Shown in pieces: positions 1-64,000 of a stretch of 64,000 nucleotides of DNA. The position numbers were made by a program, and so were the translations under genes. The notes beneath the pieces were generated by a model that was given only the letters and a program-made list of their open reading frames with translations, ran no database searches and was not told the origin of the DNA. Source of the DNA: an uncultured Clostridia bacterium (GTDB lineage Bacteria > Bacillota > Clostridia > TANB77 > CAG-508); the NCBI GenBank assembly GCA_947589015.1, contig CANPZF010000002.1, positions 18,252 to 82,251 of the forward strand, written 5' to 3'. How positions within the stretch are numbered: position 1 is the first letter of the stretch; each line of letters begins with the position of its first letter.

Positions 1-432
1 TAATTTTCCAGTGGCTAAAAATAAATCAACGTCTTTTTTTCTTTCCTCAACAGTTTTTCCTTGTTCTATAATTATAGGTTTAATACCATTTTGGACAAAA
101 GTTAAAGCAGCAAAGAGCCCAGCTGGTCCTGCTCCAATAATAACAGGAGGCTTAGAGGAATTGTAATTTATTGATATTGGTGAAATTTTAGCCGATTGTA
201 TTTGTTGTATATGAGCATTTTTTCTTTTTAAATATTTGATTTCATTTTTTAAATTTAAATCTATATTATATGTATAATGAATATCATCTTTTTTTCTAGC
301 ATCAATAGATTTTTTAGAAATGTGCCATTCAAGTATATCTTCTTTATTAATGGAAACTTTATTGATAGCAAATTCTAAAATTTCTATATCAGATAGATCT
401 TTTCTTATTTTTATATTGTTAATTCTAATCAT
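1..432 (-). CDS. FAD/NAD(P)-binding oxidoreductase, N-terminal part (gene runs off window start)
   Basis: Own translation from ATG at 432 (AAGGAGAA RBS upstream): MIRINNIKIRKDLSD...SKPPVIIGAGPAGLFAALTF...; open to position 1; GxGxxG dinucleotide-binding motif. Confidence 0.6.
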   Translation of the reverse strand, partial: MIRINNIKIRKDLSDIEILEFAINKVSINKEDILEWHISKKSIDARKKDDIHYTYNIDLNLKNEIKYLKRKNAHIQQIQSAKISPISINYNSSKPPVIIGAGPAGLFAALTFVQNGIKPIIIEQGKTVEERKKDVDLFLATGKL

Positions 433-452
433 AAATTCTCCTTTTGTTTAAT

Positions 453-1036
453 ATTATAACATTAAATGAGAATAGACACAATACACATAAATTGATTGCT
501 TAAGTTTTGGCATTTTTGTGACATTGGCACTTCTCGCTTTTTATTATACAATACGGCAGCATATAGTATATATATTAGTTGATAAATCAACGCTTGATTG
601 GAATGAAAAATAGAAATTCTTATATACAAAATTGAGGGATGTTCACGGAAAAATGATTATTAATATATTCTTTTTCATTACACGCCTCGGCTTGATACAT
701 GACTTAGAAATTCTTGATAAAATCAATCAGCGCCCTCGTGAGGCGAGATTCCCTAATTGATTTTATTTAGAATTTCTACAGTCATTCCACGGCGCATTCG
801 TCGTTTCATTCAAAAGAATATATTAATAATCATTTTGGCCTGAGTGAAAGAGGCGCAATTTTGTATATTAGAATTTCTTTTTGAATGTAATGAACAAGTT
901 GATTTATCAACTAATATATATACTATATGCTGCCGTATTGTATAATAAAAAGCGAGAAGTGCCAATGTCACAAAAATACCAAAACTTAAGCAATCAATTT
1001 ATGTGTATTGTGTCTACTTTCATTTAATGTTATAAT
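453..1036. repeat. Family A nested palindromic element, copy A1 (family-conserved part about 500-989, nested in an extra outer palindrome)
   Basis: Left and right halves are reverse complements around a centre near 745; core 620-900 nearly identical to 24945-25230; related copies at 43850-44268 and 53961-54098. Confidence 0.9.
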
Positions 1037-1067
1037 GTTTATACAAAAAAGATAAAAGGAGAGAAAA

Positions 1068-1700
1068 TTGAAAAGTAAGAACACGAAATGGTTAATTGTA
1101 TTATTCTTAATATTAATTTTTACTTTTATATATGTGTGCATTGCAACTGGTTGGATAGAACACTTTGATAATATCTTATATGAAAATATATTAAAATTAA
1201 GAAGTCCAATTCTAACTAATATAATTATTTGTATTACTAATATTGGAGGAACGACAAGTGTATGTGGAATATCTTTAATTCTAATAATGATAATGTTTAT
1301 TATGAAAAAAAGAAAGTATGCTATAGGAATAACTTTAAACATTTTAATAAGTTCATTATCATATACAATTTTAAAAAGCATATTTCAAAGACCTAGACCA
1401 CCAATAAATGAAAGACTAATTGAAGAAGTAGGATATAGCTTTCCGTCAGGACATTCTACTAACAATATGGCATTCTATGGATTTATAATTTATTTAACTT
1501 ATAAAAACATAAAAAATAAAATTTTAAGAAATGTAATAATAATGATTTTAACTCTATTAATTATTTTAATAGGATTTAGCAGAATATATTTAAGAGTTCA
1601 TTATCCAAGTGATGTAATAGCAGGATTCTGCTTAGGAATTATTTGTATTATCGTATTTGTGTCAACTATATTTAATAAAATAAGTGAAGAAAATAAATAA
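1068..1700 (+). CDS. PAP2-family phosphatase (membrane)
   Basis: TTG start after AAAGGAGAG RBS; PAP2 motifs SFPSGHS and SRIYLRVHYPSDV; multiple TM segments. Confidence 0.8.
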   Translation: MKSKNTKWLIVLFLILIFTFIYVCIATGWIEHFDNILYENILKLRSPILTNIIICITNIGGTTSVCGISLILIMIMFIMKKRKYAIGITLNILISSLSYTILKSIFQRPRPPINERLIEEVGYSFPSGHSTNNMAFYGFIIYLTYKNIKNKILRNVIIMILTLLIILIGFSRIYLRVHYPSDVIAGFCLGIICIIVFVSTIFNKISEENK

Positions 1701-1722
1701 AATCATAACCATAAATATGTGG

Positions 1723-1983
1723 CTATGATTTTTTTAAATGGCTATATTTTAATTTAGTTGCCATTCCTCCTCTAATATGTCGTTCAGCCTTGTTCTCATC
1801 TAAAATGGCTCTGACTTCTTTGGCTAGGCTAGAGTTTATTTTTTTCAATCTTTCAGAAACATCTTTATGTACGGTGGATTTAGAAATTCCAAATTTTTTT
1901 GCTGCTCCTCTGACTGTATCTTTTGAATCTATAATATAATGTGCAAGAGCTGTTGCACGTTCTTCTATTGAAACATTTTTCAT
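1723..1983 (-). CDS. spoIIID: Sporulation transcriptional regulator SpoIIID
   Basis: MKNVSIEERATALAHYII...KKFGISKSTVHKDVSERL...RGGMATKLKY closely parallels B. subtilis SpoIIID; start moved to the Met after GGAGG (ORF track starts at 1998). Confidence 0.9.
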   Translation of the reverse strand: MKNVSIEERATALAHYIIDSKDTVRGAAKKFGISKSTVHKDVSERLKKINSSLAKEVRAILDENKAERHIRGGMATKLKYSHLKKS

Positions 1984-2155
1984 AAAGACAGCCTCCATTG
2001 AATACTTTTAGTTTTGTTTAATTGTATTCAAAATTGAGGAGCAATAGAACAGGCAAAATAAAAACGATTTTTTTCATATATTTAAAAAATATAGTTTTAC
2101 TTTTTCAATTTAATGGTATAATAATAAAGAATAAAAAAAATGGAGATGATTATTA

Positions 2156-4762
2156 ATGACGAATGCTAAAGAAGAAGTTAATGTAGCAAAATTGTATGGA
2201 AAAGAATGTACTTTACGAAAGGAAGAATTTCTCAAAACATTTAATATTTCAGAAAAAGGATTAACATCGCAAAAAGCAGAGGAAAATATTCAAAGATTTG
2301 GACCTAATGAAATAACTCAGGCAAAACCAAAAAAATGGTATAATTATTTTGTGGAAAGTCTTCTTTCACCCTTTAATTGCATATTATTAGGAATTGTATT
2401 AATACTCTTGTATACAGATGTATATTTACCCGAGACACCTAGTTATGCTAACATAATTGTTATTGTAGTGTTAGTTACAGTAAGTACGTTATTAGACTTT
2501 TTTGAAGAATATCGTTCTAATAAAGCAGCTGAAAAACTAAAAGAATTAGTAGCAACAACGGCAACAGTAATTAGGGATGGAAAAGAAGTACAAGTCCCTA
2601 TAAAAGAGGTAGTTTTAGGTGATGTTGTTTTACTTTCAGCAGGAAGTATGATTCCAGCAGATTTGAGAATTATTGAATCAAAAGATTTATATGTAGGACA
2701 ATCAGCACTAACAGGGGAGTCTGATACAGTAAAAAAATTATCAGAATCTGAACTTGAAATGGATGATATTGTAAATATTGCAGATTTAGATACAATTTGT
2801 TTTATGGGAACAAATGTAGCATCAGGAAGTGCAAAAGGGGTTATTATAAAAACATCAGATGATACGTATTTTGGAAAAGTTGCAAATACACTTTCAAAAG
2901 GAAAACCAAAAACTTCTTTTCAACAAGGTATTGAAAATATAAGTAGATTATTAATTCACTTTATGCTTATTATAATTCCAATTGTATTTATATTAAATGC
3001 ATGGAAACATGATACAATACTTGCATTTACATTTGCAGTAGCAATTGCTATTTGTATTACACCACTATTGCTTCCAGTAATTTTATCTTCTAGTTTATCT
3101 AAAGGTGCTGTAAGAATGTCTAAGAAAAAAACTATTGTAAAAAAATTGGATGCAATTCAAAATTTTGGAGCAATGAATATTCTCTGCACAGATAAAACAG
3201 GAACATTAACTGAAGATAAAATAGTGCTTGAAAAATATTTAGATACAAATGGGGAAGAGGACATAAGAGTACTAAAACATGCCTTTCTTAATTCTTATTT
3301 CCAAACAGGCTTAAAGGGAAATATAGATGAGGCTGTTATTGCTAGAGGTATTGAAAATGGATTAGAATCTTTAAAGACCACATATAAAAAGATTGATGAA
3401 ATTCCATTTGACTTTTCTCGTAGACGTTTGTCTGTAATTTTAGATGATGGCAATAAAAAGCAAATGATAACCAAAGGTGCTGTTGAAGAAATCCTAAGTA
3501 TTTGTACATTAGTGGATTACAAAGGACAAGTTAGTCCTATTACAAAAGAAATCAAAAATCATATAAAAGAAGTTAGCAAAAAATTAAATGAAGAAGGTTT
3601 AAGAGTTGTTGCTGTATGTCAAAAAAATAATATTGCAAATATTCAAAACTTTGATGTATCAAATGAGAGTGATATGGTACTAATGGGATTTATAGGATTC
3701 TTAGATCCACCTAAAGAAAGTGCAAAAGAATCTATTGAGCGTTTAAATAAAGCAGGAATCCGTGTTATGGTTTTAACAGGAGATAATGCAGAAGTTACAA
3801 GATGTATTTGTAGAAAAGTAGGAATTAATACTAAAAGAATAGTTGTAGGAAGTCAAATTGATAAATTAACAGATATTGCGCTTTTAAGACATCTGAGGGT
3901 AACAAATGTATTTGCAAAGCTTTCTCCAATTCAAAAAGCTAGAATAGTACGTCTTTTAAAAGAAGCTGGAAATACAGTAGGATATATGGGAGATGGAATT
4001 AATGATAGCCCTTCTCTTACAAATTCTGATGTAGGTGTTTCAGTTGATACAGCTGTAGATATTGCAAAAGAATCTGCCGATGTAATTTTATTAGAAAAAG
4101 ACTTAAATGTATTATTAGATGGTGTAACTGAAGGAAGAAGAACATTTGTTAATTTAATGAAATATATAAAAATGGCAACTAGCTTTAACTTTGGAGAAGT
4201 ACTTTCTGTTATGGTTGCAAGTGTACTTTTACCATTTTTACCAGAAACACCAATACAATTATTAGTAGAAGGATTATTATATGATTTTGGACAAATGACA
4301 TTACCTTTTGATAATGTAGATAAAGAAGATTTACAAAATCCTAAAAAACTTGATATTAATAGCTTAAAGAGATTTATGTTTTTTATGGGACCGTTAAGTT
4401 CAGCATTTGATATGCTTATATTTGCATATATGTGGTTTGTATTTAAAGTTAGAGATGCCGCAACATTTCAAAGTATATGGTTTTGCTATAGTATAATTTC
4501 TAATTTACTAGGAATGCATATTATTAGAACTGCTAAAAATCCTATTGAAGGTAGCAATGCAAGTAAGCCAGTATATTTTTCTTCTATAATTATAATGATT
4601 ATTGCAATTTTATTGCCATATACTATTTTGGGAAAAACTATAGGTCTTGTACCAATTGGTGCACATGTTATTTTGATAATGTTTGCAATTTCATTGTTCT
4701 ATTGTATAGTTGCAAGTTATGCAAAGAACTATTATATTAAAAAATATGGAGAATGGATTTAA
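2156..4762 (+). CDS. mgtA: Magnesium-translocating P-type ATPase
   Basis: 868 aa; DKTGTLT phosphorylation motif, MVLTGDN, GDGINDSPSL; overall MgtA-type architecture. Confidence 0.85.
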   Translation: MTNAKEEVNVAKLYGKECTLRKEEFLKTFNISEKGLTSQKAEENIQRFGPNEITQAKPKKWYNYFVESLLSPFNCILLGIVLILLYTDVYLPETPSYANIIVIVVLVTVSTLLDFFEEYRSNKAAEKLKELVATTATVIRDGKEVQVPIKEVVLGDVVLLSAGSMIPADLRIIESKDLYVGQSALTGESDTVKKLSESELEMDDIVNIADLDTICFMGTNVASGSAKGVIIKTSDDTYFGKVANTLSKGKPKTSFQQGIENISRLLIHFMLIIIPIVFILNAWKHDTILAFTFAVAIAICITPLLLPVILSSSLSKGAVRMSKKKTIVKKLDAIQNFGAMNILCTDKTGTLTEDKIVLEKYLDTNGEEDIRVLKHAFLNSYFQTGLKGNIDEAVIARGIENGLESLKTTYKKIDEIPFDFSRRRLSVILDDGNKKQMITKGAVEEILSICTLVDYKGQVSPITKEIKNHIKEVSKKLNEEGLRVVAVCQKNNIANIQNFDVSNESDMVLMGFIGFLDPPKESAKESIERLNKAGIRVMVLTGDNAEVTRCICRKVGINTKRIVVGSQIDKLTDIALLRHLRVTNVFAKLSPIQKARIVRLLKEAGNTVGYMGDGINDSPSLTNSDVGVSVDTAVDIAKESADVILLEKDLNVLLDGVTEGRRTFVNLMKYIKMATSFNFGEVLSVMVASVLLPFLPETPIQLLVEGLLYDFGQMTLPFDNVDKEDLQNPKKLDINSLKRFMFFMGPLSSAFDMLIFAYMWFVFKVRDAATFQSIWFCYSIISNLLGMHIIRTAKNPIEGSNASKPVYFSSIIIMIIAILLPYTILGKTIGLVPIGAHVILIMFAISLFYCIVASYAKNYYIKKYGEWI

Positions 4763-4772
4763 TAAAGAAAAA

Positions 4773-4806
4773 AGCAATGAATCTATTTTGATTTATTGCT
4801 TTTTTA
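4773..4806. terminator. Bidirectional rho-independent terminator between convergent genes
   Basis: Hairpin AAGCAATGAATC...GATTTATTGCTT flanked by A and T runs. Confidence 0.6.
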
Positions 4807-4814
4807 TAATATAT

Positions 4815-5465
4815 TTAATTAAGTTGCTTTCTGTTATGATAAATTTCATTTAAATAATCATCTGGATAATATTTATCCAAAAAAGTATCTATGGAATTTT
4901 TAGCAGGTATATTAAAAGAACGCTGTTGTTGTCTGGTAGCAGCCATACAAGATATTACAATATCAAATGTCATAAATAACATGAAAAATACAGTAAAAAT
5001 TTTAACATTTTTTTTGTAAATTAAGTACTCAAATTTTGAAATTAAAGGATATGCTATTTTTAAAAATATTACAGCAATAATTCCCCAATAAAAACAATAT
5101 AATAGACTTGTTCTACCATTTAAATTCATAAACAAATTACTATAATCCCAAGAAATTGTTCCCCAAAACATTTCTTGAAAAAAGGAGCATAAGTATTCAA
5201 GGGTTCCACCCATTATCATTCCAGCAAAAAATAATTTTTTAGGTTCTTGTATTTTTGAAACAAGTAAATAATATGCTATTGCCCCTATGCCATAGATTTG
5301 TATAAAAGGACCATAAATTAAACCTTGTCGTACTTCTATTGTTCTAGTGTATACAAATGCATATAACATTTCTGCAAAGAATCCAAAAACACTTCCTATA
5401 ATAAATATCCAAAATATTATTAAAATAAACTTGATTATCTTTTTTTCTTTCATATAAATCCCCAA
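4815..5465 (-). CDS. Multi-pass membrane protein (CmpB-like putative transporter family)
   Basis: 216-aa ORF with about 6 hydrophobic segments; family assignment from memory only. Confidence 0.45.
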   Translation of the reverse strand: MGIYMKEKKIIKFILIIFWIFIIGSVFGFFAEMLYAFVYTRTIEVRQGLIYGPFIQIYGIGAIAYYLLVSKIQEPKKLFFAGMIMGGTLEYLCSFFQEMFWGTISWDYSNLFMNLNGRTSLLYCFYWGIIAVIFLKIAYPLISKFEYLIYKKNVKIFTVFFMLFMTFDIVISCMAATRQQQRSFNIPAKNSIDTFLDKYYPDDYLNEIYHNRKQLN

Positions 5466-5533
5466 ATATTTTAATCATGATTATTATATACCATTTACAA
5501 AAAAAAATAAATATTTTAATCTATAAAAAAATA

Positions 5534-5637
5534 GTTACTGGATAATAGCTCAATCATTAATGTAAATGTTAGTGCTATGATAATATATTATTATAGAACT
5601 AGCAACTACATCAATGGTTTGACTATTATCCAATAAC
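5534..5637. repeat. Singleton palindromic intergenic element (about 31-bp arms plus inner hairpin)
   Basis: GTTACTGGATAATAGCTCAATCATTAATGTA pairs with TACATCAATGGTTTGACTATTATCCAATAAC; inner GTTAGTGCTAT/ATAGAACTAGCAAC. Confidence 0.7.
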
Positions 5638-5753
5638 AAAAAACATAGAAATTAATATAAAAACTATTGCAATTTATATGCAAAATCTGTTATAATAAAA
5701 AAAGTGTAATAAAAGTAACAAAATTAAATTAATGTAAGAAGGGTGCTAATAAT

Positions 5754-5843
5754 ATGAAAAAATATATTAAAAAAACAAATTTCATAGAATCAAATGTTTT
5801 TTTAATAGTTGCTTTAATAATTTCATTTATATTTATGTTCTAA
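5754..5843 (+). CDS. Small 29-aa hydrophobic peptide ORF (MKKYIKKTNFIESNVFLIVALIISFIFMF)
   Basis: ATG preceded by AGAAGGGTG; basic N-terminus and hydrophobic tail; followed at once by a terminator. Confidence 0.3.
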   Translation: MKKYIKKTNFIESNVFLIVALIISFIFMF

Positions 5844-5870
5844 ATAAGGGAAAATACCTTATTTTTTTTT
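5842..5870 (+). terminator. Rho-independent terminator just upstream of carA
   Basis: AATAAGG-GAAAATA-CCTTATT followed by T9. Confidence 0.6.
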
Positions 5871-5897
5871 GTAATTTAGAAAGAAAGGAAGTATTTT

Positions 5898-6983
5898 ATG
5901 AAAGAATTCGACAAAAAAATTGTATTAGAAGACGGAGAAGAATATTATGGATATGGATTTGGTAGTAACAAAGAAGCTATATGTGAAATTGTTTTTAATA
6001 CATCTATGGCAGGATACCAAGAAATAATTTCAGACCCATCATATACATATCAGATGGTAGTAATGACATATCCATTAATTGGAAACTATGGAATAACAGA
6101 TGATGACTATGAAACCAAACAACCTACAATCGGAGGAATGATAGTAAGGGAATACAATGACCATCCAAGTAATTTTCGTTATACTAAAACACTATCAGAA
6201 TATTTAGAAGAAAACAATATTCCAGGAATTTCAGGTATAGACACAAGAAAATTAACTAGAAGCATAAGAGAAAAAGGTAGTAGAAAAGTAATTATAACAG
6301 ATATTAATATAAGTAAGCAAAAAGCACTAAAAAAACTACATGAATATGAAATTCCCAAAGATGCAGTAGCAAAAGTAAGTTGCAAGAAAAAATGGTATTC
6401 AAGAACAGCTAATCCAAATTATAATGTAGTAGCTGTAGATTGTGGAATAAAATTAAATATTGTAAGAAATTTAAATAAAAAAGGATGTAATGTAACCATA
6501 GTTCCATATAATACAACAGCTAAAGAAATTATAGAATTAAAACCAGATGGAATATTTTTGTCTAATGGACCAGGAAATCCAGAGGATGTAACAGAAGTAA
6601 TTGAATTAGTAAAAAAATTAAAAGGTAAATATCCTATATTTGGAATATGCTTAGGCCATCAAATGATAAGTCTAGCATATGGGGCTAAAACATATAAATT
6701 GAAATTTGGACATAGAGGAGGAAATCATCCAGTTAAAAATTTAGAAACTGGCAAAATTGAAATTACAAGTCAAAATCATAGCTATGCAGTAGAAGAAGAA
6801 TCATTAAAGAAAACAGGATTAGTAGTAACTCATAAAAATATTTTAGATAATACAGTAGAAGGTGTAGCATGCAAAAAGGACAAAATATTTAGTGTACAAT
6901 ATCATCCAGAGAGTGCACCAGGACCACAAGATAGTGAATATTTATTTGACCAATTTATACAGTTATTAGAAAAAAGTAAATAG
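5898..6983 (+). CDS. carA: Carbamoyl-phosphate synthase small (glutaminase) subunit
   Basis: 361 aa; class I amidotransferase motifs GICLGHQ and HPE; N-terminal CPSase small-chain pattern. Confidence 0.95.
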   Translation: MKEFDKKIVLEDGEEYYGYGFGSNKEAICEIVFNTSMAGYQEIISDPSYTYQMVVMTYPLIGNYGITDDDYETKQPTIGGMIVREYNDHPSNFRYTKTLSEYLEENNIPGISGIDTRKLTRSIREKGSRKVIITDINISKQKALKKLHEYEIPKDAVAKVSCKKKWYSRTANPNYNVVAVDCGIKLNIVRNLNKKGCNVTIVPYNTTAKEIIELKPDGIFLSNGPGNPEDVTEVIELVKKLKGKYPIFGICLGHQMISLAYGAKTYKLKFGHRGGNHPVKNLETGKIEITSQNHSYAVEEESLKKTGLVVTHKNILDNTVEGVACKKDKIFSVQYHPESAPGPQDSEYLFDQFIQLLEKSK

Positions 6984-7015
6984 AAATATAAGAATTATGA
7001 AAGGAAGGTATAAAA

Positions 7016-10000
7016 ATGCCAAAAAGAAAAGATATAAAAACTGTACTAGTAATTGGTTCAGGACCAATTGTAATAGGACAAGCAGCAGAATTTGATTATG
7101 CAGGAACACAAGCTTGTTTAGCACTAAAGGAGGAGGGGTACAAAGTTATATTAGTTAATTCTAATCCTGCAACAATTATGACAGATACAGCTATCGCAGA
7201 TAAGGTGTATATGGAACCATTAACAATGGAATATGTGGCTAAAATTATTAGATATGAAAGACCAGATGCTATATTGCCAGGAATTGGTGGACAAACAGGT
7301 TTAAACTTAGCAATGCAATTATATAAAAAAGGAGTTTTACAAGAATGTCAAGTAGAACTTTTAGGAACTAGTAGTGAAAGTATTGAAAAAGCAGAAGATA
7401 GAGAAAAGTTTAAAGAGTTATGTGAAAAATTAGGAGAACCTGTATTAGAGTCTATTATAGCAACAACTATTGAAGAAGGTGTAGAAGCAGCTAAAAAAAT
7501 AGGTTACCCAATTGTTTTAAGACCAGCTTTTACATTAGGAGGAACTGGTGGAGGATTTGCAGATAATGAAGAAGAACTAAGAGAATTGATAAAACATGCA
7601 TTAAAACTTTCTCCTGTAAAACAAGTTTTAGTAGAGAAAAGTATAAAAGGATATAAAGAAATTGAATATGAAGTAATAAGAGATAAAAATGATACAGCAA
7701 TAACTGTATGTAATATGGAAAATTTAGATCCAGTAGGAATCCACACAGGAGATTCTATTGTAGTAGCACCAAGTCAAACTTTAACAAATAAAGAATATCA
7801 GTTACTAAGAGATAGCGCATTAAAAATAATAAGAGCTTTAAAAATAGAAGGAGGATGTAATGTTCAATTTGCATTAGATCCACACTCATTTAAATATTAT
7901 TTAATAGAAGTAAATCCTAGAGTGTCACGTTCTTCAGCATTAGCTTCTAAAGCAAGTGGATATCCAATAGCAAGAGTTTCTGCTAAAATTGCAATTGGAA
8001 TGAGATTAGATGAAATTATGTTGGCAAACACACCAGCAAGTTTTGAACCTGCACTAGACTATGTAGTAACAAAAGTTGCAAGATTTCCATTTGATAAATT
8101 TACACTTGCATCAAATAAGTTAAGTACACAAATGAAAGCAACAGGGGAAGTAATGAGTGTAGGTAGAACATTAGAGGAAAGTCTATTAAAAGCAGTTCGT
8201 TCATTAGAAATTGGAGTATGCCATATCCAAATGGACAAATTTAATAAATATAAAACAGAAGATTTAATGGATTATATCAAAGATGGTACAGATGATAGAA
8301 TTTATGCAATAGCAGAATTAATTAGAAGAGATGTGGATATAGGATTAATATATAACATAACAAAAATAGATATGTTTTTCTTAGAAAAAATTAAACATAT
8401 AGTAATTTTAGAAAAACTACTAATAGAAAATGTTGGAGATATTAGTGTTTTAAAACATGTAAAAAAATTTGGATTTAGTGACAAATATATTGCGAAGATA
8501 TGGAAAAAGACAGAGGAAGAAATATATTTATTAAGGAAAAAAGAAAATATATATCCAGTATATAAAATGATTGATACATGTAGTAGCGAATTTGAAAGTT
8601 ATGTACCTTATTTCTATTCTACTTATGAAGAAGAAAATGAATCAATTGTAAGTGACAATAAAAAGATAATTGTATTAGGAGCTGGACCAATTAGAATTGG
8701 GCAAGGAGTAGAATTTGACTATTCAACAGTTCATGCAATAAAAACTATAAAAGAAGCAGGTTACGAAGCAATTATTATAAATAACAATCCAGAAACAGTA
8801 TCAACAGATTATACAACTAGTGACAAATTATATTTTGAACCATTAACAGTAGAAGATGTAATGAATATAATTGATTTAGAAAAGCCAGAAGGAATTATTG
8901 CAGCTTTGGGTGGACAAACAGCCATAAACTTAGCTGAGCCACTTTCTATGCTAGGGGTAAAAATAATTGGTACAGACGTCAATGCAATAGAAAAAGCTGA
9001 AAATAGAGATGCTTTTGAAAAGGTAATGAAAGATTTAAAGTTATTACAACCTAAAGGGGAAGCTGTAACTAATATAGAAGATGGAATAAAAGTGGCAGAA
9101 GAAATAGGATATCCTGTATTAGTAAGACCAAGCTATGTACTAGGTGGAAGAGCAATGCAAATAGTTTCTAATAAAATATCATTGGAAAAATACCTAAAAA
9201 CAGCAGTAGAAATAAATAAAAAACAACCAGTCTTAGTTGATAAATATATTATAGGTAAAGAATTAGAAGTAGATGCAGTCTGTGATGGAAAAGATGTTTT
9301 TATACCAGGAGTTATGGAACATGTTGAAAAAACAGGAATACATTCAGGTGATAGTATTAGTATTTATCCGACTTTTAGCATTAGTGAAAAAGCAAAACAA
9401 ACTATAATAGACTATACAGTAAAATTAGGGCTAGGAATAGGAATTGTAGGATTATATAATATTCAATTTATTGTAGATAAAAATGAAGATGTTTATGTAA
9501 TTGAAGTAAATCCAAGGTCATCTAGGACTGTACCATTTATATCTAAATCAACAGGTTATTCTTTGGCAGATATAGGAACGCTTGTTATGTTAGGAAAAAC
9601 ATTAAAAGAACAAGGAATTACAGAAGTATATCCAAAGGAAAAAGAAAAATGGTATGTAAAAGCACCAGCATTTTCTTTCTCAAAATTGAATGGCTTAGAT
9701 GCATATCTTTCACCAGAAATGAAATCAACAGGAGAGGCTATAGGATATGATAAAAAATTAACTAGAGCATTGTATAAAGCATTACAATCTTCAGGAATGC
9801 ATTTGGCTAATTATGGAACTATATTTTTGACTATAGCTGATAAGGATAAGGAAGAAGCACTTCCTCTAATAAAAAGATTTTATAATTTAGGATTTAATAT
9901 AGAAGCTACAGAAGGAACTGCTAAATTCTTGAAAGAGCATGGAATAAGAACGAGAATCAAGAAAAAAATTAGTGAGGGTAGCGAAGAAATATTGGATTCT

Positions 10001-10195
10001 ATGAGGCAAGGATATGTAAGTTATGTTATTAATACAAGAGATTTAGATTCTATAAATCAAGAAACAGATGGTGCATTTATTAGAAGATGTGCAGTTGAAA
10101 ATAATATACCTATATTTACAGCATTAGATACAGTAAGAGTTTTACTAGATGTTTTAGAAGAAATTACACTAGGTATATCAACAATAGATGAATAG
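7016..10195 (+). CDS. carB: Carbamoyl-phosphate synthase large subunit
   Basis: 1059 aa; duplicated ATP-grasp halves ([22 protein letters not shown] / [22 protein letters not shown]) and MGS-like C-terminus. Confidence 0.95.
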
Positions 10196-10216
10196 TAGAT
10201 ATTGTATAATATTGAC

Positions 10217-10244
10217 ACTATATTACCAATTTCGACATAAAATA
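10217..10244 (+). promoter_or_regulatory. Candidate sigma-K-type promoter for yabG
   Basis: AC, then 17 nt, then CATAAAATA fits AC-N16-17-CATAnnnTA; B. subtilis yabG is sigma-K dependent. Confidence 0.3.
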
Positions 10245-10272
10245 TTATAGCCCAATTTAATGAGGTGATGAA

Positions 10273-10641
10273 ATGAGACAGATAAAGAAAGGTGATATAG
10301 TAGGCAGAAAATCATATAACAAAGATGTAATTTTTGTTGTAAAAAATATAATAAGCACAAGAAATGGAAAAATAGCTATTTTAAGAGGCTTAATTGAAAG
10401 AGTAGAAGCAGACTGTCATATAGAAGATTTAGAACTTATAGACAAAAAAACAATAAAAAATAATTTAAAGTTGCAAGAAATAAAGGCAGAAAAAAGAATA
10501 AATTCTTCAAAAAACAATGAAAAAGATACACAATATAGAATAGGAATTTTAAATTTAGACAAAAGAAATAAAGAAAGAATTATTACAGGTAAAATATTGC
10601 ATTTAGATGGAGATAATATTTTTATATACACACACCAATAA
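10273..10641 (+). CDS. yabG: Sporulation-specific protease YabG, 5' segment of a split gene (authentic coding to about 10611, then read-through into the insert)
   Basis: MRQIKKGDIVGRKSYNKDVIFVV...GKILHLDGD parallels the B. subtilis YabG N-terminus (GDMVARKSY...GKVLHLDGD). Confidence 0.85.
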   Translation: MRQIKKGDIVGRKSYNKDVIFVVKNIISTRNGKIAILRGLIERVEADCHIEDLELIDKKTIKNNLKLQEIKAEKRINSSKNNEKDTQYRIGILNLDKRNKERIITGKILHLDGDNIFIYTHQ

Positions 10642-10651
10642 AAAATTTTTT

Positions 10652-10794
10652 GTTACAAGATAATGATTTAAATGCTTATATATTAATATATTTTGTCAAA
10701 ACATATCTGGGGTGTAACAATCTGGGTATTGACTGCAAATATTAATATATAAGCATTTTAGCATATTCTAAGTTTGTAACCACTATCCTGTAAC
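10652..10794 (+). repeat. Family B palindromic element, copy B1 (inside the intervening element)
   Basis: GTTACAAGATAATG...ATGCTTATATATTAATAT...centre...ATATTAATATATAAGCAT...CTATCCTGTAAC; close to 59878-60034. Confidence 0.85.
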
Positions 10795-10882
10795 AATTTT
10801 TTTGAAGTTTATAGTAAAAGATAGTAGAAAAGCTAAATTATAAATGATATAATTAGTACAGTATTATAAGAGGAGAAAATTT

Positions 10883-12604
10883 ATGGGAAAAAATTATATA
10901 TGTAGTGATATTCACGGAATGAAAGGATCATACGAAAATGCACTAAAACAATTAAAAGACGATGATAAATTATATATACTAGGAGATGCAATAGACAGAG
11001 GAGACGAAGGTATTCAAATACTAATAGATATAATGCAACATTCAGGAGAACAAGGGAAAAAACCAAAAATAGAATATATAATAGGAAATCACGATTTAAT
11101 GTTTATTGAGAATATGGAAACTATTATGAAGCACAAAATTGGTATAAAAAATCAAGCAGATTTAGATTTATGGCCTCAATTCGAAAAATTATGTTATGAA
11201 TTAGAATTAGCAAGATTAGGAGGAGAAGAGGGAAGAACAGAATTTGATACAATAAAAAAAAAAATTACATGGCTAAAAGACATATCATTTGAAGAAATGT
11301 TAGTTTTAGCTGAACACATATATAATGATGGAAGACATACAATATTTAACTTTATGAGAATGAAAGACAATGTACAAGAACAATTATATAATTTCATGGA
11401 AAATTGTTATATACAAAAACAAATCAACATAGAAGGAAAAAACTATGTAATAACTCATGCTGCTCCAATACCAGTGCCTACTAAAAATAATCAAGGTATA
11501 ACTTTAAAACAAGCAAGAAGCATGATACAATCAAATGCGACTACAAACATACAAAAAGATAAAAGAGGATTATACGATTATATATCAGCAAGAGGTACAC
11601 AAGCAGTTAAAGAATGGCAAAAATGGCATCAAAAAGGATACTATACAATATGCGGACACACGCCCAAAAGAGGAACTCCTGATATAGATTACAATTTAGG
11701 AAGAATTATTATAGATACAGAGACAGCATATAATGGAGACTTAGCATTAGTAAATATAGATGCTGGAGAACTTACAATGATTGGAACAAAAGGAACAATA
11801 AATGGCCAAAGCAAAGATTATAGACCCAACAGCTATGAAAATCAACGAAAGCTAGTAAAAGATTTTTTTAATAGTGTACCTATAGCTGCAAAAGAACAAA
11901 TACTTACTCGAAATATAACAACAAAAGAAATCAATATATTACAACAGACTCCAAAAGACGATAACATATATACATCAAAAATTAGTGATTTACCAGCCCA
12001 GAAATCATATGTCACAAAATATAAGGAAATGAAAAACAGAATGGAAAATGGAGAAAAACCAACTCAAGACGATTATAAAATATTAAATCAATTGTCTACG
12101 CAAAAATTAGATTCACAAATGTATACAGAGCAAGAAAGACAAACAAGAATCGAACTATTAAAATGGGGAAGAATCATAAAACAAACAAATCAACAAACAA
12201 CACAAGAACCTATTGCATCAGATACAGCAAAAATTAGTGATTTACCAGCTCAGAAATCATATGTTACAAAATATAAGGAAATGAAAAACAGAATGGAAAA
12301 TGGAGAAAAACCAACTCAAGATGATTATAAAATTTTAAATCAATTGTCTACACAAAAATTAGACCCACAAATGTATACATATCAAGAAGAACAAACAAGA
12401 ATCGAACTATTAGAATGGGGAGGAATCATAAAACAAACAAATCAACAATCAACACAAGAACTATTTACAGAAGATGACTATAGTGAAATATATAATTTAA
12501 CAGATATAGAACAAATAGATGCAATAATTCAAAAACTAAAAGAGCAAAAGAAAAAAATACAAAGCCAACAACAAGACGGACAAACACCAAATATGACAGA
12601 GTGA
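10883..12604 (+). CDS. Calcineurin-like metallophosphoesterase (Ser/Thr phosphatase-like) with tandem-repeat C-terminus
   Basis: SDIHG, GDAIDRGD and GNHD motifs; two 84-aa C-terminal repeats. Confidence 0.7.
   Translation: MGKNYICSDIHGMKGSYENALKQLKDDDKLYILGDAIDRGDEGIQILIDIMQHSGEQGKKPKIEYIIGNHDLMFIENMETIMKHKIGIKNQADLDLWPQFEKLCYELELARLGGEEGRTEFDTIKKKITWLKDISFEEMLVLAEHIYNDGRHTIFNFMRMKDNVQEQLYNFMENCYIQKQINIEGKNYVITHAAPIPVPTKNNQGITLKQARSMIQSNATTNIQKDKRGLYDYISARGTQAVKEWQKWHQKGYYTICGHTPKRGTPDIDYNLGRIIIDTETAYNGDLALVNIDAGELTMIGTKGTINGQSKDYRPNSYENQRKLVKDFFNSVPIAAKEQILTRNITTKEINILQQTPKDDNIYTSKISDLPAQKSYVTKYKEMKNRMENGEKPTQDDYKILNQLSTQKLDSQMYTEQERQTRIELLKWGRIIKQTNQQTTQEPIASDTAKISDLPAQKSYVTKYKEMKNRMENGEKPTQDDYKILNQLSTQKLDPQMYTYQEEQTRIELLEWGGIIKQTNQQSTQELFTEDDYSEIYNLTDIEQIDAIIQKLKEQKKKIQSQQQDGQTPNMTE
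11977..12460 (+). repeat. In-frame tandem duplication, 252-bp period, inside the phosphatase gene
   Basis: AAAATTAGTGATTTACCAGC(C/T)CAGAAATCATATGT... recurs 252 bp later (11981 vs 12233); protein repeat ISDLPAQKSYVTKYKEMKNRMENGEKPTQDDYKILNQLSTQKLD. Confidence 0.9.
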
Positions 12605-12620
12605 ATTAGGAGAAATACAT

Positions 12621-13064
12621 ATGGAAGAAAATTTCAAAGAATCATTAAGAGAAACTTATGAAATAATACAAAATAGTGAATCTGAAATAAAACAAAAGAT
12701 ACCAAAATCATTTCTAGAATTTATAAAAAATAATATGAGTAATGATTATAACAAAAATGAAATAATTTATAATACTAATTGGAAAGATTCTATAAGCGAC
12801 GACACTAAAGCAATAATAGCACTAATATATAGAGATTATCTTATTTCAGACGAAGAAAGAAATAAACTAATACAACAAGAAAAACAAAAACGATATATAT
12901 ATGAGAAGGAATTACGAGAGAAATATAATCCAGACAATATATTTAAACAAAGACAAAATAAAACAAATGACAACACAAACAATATAAACCTGCTGGAAAT
13001 TAAACAAACGTCATGGTTTAGGAGTATTCTAAATAAAATATTAAAATTTTTTAGAAAAAAATAA
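12621..13064 (+). CDS. Hypothetical protein (147 aa)
   Basis: ORF with GGAG RBS, tightly following the phosphatase gene; no recognisable motif. Confidence 0.5.
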   Translation: MEENFKESLRETYEIIQNSESEIKQKIPKSFLEFIKNNMSNDYNKNEIIYNTNWKDSISDDTKAIIALIYRDYLISDEERNKLIQQEKQKRYIYEKELREKYNPDNIFKQRQNKTNDNTNNINLLEIKQTSWFRSILNKILKFFRKK

Positions 13065-13230
13065 TAAAAAACAAAGAAAAAATGCCTATAATAATCATTT
13101 AATTTTGATTTATAATTTAGTTTTTCACAAGAAAAAGGTGTGTCATGGATACCTCTAGATTATTAATTCATAAAAAATGTAGTTTCCTCATAATTTTAAA
13201 TAAACAATTTAATTTTGTGAGGTAAGTATA

Positions 13231-13347
13231 ATGAAGAAAAATGAAGAAGTTATTATTATTTATGATAAAAATGCTGAAAATATTGAAAAAAAAATATTAA
13301 AAATATTTGAAAAATATTTGGAAATAAATATGTCTAAAATGGGCTAA
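13231..13347 (+). CDS. Small 38-aa ORF upstream of the recombinases (MKKNEEVIIIYDKNAENIEKKILKIFEKYLEINMSKMG)
   Basis: GAGGT RBS 8 nt upstream; followed by hairpin AAAATGCCTATGATAGGCATTTTTTT. Confidence 0.3.
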   Translation: MKKNEEVIIIYDKNAENIEKKILKIFEKYLEINMSKMG

Positions 13348-13478
13348 CAAAAATTTTATATATATTAAAATGCCTATGATAGGCATTTTTTTCTTCAGGG
13401 AGAAAAAGCCGAAAAATAATTACAATTTGAACTGTGTTAAAACTTAAATTTATGACTTGGAAAGGAATGTAATTAAAA

Positions 13479-15035
13479 ATGAGGACATATTATTCAAAAG
13501 TTGCAGCATATATAAGATTATCAAAAGAAGATGAAAAAGAAGGTGAAAGTGAGAGTGTAAGTAATCAAAAAGAATTAATAAAAAAATATATAGAACAGAA
13601 TAATTTAGGCAAATTTGAATTTTTTATTGATGATGGTTATAGTGGTGGCAATTTTGAAAGACCTAAATTTAAAGAACTAATAAATGAAATTGAAAATGGA
13701 AATATATCAACTGTTATAACAAAAGATACGTCAAGATTGGGAAGGGATTTTATAGAAACAAGTCATTATATGTTTAAATATTTTCCAGAACACAACATAA
13801 GGTATATTTCTATATTAGAAAACTTTGATACATTTAATCCAAACGGTGTGGAAGATATGATTCCATTTCAAACAATTATAAATGATTGGTACTTAAAAGA
13901 TACTTCTAAAAAAATAAAGAGTGTTAGACAAAATAAAATGAAACAAGGATTATATATGGGAAGTACTGTACCTTATGGATACAAAAGGTCAGAAGAAAAT
14001 AATTGTAAACTTGTGATAGATGAATATTCAAGTGAAATTGTAAAAAGAATTTTTAGTATGAGATTAGATGGAATTAGACCGACAATAATTGCTAGAACAC
14101 TATCAACTGAAAACATTTCTCCACCGTCAATATACAATGGTAGAAACATAAAAAAAACATATACAAGTTATTTATGGAGTGTCAGTACCATAAACCAAAT
14201 ATTAACCAATCAGATTTATATTGGAAATATGGTACAAAGAAAATTTGATAAGGTAAATTATAAAAGCAAAAAAAAGATAAAATTAAAACAAGAAGATTGG
14301 ATTATTGTTGAAAGCTGTGTCCCACAAATAATAAGTAAAGAAGATTTTGATAATGTAAAAAGAATGACAAAAAATAATGATAGTAGATGTGCGAAAGGAT
14401 ATAGTTATTTATTAAAAGGATTAGTTGTCTGTGGTGATTGTGGTAAAGTAATGGCAGTTAGAAGAAGAATAAATAAAAGGAAGATTAAAGAAGCTAATAT
14501 AGAAACTTACTATTGTTGTTCTAATAATATACGATACAGACATGGAGTTTGTAGTTTACATTATTTTCAAGAACAAAAATTAAATGATATAGTTATTAGT
14601 TACTTAAGAGATACACTTAATAAATATGCTAATAAAAAAGATTTTAAAAAAATAGGTGAACAAAAACAAAGAAATATGTGTGAAACACAGAATATAAACA
14701 ATGAAATTATTAAATACAATAAAAAAATAGATAATTTAAAAGAAGCAATAAAAAACTTGTATGTAGATAAAGTAAATAATCTTATATCTGAGGATGAATT
14801 TATAGAGTTAAAAAGGCAAATTGAAGATGATAAAAATAATTATATAGAAAAAGTAACTAAACTAAACAAAATGGTGAAAGAAAACACCACCAATAGCCAT
14901 TTAATTGAAAAGAAAATAAAAGAATTTTTGGAATTAGAGAAAATCAATAAGCAAATTTTAATGGAATTAATACAAAAAATTGAAATAATGAAAGATAAAA
15001 AAGTAAAGATATTTGTAAAATATAATTTAGATTAA
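13479..15035 (+). CDS. Large serine recombinase (resolvase/invertase N-domain, recombinase domain, zinc ribbon, coiled coil)
   Basis: AAYIRLSKED...SNQ...DDGYSGGNFERP...TKDTSRLGRD catalytic domain; CGDCG zinc ribbon. Confidence 0.9.
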   Translation: MRTYYSKVAAYIRLSKEDEKEGESESVSNQKELIKKYIEQNNLGKFEFFIDDGYSGGNFERPKFKELINEIENGNISTVITKDTSRLGRDFIETSHYMFKYFPEHNIRYISILENFDTFNPNGVEDMIPFQTIINDWYLKDTSKKIKSVRQNKMKQGLYMGSTVPYGYKRSEENNCKLVIDEYSSEIVKRIFSMRLDGIRPTIIARTLSTENISPPSIYNGRNIKKTYTSYLWSVSTINQILTNQIYIGNMVQRKFDKVNYKSKKKIKLKQEDWIIVESCVPQIISKEDFDNVKRMTKNNDSRCAKGYSYLLKGLVVCGDCGKVMAVRRRINKRKIKEANIETYYCCSNNIRYRHGVCSLHYFQEQKLNDIVISYLRDTLNKYANKKDFKKIGEQKQRNMCETQNINNEIIKYNKKIDNLKEAIKNLYVDKVNNLISEDEFIELKRQIEDDKNNYIEKVTKLNKMVKENTTNSHLIEKKIKEFLELEKINKQILMELIQKIEIMKDKKVKIFVKYNLD

Positions 15036-15050
15036 GGAGTATTTATAAAA

Positions 15051-16592
15051 TTGAATTGCGCTTATATTAGACTATCAGAAGAAGATGTAGAAAAATCTAA
15101 AGACTTTTCAGATAGTATATTGAATCAAATTGAATTAATAGAAGAATATGCAACGAAAAACAATATACATATAGATAAAAAATATATTGATGAAGGTTAT
15201 TCAGGAATTAATTTTGCAAGACCTGCATTTGAAAAAATGTTGAAAGAAATAGAACAGGACAATATTGGAACAATCATTACAAAAGATTTTTCAAGATTGG
15301 GTAGGGAATATATTGAAACTAGTTTTTATATTACACGCTTTTTTCCAGAACATAATATTCGATATATTGCTATAAACGAAGATTATGATAGTGTAAAAAA
15401 AGATAATGACACTAAAGAAATGATGGTTGGTATAAAAGGAATATTAAATGATTACTATATTAAAGACACGTCAAAAAAAATCAAAGCAGTTAAAGAACAA
15501 AAAGTAGAACAAGGAAATTATATGGGATTTATAGCACCATATGGATATATAAGAATAAAAAATCCAGAAGGAAGAATAACTTTAGAAATAGATGAAAATG
15601 TTGTGAAAATTGTAGAATTTATTTTTGAAAGTATAATAGAAGGAAAAAGAAGAAAAGATGTGGCAAATATATTGAACTCTAAAAATATACCTTCACCAAT
15701 GCAATATATGAATATGACTAAAGCAGCAGGCAAAAATTATTATGATAGGTGGACATCTGGGATAATATACAGAATCATTAGAAATCGAACATATACAGGT
15801 GTTACATATAAAAGAAAATCATCAAAAAAAGATTATAGACAAAAAAAGAGAAATTACATAAAGCCAATAGATAGAGAAATTATACAAAATACCCATGTAG
15901 CAATAATTGATGAAAAAACATTTGAAAAGGCTAATTATATGATAAAGACTTTTAAACCCAAGAAAAACAGAGTAGAAGATTACAAAGGAGTTTTAAATGG
16001 ATTAGTCAGATGTGGAGAATGTGGAAAAACATTAAATGTTAGTGGTAGAAAAAAAGAAAGTGGAAAGATAGTTTATAGTTTTTATTGTACTGATGGTAAA
16101 AATGGAAATAAGAATTGTAATAATACAAAGATAATTTTTACTAATAAATTAGAAAATATTGTATATGAATTTCTAATAAGTGAAATGAAAAATTTAATGG
16201 AAGAAAAAATAATAGAAAAATCCAATGAATATATAACCAAAAAAAGAAAAATAAAAAATGAAATAGAAATGTTAAAAAAAGAAATCGAAATAAAAAAATT
16301 AAATATAAAAGATTTATATTTACAAAAAGTAAAAAATCAAATAACTGCAGAGTTTTTTGTTCAAAAAAGACATGATGAAATAGAACAAATTAAAGAAAAA
16401 GAAAATAAAATTGCACAAATATCTGAAATTATTGAAACGAAGCAACAAAAACAAGAAGTTAGAGAGCAATATGATAAATTTAAAAATAAAAATAATTTAA
16501 TGAAATATATAAATGAATTAGTAAAACAAATTAATTTCTATAGTGATAGAAAAATTGAGATTATATTAAAATACGGAAAATTACGAGAATAA
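15051..16592 (+). CDS. Large serine recombinase, second tandem copy
   Basis: TTG start; CAYIRLSEED...DEGYSGINFARP...TKDFSRLGRE; CGECG zinc ribbon; paralogous to the upstream gene. Confidence 0.9.
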   Translation: MNCAYIRLSEEDVEKSKDFSDSILNQIELIEEYATKNNIHIDKKYIDEGYSGINFARPAFEKMLKEIEQDNIGTIITKDFSRLGREYIETSFYITRFFPEHNIRYIAINEDYDSVKKDNDTKEMMVGIKGILNDYYIKDTSKKIKAVKEQKVEQGNYMGFIAPYGYIRIKNPEGRITLEIDENVVKIVEFIFESIIEGKRRKDVANILNSKNIPSPMQYMNMTKAAGKNYYDRWTSGIIYRIIRNRTYTGVTYKRKSSKKDYRQKKRNYIKPIDREIIQNTHVAIIDEKTFEKANYMIKTFKPKKNRVEDYKGVLNGLVRCGECGKTLNVSGRKKESGKIVYSFYCTDGKNGNKNCNNTKIIFTNKLENIVYEFLISEMKNLMEEKIIEKSNEYITKKRKIKNEIEMLKKEIEIKKLNIKDLYLQKVKNQITAEFFVQKRHDEIEQIKEKENKIAQISEIIETKQQKQEVREQYDKFKNKNNLMKYINELVKQINFYSDRKIEIILKYGKLRE

Positions 16593-16615
16593 TATATTAT
16601 CATAGCAATAACAAC

Positions 16616-16662
16616 TATAAGCATTTTCGCATATTCTAAGTTTGTAACCATTATCATGTAAC
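16616..16662 (+). repeat. Partial family B element (right end only), direct repeat of 10748-10794
   Basis: TATAAGCATTTTCGCATATTCTAAGTTTGTAACCATTATCATGTAAC matches 10748-10794 at 44 of 47 positions. Confidence 0.85.
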
Positions 16663-16691
16663 AACAAATAATAAAAAATTAAGAAAAAATG

Positions 16692-16720
16692 TTGCAATAA
16701 AAAAATAAATATATTATAAT
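16692..16720 (+). promoter_or_regulatory. Sigma-A-type promoter for the sortase-substrate operon
   Basis: TTGCAA, 17 nt, TATAAT. Confidence 0.5.
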
Positions 16721-16749
16721 AAGGTAAGTTTATATAAGGAGGATTAAAA

Positions 16750-17280
16750 ATGAAAAAAGCATTAACAGTAGCAGTATTATTTGTTATGCTAATGGCAGTA
16801 GCTATGACAGCTGTATATGCTTCAACATCTAAAAGCCTATCAAATGATTTATATGCAATTGGATCTAAATATGGTATGGATGCAGGGTATAAAAATCAAG
16901 TAGATATGGTTTTAGCTAGTGTTGGAGAATTATCTGATGCAGACTGTGATAGAATAGTTGCATTAGCAAATCAAGCAGCTAAAATTATGGATGACAATGG
17001 GCTAAAAAACTACGACGAATTAAAAGCTGCATCAACAGAGATTAAAGATCAATTAGAATCTTTAGCAGTTGAAGCAGGAAATATTGCCGGAGTATCAGTA
17101 GTATTTAAATCAGCAAATGTTGAAGTCTATAATAAAGCTACAGGAAAATTAATTACAACACTTACACAAAGTGAAAAAGCAGCTTATACAGGTTCTAATG
17201 CAACAGTAGCTATTTCTTTAACAGTAATTGCTTTAGTAGCTACAACAGCAATTGTAACAAAAAAAAGATTAGCTGCATAG
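16750..17280 (+). CDS. Secreted protein with C-terminal sorting-signal-like tail (putative sortase substrate)
   Basis: Signal peptide MKKALTVAVLFVMLMAVAMTAVYA; C-terminus AAYTGSNATVAISLTVIALVATTAIVTKKRLAA (xxxTG, hydrophobic stretch, basic tail). Confidence 0.55.
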   Translation: MKKALTVAVLFVMLMAVAMTAVYASTSKSLSNDLYAIGSKYGMDAGYKNQVDMVLASVGELSDADCDRIVALANQAAKIMDDNGLKNYDELKAASTEIKDQLESLAVEAGNIAGVSVVFKSANVEVYNKATGKLITTLTQSEKAAYTGSNATVAISLTVIALVATTAIVTKKRLAA

Positions 17281-17418
17281 TAAAAATTTAAGTGTAAATA
17301 TAAAAAAGTAACTATGATGAAAATAGTTACTTTTTTATTTATATTATTAATATAAAGGTATTGAAAACGAATGATAGAAATGATATTATATTCAAAGTAA
17401 ATATAGGGAGGAAAAGTA

Positions 17419-18048
17419 ATGTTTGGAAAAAAGGTTATTACAAGAACAATAAAAGCTACAATTATAAATATTATTATGGCGATACTTATTACAGTGGCTT
17501 TTATTTATATAATTCAATTATTTTTTGGTAAAGAAATAAATGAAGGAGTTTCTTTGATAAATATGATGTCAGTAGAAGTAGCAAATATAAAACTAGAAGA
17601 AGCTACAATAGATGAGGAAGAAAGCAGATTACAAAATTATCCAGAATATGGAACACAATATGCTACAATTAAAATACCAAAGATTGATGTAAATTTACCA
17701 GTTTATTATGGAAACACATTGGATATTTTGAAAAAAGGCGTAGGGCAAAGCGGTGGAAGCTACTTCCCAGGCGAAGGTGGCTCAATAATATATATGGGGC
17801 ATAACTCAGCTAATGTATTTAGAAGATTTTCAGAGTTACAAAAAGGAAATGAAATAATAGTAACAACATCATATGGTGAATATAAATATAAGATATATGA
17901 TATGCAAATAATTAAAGAAACCGAAATGGAAAAATTGCCAATTCAAAGAGACAGAGAAATATTAATGGTATACACTTGCTATCCATTTAGAAATATAGGA
18001 TATACAACACAAAGATATGTAGTATATGCAGAACCAGTAGAAAAATAA
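17419..18048 (+). CDS. Sortase-family transpeptidase
   Basis: N-terminal TM; IIYMGHNS (His) and MVYTCYPF (Cys) motifs; conserved Arg near the C-terminus (TTQRYVVYA). Confidence 0.75.
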   Translation: MFGKKVITRTIKATIINIIMAILITVAFIYIIQLFFGKEINEGVSLINMMSVEVANIKLEEATIDEEESRLQNYPEYGTQYATIKIPKIDVNLPVYYGNTLDILKKGVGQSGGSYFPGEGGSIIYMGHNSANVFRRFSELQKGNEIIVTTSYGEYKYKIYDMQIIKETEMEKLPIQRDREILMVYTCYPFRNIGYTTQRYVVYAEPVEK

Positions 18049-18109
18049 AAGGAGAAAGGTTGAAGAATAATCTAATTCTTTTCCAACCAGATTTGTGCTT
18101 TAGAAAGGA

Positions 18110-18979
18110 ATGAATTTAAAAATGAAAGTTGTAAAAAATATATTTAGATATATAATGGCAATTATTTTAGCAATGTCAATAGTTGTATTATTAGTAATAA
18201 ACTTAGCTTCATCTACGATATTAAATCAAAATTATATAACAAAGCAACTAGAAAAAGCAGACTATTATAATAAAATATATGAACTAATATACTCAAATTT
18301 TGAAAACTACATATATCAATCTGGATTAGATAAAGAAGTTTTAGAAAATTTAGTAACTGTAGAGAAAATAAAGAACGATACAAATACTATAATAATGAAT
18401 GTATATAGTGGGATTACAGAAGAAATTGATATACAAGAATTAAAAGACCAAATGAGTAATAATATAGAAAAGTCAGTACAAAGCATATATGGTAGAAGTT
18501 TAAGCGTAACAGAGAAAAAATCAGTTGACGATTTAATAGAAAAATTGGCTAAAGAATATACAGACACCATATTCTATTTTAACATAGAAAAACAAATAAA
18601 TAATGTATATTCAAAAGTAGTTAAAATACTTGACATGGTGAAAGCAGCATTATGTATAACAATAGGAGTTGCTATTATAATGTTAATATTACTATCATTA
18701 AGAAGAATTTACAAAATATTTACAATGTCTGGAATAGCACTTATTTCATCAGGACTATTTTTTGTAATAGCAAATTATGTAATAAATTCAAAAATAAAAA
18801 TACAGACAATAACAATATATAACGATGCAATATCAACAGTAATAAGAAATATAGGAAGTAATATATTAGCAAGTATAAATACGTATGGAATAATACTTCT
18901 TATATCAGGAATAGCATTGGTAGTAATATCAAACTTAGTACATAATATAATAAAACAAAAATATATGGAAGAAGAGTAG
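18110..18979 (+). CDS. Hypothetical membrane protein
   Basis: N-terminal TM, soluble middle region, 3-4 C-terminal TM segments; no recognised family. Confidence 0.5.
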   Translation: MNLKMKVVKNIFRYIMAIILAMSIVVLLVINLASSTILNQNYITKQLEKADYYNKIYELIYSNFENYIYQSGLDKEVLENLVTVEKIKNDTNTIIMNVYSGITEEIDIQELKDQMSNNIEKSVQSIYGRSLSVTEKKSVDDLIEKLAKEYTDTIFYFNIEKQINNVYSKVVKILDMVKAALCITIGVAIIMLILLSLRRIYKIFTMSGIALISSGLFFVIANYVINSKIKIQTITIYNDAISTVIRNIGSNILASINTYGIILLISGIALVVISNLVHNIIKQKYMEEE

Positions 18980-19076
18980 ATAAAAGTAATATTAAATGTA
19001 GATTCTTCTGATAGGTATTTTTTCTTCAGGGAGAAAAAGAATAGTATGTTCATTTATAAAAAACTGTACAAAATTA

Positions 19077-19601
19077 TTGTCAGCAGATGGTGACAGAAAA
19101 TATAGTGAAAAATCATATAAATATTATAAAAAATTGGGATTAAATGCTATTGTAAAAAATATACCTGAATACAAGCAACCTAAAGTAGCCTATAAATTAC
19201 TTGAAATATATCAACCAGATATTTTAGTAATTACAGGGCATGATGGTATGATAAAAAGAGAAACTAAGTATAATGACATATATAATTATAGAAATTCTAA
19301 ATATTTTATTAGTACTGTGCAAGAAGCAAGAAGATATGATAGAGAAAAAAAGAAGAATACAGTTATATTTGCTGGTGCTTGTCAAAGCTATTTTGAAGCA
19401 TTAATTTTAGCAGGCGCAAATTTTGCATCTTCACCAGCAAGAATATTAATAGATTTTTTAGATCCTCTTATAGTGGCTGAAAAAATAGCATGTACAGAAC
19501 ATTATAAATATGTTACTATTGATGATATTGCATCAGAATTAAGAGATGGAAAAAAGGGTGTTAGTGGAGTTGGAGCAAAAGGAAAAATGAAAAAAGAATG
19601 A
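19077..19601 (+). CDS. yabG: Sporulation-specific protease YabG, 3' segment of the split gene (authentic coding from about 19086)
   Basis: ...QPDILVITGHDGM...YRNSKYFISTVQEARRYD...VIFAGACQSYFEALILAGANFASSPARILIDFLDP parallels the B. subtilis YabG C-terminal half; veg follows as in B. subtilis. Confidence 0.85.
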   Translation: MSADGDRKYSEKSYKYYKKLGLNAIVKNIPEYKQPKVAYKLLEIYQPDILVITGHDGMIKRETKYNDIYNYRNSKYFISTVQEARRYDREKKKNTVIFAGACQSYFEALILAGANFASSPARILIDFLDPLIVAEKIACTEHYKYVTIDDIASELRDGKKGVSGVGAKGKMKKE

Positions 19602-19713
19602 TATATTACAAACCTGTAATATAAATGTAATATAAATGTAAAAAATAAAAAATTACACCAAGATATTACCTAAAAATAGCCAAAAATTGGAATTCGATAC
19701 AAACATACACTTT

Positions 19714-19742
19714 TTGACAATTTGTGCATCAGATGCTATAAT
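19714..19742 (+). promoter_or_regulatory. Strong sigma-A promoter of veg
   Basis: TTGACA, 17 nt, TGcTATAAT (extended -10). Confidence 0.7.
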
Positions 19743-19771
19743 TTACTCATCTTAAGGGAGTAGGTGATTGT

Positions 19772-30304: not shown

Positions 30305-30556
30305 TTAAATCAATTGTTTTTTTATTGAATCTACTACTAGGGCACAAACAATAAATTCTATACTCCAAATAGCACTTAATTTAAATAAAGCAATTCCAAG
30401 ATAATATAAAGGAGGGGTAACTAATATAAGCTCGTATGTAATAAGAATAAATATTGATATAGCACATAAACAAAAACAAAATTGTAATCCATGTTTTAAA
30501 ATTTTATAAGTTAAATTATCTAAACTTTTATATAAATTAATGACTTTTTTTATCAT
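30305..30556 (-). CDS. Small hypothetical membrane protein
   Basis: 83-aa ORF with two hydrophobic segments; terminator downstream. Confidence 0.35.
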   Translation of the reverse strand: MIKKVINLYKSLDNLTYKILKHGLQFCFCLCAISIFILITYELILVTPPLYYLGIALFKLSAIWSIEFIVCALVVDSIKKQLI

Positions 30557-30698
30557 AATCCACCTCTTTGAAATAAATGATTATATAATAATCTTAACAT
30601 CAAAAAATGAGTAAAACAATGGAAATAAAGCCCAATAAAAGTGAAAAAAGACCTCTTAAGAGGTCTTGAATAAAAACTATGCATAATTTTTATTTAAT

Positions 30699-30965
30699 TT
30701 AAGCCATAGCTGCATTTAATTTTTTTGATAAATTAGATTTTTTTCTTGCTGCTGTGTTTTTTACAATAACACCTTTTGTACAAGCTTGATCAATTTTTTT
30801 AGTTGCTTCTGAAAGTAAAACTTTTGCTTCTTCTACATTTCCAGAATTCACTGCTTCTTCGAATTTTTTAATAGCAGTTTTATAACTTGTTTTTATCATA
30901 TTATTTCTTAAAGTTTTTTTCTCAATTACTTTAACTCTTTTTTTAGCAGATTTAATATTTGGCAT
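30699..30965 (-). CDS. rpsT: 30S ribosomal protein S20
   Basis: [22 protein letters not shown]... Confidence 0.95.
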
Positions 30966-31137
30966 GTTCTTCTAGCACCTCCTCTTAGTCTATATTACAC
31001 TATAACATATGATATTCTAACATATTTTTTGGAATTTGACAAGGGGATTTCCTAAATTCATCAAAAAAGTGGAATTATATTGTAATTTTGAAACTTTTAT
31101 GATATATTAAAGGACAAATAAAATAAGGAGGATACAT

Positions 31138-31584
31138 ATGATAGCAATAGGTAGTGATCATGGAGGATATAAATTAAAAGAAGAAATAAAAAGGTATTTA
31201 GAAGAAAAAGATATTCAGTATAAAGATTATGGTTGTATGAATGAGGAAAGAGTAGATTATCCTAATATAGCAAAACAAGTTGCACAAGATATACAAAAAA
31301 AGATATGTGAAAAAGGAATTCTAATTTGTAAATCTGGATTAGGAATGAGTATAGTAGCCAATAAATATAAAGGAATAAGATGTACACCATGTCATAATGA
31401 ATACACGGCTAAATATGCGAGATTACATAATGATAGTAATATATTAGCATTAGGTGCAGAAGAGTTATCTACAAATGAAGCAATATGCATATTAAGAATG
31501 TGGCTTGGAACAGAATACGAAGGTGGTAGACATGAACATAGACTAGAAATGATAAGACAAATAGAGCAAGAAAACATGAAATAG
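31138..31584 (+). CDS. rpiB: Ribose-5-phosphate isomerase B (RpiB/LacA/LacB family)
   Basis: MIAIGSDHGGYKLKEEIKRYLE...; 148 aa. Confidence 0.85.
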   Translation: MIAIGSDHGGYKLKEEIKRYLEEKDIQYKDYGCMNEERVDYPNIAKQVAQDIQKKICEKGILICKSGLGMSIVANKYKGIRCTPCHNEYTAKYARLHNDSNILALGAEELSTNEAICILRMWLGTEYEGGRHEHRLEMIRQIEQENMK

Positions 31585-31596
31585 GGGGCATAAGCT

Positions 31597-32832
31597 ATGT
31601 GGGGAGATATAGCTATAGCATTTTTACTAGCATTTATTGTAGCATTTATGGCAACACCATATACGATAAAAATAGCTGAAAAAATAGGAGCTGTGGATAT
31701 TCCCAAAGACAAAAGAAGGATGCATAAAAAAGCAATGCCTAAATTTGGTGGCCCAGCAGTTATTTTAGGTTTTTTAGTGTCAGTTATATATTTATTAATA
31801 GTTATGAGTATAGAACACACAATTAACTTATTTGGTTCGGAAGAATATGGGAAAAAGCTACTGGGAATGTTCTTTGGAATAATAATAATATCAATTACAT
31901 GTGTAATTGATGACATAAAAACAATCAAGCCAATAGTAAAACTAGCAGGTCAGACATTAGCAGCAATTGTTGCAGTATCTTTTGGAATAAGAATAGATGA
32001 TATATCGATACCATTTTTAGCTGTTCCAGAGCTAAAAGAAATATTTTCTATCATTATTACAATTGGTTGGATTGTGGGAGTAACAAATGCCATTAATTTG
32101 GTAGATGGATTAGATGGATTATCGTCTGGAATATCTGTTATATCAGCAGTATCATTATTAATAATTTTTGTTTTAAATGCTTCTCCAATAGTAGCAATAG
32201 TTTTAATTGCATCACTAGCAGGAGCACTAGTTGGCTTTTTGCCATTTAATTTTACACCAGCTAAAACATTTATAGGTGATACAGGATCCAATTTTTTAGG
32301 ATTTTCACTTTCAATAATATCTATATTAGGGGTAGCTAAAACATATACAGCAGCAGTTATTGTTTTACCATTAATAGTTTTAGGACTACCAATATTTGAC
32401 ACAATTTGGGCAATCATTAGAAGATTAATAAAAGGAAAATCAATAAAGGCGATATTTAAAGCAGATAAAGGACATTTACATCATATAATTGTAGCAAAAG
32501 GATTTAGCCAAAAGCAGGCAGTATTAATTTTATATGGAATAAGTGCAACTTTTGGGATTTTTGCAGTAATTTTATTAGATAGTGGAATATGGAAAGCTTT
32601 ATCATTTTTACTTATGGTTATAGTTGCATTAGGTTTAGGATATAGAAATTTCAAAATAGAAAAATCTGATATGCAAAGATATGAATGTTTAGAATGTAAA
32701 TATATTTATAATCCAAAATTTGGTAATGAAAAGGCAGGAATAAAACCAGGAACTCCTTTTGATGAATTGCCAGATAATTGGGTTTGTCCTGTATGCGGAG
32801 AAGGAAAAGAAATGTTTGAGATACATGAGTAG
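31597..32832 (+). CDS. GT4 polyprenyl-phosphate GlcNAc-1-phosphate transferase (WecA/TagO/MraY-like) fused to a C-terminal rubredoxin
   Basis: [13 protein letters not shown] and [10 protein letters not shown] motifs with about 10 TM segments; last 53 aa [12 protein letters not shown]...[14 protein letters not shown] is a canonical rubredoxin, in frame with no stop. Confidence 0.75.
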
Positions 32833-32976
32833 AAAAAGTGTAACTATTAGAGAATAGCTTTTTATTATTATTAAGTATTTATATGGTAAAAAGTTAATAA
32901 TTGACGAATGGTAAAAAATGTAATATAATTAATAAGCCATATAGATTGCAGTATATGTGCAATAGGAGGAGCCGGA

Positions 32977-34092
32977 ATGTATAAAATAACAATTATAATA
33001 CCAATATATAATGCAGAGAAATATTTAAGAGATTTATTAGAATCTATAATACATCAAACAATGAATTTTAAAGAAATACAAGTTGTAATGGTAGATGATT
33101 TTTCAAAAGATAAGTCAAGAGATATAATGGATGAATATGCAGAAAAATATGAGAATTTTATTAGTATAAAATTACCAAAAAATAATAAAGTTGCTGGAAC
33201 AGCTAGAAATGAAGGGATGAAAGTAGCAGAAGGAAAATATCTAATGTTTGCTGACTCAGATGACTTTTACCCAGAAAATGCATGTGAAATAATGTTCAAT
33301 GCTATAGAAGAAAAAGAAGCAGACTTTATTACCGCAAATTATATTAATGCTGATTTCGATGGAAGTGTATGGGATAAACCTATATTTAACCAAGAAAAAT
33401 ATCAAGACTTTAAATTGAGTATTACAGATTATAACAAATCTTTTTTTATTTTGAATTCTTCAGCATGCAATAAAATATTTAGAAAATCATTTGTAGAAGA
33501 AAAGCAGATAAAATTTTTGGAGGAAGTACCAGCAGAAGATGCATATTTTACAACATCTTGTTTTATGAAATCAGATAAAGTTTATTATGTAAATAAAATA
33601 ATGTATTGCTATAGACAAAGAAATGAAGGAAACAAGAAAAGAAAATCAGTATCTTTTAATTGCTCAAGAGATTATTTTGCTAGAATTAATAAAGCCTATA
33701 AATTAATTTACCAAAATTTTAAGGATAATGGACATATTGGATTTTATCGTTACACTTATGCCAAAAATATGTCATATATGTTATACAAATTTATTGATAC
33801 TACTATGTTAAAAGATTCACAAAGAGTTGAAGTATTAAAGGAAATGAGATGGTTTTATCAATTAAGTGTTTCATTAAAAGTACCAGCAGCACAAAAAAAT
33901 CAAAGGATGATAATTGATAAAATATTAGAAGAAGATTATAAAGAAGCAATAAATTATTGCAAAATTATCGCAGATATGAGAGCACACCTTCCTAAAGAAA
34001 TAAAAGAAGAAATGTCAAGACCGGATTCCACAATGTATCAAGAGTTAGCACAATATGATGATGAATATAGAGAGGAAAACCAAAATGTTTAA
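32977..34092 (+). CDS. Family 2 glycosyltransferase
   Basis: ITIIIPIYNAEKYL...MVDDFSKD...FADSDD. Confidence 0.8.
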   Translation: MYKITIIIPIYNAEKYLRDLLESIIHQTMNFKEIQVVMVDDFSKDKSRDIMDEYAEKYENFISIKLPKNNKVAGTARNEGMKVAEGKYLMFADSDDFYPENACEIMFNAIEEKEADFITANYINADFDGSVWDKPIFNQEKYQDFKLSITDYNKSFFILNSSACNKIFRKSFVEEKQIKFLEEVPAEDAYFTTSCFMKSDKVYYVNKIMYCYRQRNEGNKKRKSVSFNCSRDYFARINKAYKLIYQNFKDNGHIGFYRYTYAKNMSYMLYKFIDTTMLKDSQRVEVLKEMRWFYQLSVSLKVPAAQKNQRMIIDKILEEDYKEAINYCKIIADMRAHLPKEIKEEMSRPDSTMYQELAQYDDEYREENQNV

Positions 34093-34939
34093 ATTAAAGT
34101 TTGCAAAAATGTATGACAATACTATTTTTAGTAAATATAATAAAAAAGCGATTGCAGAAGACTATTTTGCTGTTAAAGATTCTATATTTTGTGTAGCAGA
34201 TGGAGTAACAAGAGATTCAATTTATGGAGAAGCAATACCATATCCAAAAAACAAAGAGGAAGTAGAAAAATGGATAAAAGTATATCCTAATCCAAGTGGA
34301 GCCTATGAGGCAGCAAAAATTTGTGCAGAAAATTTTGTTGAATATATTTTAAAATATCCACAAGAACAAATTAATGAAAATGTTATTTTGGAAATTGTAA
34401 AAAGAATAAATAAAGATATAGAAAAAATAAATCATAACCGTGAAATTGATTATTTGGCAAATGATTTATTTGGATGTGTAGCAGTTGGTGGTTGTATACT
34501 TGATGATAAGCTATATTGTTTTTCAATAGGAGATTGTCATATTACAGCATTAGATGAAAATTTAAATGAAAAATTTACTACAATTAATAATCATGAACAA
34601 TTTGAACAGTACTTAAGTCAAGTATATTGCAAACAACATAATTATGATTGGAATAATCCTGAGGACAGAAGAATGGTAAGAAGAGACTATAGAAATAAGC
34701 CAAATAAAAAATATGAAGGAAAAGAAATTTCATTTGGAGTATTAACAGGAGAAAAAGAAGCAGAACATTATATAGATGTGTATAAAGTAGATTTAAGCCA
34801 AGTGAAATACATATGTGCTTATTCTGATGGTTGTGAGCCATTTTTTTCTGATATAGAAAAAAGAAAAGAATTGGTAAAAAATCCAAATATATTGGAAAAT
34901 GAGGGTAAAGAAAGAACATTAATAATTTATGAAAAATAG
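34085..34939 (+). CDS. PP2C-like protein phosphatase domain protein
   Basis: FCVADGVTRD, SIGDCHI and AYSDGCEPFF resemble PP2C/SpoIIE metal-binding motifs; start moved to the Met after the GAGAGG RBS. Confidence 0.45.
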   Translation: MFKLKFAKMYDNTIFSKYNKKAIAEDYFAVKDSIFCVADGVTRDSIYGEAIPYPKNKEEVEKWIKVYPNPSGAYEAAKICAENFVEYILKYPQEQINENVILEIVKRINKDIEKINHNREIDYLANDLFGCVAVGGCILDDKLYCFSIGDCHITALDENLNEKFTTINNHEQFEQYLSQVYCKQHNYDWNNPEDRRMVRRDYRNKPNKKYEGKEISFGVLTGEKEAEHYIDVYKVDLSQVKYICAYSDGCEPFFSDIEKRKELVKNPNILENEGKERTLIIYEK

Positions 34940-34949
34940 GAGATGACAG

Positions 34950-35684
34950 ATGAAAGAAGATATTATTTTAATTACTGGTGGAGATGGCAACATTGCAAAA
35001 CAAATAGTAAAAACATATTTAAAAAAAGGTTGCAAAGTAATTGCAACAGACATTAATGAAAAATCTTCTTGTGAAGAATTTTATGATAATAATAATTATG
35101 AGTATTATAAAGTAGATGTTACTGATGTAGAGCAATTAAAGGCATTGGAACAAACTATAGAAAAGAAATATGGAAGAATAACACATATAATTAGTGCTGC
35201 TGGACGACCAATGAAAACTGAAATGGAAGGAATTCATAATGTGACTATAGAGGATATACAACAATCACTTGAATTAAATTTAGGGGCTCATATATATGTA
35301 ACTAAAATATTTTTACCATTGTTGGAAAAAGATAATACTAATAATAAAAGTATAATTTATATTTCTTCAATAAATGCATTAAAATCTTTCAATTTACCAG
35401 TATATAGTGCTGCAAAATCAGGAATTTACGGATTAATGCATTCACTAGTAATGGAGCTTGGTAAAAAAGAAATTAGAGTAAATACTGTATCGCCAGGAAC
35501 TGTGCCAACACCAGAAGATTTAGCAAGTGAAGGAAATTTTTATAATTATAGATATAAAGATATGTTAGCATTAAAAGATTTTACAAAGCCACACGACATA
35601 GCAGATACAGTATATGCATTAACACATAAATTAAAAGCAGTAACAGGACAAAACATAGTTGTTGATTCAGGACAAATATTATAA
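34950..35684 (+). CDS. SDR-family oxidoreductase
   Basis: TGGDGNIA Rossmann motif; YSAAK catalytic motif. Confidence 0.8.
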   Translation: MKEDIILITGGDGNIAKQIVKTYLKKGCKVIATDINEKSSCEEFYDNNNYEYYKVDVTDVEQLKALEQTIEKKYGRITHIISAAGRPMKTEMEGIHNVTIEDIQQSLELNLGAHIYVTKIFLPLLEKDNTNNKSIIYISSINALKSFNLPVYSAAKSGIYGLMHSLVMELGKKEIRVNTVSPGTVPTPEDLASEGNFYNYRYKDMLALKDFTKPHDIADTVYALTHKLKAVTGQNIVVDSGQIL

Positions 35685-36665
35685 ATTTATGATACAAGCA
35701 GGGGAATTTATTGAATATTTATTTTCAAAATTCAAAGACCCTGTTTTTTTGTTTCTACTAAAAATACTAATGTCATTTGAATTTTGATTAGCACAAAACA
35801 TAAAATCTTCTGAAAGATTAAAACTAATATCTCTAGGAGTATTACCATAGCAAGATATGTTTTGAACTAATTCTAATGAATTATTAGTATCAAATACACT
35901 AATACTGTTATGACCTCTAACACTACAGTAAATAAAAGAACCGTCATTACTTATTTTTATAGCACAACCAGTATAATTATCCTGCTTTTGTACATTAGGA
36001 AGTATAGAAACGCAATTAATAAAATTAAAGCTATTATTTTCTGAAAAAGTAATTTGATATAATTCACAAGAATTTTCTGTTATTACATATAAATTATTTT
36101 CTTTTATTACTAAATGTCTAGGACCAGAACCAGTTGGAAATTTATATTTATCTAATTCTAACAATTTAAAATTAGTTTTATCTCCTAGGATTTTATATGC
36201 ATATAGTGTATCATTTCCTAAATTTGTTATAAATACAATTTTGTTATCAGATGAAAAACAAATTTGATGAATTCTAGAATTTTGAAAAAATTTTTTATGA
36301 TAAATAGGTTTGCTTATAGATCCATCAATATTTAAATCAAATATATCGATAGACCCATCTCCATAATTAGCTGTATAAAGCATATTTCTTTGTTTATCAA
36401 TAGTTAAATAGCATGGACCTTTTCCATTTAAAAAAGTCTTGTTAATAGGACAAAGATTACGATTACGTGATATTACACAACCATTAGCATAAATTGGATT
36501 GTCCGAATATTCAACTATATTGTATATAATATTGGAATTTGTACAAATATATGAACAGTTTTCAAAAGAATTGTTTTGGGTAATATATTTTAAGATACTA
36601 TTATTAAATTCTAACTCAAAAATGCCAACTGTAGAATATGTTCCAATTAATAAATTTTCCTTCAT
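35679..36665 (-). CDS. Lactonase-family 7-bladed beta-propeller protein (6-phosphogluconolactonase-like)
   Basis: 328 aa; repeated propeller-blade patterns, GSGPRHLV motif. Confidence 0.6.
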   Translation of the reverse strand: MKENLLIGTYSTVGIFELEFNNSILKYITQNNSFENCSYICTNSNIIYNIVEYSDNPIYANGCVISRNRNLCPINKTFLNGKGPCYLTIDKQRNMLYTANYGDGSIDIFDLNIDGSISKPIYHKKFFQNSRIHQICFSSDNKIVFITNLGNDTLYAYKILGDKTNFKLLELDKYKFPTGSGPRHLVIKENNLYVITENSCELYQITFSENNSFNFINCVSILPNVQKQDNYTGCAIKISNDGSFIYCSVRGHNSISVFDTNNSLELVQNISCYGNTPRDISFNLSEDFMFCANQNSNDISIFSRNKKTGSLNFENKYSINSPACIINL

Positions 36666-36809
36666 AAATTCCTCCTAGTGATTAAATTATAACTATTATA
36701 CAACTTTTAAGAGAAAATGTGTAAAAAAAGAGAAAAATAGTTATAATTTATAGCTAAAGTACTAACTGTAAATTGTAACAAAAAATATTCCATTTTAGGT
36801 AAAAAAATA

Positions 36810-36839
36810 TTGAAATAAATAAAAGATATGTGTTATACT
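36810..36839 (+). promoter_or_regulatory. Promoter of pilin-like cassette 1 (duplicated at 39240-39269)
   Basis: TTGAAA, 18 nt, TGtTATACT (extended -10); identical copy 2.43 kb downstream. Confidence 0.5.
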
Positions 36840-36981
36840 AAAAAGCAGAAAGGCAAAGAAAGATGTAAAAGCCAAAGATAAGAAAGGAAAATAAAAGAAT
36901 GAAAACAAATGAAACAGTTGAGGATGTGGGAGAAAAAAGAAAGCTACACTAAAAAAACAAAAGAAAGAGGGGATTTTAAAG

Positions 36982-38181
36982 ATGAATCAAAAAAATAAAA
37001 AAGAAAGAGGTATCACATTAATAGCTTTAGTTATTACAATAATAGTGTTGCTAATCTTAGCGGCAGTAAGTATAGCAACATTAACAGGGGAAAATGGAAT
37101 ATTAAATCAAGCGTCAAGAGCAGCAGATAATACAAAAAATGCAACAGAGAAAGAGCAATTACAATTAGCCTACAATGCAGCATTGTCAAAAAATATGGAA
37201 GGTGGAAAATATACAGTAGAAGCAGATGACTTGCAACCAGAATTGGATAATTTAGGAACAGGAGCAGAAGCAAGCCAAGATGGAAATAATATAGATGTAA
37301 AATTTCCAAGCCAAAACCAGTATACAATAGAAGGAGGCCAAATAACAGAGAAAAATCAAGAAGAAACAACTTCAGCAGTATATGCAAAATTATATACAGA
37401 TGGAACATTAATATTAAGCAGTAGTGATTATACAGATACATTAAGAGAATTAAAAGAAAACTACGGAGATATATCATCCAAGGGAGAATATAGTACTCCA
37501 GGTTGGTACAATGAAGAAGTAACAAATGTAATAATATATAATAAAATAATGCCTAAAAGTACATCATATTGGTTCGATAATATGGATAAAATTACAACAA
37601 TAGATTTAAGCAATTTAGATACAAGCAATGTAACTGATATGTCGAGTATGTTTTCTAATTGTTCATCATTAGGAGAACTAAATTTATCAAATTTCAAGAC
37701 AGACAATGTGATTAATATGAGGTATATGTTTGGTGGCTGCTCATCATTAGGAGAATTAAATCTATCAAATTTCAAAACAGACCGTGTAACTGATATGTCG
37801 ATGATGTTTCGTGGTTGTTCATCATTAAGTAAAATAAACTTATCAAGCTTTAATACCAAAAATGTAATTGATATGTCTCAAATGTTCTATGATTGTATAT
37901 CACTTGATACATCAAATAATTTAGGAATTACTAATTGGGATGTTAGTAATGTAAAAACGTTTAAATCTATGTTTTCCAAAGAAAAAGGCTCACCAACTTG
38001 GAATGTTTTAGATATTTCAAATTGGAACATTTCAGATGATGCCAATATTGAAAGTATGTTTCATCGCTTATATGGAGATTCTGAACTTACTGTCTATGTA
38101 AAAGATACAGCTATAAAAAATAGATTTGAAAATGATATTTATTCAATGAATGAAGAATATATTATAAAGCAGGAACAATAG
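36982..38181 (+). CDS. Pilin-like N-terminus fused to a BspA-type leucine-rich-repeat domain
   Basis: KKERG/ITLIALVITIIVLLILAAVSIATLTG class III-like signal; repeats NLSNFKT(D)xV(I/T)xMxxMFxGCSSL. Confidence 0.7.
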   Translation: MNQKNKKERGITLIALVITIIVLLILAAVSIATLTGENGILNQASRAADNTKNATEKEQLQLAYNAALSKNMEGGKYTVEADDLQPELDNLGTGAEASQDGNNIDVKFPSQNQYTIEGGQITEKNQEETTSAVYAKLYTDGTLILSSSDYTDTLRELKENYGDISSKGEYSTPGWYNEEVTNVIIYNKIMPKSTSYWFDNMDKITTIDLSNLDTSNVTDMSSMFSNCSSLGELNLSNFKTDNVINMRYMFGGCSSLGELNLSNFKTDRVTDMSMMFRGCSSLSKINLSSFNTKNVIDMSQMFYDCISLDTSNNLGITNWDVSNVKTFKSMFSKEKGSPTWNVLDISNWNISDDANIESMFHRLYGDSELTVYVKDTAIKNRFENDIYSMNEEYIIKQEQ

Positions 38182-38349
38182 AAATTAAATTAACATTTAT
38201 ATTGAAAAAAAACACTAGTATTAAGTAAATTGCTGCAAAGCAGCAATGGAACGAAAGTTTAAGAAAGAAGAAAAATTGAAAAAAGAGATAACCTCTTATA
38301 TAATAATGTAACTAAAAGTTGCAAATATATTATATAGGAGGTTTTCATT

Positions 38350-38680
38350 ATGACAAACGAGAAATTATTAGAGAAAATGAGTCAAGATATGAATATAAGA
38401 AATTTTTTTCACTATACATATGATTTTTTATATAAGAAAGACTAAAGAGATGATAAAATATTTTAATAAATGAATGGAAGAAGTAACAGTAAATGAATTA
38501 AGGGATTACTTGTATAAATATTTATTAGAAGAAAGAAAACTATCAAGTAAAGCAGTAAATCACTACAATAATGTAATAAGGTTTGTATATGAGGTAACAT
38601 TAGACAAAATAATAAATAAGAAACAACTACCTCAGGCTTACTTAATAAATGCTTTTCATAAATATATGGGTAGATTATAA
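38350..38680 (+). pseudogene. Tyrosine recombinase/integrase N-terminal (SAM-like) fragment, disrupted
   Basis: MTNEKLLEKMSQDMNIRNF...; ...VNELRDYLYKYLLEERKLSSKAVNHYNNVIRFVYEVTL; frameshifted and lacking a catalytic domain; second copy at 40915-41070. Confidence 0.6.
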
Positions 38681-38955
38681 TTTTAAATTAAAACGAGGTG
38701 TTGCAGTGGAGGAATCTGGAAGAAAGCATTTAAATTTGAAAAAATACTAGAAAAAATAATCAAACCAAGTAAGTCAAACATGATAAACATCTTTTAAGAC
38801 TTTAGCAAAAAAATTGAAGTGATAACTTTTATCAAAAAAAGATTAGCACAGTATGAAATACCTTAAAGCAGTCCTCCTTTGTATTTTGTGTTATCTTTTT
38901 TAAGTCAAAGCCATTATACAAGAAGGATTATTTTTGGCAATATATAGAAAAAACG

Positions 38956-39221
38956 CATTATGGTAATTTCATCGAATATTACAAAATTGTAATATTTTAA
39001 CATATATGATAAAATGCAACAAAGTGATGAAAATAAATAACAATGAGATATTTAATTTGTAGTAAAAAAAGAGATTGAAAAAATGGAAAAAAGGCAGGAG
39101 AAATGAGCTTGTATTTAAGTAATAAAAACACATCAGCAGAAAATTTATTGTCATATACAAGAAAGCATTGGAAAATAGAAGGGAATGCATCATATTTGTA
39201 ATAATTGATGAAATTACCATG
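38956..39221 (+). mobile_element. Deletion remnant of an IS element (ISAs1-like transposase C-terminal fragment between inverted repeats)
   Basis: Inverted repeats CATTATGGTAATTTCATCGAATATTACAAAATTG (38956-) and ATTTGTAATAATTGATGAAATTACCATG (-39221); internal fragment ...SAENLLSYTRKHWKIEG resembles the transposase motif RGHWxIEN. Confidence 0.5.
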
Positions 39222-39358
39222 CATTTTATGTAAAAAATATTGAAATAAATAAAAGATATGTGTTATACTAAAAGGCAGAAAGGCAAAGAGAGATGTAAAA
39301 GCCAAAGATAAGAAAGGAAAATAAAAGAATGAAAATAAATGAAACAGCTGAGGCTGTA

Positions 39359-39384
39359 AGAGAGAGAGAGAGAGAGAGAGAGAG
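39359..39384 (+). repeat. (AG)13 dinucleotide microsatellite
   Basis: Read directly; lies inside the duplicated leader uORF of cassette 2. Confidence 0.95.
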
Positions 39385-39768
39385 CTATACTTTAGGAAAA
39401 TAAAGAAGAAAGTAATAAAGAGGAAAAAGATAGCATTAAACCTAAAAGAAAGTAGGTTTGAATGTTGTCTTTTTTGTGTTTATAAATATATAAATGACAC
39501 GTCATGAGATATGCAAAAAATAAAGTAAAAAACCAAAAAAGGCAAGACAAAAGTATTGCAAAAAGAAAGTGCTTAAAGTATAATCTAGATATAAATTATA
39601 AGCTATTTTTTATAGTATAAGATTGAAGAATAATTACAATTTGAATCAATGTGTGCCTTAGTAAGGAATAATTATAAAGATGAAAAAAATCGATTAAAAG
39701 GTATATGATTATAAAAAATGGAAATAATTGAAATAAAAGAAAAACAAAAGAGAGAGGGGAATATTGAG

Positions 39769-40608
39769 ATGAAAAAAAGAAAAAAAGTGAAATTAAAAAT
39801 GGAAGGAAGAAATGAAAATAAGGGTATAACATTAATAGCCTTAGTTATCACAATAATAGTGTTATTAATACTAGCAGGAGTAAGTATAGCAACATTAACA
39901 GGAGATAATGGAATTTTGACAAAAGCAACCAATAGTAGTGTACAAAATGCACATGCTCAAGTATATGAGGCATTACAATTAGAAAGTGAACATTATATGA
40001 TTTTAAAGAACACAGGAGAAACAAAAGAAGAATTAATAAAATACTTACAGAATTATGGATTTATTAATAGTGATTATACTGTAAATGTGCAAACATTATT
40101 AGGGAAAAAATTACAAACAGGCAATGGAACAGGAACAACAGATGTATACAAATTAGAAGAAATAGTAAAAGAAGCAAGTTTATTACAAAAAATAGCGAGT
40201 GTACAATATTTAAAAATTGCAGAAACAACAAATGCATTAAATAAAAAATACAGTGTGGTATACTATAATGCAGAAGGTGAAAGAACAGAATTAGGAATTT
40301 TAAAAGACATAACACCAGAAATTTCAAATGAAATCACGTTTAATATTGAAAGTAGAATATTAGGAACACTAAGCGGAACATATCATGCATTAAAAGGTAT
40401 GACATGGGGAGAATTTATCGAAACAGAATACAATACATTTGGATTAAAATTAGATACATTTCCATATTCAGATGGAGGTCATGCAATGAAAGTAGATGAG
40501 GGAGGAAGACTATTTTATAGAGATGACTATGGAGTTAATGACTACGTAAATAGCACATCTAAAATTATAAATGGAGAAACATATGTTTTGAGAGGGTGGA
40601 GTGAATAA
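39769..40608 (+). CDS. Pilin-like N-terminus protein with a unique C-terminal domain
   Basis: MKKRKKVKLKMEGRNENKG/ITLIALVITIIVLLILAGVSIATLTGDNGIL; N-terminal DNA highly similar (about 85% by eye) to 36982 gene; start moved to the Met after GAGGGG. Confidence 0.7.
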   Translation: MKKRKKVKLKMEGRNENKGITLIALVITIIVLLILAGVSIATLTGDNGILTKATNSSVQNAHAQVYEALQLESEHYMILKNTGETKEELIKYLQNYGFINSDYTVNVQTLLGKKLQTGNGTGTTDVYKLEEIVKEASLLQKIASVQYLKIAETTNALNKKYSVVYYNAEGERTELGILKDITPEISNEITFNIESRILGTLSGTYHALKGMTWGEFIETEYNTFGLKLDTFPYSDGGHAMKVDEGGRLFYRDDYGVNDYVNSTSKIINGETYVLRGWSE

Positions 40609-40914
40609 AAACTCATATATTTTAATTATTGATGTAGAAAAATTATCTATAAAGATTAAAATTAATTGAATTAAATAATATAAAAAACTATCCTAAAACT
40701 TTAGAAAATATGATATATACAAATTTTAGGATAGTTTAAATATTAAATTGATATTAAAATGTATAATGAAAATATAAAAGTACTAAATTGTGTGTACCTC
40801 GCAATGGAACGAAAGATGGAGAAAGAGACTGATATATTGAAAATACATTAAACCTCTAGTATAATGTATTTATTAATCTGAAGTTACAAATATATTATAT
40901 GGGAGGTTTTCGTT

Positions 40915-41070
40915 ATGACAAACGAGAAATTATTAGAGAAAATGAGTCAAGATATGAATATGAGAAATTTTTCTCACTATACATATGATTTTTATATAAG
41001 AAAGACTAAAGAGATGATAAAATATTTTAATAAATAATAAGAAACAACTACCTCAGGCTTACTTACTAAA
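40915..41070 (+). pseudogene. Second copy of the integrase N-terminal fragment (internally deleted)
   Basis: ATGACAAACGAGAAATTATTAGAGAAAATGAGTCAAGATATGAATATGAG... matches 38350-; upstream GCAATGGAACGAAAG block also shared. Confidence 0.6.
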
Positions 41071-41186
41071 TTGTATATAATGAAATTATTTACAAATAAT
41101 AATTTTAGAAGATTAACGAAAAGTATTCAAAAATAGTAAAATTTATGCTATACTATTTATAGTATAATAAAGAGAGGTGTATTGAT

Positions 41187-41423
41187 ATGATACAAGTAAC
41201 AAATATACAAGACTTAAAAACAGCAGTAAATCAAAATGGAGAAATGGTTATTACTATGAATAATAATGAAATTGTAATTATGAAAATGGAAGAATATAGA
41301 GAAAAACTATTAAAGGAAGATATAGAAGAACATCTATTGAAGGCAGAAGATGATATAAGAAATGGCAGAGTAAGAGATGCAAGAGAAGTTTTTAAAGAAT
41401 GGAAAGAAAAATATGGAATATAG
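41187..41423 (+). CDS. Type II antitoxin (Phd/YefM- or RelB-like)
   Basis: 78 aa; stop overlaps the start of the downstream RelE/ParE-like gene. Confidence 0.6.
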   Translation: MIQVTNIQDLKTAVNQNGEMVITMNNNEIVIMKMEEYREKLLKEDIEEHLLKAEDDIRNGRVRDAREVFKEWKEKYGI

Positions 41424-41730
41424 CATAAAATTAGCAGACCAATTTTTAGAAGAGTTTGAAGAAATATGCGACTATATTTCTAATAAATTAAAAAATATAG
41501 ATGCCTCAAATAGATTAAAAGAAAAAGTAATATATAATGTTCTTTTATTAGAAAATTCTCCAAAAATGTGTACTGAAATAGAAAAGATAAATAGAACAGA
41601 AAGACAATATAGAAGAATGCTTGTAAATAACTATGTTATTTTATATACCATAGATGAGCCAGAAAAAATAGTATATGTTGCACATATATATTATGGTGGA
41701 AGAAACTATTTAGATGGTGGTTTATTATAG
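41413..41730 (+). CDS. RelE/ParE-family type II toxin
   Basis: MEYSIKLADQFLEEFEEICDYI...YRRMLVNNYVILYTIDEPEKIVYVAHIYYGGRNY; start moved to the Met overlapping the antitoxin stop. Confidence 0.7.
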   Translation: MEYSIKLADQFLEEFEEICDYISNKLKNIDASNRLKEKVIYNVLLLENSPKMCTEIEKINRTERQYRRMLVNNYVILYTIDEPEKIVYVAHIYYGGRNYLDGGLL

Positions 41731-41873
41731 AAAATAAATAAGAATTTTGCTTTGAGTTTAAGAAATTAAATTCAAGGCGATTTTTATTTTCAAATTAATC
41801 ATATAAAAAATAAAAAGCAAACAATTAAATCTAGTATGTTTAACTGTTTGCTTAATGATAAGTATTTATTAGA

Positions 41874-41911
41874 AATATTACAATTTTGTAATAATCGATG
41901 AAATTACCATG
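41874..41911 (+). repeat. Solo IS terminal inverted repeat (same as the 38956-38996 end, opposite orientation)
   Basis: AATATTACAATTTTGTAATAATCGATGAAATTACCATG is the reverse complement of 38956-38996 with 1-2 mismatches. Confidence 0.7.
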
Positions 41912-41997
41912 ATAAAAACACTAATCATATTGGAAAAATCAAAAATATATGGTATACTTATGCATAATCAATATAGAATTAAAGGAAAGGGATAAAA

Positions 41998-42894
41998 ATG
42001 TCAGATAAAATATTAAAAATATTAGCACATCAAGGAAGAGTATCTGTAATATGTGCAGAAACAACAAATATAGTAGAAGAAGCAAGGAAAACACATGATT
42101 TTAGTCCAGTAGTAACGGCAGCATTTGGGAGAACTTTAACAATGGCAGCTATAATGGGAAGTGAAATGAAAAATGCAAAAGATAGGTTAACTATACAAAT
42201 AAAGGCAAATGGTCCTATTGGGAGCATGGTAATTACAACTAATAGTTTTCCTAGATTAAAAGGATATGCAGCCAATCCAATAGTAGATATACCATTAAAT
42301 GAAGATGGAAAATTAGATGTAGGTGGGGCAGTAGGAAATCAAGGATATATAAATGTTGTAAAAGACATAGGGTTAAAAGAACCATATGTTGGGATTTCAC
42401 CATTAGTATCTGGAGAGATAGCAGAAGACTTTGCAAATTATTTTGTGAATTCAGAACAAAGTAAGTCTGCTGTGGCATTAGGAGTTTTAGTAGATAAAAA
42501 TGGAGTAAAGTCAGCAGGGGGATATCTAATTAGACTTATGCCAGATGCAACTGAAGAAGATATATCAACAATTGAACAATCAATTTTTAAAGCAGGAGCA
42601 ATATCAAGAATGTTGGAACAAAAATTAGATTTACTTGAAATCTCCAAAAAAGTTACTGGAGATGAAAATGTAGAAGTTATAGAAGACACTAGAGTACCTG
42701 TATATAAATGTGATTGTTCAAAAGAACATATGAGAGATGGATTAATTTCTATAGGCAAAGAAGAACTACAGAGCATTATTGACAACGAGGGAAAAGCAGA
42801 ATTAGTTTGTCATTTTTGCAATAAAAAGTATCAATTTAATAAAGATGAACTAATTGACATTTTAAAGCAATTCACTTATAATGAAGGAAATTAA
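41998..42894 (+). CDS. hslO: Hsp33 redox-regulated chaperone
   Basis: C-terminal zinc centre CDCSKEHM...CHFCNKKYQF. Confidence 0.9.
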   Translation: MSDKILKILAHQGRVSVICAETTNIVEEARKTHDFSPVVTAAFGRTLTMAAIMGSEMKNAKDRLTIQIKANGPIGSMVITTNSFPRLKGYAANPIVDIPLNEDGKLDVGGAVGNQGYINVVKDIGLKEPYVGISPLVSGEIAEDFANYFVNSEQSKSAVALGVLVDKNGVKSAGGYLIRLMPDATEEDISTIEQSIFKAGAISRMLEQKLDLLEISKKVTGDENVEVIEDTRVPVYKCDCSKEHMRDGLISIGKEELQSIIDNEGKAELVCHFCNKKYQFNKDELIDILKQFTYNEGN

Positions 42895-42912
42895 AAGAAA
42901 AGGAGCTAAACA

Positions 42913-43836
42913 ATGGAAGATAAAATTTTAATTTTTGGACATAAAAATCCAGACACAGATTCAATATGTTCAAGTATGGTAATGGAAAAATTTGATAAAA
43001 ATTTAGGATTTAATGTAGAAGCAGTAAGACTAGGTAATGTTAATAAAGAAACACAATATGTTTTAAATTACTTAGGAATAGAAGCACCTAGATTAATTGA
43101 AAAAGTTAATGAAGGGCAAAAGGTTGTATTAGTTGATCATAATGAATTTAATCAAAGTGCAGATGGAATTGAAAATTCAATAATAGAAACGGTAGTAGAT
43201 CATCATAGAATTGCAGATTTTAAAACAAAAGAACCACTATATTATCGTGCAGAACCAGTAGGATGTACAGCTACTATTTTATATAAAAAGTTTAAAGAAG
43301 AAAATATGAAAATAGAAAAAAAAGAAGCAGTTTTAATGAGTTCTTCAATTATTTCTGATACATTATTATTAAAATCACCAACAACTACAGAATATGATAA
43401 AAACGCATTAAAAGAATTAGCTGAAATTGCACAAATAGATGTTAATACATATGGTATTGATATGTTAAAAGCAGGAACAGATTTAGCAGATTTTTCAGCT
43501 GAACAATTAATTAATATTGATGCAAAATCTTTTGAAAAAAATGGACATAAATTTGCAATAGCACAAGTAAATACAGTAGATATTTCTGATGTATTAAAGA
43601 GAAAAGATGAATTAAAAGATGCTATAGGTAAAGAAATACAAAAACAAAATTTGGAATTATTTGTTTTAGCGATAACAGATGTTTTAAATAGTAGTTCAGA
43701 AATATTATCATATGGACAAAATGAAAAGATAGTAGAAAAAGCATTTAATGGTAGCTTAGAAAACAATACAATGTTTTTAGAAGGCGTTGTATCAAGGAAA
43801 AAACAATTATTACCTAAAATTGAGGATTGTTTTTAA
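42913..43836 (+). CDS. ppaC: Manganese-dependent inorganic pyrophosphatase (family II, DHH)
   Basis: ILIFGHKNPDTDSICSS, VDHNE, DHHRI motifs. Confidence 0.9.
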   Translation: MEDKILIFGHKNPDTDSICSSMVMEKFDKNLGFNVEAVRLGNVNKETQYVLNYLGIEAPRLIEKVNEGQKVVLVDHNEFNQSADGIENSIIETVVDHHRIADFKTKEPLYYRAEPVGCTATILYKKFKEENMKIEKKEAVLMSSSIISDTLLLKSPTTTEYDKNALKELAEIAQIDVNTYGIDMLKAGTDLADFSAEQLINIDAKSFEKNGHKFAIAQVNTVDISDVLKRKDELKDAIGKEIQKQNLELFVLAITDVLNSSSEILSYGQNEKIVEKAFNGSLENNTMFLEGVVSRKKQLLPKIEDCF

Positions 43837-43849
43837 TTGAATATATAGT

Positions 43850-44268
43850 AATTTTTAAGTTTCGGTATTTTTGTAACTTTAGTACTTCTTACTTTTTATT
43901 CTACAATACGGTAACATATAGTATATATTTAGTTGATAAATCAATTTGTTCATTACATTCAAAAAGAAATTCTAATATTACAAAATTGAGCCTCTTTCAC
44001 TCAGGTCAAAATGATTATTAATATATTCTTTTGAATGAAACGACGAATGTGCCGTGGAATTTCTAAGTCATGTATCAAGCTGAGTCGTGTAGAATATATT
44101 AATAATCATTTTTCCCGTGAACATTCCTCAATTTTGTATATAAGAATTTCTATTTTTCATTCCAATCAAGCATTGATTTATCAACTAAATATATACTATA
44201 TGTTGCCGTGTTGTAGAATAAAAAGTAAGAAGTACTAAAGTTACAAAAATACCGAAACTAAAAATAGT
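43850..44268. repeat. Family A element, copy A3 (core inverted relative to A1/A2, apical hairpin deleted)
   Basis: Arms TTTTTAAGTTTCGGTATTTTTGTAACTTTAGTACTTCTTAC... self-pair; core is the reverse complement of the A2 core minus about 77 bp between GAATTTCTA repeats. Confidence 0.85.
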
Positions 44269-44355
44269 AATTTAATTGACATTTTTTTTAATTTATAGTA
44301 TACTGAGCACGTAGTAGATTTTAGATAAATATGGTAATTTAAGGAGAAATTTGCA

Positions 44356-45759
44356 ATGAAAAGTGAAACAAATATAAAAAACATTATTAAAATGTTCTTT
44401 ATGGTGACAATAATTAGTATGTTTTTCCTAAATGTGAGCTTTGCTGCAAGCATAGGAACAATAAATGTAGAAACAGCCAATTTACGAGAAAGTGCAAGTA
44501 AAGATAGTGCAGTATTAGAGTTAATTTCTTTAAATGAAAAAGTTGAAATTATAGAAAAAGTAAATGACTGGTATAAAGTAAAATATAAGGGAATAGAAGG
44601 ATATTTAAGAGGTGACTTAATAAAAATTAGTGATGAAGTACAAACAACACAGGAAAATACTAATAATACTAATACTAATGCAGTAAACAATGTAAGTGAA
44701 AATAAAAATACTACGGATGAAAGTACAACAGAAAAAAACAATACGAAAGTTGATCAAGTGCAGACTGAACAAGAAAACAGACAAAATGAAACACAAGAAG
44801 AAAATCAATTGGAAAAATTTAAAATTTTAGAAGATACAAAAATAAAGATAATACCTACAATAAATGCTATGAACATAGTAGATGTAAAAAAAGACGAAGA
44901 AGTAAAAGCTATAGAGTTTATAAATGGTTGGGTATGTATTGAAACACAAACAGCCAAAGGTTGGATAAGAGAAGAAAAAATAAATAAGATTGACGAAACA
45001 ATATCTAATAATGAAGAAGAACAACAACCACAGCAATCACAGCAACCTGAACAAGTAACAGGGGAAACAGAGGAGAAAAAAACAACGGAAGAACAACCAC
45101 AAGAAACACCACAAACTAAGAAAAAATATATTAATTCACCTTCAGTAAATTTAAGAACACAACCTAATACTAATTGTGAAGTATTAAAAAGCATAACTAT
45201 AAATACTGAAGTAGAGGTAATTTCAGAAGCTAATGGTTGGAGCAAAGTAAAAGTAGATGGATTAGAAGGATATGTGTCATCAAAACTCTTATCAGATACT
45301 AAAAAAGAAACTTCTAGGGGAATGACAGAAGAAAGAAAAACGGTAGAAGATGCTAATACACAACAAACTAGTACAACAGTAAATACTACATCAAGCACAA
45401 GAGGAGCAGAAATTTTAGAAACAGCCAATAAATATATGGGGGCAAAATATGTGTATGGAGGAACAACACCTAGTGGATTTGATTGTTCAGGATTTACATT
45501 TTATGTATATAAACAACATGGAATTACACTAAATCGAACGGCAGCTGCCCAATACAGTAATGGAGTTGCTGTAAGTAGAGATGAACTACAACAAGGTGAT
45601 TTAGTTATGTTTGGAAAATCCGGAATAAATCATGTAGGAATTTATATTGGTGAAGGAAGATTCATACATGCAGCTAATCCTTCAAGAGGTGTTACAACAG
45701 ATACAATAGATTCAGGATATTATTATACAAACTATGTAGGAGCAAGAAGAGTTTTGTAA
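44356..45759 (+). CDS. Cell-wall hydrolase: SH3 domains plus NlpC/P60 (C40) peptidase
   Basis: Signal peptide; SH3b repeats (WYKVKYKGIEGYL, WSKVKVDGLEGYV); C-terminal YVYGGTTPSGFDCSGF...NHVGIYIG. Confidence 0.85.
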   Translation: MKSETNIKNIIKMFFMVTIISMFFLNVSFAASIGTINVETANLRESASKDSAVLELISLNEKVEIIEKVNDWYKVKYKGIEGYLRGDLIKISDEVQTTQENTNNTNTNAVNNVSENKNTTDESTTEKNNTKVDQVQTEQENRQNETQEENQLEKFKILEDTKIKIIPTINAMNIVDVKKDEEVKAIEFINGWVCIETQTAKGWIREEKINKIDETISNNEEEQQPQQSQQPEQVTGETEEKKTTEEQPQETPQTKKKYINSPSVNLRTQPNTNCEVLKSITINTEVEVISEANGWSKVKVDGLEGYVSSKLLSDTKKETSRGMTEERKTVEDANTQQTSTTVNTTSSTRGAEILETANKYMGAKYVYGGTTPSGFDCSGFTFYVYKQHGITLNRTAAAQYSNGVAVSRDELQQGDLVMFGKSGINHVGIYIGEGRFIHAANPSRGVTTDTIDSGYYYTNYVGARRVL

Positions 45760-45778
45760 AATAAAGCAATTATAAGGA

Positions 45779-48277
45779 GTGAAAAAAATCTTAGTAAATA
45801 GACCAATTGTAGTTGCAGTTATAGGATATATAATAGGTATATTATGGGGACTATACTTTAAATTTAGTATAGTTCTTTTTTATTTTCCTGTAATTGTAAT
45901 ATGGATGTTATTTAAAAGAAAAAATAATAAAGTAAAAAAATTAAAACTTTTATCTATAAAAAGATATTTTAGATATGTAAAACTTATAATTCCTAAAAAG
46001 GTAATTATATTAATAATTGTATTTTCATCAATATCCAACATATTTTTTGCATGTCAAGATTTAAAGTATGAAAAGCTATATAAAGAAGGAAAGATTAGTT
46101 TAACAGGTACAATCTATAGTGATAAACAAGAAAAACAATATAATTACATTTATAAAATGAAGGTAGAAAAACCCGCAAAATATAATGCAACAGAAATATA
46201 TTTAAAAATAAACAAAAAGCAAGAAATAGAACTAAAATATGGAGATAAGATTACCGTATCTGGAGAATATCAAAATGCAGATGGACAAAGAAATTATGGA
46301 GGATATGATGCAAAACAAAATTTAAAAATAAACAAAATTTATGGAACAATTATAGCCAATGATGTGAAAAAAATAGATAAAGATAAAGTGAATTTTATAA
46401 ATATAGAAATACATAAATTATCGGTAAAAATCAAAGAAAAAATATATAAATATGTAAAAGACGAAGAAGCGGATATTTTACAAGGAATCTTATTAGGAGA
46501 TACACGGAAGAATTAGTGACGAAATAAAGGAACAGTTTAGCATTAGCAATATATCGCATATTTTAGCCGTATCAGGTATGCATATTTCATATTTAATAAT
46601 AGGAATAAATATTTGTTTTAAGAAACTTTTTGGAAAAAACACCATTCAAATAGTTACAATATGTGTGCTTATTGTATATTCATGTATAATTGGATTTTCA
46701 GAATCAACTGTTAGAGCTGTTATTATGGCAGTGATGATTATTATATCGAAATTAATTTATAGAAAAAGTGATATATATACAAGTATAGCGATTTCACTAT
46801 TTGTAATTTTAATTTATAATCCATATTGTATTTTGCAGATAGGAATACAGCTTTCTTATGGAGGAACATTAGGTATACTACTTTTTTCAAAAAATATGAA
46901 TAATATAATAAAATGCAAAAATGAAAAGATAGAAAAAATAAAAGAAATGATATCAGTTATGTGTTCTGCTCAAATAGTAATTTTACCAATTATGTTATTT
47001 CATTTTAATATTTTAGGATTATATTTTATTATTACAAATATATTAGTTAGTTTTATTATAGGTTTGATTGTAATATTAGGTTTTATTTTTTGTATAACAG
47101 CTTTTGTAAGTAATACTAGTGCTAAAGTTATTTCAATATTTCTAAAAATCGGAGTAAAAATTTTAATTCAAATATCTAAATTCAGTAACTTACCGTTTGC
47201 TAAAATATATATTCCAACTATAAAAATTTGGAAAATTATTATATATTTTGCTATCATTTTGGTGTTGAATTTTTGGTATACATTATATCAAAAAAATTAT
47301 TTGAATATGACACAAAGGAGGATAAAAAATTTAATTGCGCTTTTTAAGTATAAAATGAAAAATGTAAAAAAATTTGGCGTAATTATATGTATAATATTAA
47401 TTTGCATTATTAAAATCTTACCACAAAATTTAAAAGTCCATTTTATAGATGTAGGACAAGGAGATGCAACATTAATAGTAACTCCTAAAAATAAAACAAT
47501 ATTGATAGATGGTGGGGGAAGTAGTTCTTCAAATTTTGATGTAGGCAAACAGATTTTATTACCATATATATTAGATAGAGGATTTTCAAAAATAGATTAT
47601 GTGTTTATCAGTCATTTTGACTATGATCATATTGGTCGGAATTTTATATTTATTGAAAGAAATAAAAGTAAAAAATGTCATAATAGGTAAACAATTTGAA
47701 AAGTCAGAAATTTATCAAGAATTTTCAAAAATTGTAAAAGAAAAAAGAATAGAAGTAAATGAAATAGAAGAAGGAACAAAAATCAAAATTGAAGATGACT
47801 TATATTTAGATGTATTATGGCCAGATAGTGAACAAGTATTGTCAAAAAATTCTATTAATAATAATGCTTTAGTATTTAAGCTGAATTATAAAAAATTTTC
47901 AATGTTATTTACTGGAGATATAGAAGAAGAAGCTGAGAAAATTTTAGTTTCAAAATATAATAATACAAATATTTTAGAATCTGTAGTTTTGAAAGTAGGA
48001 CATCATGGATCAAAAACATCTTCAACTCAAAAATTTTTACAATTAATTAAGCCTAAGATTTCATTAATTGGCGTAGGTAAAAATAATAATTTCGGACATC
48101 CAAATGATGATGTAATACAACGATTGAAAAAATTACGGCTCTATAATTTTTAGAACAGATGAAGATGGAGAAATAAGCATGGAGATAAATAGGAAAGGGA
48201 AAATAAAAATGCTAAGGGTTGCCGAAAGAGACGCTCTTAAATTGCCAAAGGGGACGTTCTTAAATGGCAACTTATAA
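45779..48277 (+). pseudogene. comEC: DNA internalization competence protein ComEC/Rec2 with three 1-nt frameshifts
   Basis: Three ORFs join as ...LLGDTRK/ISDEIKEQFSISNISHILAVSGMH (about 46510), ...HFDYDHIG/GILYLLKE (extra C at 47637), ...VIQRLK/NYGSIIFRTDEDGEI (A6 at 48127-48132); metallo-beta-lactamase HFDYDH motif. Confidence 0.8.
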
Positions 48278-48358
48278 TAAGTAATATTTTACTTTTATAA
48301 GTTGCCATTTAAGAACGTCCCCTTTGGCAATTTAAGAGCGTCCCTTTCGGCAACCCTT
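48214..48358. repeat. 145-bp near-perfect palindrome built from about 23-bp subrepeats
   Basis: AAGGGTTGCCGAAAGAGACGCTCTTAAATTGCCAAAGGGGACGTTCTTAAATGGCAACTTATAA, about 15-nt loop, then the reverse complement (1 mismatch). Confidence 0.9.
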
Positions 48359-48443
48359 TCGCAACTTTTCACAAGATAAAGAAAAATGTATAATTTTAAC
48401 AAAATAGTAAATACTTATAAAAAAAGTAAAAGGAGAATTAAGA

Positions 48444-49046
48444 ATGAATAAGGTAATTGTAATAATGCTTAGTATTATTGTAGTTATTGGAGCTATGATT
48501 ACAGGAATGTTGATATTTAACAATAATGTAGAACAAGATGGGAGTATGTCAAATATAAAAGTATCAGAAGAAGAGATTTTGGATGATTGTACTGATGAAT
48601 ACGAAGAATTAAATTCAGAACAAATTTTGCAGACAGATTCAAATGAAGAAAAAATATCACCTAATTGTGCAATGATTTTAAAAAGTTATTACCTAGAATG
48701 TAAACACACCATAAGAAAATATTCTAATATTCCAGATGAATTAATTAATAAAACAGAAAAAGAATTACAAGAGATATATAGTGATTGGAATATTGAAAAA
48801 TTTGCAAATAATGAAATAATTTTATGGAAAGAATTTGAAGGAGAATGTGGTGAACATTATGTTGTTAGAGATAAAGATGGACAAGTAGTAATATATCAAA
48901 TTTTAGAAAATGGGGAGGAAGAAGAAGTAGAAAAAACAGATATAGCAACAGACTATTTAACAGAAACTGATAAGATTAATATGCAAGAGGGAATTAAAGT
49001 TTATGGAAAAGAAAATTTAAATCAATTGATTGAGGATTTTGAGTAA
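48444..49046 (+). CDS. Membrane-anchored protein, BofC C-terminal-domain-like
   Basis: N-terminal TM; ...CGEHYVVRDKDGQVVIYQ...LTETDKINMQEGIKVYGKENLNQLIEDFE resembles the BofC_C pattern (from memory). Confidence 0.4.
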   Translation: MNKVIVIMLSIIVVIGAMITGMLIFNNNVEQDGSMSNIKVSEEEILDDCTDEYEELNSEQILQTDSNEEKISPNCAMILKSYYLECKHTIRKYSNIPDELINKTEKELQEIYSDWNIEKFANNEIILWKEFEGECGEHYVVRDKDGQVVIYQILENGEEEEVEKTDIATDYLTETDKINMQEGIKVYGKENLNQLIEDFE

Positions 49047-49147
49047 ATTTGCAAAAAATAATCGTTGACAATAAAATATAAAAAATATATACTAAATATA
49101 CACCTTATTGTAGATATAATAATAATTATAGTAAAAGGGGAAAAAGG

Positions 49148-50875
49148 ATGGGAAAAATTTATAATCCAACAATAAAAGATGTAATAAAAAAGGCCAGACG
49201 TAATAATAGAACAGTAAATACAAATATGATATTAAAAGCATATGCATATGCTGATGATAAGCATAAAAATCAATATAGAAAGTCTGGAGAACCATATATA
49301 ATACATCCATTATATGTAGCATATATTTTAGCAGATTTAGGTTTAGATACAGATACTATATGTGCAGCATTATTGCATGATGTAGTTGAAGATACAGATT
49401 CCACATATGAAGATATAGAGAAAGAATTTTCAAAAGGTATTGCAGAAATTGTTGAAGGTGTAACAAAATTGGGAAAATTATTTGATACAGTAGAAGAAAA
49501 GCAGGCCGAAAATTATAAAAAAATGTTTGTGGCAATGGAAAAAGATATAAGAGTGATTTTACTGAAAATTGCAGATAGGCTTCATAATGCAATGACTTTG
49601 GAACATTTAAAAAGAGATAGGCAAATATATATAGCAGAAGAAACATTGGAAGTATATGCTCAGATTGCTAATAAGCTTGGATTATATGATATAAAGTGCA
49701 GATTAGAAGAAGAATGTTTTAAAATATTGTATCCAGATGAATATAAAAATTTGCTAGAACAAGTAGAGAAGAAAAAAGAGGAAAAATTAGAAAATTTACA
49801 GAAAACTAAAAAAAGATTAGAGATTGAATTAAAAAGACAAAGAATACCAACAATAATTTCAATAGAAACAAAACATTTATATAATTTATATAAAAAGATG
49901 CAAAGCAAAAATTTAACATTAGATGAAATAAAAGATTTATTTGCTATAAAAATATTAGTAAAAAATAAGCAGACTTGTTATATTGTTATGGGGATTATAA
50001 ATAAACTATATAAACTACTACCGGGAACTTTTAAGGATTATATAGCAGTGCCTAGAATGAATATGTATCAAGCTATACATGGTACTTTATTAGGTGAAAA
50101 AGGAGTAATTTTTGAGGCACAAATATGTAGTTATGATATGAACAAAATTTCAAAATATGGAATTACTGCGTATTTTTCATATATGAAAAATACTAATAAG
50201 CAAGAAGGGAATGAAAGTGTATTTAAAGAAAAGCTTTCTGGAATCCAAAATTCATTAGAATTAGAAAAGCAGATTAATGACCCTAAGCAATTTTTAAATA
50301 CATTAAAAACAGAATTATTTGAAGATGAAGTATACGTTTTTACACCTAAAGGAGAAATTAGAGTGCTACCAAAAGGGGCAACCGCAATAGATTTTGCTTA
50401 TAGTATAAGTGAAGAAATTGGAAATCATTTAATTGGATGTAAAATAAATAGTGTTAATATGCCAGTAATAACAACTTTAAAAAGTGGAAATATTGTTGAA
50501 ATAATAACATCGCAAAGAGAATTAATGCCAAATGAAAATTGGCTAGAATATATAAAAACAGCTAAAGCTAAAAATGAATTAATAAAACATTTGGATAAAA
50601 TGGAACAGCAGAAAAAAAATAGAATTGTAACACTAGAAATAGAAATAGAAGATAGGAATGGATTGGCTTTAGATATTACAAAATGTATACAAGAAACTAA
50701 TACAAATGTCTTAGCATTAAAATCAGAAATGAAAGAAAACAAGCAAGGATTTTTAATAATAGTAATGGAAATTGAAACTAAAGAGAAATTAGAAAAAATT
50801 AAAAAATCAATTTTAGAAGTAAAAAATGTAAAGAGTATAAGAGAATTAGAAAATAAAGAATTTGAGAAATTTTAG
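49148..50875 (+). CDS. rel: Long RelA/SpoT homologue (HD hydrolase, divergent synthetase, TGS, ACT)
   Basis: HD domain HPLYVAYILADL...LLHDVVEDT and ADRLHNAMTL intact; synthetase motifs altered (IETKH for GRxKH, EAQICS for EVQIRT); TGS and ACT regions recognisable. Confidence 0.8.
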   Translation: MGKIYNPTIKDVIKKARRNNRTVNTNMILKAYAYADDKHKNQYRKSGEPYIIHPLYVAYILADLGLDTDTICAALLHDVVEDTDSTYEDIEKEFSKGIAEIVEGVTKLGKLFDTVEEKQAENYKKMFVAMEKDIRVILLKIADRLHNAMTLEHLKRDRQIYIAEETLEVYAQIANKLGLYDIKCRLEEECFKILYPDEYKNLLEQVEKKKEEKLENLQKTKKRLEIELKRQRIPTIISIETKHLYNLYKKMQSKNLTLDEIKDLFAIKILVKNKQTCYIVMGIINKLYKLLPGTFKDYIAVPRMNMYQAIHGTLLGEKGVIFEAQICSYDMNKISKYGITAYFSYMKNTNKQEGNESVFKEKLSGIQNSLELEKQINDPKQFLNTLKTELFEDEVYVFTPKGEIRVLPKGATAIDFAYSISEEIGNHLIGCKINSVNMPVITTLKSGNIVEIITSQRELMPNENWLEYIKTAKAKNELIKHLDKMEQQKKNRIVTLEIEIEDRNGLALDITKCIQETNTNVLALKSEMKENKQGFLIIVMEIETKEKLEKIKKSILEVKNVKSIRELENKEFEKF

Positions 50876-50937
50876 AATAATTTATTTATATAAATAAAGT
50901 TGATACATATTAATATATATCAACTTTATTTTACTTT

Positions 50938-51516
50938 TCATTTTTTGTTAACAGTAACTTCTTTATTTAAATCCTTTTTATCAATAAAACCATTATGATA
51001 TAGAGACCAAACATATGCTATTAAAGCAAACATTGTCATGCCAATAGCTATACAGTAAATCCACATATCCAAATTTGTCCAAAAATTATTTAATTCAAAT
51101 TGTTTATTAAATAATGAAACTACTATAGCTAAATAGAATAATACCGTTGCAGATTTGCCATACCAGCGACTATATACAACAACATCTTTACCATATAAAA
51201 AGGCACCACCAACAATCATAATAAATTCTTTTAATAAAACAATTATTAAAATCCATATAGGTATAATTTTGGTAAAAACTAAAGAAGTAAGAGTTGATAT
51301 TTGAGTTAATTTATCAGCTAATGGATCCATTAATTTTCCAAAATTAGAAATCAGATTGAATTTTCTAGCAATAAAACCATCAGCTATGTCAGTAATTCCT
51401 GATATAGTAAAAAAGATAAATGCCCCAATAAAATTACCAGACAATATATATAGTACAATAAAAGGTATTAATAAAAATCTAATTAATGTTAATATATTTG
51501 GTATATGTTTTAGCAT
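50938..51516 (-). CDS. pgsA: CDP-diacylglycerol--glycerol-3-phosphate 3-phosphatidyltransferase
   Basis: CDP-alcohol phosphotransferase motif DIADGFIARKFNLISNFGKLMDPLADK. Confidence 0.9.
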   Translation of the reverse strand: MLKHIPNILTLIRFLLIPFIVLYILSGNFIGAFIFFTISGITDIADGFIARKFNLISNFGKLMDPLADKLTQISTLTSLVFTKIIPIWILIIVLLKEFIMIVGGAFLYGKDVVVYSRWYGKSATVLFYLAIVVSLFNKQFELNNFWTNLDMWIYCIAIGMTMFALIAYVWSLYHNGFIDKKDLNKEVTVNKK

Positions 51517-51525
51517 AAAAAACTC

Positions 51526-53883
51526 CTATTTAACTTTAAAATTTAATTCATCATTATTTTTATCAATGTATATAGTTTGACCATCTAAAAGCTCAGATTT
51601 TAATATCATTTCAGATATTTCATCTTCCACATATCTTTGAATTGCACGTCTTAAAGGTCTTGCTCCAAATTTAATATCAGTACCTTTTTCCAAAATAAAG
51701 TTTTTAGCATCTGGTGATATATCCATTGTAATGTCTTTTTCTTTTAAAGCAGCAACAGTATCTTTTAACATCAAATCAATAATTTGCAATAATTGATCTT
51801 TAGTTAAAGGATCAAAAGACACAATTTCATCAACTCTATTCAAAAATTCAGGTCTGAATACTTCTTTTAAGCTATCTATGATTTTATTTTTATTTATGGT
51901 ATTGCCACCAAAACCAATTGAATTATTATTTAAATGAGAGCCAGCATTTGAAGTCATAATGATTATAGTATTGGAGAAATTGACAGTGTTTCCTTGACTA
52001 TCTGTTAATTTGCCATCATCTAATACTTGTAATAAAATATTAAATACATCTGGATGAGCTTTTTCAATTTCATCTAAAAGTATAATAGAATATGGTTTCC
52101 TTTTTACTTTATCTGTTAATTGACCAGCATCATCGTAACCTACATAACCAGGAGGGGCACCTATTAATTTTGATGTAGAGTGACTTTCCATATATTCTGA
52201 CATATCTACTCTTATAATGGAATCTTCATTTCCAAACATTTCATATGCTAAACTTTTTGCTAGTTCAGTCTTACCAACTCCTGTTGGGCCAACAAATATA
52301 AATGAAGGTGGTCTTTTAGTGCTTTTTAAACCAGCTCTATTTCTTCTAATGGCTCTAGAAACAGCATTTACTGCTTCTTCTTGCCCAATAATTCTCTTAT
52401 GAAGATTTGTTTCTAAGTTTAATAATTTTTGAGTTTCAGCTTCCGTTATTTTTTTAACAGGTATTTTTGTCCAACTCTCAATTACATTTGCAATGTCTTG
52501 AACAGTTAATTGCTTTAATTTCATTTTACTATTTATTTTATCAATTTCTTCAATTAGTTGACATTCACGAGTTTTTAAGTCTGCTGCTCTTTGATAATCT
52601 TCTGTAGAATCAGCTGCAATAACTTCTTCTTTTTCATTTTGAACTTGTGTAAGTTCTTGTTTTAACATTTCTAATTTATATAGTTCTTTGTTTTCTAAAT
52701 TAATTCTTGAACAAGCTTCATCTAAAATGTCAATAGCTTTATCTGGCAAAAATCTATCGTGTATATATTTTTCAGACATAATAACTGCCTGACGTATTAC
52801 ATCTGAAGATATCCTTACTTTGTGATATTCTTCATAATATTTTTTGATTCCTTCTAGAATACCAATAGAATCTTCAATATCTGGTTCTTCAACAAGAACT
52901 TGTTGGAATCTTCTTTCCAAAGCAGAATCTTTTTCAATATATTTTCTATATTCTTTTAAAGTAGTTGTACCAATTAATTGAACTTCACCATTAGAAAGAG
53001 CAGGCTTTAAAATATTTGCTGCATTCATTGAATGTTCACCATCTCCTGCACCAATAATATTATGAATTTCATCAATAACTAGAATAATATTACCATATTC
53101 TTTACATTCATCAATAATACCTTTCATTCTAGACTCGAATTGACCTCTAAATTGAGTACCGGCAATAATAGATGTCATATCTAATAAATAAACTTCTTTA
53201 TTTAGAAGTTTAGCAGGAACATTTTGATTAGCTATTTTTATTGCTAATCCTTGAGCTATTGCAGTTTTACCAACACCAGGTTCACCTATTAGGCAAGGAT
53301 TATTTTTTGAACGTCTATTTAATATTTGAACAATTCTTTGAATTTCTTTATCTCTACCAATAACTATGTCTAATTCATTATTTTTTGCTTTATTTGTTAA
53401 ATTAATACCATATGTATCTAAAAATTTCTTTTTTTTATTTGGTTTGATATTTTTCTTTTTTTCAATTTTTACTCTTTTTCTACCAGAGCTACTTTCATTT
53501 TCATCTTGTTGTTTCTGGTTTTCATTTTTGAAAAAATTTGAGAAAATAGAACCGATAGGGATAGCAGCACCAGCTATTTTTGGAGTATTTTCATCATCAC
53601 TATCAGTATTATCAAATGTTATTGCTCCGTCTATATTTTCTATATCTTCCAAATTAATGTTTTCTGACAAATCTTTGAAAATGCTTTCAAATTGTTTTGT
53701 CATATCATTTAAATTTATTTTATCACCAGACAATATTTCGTTTTGTCTAAATAAAACTTCATTGGGATTGATTCCTTTAGCTTTTGCACAGTCATAACAA
53801 TAACCTTCCATAGATTCTTTTCCATTTTCTATTTTTTTATAAAAAAGTATTGCTGGATTTTTATTACATTCTGAACATAACAT
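51526..53883 (-). CDS. clpE: Clp/Hsp100 AAA+ ATPase, ClpE-like (N-terminal zinc ribbon, two NBDs)
   Basis: MLCSECNKNPA...CYDCAK zinc ribbon; Walker A GEPGVGKTAI and GPTGVGKTELAK. Confidence 0.7.
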   Translation of the reverse strand: MLCSECNKNPAILFYKKIENGKESMEGYCYDCAKAKGINPNEVLFRQNEILSGDKINLNDMTKQFESIFKDLSENINLEDIENIDGAITFDNTDSDDENTPKIAGAAIPIGSIFSNFFKNENQKQQDENESSSGRKRVKIEKKKNIKPNKKKKFLDTYGINLTNKAKNNELDIVIGRDKEIQRIVQILNRRSKNNPCLIGEPGVGKTAIAQGLAIKIANQNVPAKLLNKEVYLLDMTSIIAGTQFRGQFESRMKGIIDECKEYGNIILVIDEIHNIIGAGDGEHSMNAANILKPALSNGEVQLIGTTTLKEYRKYIEKDSALERRFQQVLVEEPDIEDSIGILEGIKKYYEEYHKVRISSDVIRQAVIMSEKYIHDRFLPDKAIDILDEACSRINLENKELYKLEMLKQELTQVQNEKEEVIAADSTEDYQRAADLKTRECQLIEEIDKINSKMKLKQLTVQDIANVIESWTKIPVKKITEAETQKLLNLETNLHKRIIGQEEAVNAVSRAIRRNRAGLKSTKRPPSFIFVGPTGVGKTELAKSLAYEMFGNEDSIIRVDMSEYMESHSTSKLIGAPPGYVGYDDAGQLTDKVKRKPYSIILLDEIEKAHPDVFNILLQVLDDGKLTDSQGNTVNFSNTIIIMTSNAGSHLNNNSIGFGGNTINKNKIIDSLKEVFRPEFLNRVDEIVSFDPLTKDQLLQIIDLMLKDTVAALKEKDITMDISPDAKNFILEKGTDIKFGARPLRRAIQRYVEDEISEMILKSELLDGQTIYIDKNNDELNFKVK

Positions 53884-53960
53884 ACTTAAAATTCCTCATT
53901 TCTATATAATAATATATTATATCATATATCAAAATGCCATAATAGTCAATATATCATTGA

Positions 53961-54098
53961 TTTAAGTTTTGGTATTTTTTGTAACTTTTGCGTTTATCAC
54001 TTTTTATTCTACAACACGGTAGCATATAGTATATATTTAGTTGATAAATCAATGTTTGAAAGTAATGAACAAAGTTACAAAAAATACCGAAACTAAAA
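53961..54098. repeat. Family A element remnant, copy A4 (left arm, core stub, outermost right arm)
   Basis: TTTAAGTTTTGGTATTTTTTGTAAC...GTTGATAAATCAA, then TTTGAAAGTAATGAACAAA, then AGTTACAAAAAATACCGAAACTAAA. Confidence 0.8.
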
Positions 54099-54300
54099 TT
54101 CAAGCCATCCATTGAAATATAAATATATAAATGTTATAATTATATAAAAGTAGAAGCACAGAAAATCACATAAATCAATTTCGTGCAGAACAAATCTGGA
54201 GAAAATTAAAAAGGTTCAAGACATTAAGGATTTCAAATTTGTTCTAATGATAAAAAGGAGGTAAATGTGTTAGTTCTAAAAACTGCATAAACTGATAAAA

Positions 54301-55152
54301 ATGAATGTAACAATACCAGAAAAAGAAAAATTAAATAAAAAGAATATTGCATTATATATTGTTTCTATAATGACATGTATTTTATCAATTATAATATTAG
54401 CAATTTCAAAAAATGATAGTAAAACAATAGAACAAATAATTTCTGAAAATACACATAATAATGTTCAGGATGAAATAGAGGAAGAAAAACTAAGGAGTGA
54501 ATTTCAAAAATTATTTCAAAATCAATTAGAAAATAATTATCAAAAAAGTACGGACAAAGTAGAAGAAGACAAAGATATAATATATACTAAATATAGACTA
54601 GAAAAAACAGAAGAAAATGCATATAATATAAATGTCAATATACCATATATTAATATTGATAATGAAATTGCAAGAAAATATAATGAGCAAATAGAAAAGG
54701 ACTTTGTTCAAAAAGTAATAAATATAAAGAATGAACAAAATACAAATGTTATATATTCATTAAGATATGAAGCAATAATTGATAATGAAATTTTATATTT
54801 AATAATTTACTCTGATTTAAAAGAAAATTTAAGTGCACAAAGGACAATTATAAAGACGTACCAATATGATTTAGAACATAATAAAGAAATTTCTTTAAGT
54901 GAACTTATAAATAGAAAAGGTTTAGACAAAGCAGAGATACAAAATAAAATAAATGAAAAAATAAAAGAGGAGCAACAAATCGCAGAAAGTTTAAATAACA
55001 TGGGATATAGTGTTTTTAAAAGGAATATTGAAGATGAAATGTATGAAATAAACAATATACAAAACTTTTTTGTAAAAGGAGATAGAATATATTTGATTTT
55101 TGCATATGGAAATGATCACATTACTAGTGAATATGATATTGTAATTATATAA
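54301..55152 (+). CDS. Hypothetical membrane-anchored protein
   Basis: 283-aa ORF, one N-terminal TM, Lys/Glu/Asn-rich; the start has no good RBS (a strong AAGGAGG sits 40 nt upstream), so the start is uncertain. Confidence 0.45.
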   Translation: MNVTIPEKEKLNKKNIALYIVSIMTCILSIIILAISKNDSKTIEQIISENTHNNVQDEIEEEKLRSEFQKLFQNQLENNYQKSTDKVEEDKDIIYTKYRLEKTEENAYNINVNIPYINIDNEIARKYNEQIEKDFVQKVINIKNEQNTNVIYSLRYEAIIDNEILYLIIYSDLKENLSAQRTIIKTYQYDLEHNKEISLSELINRKGLDKAEIQNKINEKIKEEQQIAESLNNMGYSVFKRNIEDEMYEINNIQNFFVKGDRIYLIFAYGNDHITSEYDIVII

Positions 55153-55413
55153 TGAAAAATATAATATTGTATGTAAAATAAAAGAAGTGAATAAGCCATT
55201 GAGAGGAAGATTCAGTACATTATAATTTATTACGTCAAAATGCAAAAGCGATTAATATTTTTTATATTAATCGCTTTTTGAAAATAAAAGGGGATGTTTT
55301 TAATTTAAATCAGTTTTAGCTGATTACAAATATAATATAACAATTATTTTTGAACATTGTGTGAACTCAAAGTGAAAATATAAGAAAAATTATGATTATA
55401 TTTTTTATATTGG

Positions 55414-56679
55414 CTAAGGTTGTTCACCTAATGTAAGACTAATATCTTTTTCAGAACCATCTCTAGAAACTTTAAGTTTCATTTCATCGCCAATTTTATG
55501 AGAATTTTTAATTTTATTTAATTCATCCATTGAGGTAATTTTAGTACCATCAGCTTCAATGATTACATCACCGATTTTTAATCCAGCTTTTTCAGCAGCA
55601 GAAAAATCATCAATTGATTTTACATATATTCCTTTAACTAAATTATAAGTTTTAGCGGTTTTCTCATCTAAATCCATTCCAGAAATTCCAATATAAGGTC
55701 TTCTAACTTTACTATATTGAATTAATTCTGAAGTAATTTCAGTAGTAGAATTTATAGGAATAGCAAATCCCATTCCTTCAATACCAGTTCCAGAAAGTTT
55801 TAAAGTATTAATACCAATTACTTTACCTTCACTATTTACTAAAGCACCACCACTATTACCAGAATTAATAGCAGCATCTGTTTGTATTAAAACAAATTTT
55901 TTACCATCAGAATCTGTAACTTCTCTGTTGACTGCACTTATAACTCCACAAGTAATACTACTCTGCATTCCCAAAGGGTTACCAACAGCCATTGCAAATT
56001 CTCCAACCTTTATACTATCTGAATCAGCAAATTCAGCTTTAGCAAGACCTGTTTTTTCTATTTTTATAACAGCTAGGTCTGTTTGTTCGTCCTTTCCAAT
56101 AATTTTAGCCTCATATTCAGTTTCATCATTAAATAAAGTTACAACTACTTTATTAGCATCTGAAACTTGATAATATGATTCACTTGAAGAAGTTGAAACA
56201 ATATGATTGTTAGTTAAAATGTAACCATCTTCACTAATAATAATACCTGAACCACTAGCAGTAGCTAAAGATGATTGTGTTTGGTTACTAAAAATAGATA
56301 GAGCAGAATTTACAGTATATTCTACTTTTATACCAACAATAGAAGGAAGTATTTTATTAGCTGCATATATTGATGTATCTGAATACTGAGAAAGAGAAGT
56401 TTGACTGACTAAACCTGTTGAAATATTATTGTTATTACTATTATTACTTTCTAAAACATTGTTAGAATTAGATAATAGTGAATCTCTTATAGATGGAACT
56501 CCAAAACAAGTTCCTATTACTACTGAGCAACCTATAACCCCACTAAAGAATGGCAATAAAACATTTTTACCAAATCCATTTTTTGATTTTACAGTATTAT
56601 TACTAGAAGTTTCATATACAGTTTTATATGAATTTGGATTTTTTACAGTTTTAAATGATGTTTCTTGATTTTCTTCCAT
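55414..56679 (-). CDS. htrA: HtrA/DegP-family serine protease with PDZ domain
   Basis: TNNHIV (His), DLAVIKI (Asp), GNSGGALVN (Ser); C-terminal PDZ. Confidence 0.9.
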   Translation of the reverse strand: MEENQETSFKTVKNPNSYKTVYETSSNNTVKSKNGFGKNVLLPFFSGVIGCSVVIGTCFGVPSIRDSLLSNSNNVLESNNSNNNNISTGLVSQTSLSQYSDTSIYAANKILPSIVGIKVEYTVNSALSIFSNQTQSSLATASGSGIIISEDGYILTNNHIVSTSSSESYYQVSDANKVVVTLFNDETEYEAKIIGKDEQTDLAVIKIEKTGLAKAEFADSDSIKVGEFAMAVGNPLGMQSSITCGVISAVNREVTDSDGKKFVLIQTDAAINSGNSGGALVNSEGKVIGINTLKLSGTGIEGMGFAIPINSTTEITSELIQYSKVRRPYIGISGMDLDEKTAKTYNLVKGIYVKSIDDFSAAEKAGLKIGDVIIEADGTKITSMDELNKIKNSHKIGDEMKLKVSRDGSEKDISLTLGEQP

Positions 56680-56825
56680 TTTGAAAGACCTCCTATTTTT
56701 TATTATATATATAATACCTTAATTTAAAATAATAATACAATACATTTGTGAAATTTATGTGAAAAAATATAGTTTTTTTGATGTCAACATTGTTAATTGA
56801 GTAATTACATCAAAGATTTGATTAT

Positions 56826-57006
56826 TATGCAGTGTTACTAGTCAGCCTTGAAAAATATGAATTATTAAAAATGCCTATATATTAATATTTAGCAGTCAAG
56901 ACCATGATTGTTATGCCCTAGCTATGTTTTGACAAAAAATATTAATATATAGGCATTTTTCTGAAATTATGTGTATAGAATGGCTGACTAGTAACTATGC
57001 AGTAAC
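56826..57006 (-). repeat. Family B palindromic element, copy B3 (inverted, divergent outer arms)
   Basis: Centre is the reverse complement of the B1/B4 centre (highly similar, about 80% by eye); inner arms AAAATGCCTATATATTAATAT/ATATTAATATATAGGCATTTT; outer arms GCAGTGTTACTAGTCAGCC/GGCTGACTAGTAACTATGC. Confidence 0.8.
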
Positions 57007-57096
57007 TTAATATTTATAAATTTTATAAATTATACTTGAAATTGTTTTTACTTAAATATATAATTATTATGAAAATTATATGAAAAAGGTGATTTA

Positions 57097-57615
57097 ATGA
57101 GAAAGAAAGCAGAACAAGGAATAACATTAATGGCATTAGTAATAACAGTAGCAGTTTTGTTAATTATAGCATCAATAGGAATAAATGCAGGAACAGATAT
57201 AATAAAAAAAGCACAATTAGAAAGTATAAAAACAAATATGTTGTTAATACAAGCTAAAGCTAAAGAATATGTAGAAGAAGTGAGTTTTAAAAAAGGACCA
57301 GGAGATACAACAAATAATATTGAACAGATAAGAAGTGAAATATATGAAAAAAAATATGGATTAGCAAAGCCTGGTGATTCACCAGGAGAGGTAAGCCAAT
57401 TAGTAGGATCATTACAAAATTCAGATAATATAGTGTATTATTATGTACAACAAAAGGCTTTAGAAACAGCAGGATTAAATAATGTAACAGAGGGGAAAGG
57501 AACAGGATATTATGTAGTAGGATTCGATGAAACAAATCTTAAAGTAGAGGTATATAACACTGTAGGATTTGATAACAAACATTCTTTAACTGAAATAGAA
57601 CAAATAGAGGAATAA
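57097..57615 (+). CDS. Pilin-like N-terminus protein (third paralogue)
   Basis: MRKKAEQG/ITLMALVITVAVLLIIASIGI; 172 aa. Confidence 0.65.
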   Translation: MRKKAEQGITLMALVITVAVLLIIASIGINAGTDIIKKAQLESIKTNMLLIQAKAKEYVEEVSFKKGPGDTTNNIEQIRSEIYEKKYGLAKPGDSPGEVSQLVGSLQNSDNIVYYYVQQKALETAGLNNVTEGKGTGYYVVGFDETNLKVEVYNTVGFDNKHSLTEIEQIEE

Positions 57616-57617
57616 TA

Positions 57618-58244
57618 ATGAAAGAAAAAGAAATAGAAAGACTAACTAATTTAAAACAAATAGAAAAACAATGGCATGAAAAGGGAAATAAAAATATATG
57701 TGGCATAGATGAAGCAGGTAGAGGACCATTAGCAGGACCGGTAGTTGTTGCAGGAGTTATTATGCCAGAAGATTCAATGATAGAAGGAGTTAATGATTCA
57801 AAAAAAGTATCAGAAAAAAAGAGAGAGAAACTTTATGATATTATAATAAATGAAGCAATTAGCTATTCTGTTGCAATTATAGGGCAAGATGTTATAGATG
57901 AAATAAATATATTAAATGCAACTAAAAAAGGACTAACTACAGTAGTAGAAGAGTTAGATATAAGACCAGATTTAATTTTGGTAGATGCTTTAACAAATAT
58001 TGATACTAAAGGAGTACCATATCAATCTATTATAAAAGGAGATGCCAAAAGCTATTGTATAGCAGCAGCATCAATTATAGCGAAAGTAACAAGGGATAGA
58101 ATTATGAGAGAATGGGATAGTGTATATCCTCAATATGGTTTTATTCAACATAAAGGTTATGGAACAGCTAAACATATATTAGCAATAAAAGAATTTGGGC
58201 TTTGTCCAATACATAGAAGAAGTTTTACTAAAAACTTTGTATAA
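57618..58244 (+). CDS. rnhB: Ribonuclease HII
   Basis: GIDEAGRGPLAGPVVVAGV; ...ASIIAKVTRD... Confidence 0.95.
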   Translation: MKEKEIERLTNLKQIEKQWHEKGNKNICGIDEAGRGPLAGPVVVAGVIMPEDSMIEGVNDSKKVSEKKREKLYDIIINEAISYSVAIIGQDVIDEINILNATKKGLTTVVEELDIRPDLILVDALTNIDTKGVPYQSIIKGDAKSYCIAAASIIAKVTRDRIMREWDSVYPQYGFIQHKGYGTAKHILAIKEFGLCPIHRRSFTKNFV

Positions 58245-58349
58245 TAAATAGGAATTATAAAAACAGGCAGGCACTAGATTTCTTCAGTACCTGCCTGCTT
58301 CTGACAGATTTAATTAAAAAAACACTTTGCAAATCCGTCATTTTCCTCA

Positions 58350-58433
58350 TTATCTCTGAATGTTGTGAGTTTTCCAGAGATAATCAAAAAAACAGTTGCT
58401 ATAAATATAACATTTAGCAACTTCCGCATACAT
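58350..58433 (-). CDS. Small 27-aa ORF MYAEVAKCYIYSNCFFDYLWKTHNIQR with its own promoter, SD and terminator
   Basis: AGGAGGTGG just upstream of ATG; TGcTATAAT extended -10 near 58470; terminator GCAGGCAGG...CCTGCCTG plus T-run at 58262-58300. Confidence 0.35.
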   Translation of the reverse strand: MYAEVAKCYIYSNCFFDYLWKTHNIQR

Positions 58434-58505
58434 GCCACCTCCTATGATGTATAATATAGTGATTATAGCACAAAAATATAGTAAAAACAAGTAAAGAAGA
58501 AAGGA

Positions 58506-59822
58506 ATGCAATTAAATATGAATATTTTAGAAATTATTGAGAAAAAAAGAGATAAAAATAAATTAGAAAAAGAGGAAATTTCTTTCTTTATTAAAGGATA
58601 TACGCAAGGAAAAATAACAGATTATCAGGCGGCGAGTCTTGTAATGGCAATTTATTTAAATGGAATGACTGAAGACGAAACAGCTAATTTAACATTAGCT
58701 ATGTCAGAATCTGGAGAAATGTTGGACTTATCTAATATAAGAGATATTATTGTGGACAAACATTCAACAGGAGGAGTTGGAGATAAAGTTTCTTTAATTT
58801 TATTACCAATAGTTGCTTCATTAGGTGTTACTGTTGCTAAAATGTCAGGAAGAGGTTTAGGATTTACTGGAGGAACAGTAGACAAATTAGAGTCAATTCC
58901 TGGATATAAGACCAACATTGATATACCTCAATTTATAGACAATATAGAAAAAATAGGAATTAGTATGATTTCTCAAACTATGAATTTAGCACCAGCAGAT
59001 AAAAAATTATATGCATTACGTGATAGTATTGCCTGTGTTGAAAGTATTCCGTTAATTGCTTCTAGCATTATGAGCAAAAAAATAGCAAGTGGTGCTCAAA
59101 AGATTGTTTTAGATGTTACATGTGGTAAAGGTGCTTTTATGAAAAATATAGAAGATGCAAGGAATTTAGCAAATGAAATGATAACAATAGGAAAAATGGT
59201 TAATAGAGAAACAATTTGTGTATTGACTAGCATGGACGAACCTTTGGGACATGCAGTAGGAAATACATTAGAGGTAATAGAAGCTATACAATTTTTAAAA
59301 GGAAAAATCACAGAAGATGTAAAAGAAGTTGTTTTGGAATTGGGTTCATATATGATAAAATTAGCAGGTAAAGGTGAAAATATAGAAGAAAATAAACAAA
59401 AAATGTTAGAAAATATTAGTAATGGCAATGCTTTTAATAAGTTTCTAGAACTAGTTAAAAATCAAGGCGGAGACATTTCATATATTGAAGATACAGAAAA
59501 ATTTGAAAAAGCATCTTATATAGAACCAGTATATAGTATAAAATCAGGATATATACAAGAAATAAATGCACTTAATGTAGGAAAGATAGCATGTAATTTA
59601 GGTGCAGGAAGAATAACAAAAGAAGATAATATAGATGCTTCAGCTGGAATTGTATTGCAAAAAAAAGTGACAGATTTTATTGAAAAAGGTGAGCTGATAG
59701 CATATATTCACACAAATGATAAAGAGAAAATCCAAAAATCAAAAAAACAATTAATTGATAGTATAAAAGTAGGAGAAGAGAAAATAGAAAAAAAGCAATC
59801 TGTAATAGAAGTTTTAATGTAG
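58506..59822 (+). CDS. pdp: Pyrimidine-nucleoside (thymidine) phosphorylase
   Basis: DKHSTGGVGDK, SGRGLGFTGGTVDKLESIPG; the start could instead be 58518. Confidence 0.9.
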   Translation: MQLNMNILEIIEKKRDKNKLEKEEISFFIKGYTQGKITDYQAASLVMAIYLNGMTEDETANLTLAMSESGEMLDLSNIRDIIVDKHSTGGVGDKVSLILLPIVASLGVTVAKMSGRGLGFTGGTVDKLESIPGYKTNIDIPQFIDNIEKIGISMISQTMNLAPADKKLYALRDSIACVESIPLIASSIMSKKIASGAQKIVLDVTCGKGAFMKNIEDARNLANEMITIGKMVNRETICVLTSMDEPLGHAVGNTLEVIEAIQFLKGKITEDVKEVVLELGSYMIKLAGKGENIEENKQKMLENISNGNAFNKFLELVKNQGGDISYIEDTEKFEKASYIEPVYSIKSGYIQEINALNVGKIACNLGAGRITKEDNIDASAGIVLQKKVTDFIEKGELIAYIHTNDKEKIQKSKKQLIDSIKVGEEKIEKKQSVIEVLM

Positions 59823-59877
59823 TTTTTGGCCCAATTGTGTATATATATACATTTTGTTTAAATAGCAATAAAAAATC

Positions 59878-60034
59878 GTTACAAGATAATGGTTTAAAAA
59901 TTAGCTATGAAAATGCTTATATATTAATATATTTTGTCAAAACATATCTGGGGTGTAACAATCTGGGTTTTGACTGCAAATATTAATATATAAGCATTTT
60001 CCATATTCTAAGTTTATAACCATTATCATGTAAC
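59878..60034 (+). repeat. Family B palindromic element, copy B4 (most complete)
   Basis: GTTACAAGATAATGGTT...AACCATTATCATGTAAC outer arms; nested inner arms; asymmetric centre TTTTGTCAAAACATATCTGGGGTGTAACAATCTGGGTTTTGACTGCAAA. Confidence 0.85.
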
Positions 60035-60126
60035 AAAAAATCGAAAATTAAATAATATAGGGATTGAAAAAATTATTTAATATGTTATAATAAATAAGGA
60101 AGTAAAAATAAAAATGTAATTTTTAT

Positions 60127-60318
60127 TTGACCAAATTTGTAAATAAGAAAGGAAATGCAAGAAAGATGAAAAATGCAAAAAAAGAAACAAATGAAGTTAA
60201 TAAAAAGCAAAAAAGTTATGATAAAGGACAAATATTTGTAAAAGTAATGGCAGGAGTATTAGCATTAATGATGATAGCAACAGCAGCAGCATCACTTATT
60301 TTTTCACTAATAAGATAA
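60127..60318 (+). CDS. Small basic protein with a C-terminal TM segment
   Basis: ...KGQIFVKVMAGVLALMMIATAAASLIFSLIR; true start probably the internal Met at 60166. Confidence 0.4.
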   Translation: MTKFVNKKGNARKMKNAKKETNEVNKKQKSYDKGQIFVKVMAGVLALMMIATAAASLIFSLIR

Positions 60319-60332
60319 AAAAGGAGTAATAA

Positions 60333-64000: not shown

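Follow-up and report, generated by a model that had tools for sequence, protein, structure and literature searches.

Family A, a probable foldback-type MITE with a conserved GC-rich core in AT-rich uncultured gut Clostridia

Family A and other repeats in the 64-kb window

The 64-kb stretch of DNA analysed here, called the window throughout, has a GC content of about 26% and carries genes for SpoIIID, YunB and SipL, which together indicate a spore-forming Clostridia-like organism. Near its start, just upstream of a PAP2 gene at 1068, a repeat finder delimited a nested palindrome spanning 437-1052, whose outer arms (437-591 and 898-1052) are 155 nt long and 94% complementary and enclose three further inverted repeats (608-634/856-882, 643-684/802-843 and 705-730/753-778). 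Folded as single-stranded DNA, these 616 nt reached -212.4 kcal/mol, against -51.4 ± 4.7 kcal/mol for shuffled sequences (z = -34). An earlier inspection of the letters (the sequence-only reading) had described a self-folding nested interval at 453-1036 that carries GC-rich islands and lacks coding capacity. The fold was borne out over a slightly larger extent, the islands were present at 634-648, 837-856, 681-703, 781-803 and the apex at 728-753, and the open reading frames inside the element were all 55 aa or shorter, arranged in mirror-image pairs that are produced by the palindrome itself.

Within the palindrome lies a full-length, 490-bp copy of the repeat family, which we term Family A, at 500-989 on the plus strand (copy 1, c1; tips TTAAGTTTTGG... 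and ...CCAAAACTTAA). Its left outer arm (500-590) pairs with the right outer arm (899-989) at 98.9% self-complementarity and is 75-88% identical to the arms of copies 2 and 3. Further in, loop 2 reads GAGGGATGTTCACGG on its 5' side (634-648, plus strand), where TTCAC pairs with GTGAA opposite, and the GC-rich island GGCCTGAGTGAAAGAGGCGC on its 3' side (837-856, plus strand). The core common to other species occupies 673-813 on the plus strand, as defined by alignments and by covariance model R1, which was built from the core and scored this copy at 117.9 bits. On the plus strand, it consists of a 5' loop (681-703), an inner stem (704-727/754-780), an apex (728-753) and a 3' loop (781-803).

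Beyond the c1 tips lies an extra outer palindromic layer with its left half at 437-499 and its mirror at 990-1052. The left half bears an outward-facing TGTTATAAT promoter-like box (read by eye), the right half carries the mirrored box upstream of the PAP2 gene, and both halves are absent from the other copies in the window. We observed that this 63-nt extension mirrors the TGTTATAAT box together with part of the leader/ribosome-binding region of both divergent flanking genes, and that c2 likewise has an inverted flank, of 14 nt. Flanks that are inverted rather than direct are unlike the prediction of a simple insertion.

The sequence-only reading had counted four copies of the element in the window, all intergenic. 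BLAST of the element against the window confirmed the intergenic position of all four, of which three bear the core (c1-c3) and the fourth (c4) is a remnant only. Copy 2 is full length (24827-25317, plus strand; core at 25001-25141) and sits between the divergent promoters of rplM-rpsI and of a gene at 25424. Copy 3 (43854-44264) has its core on the minus strand and carries two losses, one of about 74 nt from the inner stem and apex and one of 8 nt from stem 1. What survives in the remnant c4 (53962-54097, plus strand) is the left arm, a 20-nt piece from the 3' side of loop 3 and the terminal 26 nt of the right arm. The second of its deletions stops exactly at a GTTACA within the right arm (54075-54097), which hints at an adjacent deletion made by a transposase. 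A solo end-like sequence, CTGTAAATTGTAAC, was also seen at 36766-36779. A search of the window with model R1 found no further core, and its only other matches were unrelated long hairpins.

Other repeats accompany Family A in the window. Three small MITEs of 143-162 bp, with GTTAC...GTAAC tips, are each flanked by a perfect 8-bp duplication: AATTTTTT at 10652-10794, TATGCAGT at 56834-56995 and AAAAAATC at 59878-60034. An 8-bp-duplicating transposition system has thus acted in this genome. Kinship of these elements with Family A or its core was considered and rejected, as the similarity did not exceed that of shuffled sequences. In two of them (10652-10794 and 59878-60034), the apex carries a direct repeat, ATCTGGGGT / ATCTGGGT, around GTAACA that resembles an excision footprint. 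A separate palindrome at 48214-48358 has 64-nt arms that are 98% complementary and rich in GGGACG(T)TC motifs, and in three other MAGs (loci L025, L029 and L116), similar GGGACGTTTC repeats lie directly next to the core element. Finally, a 41-nt inverted repeat (95%; 38957-38997 and 41873-41913) brackets about 2.9 kb that include a ParE-toxin gene (41377-41730) and an ORF without a Pfam hit (39718-40608). This segment may be a small mobile or addiction module.

Relatives, tips and target-site duplications

Relatives were gathered by scanning one genome per species for exact matches to the 20-mer of the 3' loop, ATTCCACGGCRCATTCGTCG, which returned 32 loci. About 25 of these lie in roughly a dozen AT-rich MAGs labelled uncultured Clostridia, Eubacteriales or Clostridium, and the GC-rich matches of the scan are due to chance. 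The sample names of some core-bearing MAGs point to chicken or rabbit ("Lapin"), and each MAG elsewhere holds one to four copies. A metagenome scan with a 19-mer returned 83 stretches, of which three were real, all at orthologous loci already known, and the rest were GC-rich chance matches. Viral contigs gave no exact match to the 20-mer and only single chance matches to the tip GTTACAGTTCACAG, and BLAST of the 616-nt element against plasmid and phage collections gave no match. Model R1 recovered two diverged copies that lack the 20-mer (L029, 6103-6244, and L020, 3260-3400).

The usual form in other MAGs is about 200 bp long and consists of a tip (GTTACAGTTCACAG or TTWAGTTTC in this basic form), a variable, self-complementary arm of 30-45 nt and the core of about 140 nt. 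The order of the core is constant: a 5' loop (CTCCTCGGCTTG; ATCTCCTCGGCTTGNTACAT), an inner stem of about 27 bp, the apex ACGAGCCTCTCGCTATCGCGCTTCCTCA, the return strand and a 3' loop (TTCCACGGCACATTCGTCG; ATTCCACGGCACATTCGTCG). In the Family A copies of the window and in the copies of a rabbit MAG (L013, L016 and L021, about 90% identical), the core is wrapped in two more palindromic layers, and this 490-bp nested form, layers and core together, moves as one unit.

Copy 3 is flanked on both sides by the perfect 8-bp direct repeat TAGTAATT, read directly at 43846-43853 and 44265-44272. Basic elements in MAG CANAUI01 are bounded by GTTACAGTTCACAG...CTGTGAACTGTAAC (GTTACA...TGTAAC). They carry duplications exactly at these tips: L015 (8/8, AACTTGTA/AACTTGTA), L012 (7/8, AAATTAAC/AAATTAAT) and L028 (7/8, TTTTCTAT/TTTCCTAT). 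By our own estimate, a match of at least 7/8 at a fixed offset in AT-rich sequence has a chance of about 0.002 each, so three out of three are not accidental. The GTTACAGTTCACAG tips are conserved in these three elements and in L029, from another MAG, where the second, diverged copy (6052-6294) has the same tips. The duplicated targets are of varied AT-rich sequence. No direct target-site duplication was found at c1 or c2, which have inverted flanks instead, at c4, or at the old orthologous copies.

These observations support the suggestion, made from the letters, that the element is a MITE: it has terminal inverted repeats (arms 97-99% self-complementary), 8-bp duplications at c3, L012, L015 and L028, a length of 200-490 bp, no ORF above 55 aa and dispersed intergenic copies. 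An autonomous partner with matching tips was sought among the window ORFs tested, about 240 kb of related loci and the recurrent neighbours, and none was found; window ORFs flanked by long inverted repeats likewise yielded no transposase. The IS6 family, which shares the 8-bp duplication, was considered as the parent and rejected, as its tip consensus, GG...cTGTt...caaa, is unlike that of Family A (PMC7986276).

The neighbours that recur across loci are orthologous housekeeping genes only (Ham1, AddA, rpoC, SpoIIE and M23 peptidases). Proteins of the nearest other species are no more than about 74% identical. At the Ham1-AddA locus, the element is present between the same flanks in nine species-representative MAGs, with the core in one orientation in six and in the other in three, and such flips were seen between species only. 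Shared orthologous positions in nine MAGs point to long residence rather than recent movement. One allele at this locus (L027, 5886-6083) has the left arm of one allele type and the right arm of another, with 18/30 positions complementary, and is a recombinant within the core. An empty site was sought in other samples of the same species and none was found, as these carried the same alleles or had contigs that break inside the repeat. Short-read contigs of this species (L033-L035, L120 and L241-L244) terminate within c1, c2 and c3 or at their tips, which is what a repeat predicts.

Paired stems, divergent arms and a constrained core

A covariation analysis supported the fold. In the inner stem, compensatory double changes affected 11 of the 24 predicted pairs, as in L024, where AAAT/ATTT has become CCCC/GGGG. 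In the curated structure, 90.3% of cells were paired, compared with 79.7% when partners were shuffled among sequences and 31-48% when partners were slid. In 500 shuffles, the values found for percentage paired, for pairs or cells with changes on both sides and for the covariation score were never attained; 33 of the 500 attained the count of further pair types.

The outer arms are specific to each copy: an arm matched its own partner at 27.9 of 30 positions and the right arms of other copies at 12.0 ± 3.7 of 30. Copies c1 and c2 share 98.4% identity over their inner 308 nt and only 75-77% in their outer arms, and yet the arms within each of these copies are 97-99% self-complementary. The two copies differ at 19 columns altered in concert in both arms and at three that are not. 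Likewise, cores in two genomes are 97-98% identical beside arms that are 73-77% identical. Within one genome, the divergence of the arms and that of the core differ tenfold, which was surprising. The earlier statement that the asymmetric core outdoes the arms in conservation therefore holds, as shown by the c1/c2 values. Its companion, that the terminal repeats are not conserved, stands for the arms, which do diverge between copies, and fails for the outermost 20 nt or so, which are conserved; the tips TTAAGTTTYGGTATTTTT are kept in c1-c4.

Stems vary widely without losing their pairing, and the apex and loops scarcely differ across genera. In the second L029 copy, the most diverged member, the stems are entirely different and the loops partly so, and the apex is identical at 28 of 29 positions. 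The apparent invariance of the 3' loop 20-mer is in part a matter of ascertainment, since this sequence served as the exact-match query for the loci; no such selection acted on the apex or the 5' loop. Both the strength of the apex constraint and the long residence at orthologous sites were surprising. Two other identities were tried for the core and rejected: a small ORF running through it, as apex indels break the frame between copies, and an ssoA CS-6-like box at apex TCGCTA, which is unconserved where the mini-stem covaries.

Interpretation of Family A

Our data show that the element is non-autonomous, has inverted tips and is inserted by way of an 8-bp staggered cut. We consider it probable that Family A is a foldback-type MITE of AT-rich uncultured gut Clostridia, gene-less and with long terminal inverted repeats, rather than an RNA gene. 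A plain MITE leaves the conservation of the apex and loops, far above that of the arms, without explanation. One answer would be that the core, a covarying rod that carries the apex and two asymmetric loops, functions as a folded nucleic acid, for example as a module of hairpin RNA or single-stranded DNA whose shape is read by a transposase or host protein, and is under selection at fixed chromosomal sites across genera. Family A would then be a REPIN-like "resident replicator" with a novel type of recognition module and not a decaying MITE, which we regard as rather unlikely.

The sequence-only reading had also raised a large structured RNA, and in that case the core would be a multi-copy sRNA or a cis-acting UTR element riding in, or captured by, the palindromic repeat, with the loops and apex as RNA tertiary or protein-binding motifs. 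Strong covariation in the inner stem and the apex mini-stem, G-U pairs in the mini-stem of five sequences and GC-rich islands in a 26% GC genome, which are typical of structured RNAs, would all suit such a molecule, and bcr1 of the Bacillus cereus group offers the precedent of a transcribed MITE-like repeat with compensatory changes (PMC3184786). Covariation does not discriminate RNA from DNA, however, because a DNA palindrome predicts it equally. Where the two should differ, nothing specific to RNA emerged. Searches of Rfam 15 with the window, c1 and a basic copy gave nothing at the gathering score and, at E values up to 10, only noise from miRNA- and snoRNA-like hairpins. Wobble-type mismatches on the core strand showed no strand bias (76 G:T and 62 A:C), and both orientations occur within the window as well as at the Ham1-AddA site. 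The c1 and c2 arms contain TTGGCA-17-TACAAT boxes that face inward and make transcription of the core possible, but their count is not above chance, and no conserved promoter or terminator was found. Moreover, several copies lie outside transcription units: c2 and c4 are between divergent promoters with -35 boxes that face away from the element (read by eye), and the L005-type copies at Ham1-AddA lie between a terminator-like hairpin and the addA promoter. On this evidence, we judge an RNA function unlikely.

The remaining alternatives invoke DNA. The GC-rich loops could be functionless junction scars (decayed tips or duplicated targets) of serial insertion of MITE into MITE that look conserved through recent spread. 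The TTCAC/GTGAA of loop 2 resembles the GTTCAC of basic tips, the two core loops share a direct TCCWCGGC 8-mer of the same length as the family's duplication, and the small MITEs at 10652-10794 and 59878-60034 have an apex resembling an excision footprint. The 8-mer match is not significant by our own estimate (about 0.26 by chance), so that we rejected it as a relic duplication, and the families are without significant similarity. Recency can explain neither the apex identical at 28 of 29 positions in a member with completely replaced stems nor the near-identical cores beside diverged arms in two genomes, and scars therefore seem distinctly improbable. Alternatively, the element could act as folded single-stranded DNA, either as a hairpin for an HUH or tyrosine recombinase, as an integron-attC-like site or as a single-strand replication or priming signal, with unpaired conserved boxes that mark the strand. 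Integron attC sites and IS200/IS605 ends have variable stems with conserved unpaired bases, a logic that Family A matches; its fold is also highly stable, and pairing is maintained without an RNA-type strand bias. Against this, its 8-bp target-site duplications point to the staggered cut of a DDE-type enzyme, and IS200/IS605, RAYT/REP and attC recombination are not known to leave target-site duplications. The window ORFs and locus neighbours scanned included no gene for an HUH enzyme, an integrase or a Rep protein, and the family is missing from the plasmid, phage and viral collections. This makes a single-stranded mode of action very unlikely. An IS200/IS605-derived PATE or an attC site was also rejected as an identity for the element: such sites insert beside a short specific sequence and are not known to have target-site duplications, and Family A has 8-bp duplications of varied AT-rich sequence. 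Still less credible is an invertible switch, in which the arms would be recombination sites and the asymmetric core would act on neighbouring promoters differently by orientation. The six-to-three split at Ham1-AddA, the recombinant allele L027 and the position of copies 12-40 nt upstream of outward-facing promoters (read by eye) would fit an inverton. But since the arms differ in every copy (12.0 of 30 positions complementary between copies), they could not all be recognised by one and the same site-specific invertase; occasional flips are explained by homologous recombination between inverted repeats of 30-150 bp, no invertase was seen among the window ORFs scanned or adjoining the element at any locus, and the core has no evident promoter.

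Returning to the foldback-type MITE, we propose that a DDE-type transposase acting in trans would read the tips and mobilise the element. Pairing within each copy may be kept because the element has to fold, into a cruciform or as a single strand, in order to move, or because such folding helps to bring its tips together. Alternatively, template switching or gene conversion may let one arm correct the other. The arms do recombine, as indicated by the orientation flips and by the recombinant allele L027. The GC-rich apex and loops are putative recognition sites for the transposase, an accessory factor or a host protein, such that only copies that retain them would propagate; protein recognition is suggested because strong AT pressure would otherwise decay these sequences. 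The extra layers may come from one such element inserting into the centre of another. Statistical support for nested insertion, to which the likeness between loop 2 and the basic tips would be relevant, was not obtained.

The closest analogues of Family A are bcr1 and the other group A bcr repeats of the Bacillus cereus group, followed by ERIC, Correia and RUP. Both bcr1 and Family A are small intergenic repeats of Firmicutes with flanking direct repeats, no ORF and no known transposase, and in both the folded structure is kept by compensatory changes (PMC3184786). At about 155 bp, bcr1 has 5-bp duplications and two independent stem-loops and is transcribed (PMC3184786). Family A differs in its 8-bp duplications, in its one long nested hairpin of 200-490 bp and in its conserved GC-rich apex. 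Like Family A, the classical bacterial MITEs ERIC, Correia (CREE) and RUP are intergenic imperfect palindromes with conserved internal sequence, terminal inverted repeats and duplications, and they form larger variants through extra internal blocks (PMC3184786). They are, however, 100-160 bp long with TA duplications, whereas the arms of Family A are far longer and copy-specific and its duplication is of 8 bp. The likely partner IS, or sites for host factors, have been described for Correia and RUP, unlike for Family A.

Eukaryotic foldback elements and long-TIR MITEs consist almost entirely of inverted repeat around a short asymmetric centre, with arms homogenised within each copy. Their likeness to Family A is one of form only, as they belong to another domain of life and to other transposases. 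REPINs are long hairpins of inverted units that are long-lived at orthologous sites and are moved by an enzyme encoded elsewhere. Family A resembles them in its long hairpin, in its persistence at orthologous sites and in a mover that is presumably encoded elsewhere. REPs have a GTAG or CGTC head (PMC3733652). These 20-40-nt, GC-rich units are not known to leave target-site duplications, and Family A fits neither the head nor the duplication feature. Membership of the REP/REPIN-RAYT group was rejected for Family A, as its units are 200-490 bp long, AT-rich and flanked by 8-bp duplications.

Family A adds a well-delimited MITE family, with its tips, 8-bp duplication and basic 200-bp and nested 490-bp forms, to a poorly known lineage of uncultured gut Clostridia, and it explains intergenic breaks in short-read assemblies of these genomes. 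It also provides a clean natural case in which arms have diverged between copies and remain paired within each, beside a strongly constrained core, a pattern that is useful for the study of how long palindromes are kept up in bacteria. If the core is a recognition module for a transposase or host protein, it would offer a handle for finding that protein.

Follow-up and report, generated by a model that had tools for sequence, protein, structure and literature searches.

A yabG gene split by a putative developmentally excised, two-recombinase element in an uncultured Clostridia bacterium

In the 64,000-nucleotide stretch of DNA from an uncultured Clostridia bacterium analyzed here (termed the window), the spore-coat protease gene yabG is interrupted by an 8,480-bp segment (Table 1), which raises the question of whether the gene was simply inactivated or is held in two parts that can be rejoined. 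The ORF at 10273-10641 encodes the N-terminal part of YabG plus nine codons supplied by the segment and the ORF at 19077-19601 encodes the C-terminal part. Both pieces belong to Pfam family PF05582, which bears out the initial annotation in reading the two ORFs as yabG fragments and the segment as an element that interrupts a sporulation gene of the mother cell. Deletion of 10611-19090, predicted there to restore a protein of about 282 aa, indeed fuses the halves in frame into an ORF of 849 nt (282 aa). The rejoined protein matches the PF05582 profile (YabG peptidase U57) in a single stretch (E = 9.5e-89), with its residues 5-281 covering positions 1-277 of the 280 in the profile. The same annotation had proposed a search for relatives with an uninterrupted gene and an alignment across the junction; eight intact homologues (280-285 aa; 71-78% identity) were found, all of which align with rejoined YabG without a gap, and TGKILHLDGD.KY.EKS across the junction is invariant. 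The downstream gene was verified as veg by its Pfam domain.

Table 1. Features of the split yabG locus and of the intervening element (window coordinates)
Feature	Position	Strand	Remarks
sigma-K-type promoter motif of yabG	10217..10244	+	AC-N17-CATAaaaTA; consensus match
yabG 5' segment	10273..10610	+	codons 1-112 plus 2 nt, end ...KILHLDG
attL core AGATGG	10605..10610	.	predicted crossover dinucleotide GA at 10606-10607
Left element arm (one attP half-site)	10608..10630	.	similar in L022 (AGAGTGTATTTTTGTATAC)
yabG-intervening element	10611..19090	+	8,480 bp, non-phage; 25.0% GC vs 26.6% for the window
Cargo: calcineurin-like metallophosphoesterase	10883..12604	+	NinI/ApaH-like N-terminus
Cargo: 147-aa protein	12621..13064	+	no family match in profile searches
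sigma-E-type promoter motif	13168..13196	+	TCATAAA-N14-CATAATTT; ahead of small ORF; consensus match
Conserved 38-aa ORF (MKKNEEVIIIYDKNAENIEKKILKIFEKYLEINMSKMG)	13231..13347	+	upstream of LSR1; candidate recombination directionality factor
Terminator-like hairpin	13367..13389	+	between small ORF and LSR1
LSR1, large serine recombinase, 518 aa	13479..15035	+	Resolvase, Recombinase, Zn_ribbon_recom domains
LSR2, large serine recombinase, 513 aa	15051..16592	+	35% identical to LSR1; same three Pfam domains
sigma-K-like motif inside 49-nt repeat	16611..16638	+	upstream of surface-protein/sortase genes; consensus match only
Cargo: secreted 176-aa protein	16750..17280	+	C-terminal hydrophobic segment and KKR tail, read from sequence; no family match
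Cargo: class D sortase	17419..18048	+	Pfam Sortase 1.6e-27
Cargo: 289-aa membrane protein	18110..18979	+	predicted from ORF
Right element arm (other attP half-site)	19063..19084	.	...CTGTACAAAATTATTGTCAGC; kept in L009, L031, L058, L022
attR core AGATGG	19085..19090	.	predicted crossover GA at 19086-19087
yabG 3' segment	19091..19601	+	last nt of Gly112, then Asp113 on (DRKYSEK...) to stop codon
veg (context gene)	19772-20071	+	Pfam VEG
sipL	20347-21918	+	downstream of veg

The AGATGG repeat noted before is present at both junctions, and the cut may fall anywhere within its 6 bp. Joining the element ends yields a putative attP, whose imperfect dyad, initially read as 10 of 12 positions, proved to be real and longer (15/22 matches; 14/20 in a second count). 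Its score rises to a sharp peak when the dyad is centered on the GA at 10606-10607 / 19086-19087, while random window positions gave 5.8 +/- 2.1 matches of 20 (P = 0.0005 for at least 14). Across all seven elements with two visible ends, only GATG is common to every attL and attR, and in each of them the rebuilt attP dyad peaks exactly at the shared GA (11-16 of 20 matches). Such an imperfect inverted repeat about a non-palindromic GA is expected for large serine recombinases. The right arm reads ACAGTCAGC/ACAGTCCCC in the relatives L009, L031, L058 and L022. The dyad places the predicted cut at GA; in yabG these two bases belong to the Asp codon of the invariant HLDGD motif, which is the probable point of insertion. 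The initial annotation had described the ends as typical of serine-recombinase sites, which agrees with the att-like ends and the two large serine recombinases encoded between them; its circular junction was correct for position 19090, but the partner given as position 11 should be 10611.

LSR1 and LSR2 are both full-length and contain the Y-I-R-L-S nucleophile motif, and the closest solved structure to LSR1 is TnpX. The recombinase genes lie next to the yabG 3' piece and in its orientation, a placement that matches spoIVCA in skin elements. Wherever the region ahead of LSR1 is visible (12 loci), it contains the small ORF, which encodes 33-44 aa across the family and has a dN/dS of 0.24-0.31. 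AlphaFold2 predicted an extended N-terminus followed by a helix at residues 15-37 for the 38-aa protein (pLDDT 89). We infer that it functions as a recombination directionality factor, for which it is a candidate. The promoters of the small ORF and of yabG are assigned as consensus matches. The strict sigma-E-type pattern occurs only twice in the window when both strands are scanned, and the motif recurs at the same position in 8/9 related elements, as judged with a looser pattern whose base rate is about 0.006 per 60 nt. The sigma-K-type pattern of yabG occurs six times on both strands of the window and is found upstream of yabG in 16/18 related split and intact loci, in most of these 16 about 56-60 nt from the gene. 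In C. difficile, yabG (CD3569) depends on sigma-K; the -35 element of sigma-E promoters in that species is ATA, their -10 element closely resembles that of sigma-K promoters, and one sigma-K promoter -10 was reported as CATATAAT (PMC3789822). The hairpin between the small ORF and LSR1 is also present in L051, and a similar one can be read in the L022 and L031 sequences; L052 and L053 lack it.

The remaining genes of the element give no indication of a prophage. Searches of phage and plasmid collections by megablast gave no match to the element, and PHROGs matches within it were limited to integrases, the NinI-like phosphatase and a family of unknown function that matches the sortase. As there are no phage structural genes in the 8.48 kb, a prophage was rejected on these grounds together with the small size. 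The likening to skin and SPbeta in the initial annotation therefore holds for an intervening element and not for a prophage-like one, the closer likeness being the non-phage gin element of gerE. The metallophosphoesterase gene holds two 252-bp tandem repeats (11970-12473). The secreted 176-aa protein is a probable sortase substrate, and the sortase itself scores 1.6e-34 against the NCBIfam class D model, which is under the curated cut-off of that model. Homologues of the 147-aa protein sit outside elements in L009, L027 and L029.

The element had initially been treated as a single case, but the same module of small ORF, LSR1 and LSR2 was detected in 12 further loci (L009, L022, L031, L032 and all eight sampled LSR1 homologues, which span 78% down to 48% identity). 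In 11 of these 12 loci the module adjoins the yabG 3' piece at the same codon (HL/DGD); in the twelfth, L054, the 3' piece has decayed. About 120 recombinase clusters were counted among the matches listed at 47% identity or more. The element family is widespread in gut Clostridia and fixed at one yabG codon. No description of a two-recombinase, yabG-splitting element family was found in the literature searched. Speaking against excision, no excised product was seen: for the species of the window, no intact yabG allele was present among the best protein matches (top 78%), the circular attP junction was absent from IMG/VR and all assemblies of the locus that were found hold the integrated form.

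Overall, it is fairly probable that serine-recombinase site-specific recombination placed the 8.48-kb segment, a non-phage integrative element, in yabG and that its developmental excision in the mother cell restores the gene. We infer that it probably excises during spore formation, and the conserved sigma-E-type and sigma-K-type promoters fit mother-cell excision by analogy with skin, SPbeta and gin. In vegetative cells and the forespore, the element would be integrated and yabG split. In the mother cell, sigma-E RNA polymerase would read the small ORF and, in elements without a terminator between it and LSR1, the recombinases would be co-transcribed. The small protein would then act as directionality factor, so that the recombinase or recombinases recombine attL with attR and release the element as a circle carrying attP. 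The rejoined yabG would be read from its own sigma-K promoter to give the spore-coat protease, and the germ line in the spore would retain the element because the mother cell lyses.

The foremost alternative is that the segment is an ordinary mobile island that uses the HLDGD-coding sequence as a safe landing site, with yabG simply inactivated and excision serving horizontal transfer and not sporulation. The state of yabG speaks both ways. The gene is a pseudogene in L054 (one stop, two frameshifts) and is frameshifted by a 1-nt insertion in L052, so carriers can live without YabG, and B. subtilis and C. difficile form spores even when yabG is mutated, which would suit a landing site. Nevertheless, both halves are open and conserved over deep divergence in 5/7 elements, in which rejoined yabG is intact despite 43-75% protein divergence, and the C-terminal half has a dN of 0.14-0.20 against a dS above 1. 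Inheritance is likewise mixed. LSR1 divergence follows that of host YabG (r = 0.96, 15 pairs), which suggests long association, whereas some recombinase and host distances are discordant: LSR2 is closer than the host gene in pairs such as L051 vs L052/L053 (84-86% vs 60%), which points to horizontal movement. Split and intact yabG are interleaved among related species (L022 split; L005 and L014 intact with an almost identical attB), and wherever cargo can be seen it varies from element to element. A C. botulinum strain lacking the yabG element yin also sporulates, yin being dispensable for sporulation (PMC10747680). A mere landing site is at odds, however, with the conserved sigma-E-type motif that precedes the small ORF, itself conserved and adjacent to the recombinases, and with a site that always lies in a mother-cell-expressed gene, as known elements of this kind excise developmentally (PMC5595907, PMC5025042, PMC10747680). 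On balance, the landing-site explanation is considered unlikely, although it keeps appreciable weight.

It is less likely still that LSR1 and LSR2 form a CcrA/CcrB-like pair that integrates and excises without a directionality factor, leaving the small ORF as a regulator or unrelated to recombination. The two genes are indeed adjacent, occur together in all 13 loci and are kept as orthologous pairs (window vs L022: LSR1 66-87%, LSR2 60% identity, against 35% between the paralogues), both with a dN/dS of 0.10-0.25, and CcrAB is a two-gene operon that is independent of such a factor (PMC5595907). An obligate partnership is difficult to reconcile with the 5/13 loci in which one recombinase is broken (LSR1 in L022, L031 and L058; LSR2 in L055 and L032) and its partner intact. 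From the attP dyad, both half-sites would seem to be bound by a single kind of dimer, and the small ORF is kept in every element where the region is visible. Against the NCBIfam CcrB model the two recombinases score 103 and 79 bits (79-103 bits for CcrB/CcrC), far under the equivalog cut-off of 900, and orthology to CcrA/CcrB was rejected on this basis. An assembly chimera or misjoin that only mimics a split yabG is practically dismissed, as three ENA assemblies (ERZ27249433, ERZ27249426, ERZ27249236) and the Logan contigs from three runs (ERR10663687-9) all show the same arrangement, and the 12 further loci come from other projects.

Developmental excision of a recurrent element would have wider consequences. 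The core module consists of the 33-44-aa ORF, LSR1 and LSR2, with all else being interchangeable cargo. It is tentatively proposed, as a possibility somewhat short of even, that the loci represent one large and old cassette family in which a sigma-E-driven micro-protein serves as directionality factor, the paralogous recombinases have divided or partly redundant roles, and the whole both controls spore-coat maturation as a developmental switch and shuttles variable cargo (toxin/antitoxin-like, nucleotide-modifying and spore-surface sortase genes). If true, this would make it the first developmental excision system to use two recombinases, and its directionality factor, a directly testable candidate, would rank among the smallest proposed. 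With 13 independent loci and the roughly 120 recombinase clusters listed, yabG would rank after sigK as a second developmental insertion site in wide use, in organisms whose transmission between hosts is driven by sporulation. The diverged recombinases and att sites for a single target provide a natural series for studying how serine-integrase specificity evolves and could be used as orthogonal genome-engineering tools. Caution is needed in annotation, since many metagenome-assembled genomes will seem to contain two yabG fragments or to lack the gene.

Like the sporulation gene-intervening elements skin, SPbeta, vfbin, gin and yin, the element interrupts a sporulation gene, carries its own recombinases and junction repeats and, upon exact excision in silico, leaves an intact-looking gene. 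The skin elements in sigK (B. subtilis SpoIVCA; C. difficile CD1231 and CD1234) also have their recombinase beside the 3' gene piece and share no common cargo, and in C. difficile the small directionality factor CD1234, controlled by sigma-E and SpoIIID, limits excision to the mother cell (PMC5025042). However, skin has a single recombinase, is prophage-derived and is often larger, and sigK is essential for late sporulation while spores can form without yabG. SCCmec, too, is a small non-phage cargo island with a pair of paralogous large serine recombinases in a single operon, a pair that in the present family has one broken member in 5/13 loci; SCC targets the 3' end of rlmH, and SCCmec works without a directionality factor and outside any developmental context. 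A closer likeness is found in gin of Bacillus cereus ATCC10987, a non-phage element in the mother-cell gene gerE with several serine recombinase genes (two in one operon), an attP with an imperfect inverted repeat about a short shared core and cargo that varies among strains. In gin, the separate girC carries out the recombination, the girAB pair of the operon being dispensable, and directionality is determined by GirX, a further small factor (Abe et al. 2017, PMC5595907). The present family differs in targeting yabG, in having two recombinases instead of three, in the tandem pair being the conserved unit by the att site, in its 33-44-aa candidate in the place of GirX, in its occurrence in uncultured gut Clostridia and in its much greater diversity. 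The initial annotation could not confirm that a yabG-targeting element had been described; one has been published: yin splits yabG of Clostridium botulinum V73, and its excision and circularization with restoration of yabG were seen by PCR (Douillard et al. 2023, PMC10747680). This prophage of 50.4 kb has a 14-bp repeat and, at its edge, a single 551-aa recombinase, and its authors reported no other yabG-disrupting element in public databases (PMC10747680). This only published case was reported as unique; yabG now appears as a recurrent target in gut Clostridia. Both elements hit the same gene and carry a large serine recombinase, but the window element is 8.48 kb without phage structural genes. 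The site also differs. The att-spanning qPCR primers of yin map to GAC(H) and LDP, residues 208 and 236 of the window YabG, which puts the yin site some 100 codons or more further downstream than residue 112, where the present element is inserted. By its sequence, the element is a two-recombinase yabG-splitting variant distinct from yin.

The spore-coat protease gene yabG is split into two open reading frames (ORFs), and the seven larger ORFs between them all lie on the same strand. As described in the initial annotation, whose ORFs and repeats were all located, the motif AGATGG is present at both junctions (10605-10610 and 19085-19090). In silico deletion of 10611-19090 (8,480 bp) yielded an 849-nt ORF and the in-frame product of 282 aa that had been anticipated. 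This rejoined protein matched the Pfam family PF05582 (YabG peptidase U57) as a single stretch (residues 5-281, profile positions 1-277 of 280, E = 9.5e-89). The closest intact YabG proteins in a 5.8-billion-cluster database are likewise 282 aa long, with 77-78% identity at 100% query coverage, and an alignment with eight intact homologues was free of gaps at the junction, where TGKILHLDGD.KY.EKS is invariant. Both the search for uninterrupted relatives and the alignment to orthologues had been proposed in the initial annotation, and both bear out its reconstruction. The gene veg follows yabG, as had also been noted, and precedes sipL and yunB. The rejoined gene site (attB) is predicted to read ...AAATATTGCATTTAGATGGTGACAGAAAATATAG... 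across the junction. An assembly artefact was discarded as an explanation, since three ENA assemblies (ERZ27249433, ERZ27249426 and ERZ27249236) and the Logan contigs of three runs (ERR10663687-9) show the same split. It is nearly certain that the segment is a site-specific large serine recombinase (LSR) element, precise excision of which would restore yabG.

Features of the split yabG locus and its intervening element (window positions)
Feature	Position	Details
yabG 5' ORF	10273-10641	
Calcineurin-like phosphoesterase	10883-12604	two 252-bp tandem repeats
147-aa protein of unknown function	12621-13064	
38-aa ORF	13231-13347	
LSR1, large serine recombinase	13479-15035	Resolvase, Recombinase, Zn_ribbon_recom domains
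LSR2, large serine recombinase	15051-16592	Resolvase, Recombinase, Zn_ribbon_recom domains
Secreted protein	16750-17280	anchor-like C-terminal tail
Class D sortase	17419-18048	
Membrane protein	18110-18979	
yabG 3' ORF	19077-19601	

Capsid, tail and terminase genes are absent from the element, and its PHROGs matches are confined to integrases, a NinI-like phosphatase and a family of unknown function that matches the sortase. A prophage was discarded on the basis of element size and gene content. Megablast of the whole element against phage and plasmid collections gave no match. A scan of IMG/VR with an LSR2 alignment returned distant relatives alone (at most 29% identity), which argues that there is no viral counterpart. 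PADLOC analysis of the cargo produced weak ZorA-like matches to the surface protein alone, which were judged not meaningful, and a sigma-70 promoter scan was uninformative (87 sites, 84 expected).

Several further features of the cargo and of internal repeats were observed. The tandem 252-bp repeats (11970-12473) are 92% identical, so that an 84-aa unit is present twice in the C-terminal half of the phosphoesterase; the metagenome contig L045 stops within this gene, upstream of the repeats. Homologues of the 147-aa protein (35-38% identity) occur in related genomes (L009:3598-3909, L027:583-1020 and L029:462-899), the first of them outside the yabG element. The two cargo gene groups are each preceded by a copy of a 49-nt direct repeat (10748-10796 and 16616-16664; 94% identity), and the motif completed by the second copy is sigma-K-like (AC-N17-CATAttcTA, at 16611). 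This motif and the class D sortase hint at possible late mother-cell expression of the surface-protein and sortase cargo. Exact copies of a 22-nt sequence, TTTTTTCTTCAGGGAGAAAAAG, are found upstream of LSR1 (13387-13408) and 46 bp within the right end (19018-19039), each time after a GATAGG(C/T)ATTTTTT hairpin tail; the repeat may be a scar left when the sortase cargo was inserted between LSR2 and the right end. Sequence related to it forms the LSR1 ribosome-binding site in two related loci, L022 and L031. The 22-nt and 49-nt repeats are missing from those related elements that had been retrieved at the time of the comparison and are therefore placed outside the family core.

Scanning GTDB species representatives with the rejoined YabG yielded 30 related loci, two of which (L022 and L009) match from residue 107 onward only. 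In L022, a mouse-gut MAG, an 8,043-bp element that encodes orthologues of both recombinases interrupts yabG at the same codon, while the L009 sequence starts within LSR2 and continues into the same right junction. An LSR2 scan of metagenomes added two loci, L031 and L032, of which the latter is more distant. Approximately 120 clusters, from 86% down to 47% identity, were listed when proteins were searched with LSR1, and genomic context was checked for eight homologues spanning this range (78, 69, 68, 64, 54, 53, 50 and 48% identity). All eight contain the tandem LSR1-LSR2 module. A called yabG 3' piece followed by veg lies downstream of the module in seven; in the remaining locus, L054, the 3' piece is decayed and veg alone was called. 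In five of the eight loci a yabG 5' piece was also called on the upstream side. Complete elements are 5.6-9.1 kb long and several others exceed the fetched 10-kb flank. Cargo varies in every element in which it is visible; examples include an NTase/HEPN pair, a PemK toxin with SUKH-type immunity-like genes, radical-SAM and NUDIX genes, a nucleoside deoxyribosyltransferase and AAA_14/DUF4143. In L057 (13165-14288), the interval between LSR2 and the yabG 3' piece contains two small ORFs and a third resolvase-domain gene, which is short (191 aa).

Seven elements with both ends allowed us to compare the attachment sites. The junction always falls at phase 0 of the Asp codon in H-L-D-G-D, and GATG are the only bases common to the two element-gene junctions, attL and attR, throughout. 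Joining the element ends gives a predicted attP junction of ...AAATTATTGTCAGCAGATGGAGATAATATTTTTATA..., which was not found as an exact match in IMG/VR. The imperfect dyad reported for attP in the initial annotation was recovered here, and in all seven elements the symmetry of the putative site peaks at a single position, the dinucleotide GA. Matches at this position number 11-16 of 20, compared with 5.8 +/- 2.1 at random window positions and 1-10 at other offsets, and attB has no comparable dyad symmetry. As GA is non-palindromic, it would fix the orientation of insertion.

The two recombinases of the window are paralogues with 35% identity, while comparison with L022 gives 66-87% identity for LSR1 and 60% for LSR2. 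Their dN/dS values are 0.10-0.25 each, and a Y-x-R-L/I-S motif is kept in all copies. LSR1 is interrupted in L022, L031 and L058, and LSR2 in L055 and L032; a 131-aa resolvase-domain ORF alone occupies the LSR2 position in L032. Neither recombinase belongs to the named equivalogs compared (CcrA/B, XisF and others), and the nearest solved structure to both is the TnpX catalytic domain. An identical 1-nt insertion (GCATAT-C-GGTTAT; L022:7386-7404 and L031:8908-8926) interrupts LSR1 after residue 166, leaving one ORF for the catalytic domain and another for DNA binding. The two halves are nevertheless under purifying selection between these loci (dN/dS 0.12 and 0.18 at dS 0.31-0.37), and a cluster with 17 member sequences (P0233) consists of matching 358-aa proteins. 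The split could reflect programmed frameshifting, a recombinase that functions in two pieces or a recurrent error. In L058 (9721-11293), LSR1 has a different frameshift that leaves pieces of 81 and 430 aa, and the 430-aa form recurs in many database clusters (P0183 and similar) with up to 30 member sequences.

The rejoined yabG is intact in the window and in L022, L053, L056 and L058, whose proteins are 43-75% identical to each other, and the C-terminal half of YabG shows dN of 0.14-0.20 at dS above 1. Divergence of LSR1 follows that of the host YabG (r = 0.96 over 15 non-independent pairs), with a weaker correlation for LSR2 (r = 0.77). These values suggest a long association in which the split yabG has been kept under selection, as is expected only if the gene is rebuilt. 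The yabG 3' half of L054 (13184-13880) has become a pseudogene through one nonsense codon and two frameshifts, next to two intact recombinases, and the 5' half in L052 (4380-4440) carries a 1-nt insertion (AAA-C-GGTTTA). Split and intact genes are interleaved among related species, and LSR2 of L051 is 84-86% identical to its counterparts in L052 and L053, compared with just 60% for YabG. Horizontal movement of the elements therefore occurs as well, and YabG can be lost from carriers. The base inserted in L052 is a C before GGTT, as in LSR1 of L022 and L031, which may be coincidental or systematic.

A small ORF of 33-44 aa (consensus M..E.VI.IYDE..ESIE.KILKIFEKYLE) lies just 5' of LSR1 in all 12 loci in which the region is visible and is a candidate directionality factor. 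Its dN/dS is 0.24-0.31, and a single-sequence AlphaFold model predicts, with confidence, a strand-plus-helix peptide. Directionality factors already known bind large serine recombinases at the coiled-coil region. Upstream of it, TCATAAA-N14-CATAAnnT occurs at fixed spacing in eight of nine loci within otherwise unconserved DNA, and the strict form has only two occurrences in the whole window on both strands. In C. difficile, sigma-E promoters carry ATA at -35 and a -10 very similar to that of sigma-K, which is given as CATATAAT for one promoter, while the sigma-K -35 is AC (PMC3789822). The motif AC-N17-CATAnnnTA was found upstream of yabG in 16 of 18 split and intact loci, mostly about 56-60 nt before the start codon, and yabG of C. 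difficile (CD3569) is sigma-K dependent (PMC3789822). From these motifs we infer an order in which sigma-E would first drive the small ORF and the recombinases, their products would excise the element and sigma-K would then transcribe the restored yabG. This order resembles that of the C. difficile skin element, where the sigma-E/SpoIIID-dependent factor CD1234 confines excision to the mother cell (PMC5025042). That excision is developmentally programmed in the mother cell appears somewhat probable. A skin-like element, excision of which we infer, is the best-supported interpretation.

Sporulation gene-intervening elements are already known, including one in yabG. The initial annotation had left it uncertain whether such an element had been described; yin of C. 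botulinum V73 has been published, yet it occupies a different site. Excision, circularisation and restoration of yabG have been reported for yin, together with an association with earlier sporulation (PMC10747680). This prophage of 50.4 kb has one recombinase, of 551 aa, and a repeat of 14 bp, and the authors state that they found no other yabG-disrupting element in public databases (PMC10747680). The att-spanning yin qPCR primers translate to GACHLA and CLDPVFLCE, which align to residues 208 and 236 of the YabG studied here, so the yin site lies roughly at least 100 codons further downstream. Literature searches on yabG with recombinases or intervening elements returned yin and papers citing it only, and gave no description of the present family. 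What is new is a family of non-phage cassettes with tandem recombinases and a conserved micro-ORF, its insertion site in yabG and its broad distribution among uncultured gut Clostridia. The known element most similar in kind is gin, which interrupts gerE of B. cereus; it is non-phage like the present element and has three serine recombinases (two in an operon), the small factor GirX and an attP whose inverted repeat surrounds a core of 9 bp (PMC5595907), a serine-integrase site architecture that agrees with the attP dyad around a core described here.
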